DNA from: Octopus sinensis | Lineage: Eukaryota | Assembly: GCF_006345805.1 (NCBI RefSeq) | Contig: NW_021826116.1 | Location: forward strand, 1 to 13,717 | Direction of reading: 5' to 3' | Length of the DNA stretch: 13,717 nucleotides | Part shown: positions 1 through 13,717 of the stretch, piece by piece | Position numbering within the stretch: position 1 is the stretch's first letter | How the letters are laid out: the number at the start of each line of letters is the position of its first letter | The notes under the pieces: model-generated | What the model was told of the DNA's origin: nothing | Databases searched by the model: none | The model's input: the letters and a program-made list of their open reading frames with translations, nothing else | Translations under genes and position numbers: made by a program

Positions 1-44
1 GAAGTGAAGAGGATGTCAAGCTTAAACCAGAGACCAGATTCTAA

Positions 45-281
45 TACCTATTTCGTTACTACCCACAAGGGACTAAACACAGAGAGGACAAACAAGGACA
101 GACAAACGGATTAAGTCGAGTACATCGACCCCAGTGCGTAACTGGTAGTTATTTAATCGACCCAGAAAGGATGAAAGGCAAAGTCGACCTCGGCGGAATT
201 TCAACTCAGAACGTAGCGGCAGACGAAATACCGCTAAGCATTTCGCCCGGCGTGCTAACGTTTCTGCCAGATCGCCGCCTT
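45..281 (-). mobile_element. tRNA-derived SINE, family 1, near full length
   Basis: Minus strand begins AAGGCGGCGATCTGGCAGAAACG (A-box-like), then GAGTTGAAATTCC (damaged B box) and a central GAGGTCGACTTTGCCTTTCATCCTTTCTGGGTCGATTAAATAACTACCAG block. A second diverged copy lies at 6441-6631. Recalled as an abundant octopus SINE; family name not verified. Confidence 0.85.
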
Positions 282-1059
282 AAACCAGTTTCTAATTACC
301 ATTGACAATATGAACTCCCTGCTAGTGGGGTATTAATTTTGCCATCCAAGAACTCAGAACTTGAAAAGCTGCAACAAATACTACAGAACTTTTTTCGCCA
401 TGCACTAATTATCCTGTTGAAATTCATTCTCTTACAAAATCTTACAAATAAAATAAATGAATAAATAAAAGACATTTTAAAACATACATCAATATAAACA
501 CAACAGCACATACCGCAGCATTCCAAATTAAGTTCACTTTGGATGATAGAGGTGAATGTCTGATTAAATGTCAACCTTATTTAACATTGAAAGATATCAA
601 GGAGACCTTTTTGGGTAATCCCGTGTGTAAAGTAATTATTTCGTCAAAGATTGAATTAGGAAAAATTAGTAAAATGATTTTAAGTTAGGGAATTTAAAAA
701 AATTACAGGACACTGCTTTACGTTCATAAAATAACGGAATGTCAGTAACCAAACGTTTTAATAGCTAACAGGATAAACATAAAACTAAATTCAACTTGAC
801 ATGGTAGAAGTATATCCATTCTGTGCTTTTATATATTTCGAATGATGTCGTTCGTTCTCTAATATGAAGAATATTGGTATTAAAGATATAATGAATGCTA
901 GAAGATTTTTCTTCTAATTCAGCGGTAATGGCATTTTCGATGTTGCTACGTTAAATATGGTGGAGCAAAGATTTTCGATTTTGGAGAAGTATTTCTTATG
1001 TATACAGTTCAAACAAAACATAGGTCTGAACTTATCCCAACTCTGAAACTGATTTAAAG

Positions 1060-1771
1060 AAGGAGTTACATCAAATACAGAATAGAGAACACATCAAGAA
1101 GTGATGAATGCAGAATCTGTGGAAAAATGGTGAAACGGTATGGTATATTACCACTCAATGTACGCCACTAGCCCAGAAAGAATTTAAGAGACGTCATGAC
1201 AATATTGCAAGGATTGTTCATTGGACAATTTGCATCAAATATGGATTCGACAGAGCAAAAAAGTGGTACGAACATAAACCCCAAGGCATCATCGAATATG
1301 ATAAGGCAAAGATTCTATGGGATTTTATGATTCAGTGCGACTATGTGGTAAAGAATACGAAACCAGATATAGTGTTAATTGAGAAAGAAAGCAAACGATG
1401 CTGGATCATAGATATAGCGTGCCCAGCTGACAACAAGGTATACGATAAGGAAGAAAGAAAAGTCGATAGACATAACACGTTAGCTTGGGAGGTTAAGCAG
1501 TTGTGGTCGCTGAAAAAGGTGGTAGTAGTACCAATAATTGTTGGGGCCTTGAGAACAGTGTGTAAAAATCTTGAGAAGTACATGGAACAAATAAGAGCTG
1601 CAATAAGAGTGGAACACTTGGAGAAAACAGCACTGCTTGGAACCGCTGGAATACTTCGGATGGTGCTCGAAAAATAAACATTGTTGCATTAGTTCACTGG
1701 TTGTGAACAGCTGACACCGTACTTCATTTGCAGCGTTAGAAGCTGTGTAAAGACACTAAAAAAAAAAAAAA
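1060..1771 (+). mobile_element. 5'-truncated non-LTR retrotransposon, R4/Dong-like (RLE endonuclease), element A
   Basis: Encodes a zinc knuckle CRIC-x8-(H>Y)-x4-C, then RHDN, WDF..CD...KPDIVLIEKESKRCWIIDIACP (PD..D restriction-like endonuclease) and VVPIIVGALR. Stop at 1675-1677, ~80-nt 3' UTR, A14 at 1758-1771, then (TAA)n. Confidence 0.9.
1063..1677 (+). pseudogene. C-terminal fragment of the retrotransposon ORF (zinc knuckle + RLE) with one frameshift
   Basis: SYIKYRIENTSRSDECRICGK is read in one frame and joins the listed 1108..1677 ORF (NGETVWYITTQC...) by a 1-nt loss in the A5 run at 1123-1127. The RT domain is absent. Confidence 0.85.
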
Positions 1772-1793
1772 TAATAATAATAATAATAATAGA

Positions 1794-1829
<36 letters not shown>

Positions 1830-1936
1830 TAATAATAATATAATGATAATAATAATAATAATATAAAATAATAGTAATAATATTATAATAATAATAATAT
1901 AATAATAATAGTAATAATAATAATAAAATAATAATA

Positions 1937-1971
<35 letters not shown>

Positions 1972-2045
1972 GTATAATAATAATAATAATAATAATATAA
2001 TAATAATAATAATAATATAAAATAATAATATAATAATAATAGTAA

Positions 2046-2078
<33 letters not shown>

Positions 2079-2085
2079 AATAATC

Positions 2086-2127
<42 letters not shown>

Positions 2128-2227
2128 GTAATAATCAAATAATAATAATAATCTATAATAATAGTAATATAATAATAATATAATAATAATAATAATAATA
2201 ATAATATAATTACATAATATAATAATA
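1758..2227. repeat. A14 plus ~455-bp degenerate (TAA)n microsatellite
   Basis: TAA units with TAATA, TAAAA and TAG variants. Source of the poly-Ile/Leu/Tyr pseudo-ORF 1689..2234. Confidence 0.97.
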
Positions 2228-2228
2228 C

Positions 2229-3548
2229 GTCCACAGGCTCTATCTCCCCCGAAACGAAGGCGCCAGAGGCCTAATTCATTTTGAAATGTCCTATAAAACT
2301 ACCACAATAGGACTTTAAGTGTACATCCAAACTAACACCGACTGGATGATACAGCTGGTAAGGCTACACGAACAGATTAAGAAAACTGTACTTAATCTAA
2401 AAGAAGATATATAAATACAGACGAGAGCTTAACCTGCCAGATTAGGATGGTGATAAGGAAGACGTATCACCCACTAAGGGAGCAAAAAAGTGTGAAAAAA
2501 ACCAAGCAGGACAGCTTGTAGATAAAAGCAAGAAAGAAAGACCCTCGCATGGGCAATACTCCAAACGAGCTGAGGAAGCTGAGGTAGATATAAGAAAACC
2601 CATCAGTGACTGAAGTGTTGGTTTGAAAGCGGAAACAGAAGCATACGTCCGAGCAACAGCGTCTCTTCACTTGGAAGTATTAAGCTAATGCCACACAATG
2701 AGGTAGAAACAAAGTGTGCAACCTGCAATGATAAACTCGAGAGTATTGACCACATTCTTGTCGGTTGTTCATTGCACACTTTGCATCAAATATGGATTTG
2801 ACAGAGCAAAAAAATTGGTACGAACATAAACCCCAAGACATCATCGAATTTGATAAGGCAAAGATTCTATGGGATTTTATGATTCAGTGCGACCATGAGG
2901 TAAAGAATACGAAACCAGATATAGTGTTAATTAAGAAAGAAAGAAAGCAAACGATACTGGATCATAGATATAGTCCTTGCCCCTACAGAATATGGAACCA
3001 GACATGATCGTGTTGGCCAATGCTTGTAATGGAACGTATGTCGTCACTATGGTATCCCGCACCCTAAGGACTGGTATGAACACCATCACTGAGGGAGAGA
3101 ATGTTAGCATCCTATGAGATAACGGAATATATACAGACAGGCAAACACATGTTAACAGAACAGACATCGTCATCAAAGAAGCCAAAACAAAAAAAAACAT
3201 GCTTGTTAATTGATATGACAGTGCCGACTGATAGAAAGATTTCAGCAAAGGGATTTGGAAAACTGTCGAAATATAAGGACCTTAAGATTGAGATAACTAG
3301 GACATAGCAATTAAAAACCAAAACCATTCTTGTTGGTGCTCTGGGAATGATCAAGAATGTTCCTGACAGATATTTTTACCTGATCCCTGGAAAACCAACA
3401 ATCTATAAGATTTAAGAAATTGTGTTGACATCAACCACCCATAGTCTCAAGACGTTTATCCCCATCTAATATATATATATATATGTAAGTTAAGTCTCTG
3501 GTTGAGACCCATTCAAAAGAAGAAATATAATGCAATTTAACCGCAAAG
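2229..3548 (+). mobile_element. 5'-truncated, decayed R4/Dong-like non-LTR retrotransposon, element B (different family from A)
   Basis: VHRLYLPRNEGARGL (post-RT motif, 2229-2273), PSHGQY, GLKAETE, intact CATC-x8-H-x4-C (2715-2768), LAPTEYGTRHDRVGQ, WYEH, TDIVIKE..TCLLIDMTVP..KLSKYKDL, VGALG. Many stops and frameshifts; ORF stop at 3467-3469; 3' UTR, then (GAT)/(AAT)n. Confidence 0.9.
2765..2973 (+). mobile_element. Internal fragment of the element-A family embedded in element B
   Basis: Aligns by eye to 1214-1417 with 10 substitutions, a 1-nt insertion and a 4-nt (GAAA) insertion, about 95% identity. Confidence 0.93.
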
Positions 3549-3565
3549 TGATGATGATGAGGATA

Positions 3566-3600
<35 letters not shown>

Positions 3601-3614
3601 AATGATAATAATAA

Positions 3615-3652
<38 letters not shown>

Positions 3653-3678
3653 AGAGTAGTAGTAGTAGTAGTAGTAAT

Positions 3679-3736
<58 letters not shown>
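3549..3736. repeat. Compound trinucleotide microsatellite (TGA)4-(AAT/GAT)n-(AGT)n
   Basis: Directly visible; AGT starts at 3616. Source of pseudo-ORFs 3530..3790 and 3537..3788. Confidence 0.97.
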
Positions 3737-3740
<4 letters not shown>

Positions 3741-4328
3741 CAATAACGATTTCCTATAGTTTTCCAGAAAATCTCGACACTTCAGCATGAAGTATCAATA
3801 CAAGAAAACATACAAATACAAATACAAGCGTAAACGGTAGAGAACCACAAGCAAATCTGAAACTGTATCATCCCCGCTTTTTGCCCCCTCATTGTAATCC
3901 ATTGTTAAAAGCGTTGCTGTTATCGCGCCTGATGATAGAGAAAAACAGTATATCGGTTGCACAGGCCTTTGCTTTGAAAACGGATAAACAGAATATCAAT
4001 ACTCCTTCACATATCCAGAACACAGAAACAATGAGTCATTTTCCAAATATATCTGAAGACGTAATAAACAAAAATTACACAAATTTATTGAAACTAACCA
4101 TTTATTCAAAAGTCAATTCACACAAAATAAGACAGAAATCTGGGTTCTTAACAAAGGATTTTATGGTATTGAATATGACGTTGCATCAGGATTTAAAATG
4201 TTGACAGAGCAAGGATGTTCCTTTTTTTTTTTTTGGTTTTTGCTCCGACTACGGATGGACTAAATACCCTGATTTATAGATTTATATACACAGATCACCT
4301 TGTACACACACATTCACGCACATGTAAG

Positions 4329-4342
4329 TCTCTCTCTCTCTC

Positions 4343-4381
<39 letters not shown>

Positions 4382-4424
4382 ATTATATATATATATATAT
4401 ATATATAACAAGAGAGAGAGAGAG
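4329..4424. repeat. Compound (TC)n-(TA)n-(AG)n microsatellite
   Basis: Directly visible. Confidence 0.97.
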
Positions 4425-4440
4425 TAAAAGAATATGTATA

Positions 4441-4607
4441 GACGCAGGTGTGGCTGTGTGATAAGTAGCTTGCATACCAACGACATGTTTTCTGGGTTCA
4501 ATCCCACTGCGAGGCACCTTAGGCAAATGTTTTCTATTATAGCCTCCGGTCGACCAACAACTTCTTAAGTGGATATGGTAATCGGAAATTGAAAGAAGCC
4601 CGTCGCA

Positions 4608-4662
<55 letters not shown>

Positions 4663-4878
4663 GATATGTGTGTGTGTGTGTATCTCTGTTTGTCCCTCCA
4701 CCATCGCTTGACAACCGATGTTGGTGTGTTTAAGTCCCCGTAACTTAGCGGTTCAGCAAAAGAGAGCGATACAATAAGTACTAGGTTTACAAAAAATAAA
4801 TCCTATAGTCGATTTGCTCGATTAAACGCTGTGCTCCAGTTTGGCCGCAGCCAAATGAATGAAAGAAATAAAAGAATA
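4441..4878 (+). mobile_element. tRNA-derived SINE, family 2 (CORE-like domain), full length with internal microsatellite
   Basis: A-box-like TGGCTGTGTG, B box GGTTCAATCCC at 4495-4505, CORE-like GGCACCTTAGGCAAATG, internal (CT)n(AT)n(GT)n and an AAAAGA-type tail. Homologous copies at 9561-9980 and 12689-12830. Confidence 0.9.
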
Positions 4879-4898
4879 TGCACATTCATCTTTGCATA

Positions 4899-5800
4899 TA
4901 GGTTAGGTGAAATGTCAGTAGGCATTGAAGATTGCTGATCGAATTTCTAGCATCACTGAAGCCTGAAGCCACGACGAAAACATTTTTTAAACTGAAAAAA
5001 CTAATGTGGAATTTTTTTGCTTTCTTCTTACTGTTTTATTTCTTCTTTCTTAATTCCCAGATGCCCGGTCGCTTGATTGTTCAAGAGCGAGCAAAGACAG
5101 CAGCACGCTTCGAAGTGTGGAATTGCATTGTTTTGGTTCAGGCATGGTGGCATGCATGGAAAGGTAAACATGCAACAACACTACGTCCGGGTTAGAATAA
5201 AAAAAGTTGTCATGCAAAGCTGATGACCACGGCTCTGCGAACGATGCAAGAAGTGGAAGTTCAACCATATTCCGATCAGCGGAGAACGTGTCAACAGGAA
5301 ATGTTGAATTGCAACATGCAAAAATCAACACGTGAAGCAGCTCATTAAAGTGGACTAACAAGACAAACAATACATACTGTGTTGCATGAAGAAGTGAATA
5401 TTCGTCCGTGGATACCCCACTACGTGCAGGAGCTAAAACCTGAAGGCTGCGACGGCAGAGGTCCAGAAGTTCAGATCTCACTCCATTTGATTTTTACCTG
5501 TGGGGTTACACAAAAGAGGAGTTGTACACGACAAAACGTCGCACACTGGAGGACATGGGGACACGGATTCAGAAGGTTCTCAATGACATCACAGACGACG
5601 TCCTTCAGAAGGTTATTCGTTCCATCGTTGGCCGTTTGAGGAAGCTGATTGACACCACCGCTTCTTACGTTGAAATAGGAAGATTTACTTTCATTTTCCC
5701 AAGTAATAAAGAACATGTATCATTTGTTTCAATAAGTTCGTTAAAGAAATATGGATCTTATTATGCATCCTTAATGCGTACTTAATTTTCACTCACCCTG
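4899..5800 (+). mobile_element. Tc1/mariner-superfamily DNA transposon, internally deleted (DD..D type)
   Basis: Degenerate 28-bp TIRs (4899-4926 vs reverse complement of 5773-5800, CAGGGTGAGTGAAAATTAAGTACGCATT; 20/28 match), TA on both sides. Decayed N-terminal HTH from ATG 5061 (MPGRLIVQERAK..KSTREAA..GLTRQTIHTVL..RPWIPHYVQELKPE) is fused near 5451-5465 to the C-terminal RSSDLTPFDFYLWGYTKEELY. Confidence 0.9.
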
Positions 5801-5995
<195 letters not shown>

Positions 5996-6066
5996 CAGCC
6001 GAAACGTTATGTTTACAACAAACAAGACGAGGACAAATATCTGTCGAATGTAAATAATGTAAATAA
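5996..6066 (+). mobile_element. Possible terminal remnant of a Penelope-like element
   Basis: GCCGAAACGTT followed by ACAACAAACAAGACGAGGACAAATATCTGTCGAATGTAAATAATGTAAATAA. CCGAAAC(G) is typical near Penelope termini and I recall this string as a common octopus repeat; unverified. Confidence 0.3.
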
Positions 6067-6440
6067 GTCTTAATTGATTGTTTGGCTTTCCATACGTGGT
6101 TGTAATATCCTTAGCTCACATTACGAGAGCAATAACACCAGTCCTGAAAGGGGCAAACTACAAAAATTGGTTAGATTTTCACCCAGGGAATCAGCTTTGG
6201 ACAAATATTACAGATACACACAAACACATATATAACTTGAAATGGTGATTATTATCACATCGTTAGTACTTCATTGAATAACCTGCTTAGAGCCGTATTC
6301 AGTTAACTAAATAAACATCAATAAACAATTCACAAACCCTATGTTTAATCTAATAAGTATAAAATATCTTTCCTAGAGTGTACAATAGCAATCAAGTTAA
6401 TTAATATGATTATTAATTGTAGTAACAAATTATAAATATG

Positions 6441-6631
6441 GTTTCAAATTTTGGCACAAGGTCAGTAATTTCTGGGGAGGAATATGTGGATTAAATAGAA
6501 ACCAGTGCTCAACTGGTACTTATATTATCGACGCTGAAAGGATGGCAGGAGAAGTCGACCTCAGCGGAATTCAAACTCGGAACGTAAAGATAGAAGAAAT
6601 GCCAATAAGCATTTTGACAGTTTACCGCCTT
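6441..6631 (-). mobile_element. tRNA-derived SINE, family 1, diverged copy with internal deletion
   Basis: CCAGTGCTCAACTGGTACTTATATTATCGACGCTGAAAGGATGGCAGGAGAAGTCGACCTCAGCGGAATTCAAACTCGGAACGTA aligns to 131-215. Ends in CCGCCTT like 275-281. Confidence 0.85.
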
Positions 6632-6637
6632 GTATCA

Positions 6638-6694
<57 letters not shown>

Positions 6695-6766
6695 AATTAA
6701 TAATAATAATAATAATAATAATAACAATTATTATTATTATCATTATTATTATTATTATTATTATTA
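6638..6766. repeat. (TAC)19-(TAA)9-CAA-(TTA)13 compound microsatellite
   Basis: Directly visible. Confidence 0.97.
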
Positions 6767-6787
6767 ATATAATTAGTAACGATGATT

Positions 6788-6919
6788 ACACACACACACA
6801 CACACACACATATATACACACACACGCACGCGTGCACACACACGCACGCGCGCACACACACGCACGCGCGCACACACACGCACGCGCGCACACACACATA
6901 CATACATATACATATATAT
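6788..6919. repeat. (CA)n tract containing four copies of the 18-mer CACACACACGCACGCGCG
   Basis: Units at 6817, 6835, 6853 and 6871; the first carries one C>T. Confidence 0.95.
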
Positions 6920-7726
6920 TTATAGAAAGAAGCTTTAAAAGAATGTGGATTAAAACACAGTGGTTGGAAATACCATGCTTTATAAGTGATTTCGTTAAGT
7001 CCAGCTTTTCAAACGCTCTTAGTGTATGGTAATTCGCACGGCGGCAATAATTGTATGGTAGAAGTTGTCAATATTCCTGATTTAGTTTCTGATTGAGAAT
7101 CGCATAAAATATTCTTTTTATCATTCATAAGTGATAACTTTACTCCTACGCATTCAAAGGAAAAGGATATTTTCAATTTTCTATTCGTACAAGTATCTGG
7201 ATGCTTACCAAATGGAACATCTTTATTAAATGGATCTTTGACTTGTTGTTTATATGATCTACTAATTTTCTTCATTCTTCGCCGATATGATTATCGCTGC
7301 TTAGTGAAAAAATAATGCAGTAAATTATCTGAAATTCTCATTTTCATAAACCCGAAACCCTTCTCCTTTTATGATAATCGTTTTGATTTCAATCTGTAAT
7401 CATAATCACACGTTCTGCAACGAAGGGCTTTACGTTGTCTTACCTCTGTCATTTCTTTTCCCGCTTAGAATTCCGCCCTTGCTAGGAGATTTCTATGGCT
7501 TTGTAATTGTCTTCCATTTATGAATTTTGACACATTAATGATTTACTTTAGATTCCGTGACTGATTTAAAATTGCAAGTTATAATTTGCCCAAATATACG
7601 GTACAGTGGTTTCGAGAATTATAGGTGAATATTTCTGGGTGGGTGCTCCTTGAGAGATTTTCGTTGTAACACAGGGATTAGGATGTATTTTACCTCATTT
7701 ATGACATTAATCATTAGGCTTTACAG

Positions 7727-7812
7727 GTGAGACAGGTGATTTGAGGAAACCAGATGAAACGCTAAAAGATAAAGAGAGCGAAAGCGTTTTCTCAAAATAT
7801 AAAGTCCCATAA
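7727..7812 (+). CDS. Candidate terminal coding exon, unidentified
   Basis: Acceptor GGCTTTACAG|G, phase-1 frame (G)ETGDLRKPDETLKDKESESVFSKYKVP*, AATAAA at 7847-7852. No recognisable homology and no clear upstream partner exon. Confidence 0.2.
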
Positions 7813-7990
7813 ACCCTGTCGAAAACAGGTTTTGAAGGATCCTTGCAATAAAATTAAAAATATTTAAATTAAGAGTAAATTTTAATAAGCACACACACAC
7901 ACACACACCACAACACACACACATACACACACACTTATATATATAATATAATGTGACATATAATACAATAGAACATAAAATATAACATCG

Positions 7991-8370
7991 TGGATCTCCG
8001 TCGGTTGCGACGGCAAGGCTTCCTGTTGATCCGAACAATGGAACAGCCTGCGCGTGAAATTAATGTGCAAGTGGCTGACCACTCCACAGACACGTGTGCC
8101 CTTAATGTAGTTCTCAAGGAGATTCAATGTGGTACAGTGTGTGACAAGGCTGGCCCTTTGAAATGCAGATACAAATACAGGAAGAAAGAGTGGGAGGAAG
8201 TTGTGGTGAAAGAGTACAGCAGTGTTTGCCACCCCCCCCCCGCTGGAGCCTCGGGGAGCTTTCGGTGTTTTCGCTCAATAAACACTCACAGCGCCTGGTC
8301 TGGAAATCGAAGCCACGATTCCATGACCTCGAATCCGCTGCCCTAACCACTGTGCCATTGCTCATCCACA
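7991..8370 (-). mobile_element. tRNA-derived SINE, family 3
   Basis: Minus strand: TGGCACAGTGGTTAGGGCAGCGG (A box, tRNA-like head), GCTTCGATTTCC (B-box-like, 8313-8302), a GC-richer body and tail GTTCGGATCAACAGGAAGCCTTGCCGTCGCAACCGACGGAG. Recalled as a common octopus repeat. Confidence 0.8.
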
Positions 8371-8390
8371 ATATAATAAAATATACAATA

Positions 8391-8794
8391 CAAGATGTTC
8401 AAAAAGTCTGCCCGCAGTGAATTCTTCGGTGAAGGGATTTTTTCGAAGGGACGTTGGCTACCAAGATCACCTGATTTAACATCGCCAGACGTTTTTGTCT
8501 GGAGAGCAAATAAAGGATCAGAGTAGAAGAATCGCCCGAAAGCCATTAATGAGCTAAAAGACTCAATCATAACCTTTACATGTTCCATACAGCGTCAGAC
8601 TCTCCAAGATGCATTTAAAAACATTAGTAGAAGAGTCAACTTATGTATTGAAAATGAAGGACGACACTTTCAACGCCTCTTATAAAGTTATTGAAAGTCT
8701 TGTAAATTCTGATATATTCTTTTGTAGTCTTATACCATCTTATAAATATTTATTTGGCAATAAAATACTGCGGAGACACATTTTGAACTCCTTG
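8391..8794 (+). mobile_element. 404-bp Tc1/mariner deletion derivative (MITE-like) retaining only the transposase C-terminus
   Basis: 26-bp TIRs (8391-8416 vs 8769-8794, 20/26 match), TA at 8389-8390 and 8795-8796. 8419-8685 reads EFFGEGIFSKGRWLPRSPDLTSPDVFVW..*KNRPKAINELK..CIENEGRHFQRLL* with one internal stop (8524-8526). Confidence 0.92.
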
Positions 8795-8861
8795 TATAAT
8801 ATAATATGATATATAATATAATATAATATAATATAATATATTATAATACAATATAATATAA
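8795..8861. repeat. (AATAT)n pentanucleotide array
   Basis: Directly visible. Related degenerate pieces at 7940-7988, 8371-8390 and 9257-9280. Confidence 0.9.
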
Positions 8862-9255
8862 TCTTTATATATAAAAGTGAAGTTGTGTCTGTCTCCGACG
8901 ATTTAGATTCCAAACTACTCCCACATTTTGCGGTGCAGTTTAACCAAAACCGGGTATCTTATGGATCGTGATTTATATCGAGCCCTTCTGGGTATTAGCG
9001 CGCGTCTACGATGAGTCTACGATTTAAAAAAAATTTACCATCATTTTTTTCCATTTTGATGCATTTTTTTGCTATTATATAAGGGAAGTAACTCCCTAAA
9101 AATGTCTACGATGAGTCAACGATTTAAAATATAATTTACCATAATTTTTTTCCATTTTTAATGCATTTTTTTGCTATTTTTGGCTATAACTCTCTAAAAA
9201 TGCCTATATAGTTATTTCCCTTACAAACCCGAGCAACGCCGGGCGATACTGCTAG
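8862..9255 (+). mobile_element. Non-autonomous Helitron (394 bp)
   Basis: Starts TC after A8861 (TCTTTATATATAAAAG). 3' hairpin CCCGAGCAACGCCGGG at 9228-9243, 8-nt spacer, terminal CTAG at 9252-9255, followed by T. No TSD. Confidence 0.9.
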
Positions 9256-9281
9256 TGTAATATAATATAATATATATAATA

Positions 9282-9320
<39 letters not shown>

Positions 9321-9329
9321 CATATAGCT

Positions 9330-9360
<31 letters not shown>

Positions 9361-9416
9361 GTGTGTGTTTGTTTGTGTGTGTGTGTGTGTATGTGCGTGT
9401 AAGTATGTATGTATAT
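9256..9416. repeat. AATAT/(TA)n/(GT)n/(GC)n compound microsatellite
   Basis: Directly visible. Confidence 0.95.
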
Positions 9417-9560
9417 AAACAGAATTACGTTTGGTGTTTTTCAGAAACGTCGAATGCTTATCTTCCAATACAGACAAGAAAGAGATATTTTCGAACGCAG
9501 CATCAGAGTTGTCAAACAGCAAAAAAGTTGTCAACAAACATCCACACACACGGACACATG

Positions 9561-9777
9561 CTCTTTTACTCTTTAACTCGTTTCAGTCATTTGACTGTGA
9601 CTATGCTTGAGCACCGCATTTAGTCAAGCAAAATTGGCACCAGGACATATTCTTTGTAAGCCTAGTACTTATTCTATCGGTCCCTTTTGTCGAACCGGTA
9701 AGATACGGGGACGTAAACACACCAGCATCGGTTGTCAAGCTATGATGGGGGGGGGACAAACACAGACGCACAAACAT

Positions 9778-9808
<31 letters not shown>

Positions 9809-9980
9809 TATATATCTGTATATACATACACATATACGGCGAGATTCTTTCAGTTTCCGTCTACCAAATCCATTCACAAGGCTTTGGTCGGCCCGAGGCT
9901 ATAGGTGCCACGCAGTGGGACTGAACTCGGAACCATGTGGTTGGTAAGCAAGCTACTTACCACACAGCCACTCCTAGGCC
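9561..9980 (-). mobile_element. tRNA-derived SINE, family 2, full length with a 19-nt deletion in the CORE-like segment
   Basis: Reverse complement aligns along its length to 4441-4878; B box GAGTTCAGTCCC at 9928-9917; internal (TA)/(GT) tract. Confidence 0.92.
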
Positions 9981-9982
9981 TA

Positions 9983-9986
9983 TGTA

Positions 9987-10022
<36 letters not shown>

Positions 10023-10119
10023 TAGGTAGATAGCTAGGTATATATAAATACACATATGTATATTCATGCTCACATATATTTATGCATACACAAATAGATA
10101 AATATATATATATATATGC

Positions 10120-10160
<41 letters not shown>

Positions 10161-10443
10161 TAAAAGTATGTGTATTTATACATACCTACCTATCTACATG
10201 CTTACACGCACACACATAATTATGTAAGTACAACCATATATTTTTCTGTCTCTCTCTCTCTCTCCACTTCTTCTCTGTCTATCTCTCTCTCTCTCCTCCT
10301 TTCTCTGTCTCACTCACCCACCCACTCTCTCGCTCTCTCTACACACTCATATATATATATACACACATATATATATATATATAATAATATATATATATAT
10401 TATATATATATATAATATATATATATATGTATATGTATATATA
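9983..10443. repeat. Mosaic of (TA)n, (CA)n and (CT)n microsatellites
   Basis: Directly visible; (CT)-rich block at about 10245-10340. Confidence 0.93.
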
Positions 10444-10835
10444 GGAGGGAGTGACATACGATAAATAGATTTCTACACGAATACGCATGCGCACACATGA
10501 ACCTATACATAAGCATCTATCTTCGAGGATGAGTAAAAAGAAATATAAAATGCCTGAGGATATAATAAACTTTGTTAATTAACAATTTACGTCATCATAA
10601 TAATTTCAATGATACTGAACAATGCGGACACAAAGAATTATCTTCTATTATACGAAATTCTTGTAAATGAATTTATTTAATTAATTAATTAATTAAAATA
10701 ATAATGGCATGATTAATAGAATTGGCTTTTATATCATAGATTTCATGCTCAGGTATTAGACAGTGCAAAAATTATTTCAACATTCTTGAAGAACTGTAGA
10801 AAAATGATTTATCTTTTCTCCAATATACACATCGG

Positions 10836-10899
10836 TTACATACATACATATATACATACATAGATACCTCCATATATATATATATATATTATATATATA

Positions 10900-10958
<59 letters not shown>

Positions 10959-11363
10959 CTATATATATATATCTATGTTGTAGTATGTATGTATGTATAT
11001 ACGTATATATATATAAATGTGTGTGTAGATAAAACGTATATGTGTATTTATATTTTCTGATACATACGTAATAAAATACCATACGCTGGTATACATAATT
11101 CATACAAACTAAACGCTATACACATACACACGTGCAAATTTCTATTCATGTATGTATGGATTTGCAAAATCGACGCATTTAACATACATATATTTCATAT
11201 GCACATTTCAATTTGAATATGTGAATACATACATATTTAAAGACGTGTGTGTATGTATATATATACATACATACACACACATACACACACACATATATAT
11301 ATATATATATATGCATATACATACATGTGTAAATATATTTATATGTATATATGTATGTATGTG

Positions 11364-11401
<38 letters not shown>
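10836..11401. repeat. Mosaic of (TA)n, (TACA)n, (CA)n and (TATG)n microsatellites
   Basis: Directly visible; explains the YI/IY pseudo-ORFs here. Confidence 0.93.
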
Positions 11402-11403
<2 letters not shown>

Positions 11404-12012
11404 GTATGAATCCGTTGCAAAATACTTGAATGTTATTTAGCATTTAGCTATATTCTGAGGCAGAGTAGCAGATGAAGAGAAAGAAGGAAAAGCTAAAATG
11501 GCTACTAATGGGGGAATATTTAAAACTTTATTTGTCACTTCAGATGGCGTGTTAGTTTTACCACTCCATTACTGTTCAGAATCTCCACACGGTGGAGCAA
11601 CTCAATACTGTCGTTATATTATCGTTATGGTTCATGGCGTGTTATTTTGTACAAAACATATTATCCAAATCGAGGCTAGTCATTTTGGCACCCTCCATAA
11701 GATGGCGTCAGGTAGCAGTCATCCTGTAGAATGTAGTTATTTCAACGGAAATATTTAATCGTATCGAGTTAATGGTCTTACGTTACGTGTGAGTTTTGGT
11801 GATGGGCACAAGTGGTACAGAATGGAGATATTGTATAAGGTGTAATTGTGCAGAGATCAGCCAGGTATCAAAAAACTACTTACGTCTATGAATCGAGTGT
11901 GTTGGAAGTACTTGCTGTTTGAAAGGTAGGTACTCTCCGTAGACGGAATATAACATTAATCATTGTATTGCTTTTATATTGAGATCTATCGAAAAGTTTT
12001 TAGAATGAACAC

Positions 12013-12048
<36 letters not shown>

Positions 12049-12090
12049 CACACATAGACACACATACGCTCACACATACACAAATACACA
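12013..12090. repeat. (CA)n microsatellite, degenerate at the 3' end
   Basis: Directly visible. Confidence 0.93.
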
Positions 12091-12165
12091 TATATTCCAC
12101 AATGATGGAATAGTCGCACGTGTAAATCTGATTCTTTGTTACCAGCCATGTCGTAATAGCTCAAA

Positions 12166-12215
12166 TACTACTACTACTACTACTACTAGTAGTAGTACTA
12201 CTGCTGCTGCTGATG

Positions 12216-12261
<46 letters not shown>

Positions 12262-12278
12262 TACTACTTCTACTACTA
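12166..12278. repeat. (ACT)n microsatellite with (AGT)3, (GCT)n and (ACC)n interruptions
   Basis: Directly visible. Confidence 0.96.
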
Positions 12279-12284
12279 TTACAG

Positions 12285-12461
12285 TTTGGCCATCACTATA
12301 TACCCAATTCTATGGCGATGAGGACAGATTCCTTATGTATAACTGTCCGATCTCATCGTGTCCACATACGTGGGACTATGATGCTCACCACTATCTCAGA
12401 GACTTACGATCCTTCGAAACTGACACTAGTGACAGCAAAATCAGGATCAGAAACAGAACTG
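12285..12461 (+). CDS. Candidate symmetric (phase 1-1) internal exon, unidentified
   Basis: TATTACAG| acceptor, ACTG|GTAAAT donor, 177 nt open: xWPSLYTQFYGDEDRFLMYNCPISSCPHTWDYDAHHYLRDLRSFETDTSDSKIRIRNRT. No confident homology. Confidence 0.25.
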
Positions 12462-12688
12462 GTAAATCTATTAAGCGTGCGATCACCGTAGATCTTTTCA
12501 CGAATATACGATGGACATTTAATGTACAATTGTTAGTGAGAGTATATATACATATATATATATATATATATTTATAACAGCGGAAAGTTGTAAGGTACCG
12601 CACAAGTGGAAATATATATTAAAGAAGGTTTGAAAATGGAATATTAAACATTCTTTCATACACACACACACACACATATATATATATA

Positions 12689-12830
12689 GGCGCAAGATAG
12701 CTGTGTTGTAAGTAGCTTATTTACCAACCACATGGTCCTGAGTAAGTTTCTTCTACTATAGCCTCGAGCCGACCAAAGCCTTGGAGAGTGGATTTTGCAG
12801 ACGGAAACTGAAAGATGCTCATCGAATATA
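12689..12830 (+). mobile_element. tRNA-derived SINE, family 2, 5' half only, B box deleted
   Basis: GGCGCAAGATAGCTGTGTTGTAAGTAGCTTATTTACCAACCACATGGTCC..CTTCTACTATAGCCTCGAGCCGACCAAAGCC..GACGGAAACTGAAAGA aligns to 4441-4605 with a ~27-nt gap. Ends at the internal (TA)n. Confidence 0.88.
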
Positions 12831-13008
12831 TATATATTATATATATAATTCTGAGTTAGAGGTTATGCAACTGTCTAACCGTTGATCTACTGGTATCCGT
12901 GGCACTACTGGAGCATTACGTAACTATGTATAGGTCTTGTTGTAAGGTTATGGTATTTGGTAATTTAAAGGGTAAACCGTGGTTTAATATATTCAGATAG
13001 GATAAGAG

Positions 13009-13358
13009 AAGAAATGGAGCAACATGTAACATTTAGAAGTTGATCATTAGTATTGAATGATCATAGTTAAATCATGGTTAAAATAACATTTTCAGCTGCT
13101 TCAATATATGTTTTTCGATAAACGCAAGTCTCCATGTTACAAACATCATCAGAACGATTTGAACGTCACCATAGGAATATTGACAAGACATCGAAGGTTG
13201 ACAGGGAAAAAAGGTAAAAGAAAAAAGAAAACGGATGAACGAGGTAAACGCAAGTTTGCCTCCAAAACCAAAATGAAACAGCTGTAAATGTTATCTTAAC
13301 CATAATTAAACTATGATCATTCAATACTAACGACCGGCTTCTAATTGCTCCATTTCTT
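13009..13358. mobile_element. Foldback element / putative MITE with 85-bp inverted arms
   Basis: 13009-13103 vs reverse complement of 13274-13358: 76/85 match plus a 10-nt insertion (13023-13032) in the left arm. 170-nt non-coding spacer. Confidence 0.8.
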
Positions 13359-13361
13359 ATA

Positions 13362-13429
<68 letters not shown>

Positions 13430-13439
13430 AATATATTAT

Positions 13440-13501
<62 letters not shown>

Positions 13502-13532
13502 GTGTGTGTGTGTGTGTGTGTGGGTGTGTGTG
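13359..13532. repeat. (TACA)n-(TA)n-(TG)n microsatellite
   Basis: Directly visible. Confidence 0.96.
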
Positions 13533-13717
13533 CACATACATCTTGTAATGTTATAATATATCCAGAAAGTTGAAGCACACTGTTATCATCAAAGTTATGG
13601 TGAACCGCAAGAAGTGATAAAGAAAAAAAAAATCAACAACCTAGGATTGAAATATTCCTAGTGTATTTCATCCGATGGGTAAATCTTGCTTTCACTTGTA
13701 TGGAATATATTGAGTGG

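What the first reader, a model, noticed from the sequence alone, without database searches (positions are those of the whole stretch)
2765..2973. Precise 209-bp patch of one retrotransposon family inserted inside a different family, with junction microhomology
Seen: B reads ..HILVG TGT TCA | insert | GTC CTT GCC CCT ACA GAA TAT. Removing the insert restores a continuous GCSVLAPTEY-GTRHDRV zinc-knuckle exit with no evident host loss and no TSD. The insert is ~95% identical to an internal part of element A 1.5 kb upstream (1214-1417). The left junction shares TTGTTCA between host and donor; the right shares AG, and both continue into TGCCC. The patch is neither a 3' end nor tailed, so it is not an ordinary retrotransposition. 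Inference: either a double template switch of the reverse transcriptase between two families' RNAs, or a templated insertion during microhomology-mediated break repair, possibly copied from the neighbour. This is direct evidence of inter-family sequence exchange.
Basis: partly seen in the sequence, partly recalled or inferred. Interest (0 to 1): 0.78.

Follow-up and report, generated by a model that had tools for sequence, protein, structure and literature searches.

The report
Break-repair patch inside a dead retrotransposon
A 201-base piece of one jumping-gene family sits precisely inside an old, dead copy of a related family; it looks like a repair scar copied from the neighbouring element 1.5 kb away, which is a known and ordinary kind of mutation.

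Summary
Window 2772-2972 is a net insertion of 201 bp. The match to element A runs over 2765-2973 once the junction microhomologies are counted, and it is 95.6% identical to A at 1214-1417. It interrupts element B exactly. An independent B-family copy (L002) and all B-like proteins read straight through the site (GCS|VLAPTEY), with no loss, no duplication and no tail. The junctions share 7 bp (TTGTTCA) on the left and 2 bp (AG) on the right.

A and B are both 5'-truncated R2-type LINEs with a CCHC knuckle and a restriction-like endonuclease. They look Dong/R4-like and are stacked head to tail in one (TAA)n array.

The patch is about 3-fold less decayed than B, so it entered a B copy that was already dead. 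It was not made when B retrotransposed. It is out of frame and stops B's reading frame 10 codons after the junction, so a chimeric master element is unlikely.

The best reading is a microhomology-primed templated insertion at a break or stalled fork, most likely copied from the neighbouring A. The main rival is a patch copied from A RNA or cDNA. This is a new instance of a known kind of event, and interest is low. The copy-number test on the junctions could not be run, because the host genome is in none of the collections.

The parts
1058..1758 (+). Element A: a 5'-truncated R2-type (RLE) LINE copy. The ORF 3' end (CCHC knuckle plus restriction-like endonuclease, stop at 1675-1677) is followed by the 3' UTR. 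The true 5' end is probably near 1020.
   Evidence: tblastn to the A-like ORF of L001: 71% aa identity over 128 aa. 77% nt identity to L001:6423-7044. Open 189-aa ORF at 1108-1677. Profile match to R2 proteins in the PDB.
1214..1220 (+). Donor-side microhomology TTGTTCA.
   Evidence: It is the only + strand TTGTTCA upstream of the break within the window.
1221..1416 (+). The segment of A (196 nt) that matches the patch. It is the proposed template, or a close relative of the template.
1759..2227 (+). A-run followed by a degenerate (AAT)n array. This is A's tail and the shared (TAA)n target array, and it abuts B's 5' end.
   Evidence: TRF: 1770-2227, period 3, 158 copies.
2228..2771 (+). Element B, left part. 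A 5'-truncated, heavily decayed R2-type LINE copy that ends in the zinc knuckle ...HILVGCS.
   Evidence: tblastn to the B-like ORF of L001 from aa 281. L002 matches 2534-2771.
2765..2771 (+). Left-junction microhomology TTGTTCA, shared by B and A.
2772..2972 (+). The A-derived patch, a net insertion of 201 bp. It was 196 nt at origin and has gained 1 nt and 4 nt by slippage-type insertions.
   Evidence: Absent from L002 and from all B-like proteins.
2972..2973 (+). Right-junction microhomology AG.
2973..3562 (+). Element B, right part. VLAPTEY..RHDRV.., the RLE domain, the ORF end near 3467 and the 3' UTR.
   Evidence: L002 matches 2972-3558, continuing directly from its match to the left part. 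tblastn.
3563..3740 (+). (ATA)n then (TAG)n microsatellite at B's 3' end.
   Evidence: TRF.

Best explanation
A chromosome break, or a collapsed replication fork, occurred inside an already inactive copy of LINE family B, between TCA (2771) and GTC (2973). The left 3' end (...GGTTGTTCA) paired through 7 nt of microhomology with the TTGTTCA of the family-A copy 1.55 kb upstream in the same orientation, on the same molecule or on the sister chromatid. A polymerase then copied about 196 nt of A. The extended end came off the template and was joined to the other side of the break through 1-2 nt (AG). The result is a templated 'filler' insertion with no loss, no duplication and no tail. This is the outcome expected from synthesis-dependent microhomology-mediated end joining or a microhomology-mediated template switch (MMBIR/FoSTeS type). 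What is shown: the precise insertion, the microhomologies, the family-A origin, the patch being younger than B, and the chimera being non-functional. What is inferred: that the break was repaired at the DNA level, and that the neighbouring copy, not another A copy or A RNA, was the template. A and B are neighbours because both are Dong/R4-like LINEs that pile up in the same (TAA)n array.
For: (1) The insertion is exact. L002 and B-like proteins run straight through the site. The two ends of one break are adjacent by definition, so exact contiguity needs no coincidence. (2) The 7-nt microhomology lies at non-homologous codons of A and B. The donor site is the only + strand TTGTTCA upstream of the break in the window. 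(3) The patch is younger than its host. B carries 8 in-frame stops and at least 4 frameshifts. Its terminal branch against L002, with L001 as outgroup, is at least 9.2%. Eight or more stops have P = 0.003 at 5% decay. The patch has only 5-6 derived substitutions in 196 nt (2.6-3.1%), which has P = 0.005 to 0.0001 at 8-11% decay. (4) The differences between patch and neighbour split about evenly when polarised with four outgroup copies: the patch has 5 substitutions plus 2 indels, the neighbour has 4 substitutions, and 1 is ambiguous. This is expected if one was copied from the other and both then decayed. (5) The donor family lies 1.55 kb away in direct orientation. (6) The patch is +1 out of frame, was 196 nt at origin, and brings a stop 10 codons after the junction. 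It therefore fits a scar and not a working chimera. (7) The same signature (no TSD, no poly(A), junction microhomology) defines the double-strand-break 'patch' insertions described in humans (class 2 TSIPs, PMC5110952).
Against: Templated insertions made by polymerase theta are usually much shorter than 200 nt (own knowledge). Seven nucleotides is weak for invading a duplex 1.5 kb away. No defect private to the neighbour, such as a stop or a frameshift, is shared with the patch, so the neighbour is not proven to be the template. An A-family consensus from the same genome was not available. Two indels in 201 bp is a high density for a young patch, although both sit in slippage-prone runs (A7 and GAAAGAAAG). 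Because A and B both accumulate in (TAA)n arrays, an A copy next to B is less of a coincidence than it first seems.
Confidence: 0.58

Rival explanations
1. RNA-templated patch. A break in the dead B copy was repaired by reverse transcription of family-A RNA, or by capture of an A cDNA fragment. This resembles endonuclease-independent LINE insertion and class 2 TSIPs. The bottom-strand 3' end primed internally on A RNA with 1-2 nt (the right junction), and the 5' end was attached through the 7-nt microhomology (the left junction). The event may have happened during the same episode that inserted the neighbouring A copy.
For: No TSD, no tail and junction microhomology match the class 2 TSIP description, whose authors attribute those insertions to cDNA patches (PMC5110952). 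The asymmetry of a short 3' and a longer 5' microhomology fits how LINE 5' ends are attached (own knowledge). Dong-R4 LINEs are reported as recently active in octopus (PMC13282606), and A has a long open ORF. The neighbour's derived changes inside the patch region (4 in 196 nt) are about as dense as its detectable decay elsewhere. That would fit a split at about the time the neighbour inserted.
Against: It treats the A copy 1.55 kb away in the same orientation as coincidental or only loosely linked. Nothing in the sequence requires an RNA intermediate. It cannot be separated from the DNA-templated model with one A copy.
Confidence: 0.27
2. Chimeric cDNA. While B was being reverse-transcribed, the reverse transcriptase jumped from B RNA to A RNA and back, so the patch arrived together with B. 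It could have founded a chimeric subfamily.
For: R2-type reverse transcriptases are known for template jumping (own knowledge). Microhomology is present at both junctions.
Against: The patch is about 3-fold less decayed than B. The return is to the exact next nucleotide of B. Known R2 jumps are end to end, not internal to internal (own knowledge). The chimera is out of frame and truncates the endonuclease domain. The only other B-family copy recovered lacks the patch.
Confidence: 0.07
3. Assembly or read artefact: a mis-join that places an A fragment inside B.
For: The region is full of repeats and microsatellites. No reads were available.
Against: The patch has its own 9-10 substitutions and 2 indels relative to the neighbour, so it is a distinct sequence. 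An artefact would need two joins that restore B to the nucleotide, and both joins would have to fall at microhomologies.
Confidence: 0.04
4. An ordinary nested retrotransposition of A into B, followed by a deletion that removed A's 3' part and tail.
For: Nested LINE insertions are common in this kind of region.
Against: The deletion would have to end exactly at the original insertion point, leaving no TSD, no tail remnant and no loss of B.
Confidence: 0.02

Closest known systems
Class 2 templated sequence insertion polymorphisms (TSIPs) and filler-DNA patches at double-strand breaks
   Same: A short internal piece of sequence from elsewhere is inserted with no target-site duplication and no poly(A), and with microhomology at the junctions (PMC5110952).
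   Different: TSIP donors are described as distant loci copied through RNA. Here a copy of the donor family lies 1.55 kb away in the same orientation, and no RNA step is needed.
Synthesis-dependent microhomology-mediated end joining, polymerase-theta templated insertions, and MMBIR/FoSTeS template switches
   Same: A 3' end primes on a nearby template through a few bases of microhomology, copies it, and rejoins through microhomology (PMC7165422, PMC9303309; MMBIR from own knowledge).
   Different: Typical polymerase-theta inserts are a few to tens of bases. At about 196 nt this one is at the long end, closer to MMBIR-type switches. The enzyme cannot be inferred from the sequence.
Endonuclease-independent LINE insertion and capture of retrotransposon cDNA at breaks
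   Same: A LINE-derived fragment lacking a 3' end, a tail and a TSD sits at a presumed break (cited within PMC5110952; otherwise own knowledge).
   Different: An RNA origin is not shown here, and the fragment is internal at both ends.
Dong / R4-clade (TAA)n-targeting RLE LINEs
   Same: A and B carry the C-terminal CCHC knuckle and restriction-like endonuclease of R2-type elements. They are bounded by (TAA)n, as are their relatives in L001. Dong elements target TAA microsatellites, including in a snail (PMC3812793), and Dong-R4 is abundant in octopus (PMC13282606, PMC8967140).
   Different: Only the 3' thirds are present. No reverse-transcriptase phylogeny was done, so clade membership is inferred and not tested.

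Membership tests
Templated (filler) insertion at a DNA break | The inserted sequence is a copy of sequence found elsewhere in the genome | tested here: met
   95.6% identity to 1214-1417.
Templated (filler) insertion at a DNA break | No target-site duplication, no poly(A) or 3' end of the donor element, and little or no loss at the recipient | tested here: met
   The empty site is reconstructed exactly against L002 and B-like proteins.
Templated (filler) insertion at a DNA break | Microhomology between the recipient ends and the donor at the junctions | tested here: met
   7 nt on the left and 2 nt on the right. The 7-mer lies at non-homologous codons.
Templated (filler) insertion at a DNA break | The event happened in resident genomic DNA, not while the recipient element was being made | tested here: met
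   The patch has 2.6-3.1% derived changes. B has at least 8-9% decay and 8 stops. The test is statistical and rests on a small region.
Templated (filler) insertion at a DNA break | The neighbouring copy is the actual template (it shares private mutations and is the closest of all A copies) | not testable with these tools
   The host genome is absent from the collections. Only the roughly symmetric divergence is available.
Chimeric LINE made by reverse-transcriptase template switching | The foreign segment is as old as the host copy | tested here: not met
Chimeric LINE made by reverse-transcriptase template switching | The junctions recur in several genomic copies (a propagating chimera) | not testable with these tools
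   The genome is not available. The one other B-family copy found lacks the patch. The chimera is out of frame.
R2-supergroup (RLE) non-LTR retrotransposon | A C-terminal CCHC zinc knuckle followed by a PD-(D/E)xK restriction-like endonuclease, homologous to that of R2 | tested here: met
   A profile of A-like and B-like proteins matches R2 proteins 9nl3_A and 9dou_A (E = 6.5e-7 and 1.1e-6) across the knuckle and the KPD...D...K region. Weak zf-RVT hit.
R2-supergroup (RLE) non-LTR retrotransposon | A reverse-transcriptase domain upstream in the same ORF | tested here: met
   Not present in the truncated window copies. In L001, the B-like ORF at 3869-5776 covers the called gene 3911-5776, which is annotated RVT_1, and it ends in the same C-terminal domain.
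Dong / R4 clade | Insertion into (TAA)n microsatellites | tested here: met
   (AAT)n on both sides of A and B in the window, and between stacked relatives in L001. The data do not separate a target array from an element-borne tail.
Dong / R4 clade | Placement within R4/Dong in a reverse-transcriptase phylogeny | not tested
   There is no RT sequence in the window and no reference set at hand.

The most novel reading that the evidence does not exclude
The patch and the neighbouring A copy are two products of one retrotransposition episode. While an A ribonucleoprotein was inserting A into the (TAA)n array beside B, its RNA or nascent cDNA was also used, through 7-nt and 2-nt microhomologies, to patch a collateral break about 0.5 kb away inside B. 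That would be a natural record of an R2-type LINE causing, and then templating the repair of, off-target damage next to its insertion site.
Probability: 0.1. Interest if true: 0.5.

Novelty: new member of a known kind. Interest (0 to 1): 0.22.

Why it matters
The locus is a clean natural example of a templated patch insertion. The empty site can be reconstructed to the nucleotide, and a donor-family copy lies next door. It shows that stacked LINE copies in microsatellite arrays can exchange pieces through repair, without homologous recombination or retrotransposition. The practical value is for annotation. Such patches can pass for 'recombinant' or 'chimeric' transposon families, so they should be checked for age, reading frame and copy number before anyone calls them inter-family exchange. 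The locus does not open a new mechanism or a new class of element.

Tried and rejected
(1) Copy number of the junctions and a tree of A copies could not be done. The best A-family protein in the 5.8-billion-protein database is only 66-72% identical. The best B-family protein is 56-57% identical. An exact 30-mer shared by the patch and A has no match in the metagenome contigs. Neither window ORF (A's 189 aa, or the 80-aa ORF spanning the right junction) is on record. I therefore did not spend the third protein search on the junction peptide.

(2) Shared 'odd' residues in the patch and the neighbour (T in place of R before KPD, Y in place of N in E-N) were considered as private mutations that would prove the neighbour is the donor. 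I rejected them because those columns are not conserved across the wider family.

(3) Gene conversion between homologous parts of A and B is rejected. The patch is added, not substituted, and it lies about 60 nt out of register with the homologous position.

(4) Duplication of B's own sequence is rejected. The patch is A-like (95.6%), not B-like.

(5) Pfam alone gave almost nothing for the C-terminal domain. The PDB profile search was what identified it.

(6) Rfam found nothing in the window.

(7) My first hand polarisation from protein alignments suggested a strong excess of patch-derived changes. Polarising at the DNA level with four outgroups corrected this to a roughly even split.

Full report
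**1. What is in the sequence**

The window looks like cephalopod DNA. It is rich in microsatellites and carries SINE-like and mariner-like fragments. The protein hits also include Octopus bimaculoides entries.

Two LINE 3' fragments lie head to tail on the + strand:
- Element A runs from about 1058 to 1758. It has an open 189-aa ORF that ends at 1677, followed by an A-run and 458 bp of degenerate (AAT)n at 1770-2227.
- Element B starts at 2228, directly after that array. It runs to about 3562 and is followed by (ATA)n and (TAG)n.

Window 2765-2973 matches A at 1214-1417 with 195 of 204 ungapped positions identical (95.6%). The patch has two extra stretches of 1 nt and 4 nt. This is the strongest non-simple repeat in the window.

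**2. The insertion is exact**

A B-family copy from an unrelated dataset (L002, a Logan contig of SRR3401912, about 74% nt identity) matches window 2534-2771 with its positions 55-299, and window 2972-3558 with its positions 299-891. It reads cggttgttcagtccatgcccc where the window reads cggttgttca[201 bp]gtccttgcccc.

In an alignment of 20 relatives of both families, the spacing from the last zinc-knuckle cysteine to the RHD motif is constant. B-like proteins read GCSVLAP.EY..RHD.

The net insert is 2772-2972. TTGTTCA (2765-2771) and AG (2972-2973) are shared between recipient and donor. TTGTTCA encodes G-C-S in B and I-V-H in A. It is therefore microhomology at non-homologous sites and not family homology. 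The TGCCC that follows the right junction is offset by 2 nt between A and B, so I treat it as chance.

**3. What A and B are**

Pfam gave only a weak zf-RVT hit. A profile of the aligned relatives matches solved R2 retrotransposon proteins (9nl3_A at E = 6.5e-7, 9dou_A at E = 1.1e-6). The match covers both the CCHC knuckle and the KPD...D...K restriction-like endonuclease.

In locus L001, from another organism, a B-like ORF covers a called gene annotated RVT_1 and ends in the same C-terminal domain. That locus holds at least three such elements stacked head to tail, with (TAA)n arrays between them.

Dong elements of the R4 clade are known to target TAA microsatellites, including in a snail (PMC3812793). 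RLE LINEs in general are target-specific (PMC4640811). Dong-R4 LINEs are abundant and recently active in octopus (PMC13282606, PMC8967140).

So A and B are best described as divergent Dong/R4-like lineages, about 28-30% aa identity in this domain. Sharing a (TAA)n array explains why they are neighbours. Clade membership was not tested by reverse-transcriptase phylogeny.

**4. Relative ages**

- B carries 8 stops in the homologous reading frame and at least 4 frameshifts over about 345 codons.
- With L001's B-like ORF as outgroup, B's terminal branch since its common ancestor with L002 is at least 9.2%, and L002's is 9.6%.
- I simulated neutral decay of an intact B-like ORF. Eight or more stops have probability 0.0003 at 3% decay, 0.003 at 5% and 0.03 at 8%.
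- Four A-like outgroup copies (L001, L003 and two in L004) polarise the differences between patch and neighbour. The patch lineage has 5 substitutions plus the two insertions. The neighbour lineage has 4 substitutions. One difference is ambiguous.
- Five to six derived substitutions in 196 nt (2.6-3.1%) is far fewer than the 16-22 expected if the patch were as old as B (Poisson P = 0.005 to 0.0001 at 8-11%).

The patch therefore entered a B copy that had already been decaying for some time. This argues against a chimeric cDNA formed when B retrotransposed.

The near-even split (5 against 4) is what a copy from the neighbour would give. It would also arise if both descend from the same active A lineage at about the same time.

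**5. Function of the chimera**

The patch is +1 out of frame relative to B, and 196 nt at origin is not a multiple of three. B's frame meets a stop 10 codons after the junction (HILVGCSLHTLHQIWI*). The whole endonuclease domain would be lost, so a self-propagating chimeric master is unlikely. 'Inter-family exchange' in any functional sense is not supported.

**6. Mechanism**

The simplest account is one break (or collapsed fork) between 2771 and 2973:
- The left 3' end, ...TTGTTCA, primes on the complementary strand at A's TTGTTCA.
- About 196 nt are copied.
- The new end is joined to the right side through AG.

Exact contiguity of the host sequence follows automatically from this account. Two independent RNA template switches would need a coincidence to produce it. 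The donor heptamer is the only + strand TTGTTCA upstream of the break in the window.

The signature of no TSD, no tail and junction microhomology is the one described for double-strand-break patch insertions in humans (class 2 TSIPs, PMC5110952). It is also the signature of microhomology-primed templated insertions (PMC7165422, PMC9303309).

The two patch-specific insertions lie in an A7 run and a GAAAGAAAG repeat. They may be slippage during low-fidelity synthesis or later mutations.

**7. The main rival and what I could not settle**

The same junctions fit an RNA-templated patch. In that case the bottom-strand end primes internally on A RNA through 1-2 nt, and the 5' end is attached through 7 nt, as in endonuclease-independent LINE insertion. 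It could even have happened during the episode that inserted the neighbouring A.

Separating this from DNA-templated copying needs the A-family consensus and copy tree from the host genome. That genome is in none of the collections I could search. No stop or frameshift private to the neighbour lies inside the copied segment, so there is no shared defect to use as proof.

My probabilities:
- DNA-level templated repair using the neighbour: about 0.58.
- Patch from A RNA or cDNA: about 0.27.
- Chimeric cDNA made at B's insertion: about 0.07.
- Assembly artefact: about 0.04.
- Nested insertion followed by a deletion: about 0.02.

**8. Verdict**

It is nonetheless one more instance of a known class of mutation, sitting in dead repeats. 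Interest is low (0.22).

The elements are non-LTR retrotransposons, not viruses, and only the two flanks were joined to show the empty site.

Noticed in passing
window 1058-3740; L001 517-7616: R2-type (RLE) LINE fragments of different lineages are stacked head to tail with (TAA)n arrays between them. This is seen in the window (A, (AAT)n, B, (ATA)n) and in an unrelated 4.4-Mb contig (at least three elements, with arrays at 517-664, 3702-3786, 5909-5948 and 7540-7616). It fits repeated Dong-like targeting of one microsatellite.
   Followed up: partly
window 108-243 and 6479-6614: Two copies of a SINE-like repeat in the same orientation, 77% identical. The sequence resembles repeats I recall from octopus genomes (memory only, not tested).
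   Followed up: no
window 4384-4878 and 9567-10020: A repeat of about 500 bp present twice in inverted orientation (70% identity). A 122-nt core at 4694-4815 and 9631-9752 is 83% complementary. It is probably another dispersed SINE-like element next to (TC)n and (TA)n tracts.
   Followed up: no
window 5040-5700: A stretch that looks by eye like a decayed DNA-transposase (mariner-like) fragment. No ORF or search was run on it.
   Followed up: no
window 9004-9206: A tandem duplication of about 100 bp (84% identity) inside an unidentified repeat at 8880-9250.
   Followed up: no
window 1108-1677: Element A keeps a 189-aa open frame through the whole endonuclease domain, although the zinc-knuckle histidine is replaced (ETVWY in place of ETVWH) and there is one frameshift just upstream. 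It is a much younger copy than B.
   Followed up: partly
L004 2480-3029 (-) and 5945-6494 (+): Two A-like copies in inverted orientation within 3 kb on another organism's contig. Both lack the segment that encodes ..RIVHW.. (a shared internal deletion of about 23 nt in the alignment).
   Followed up: no
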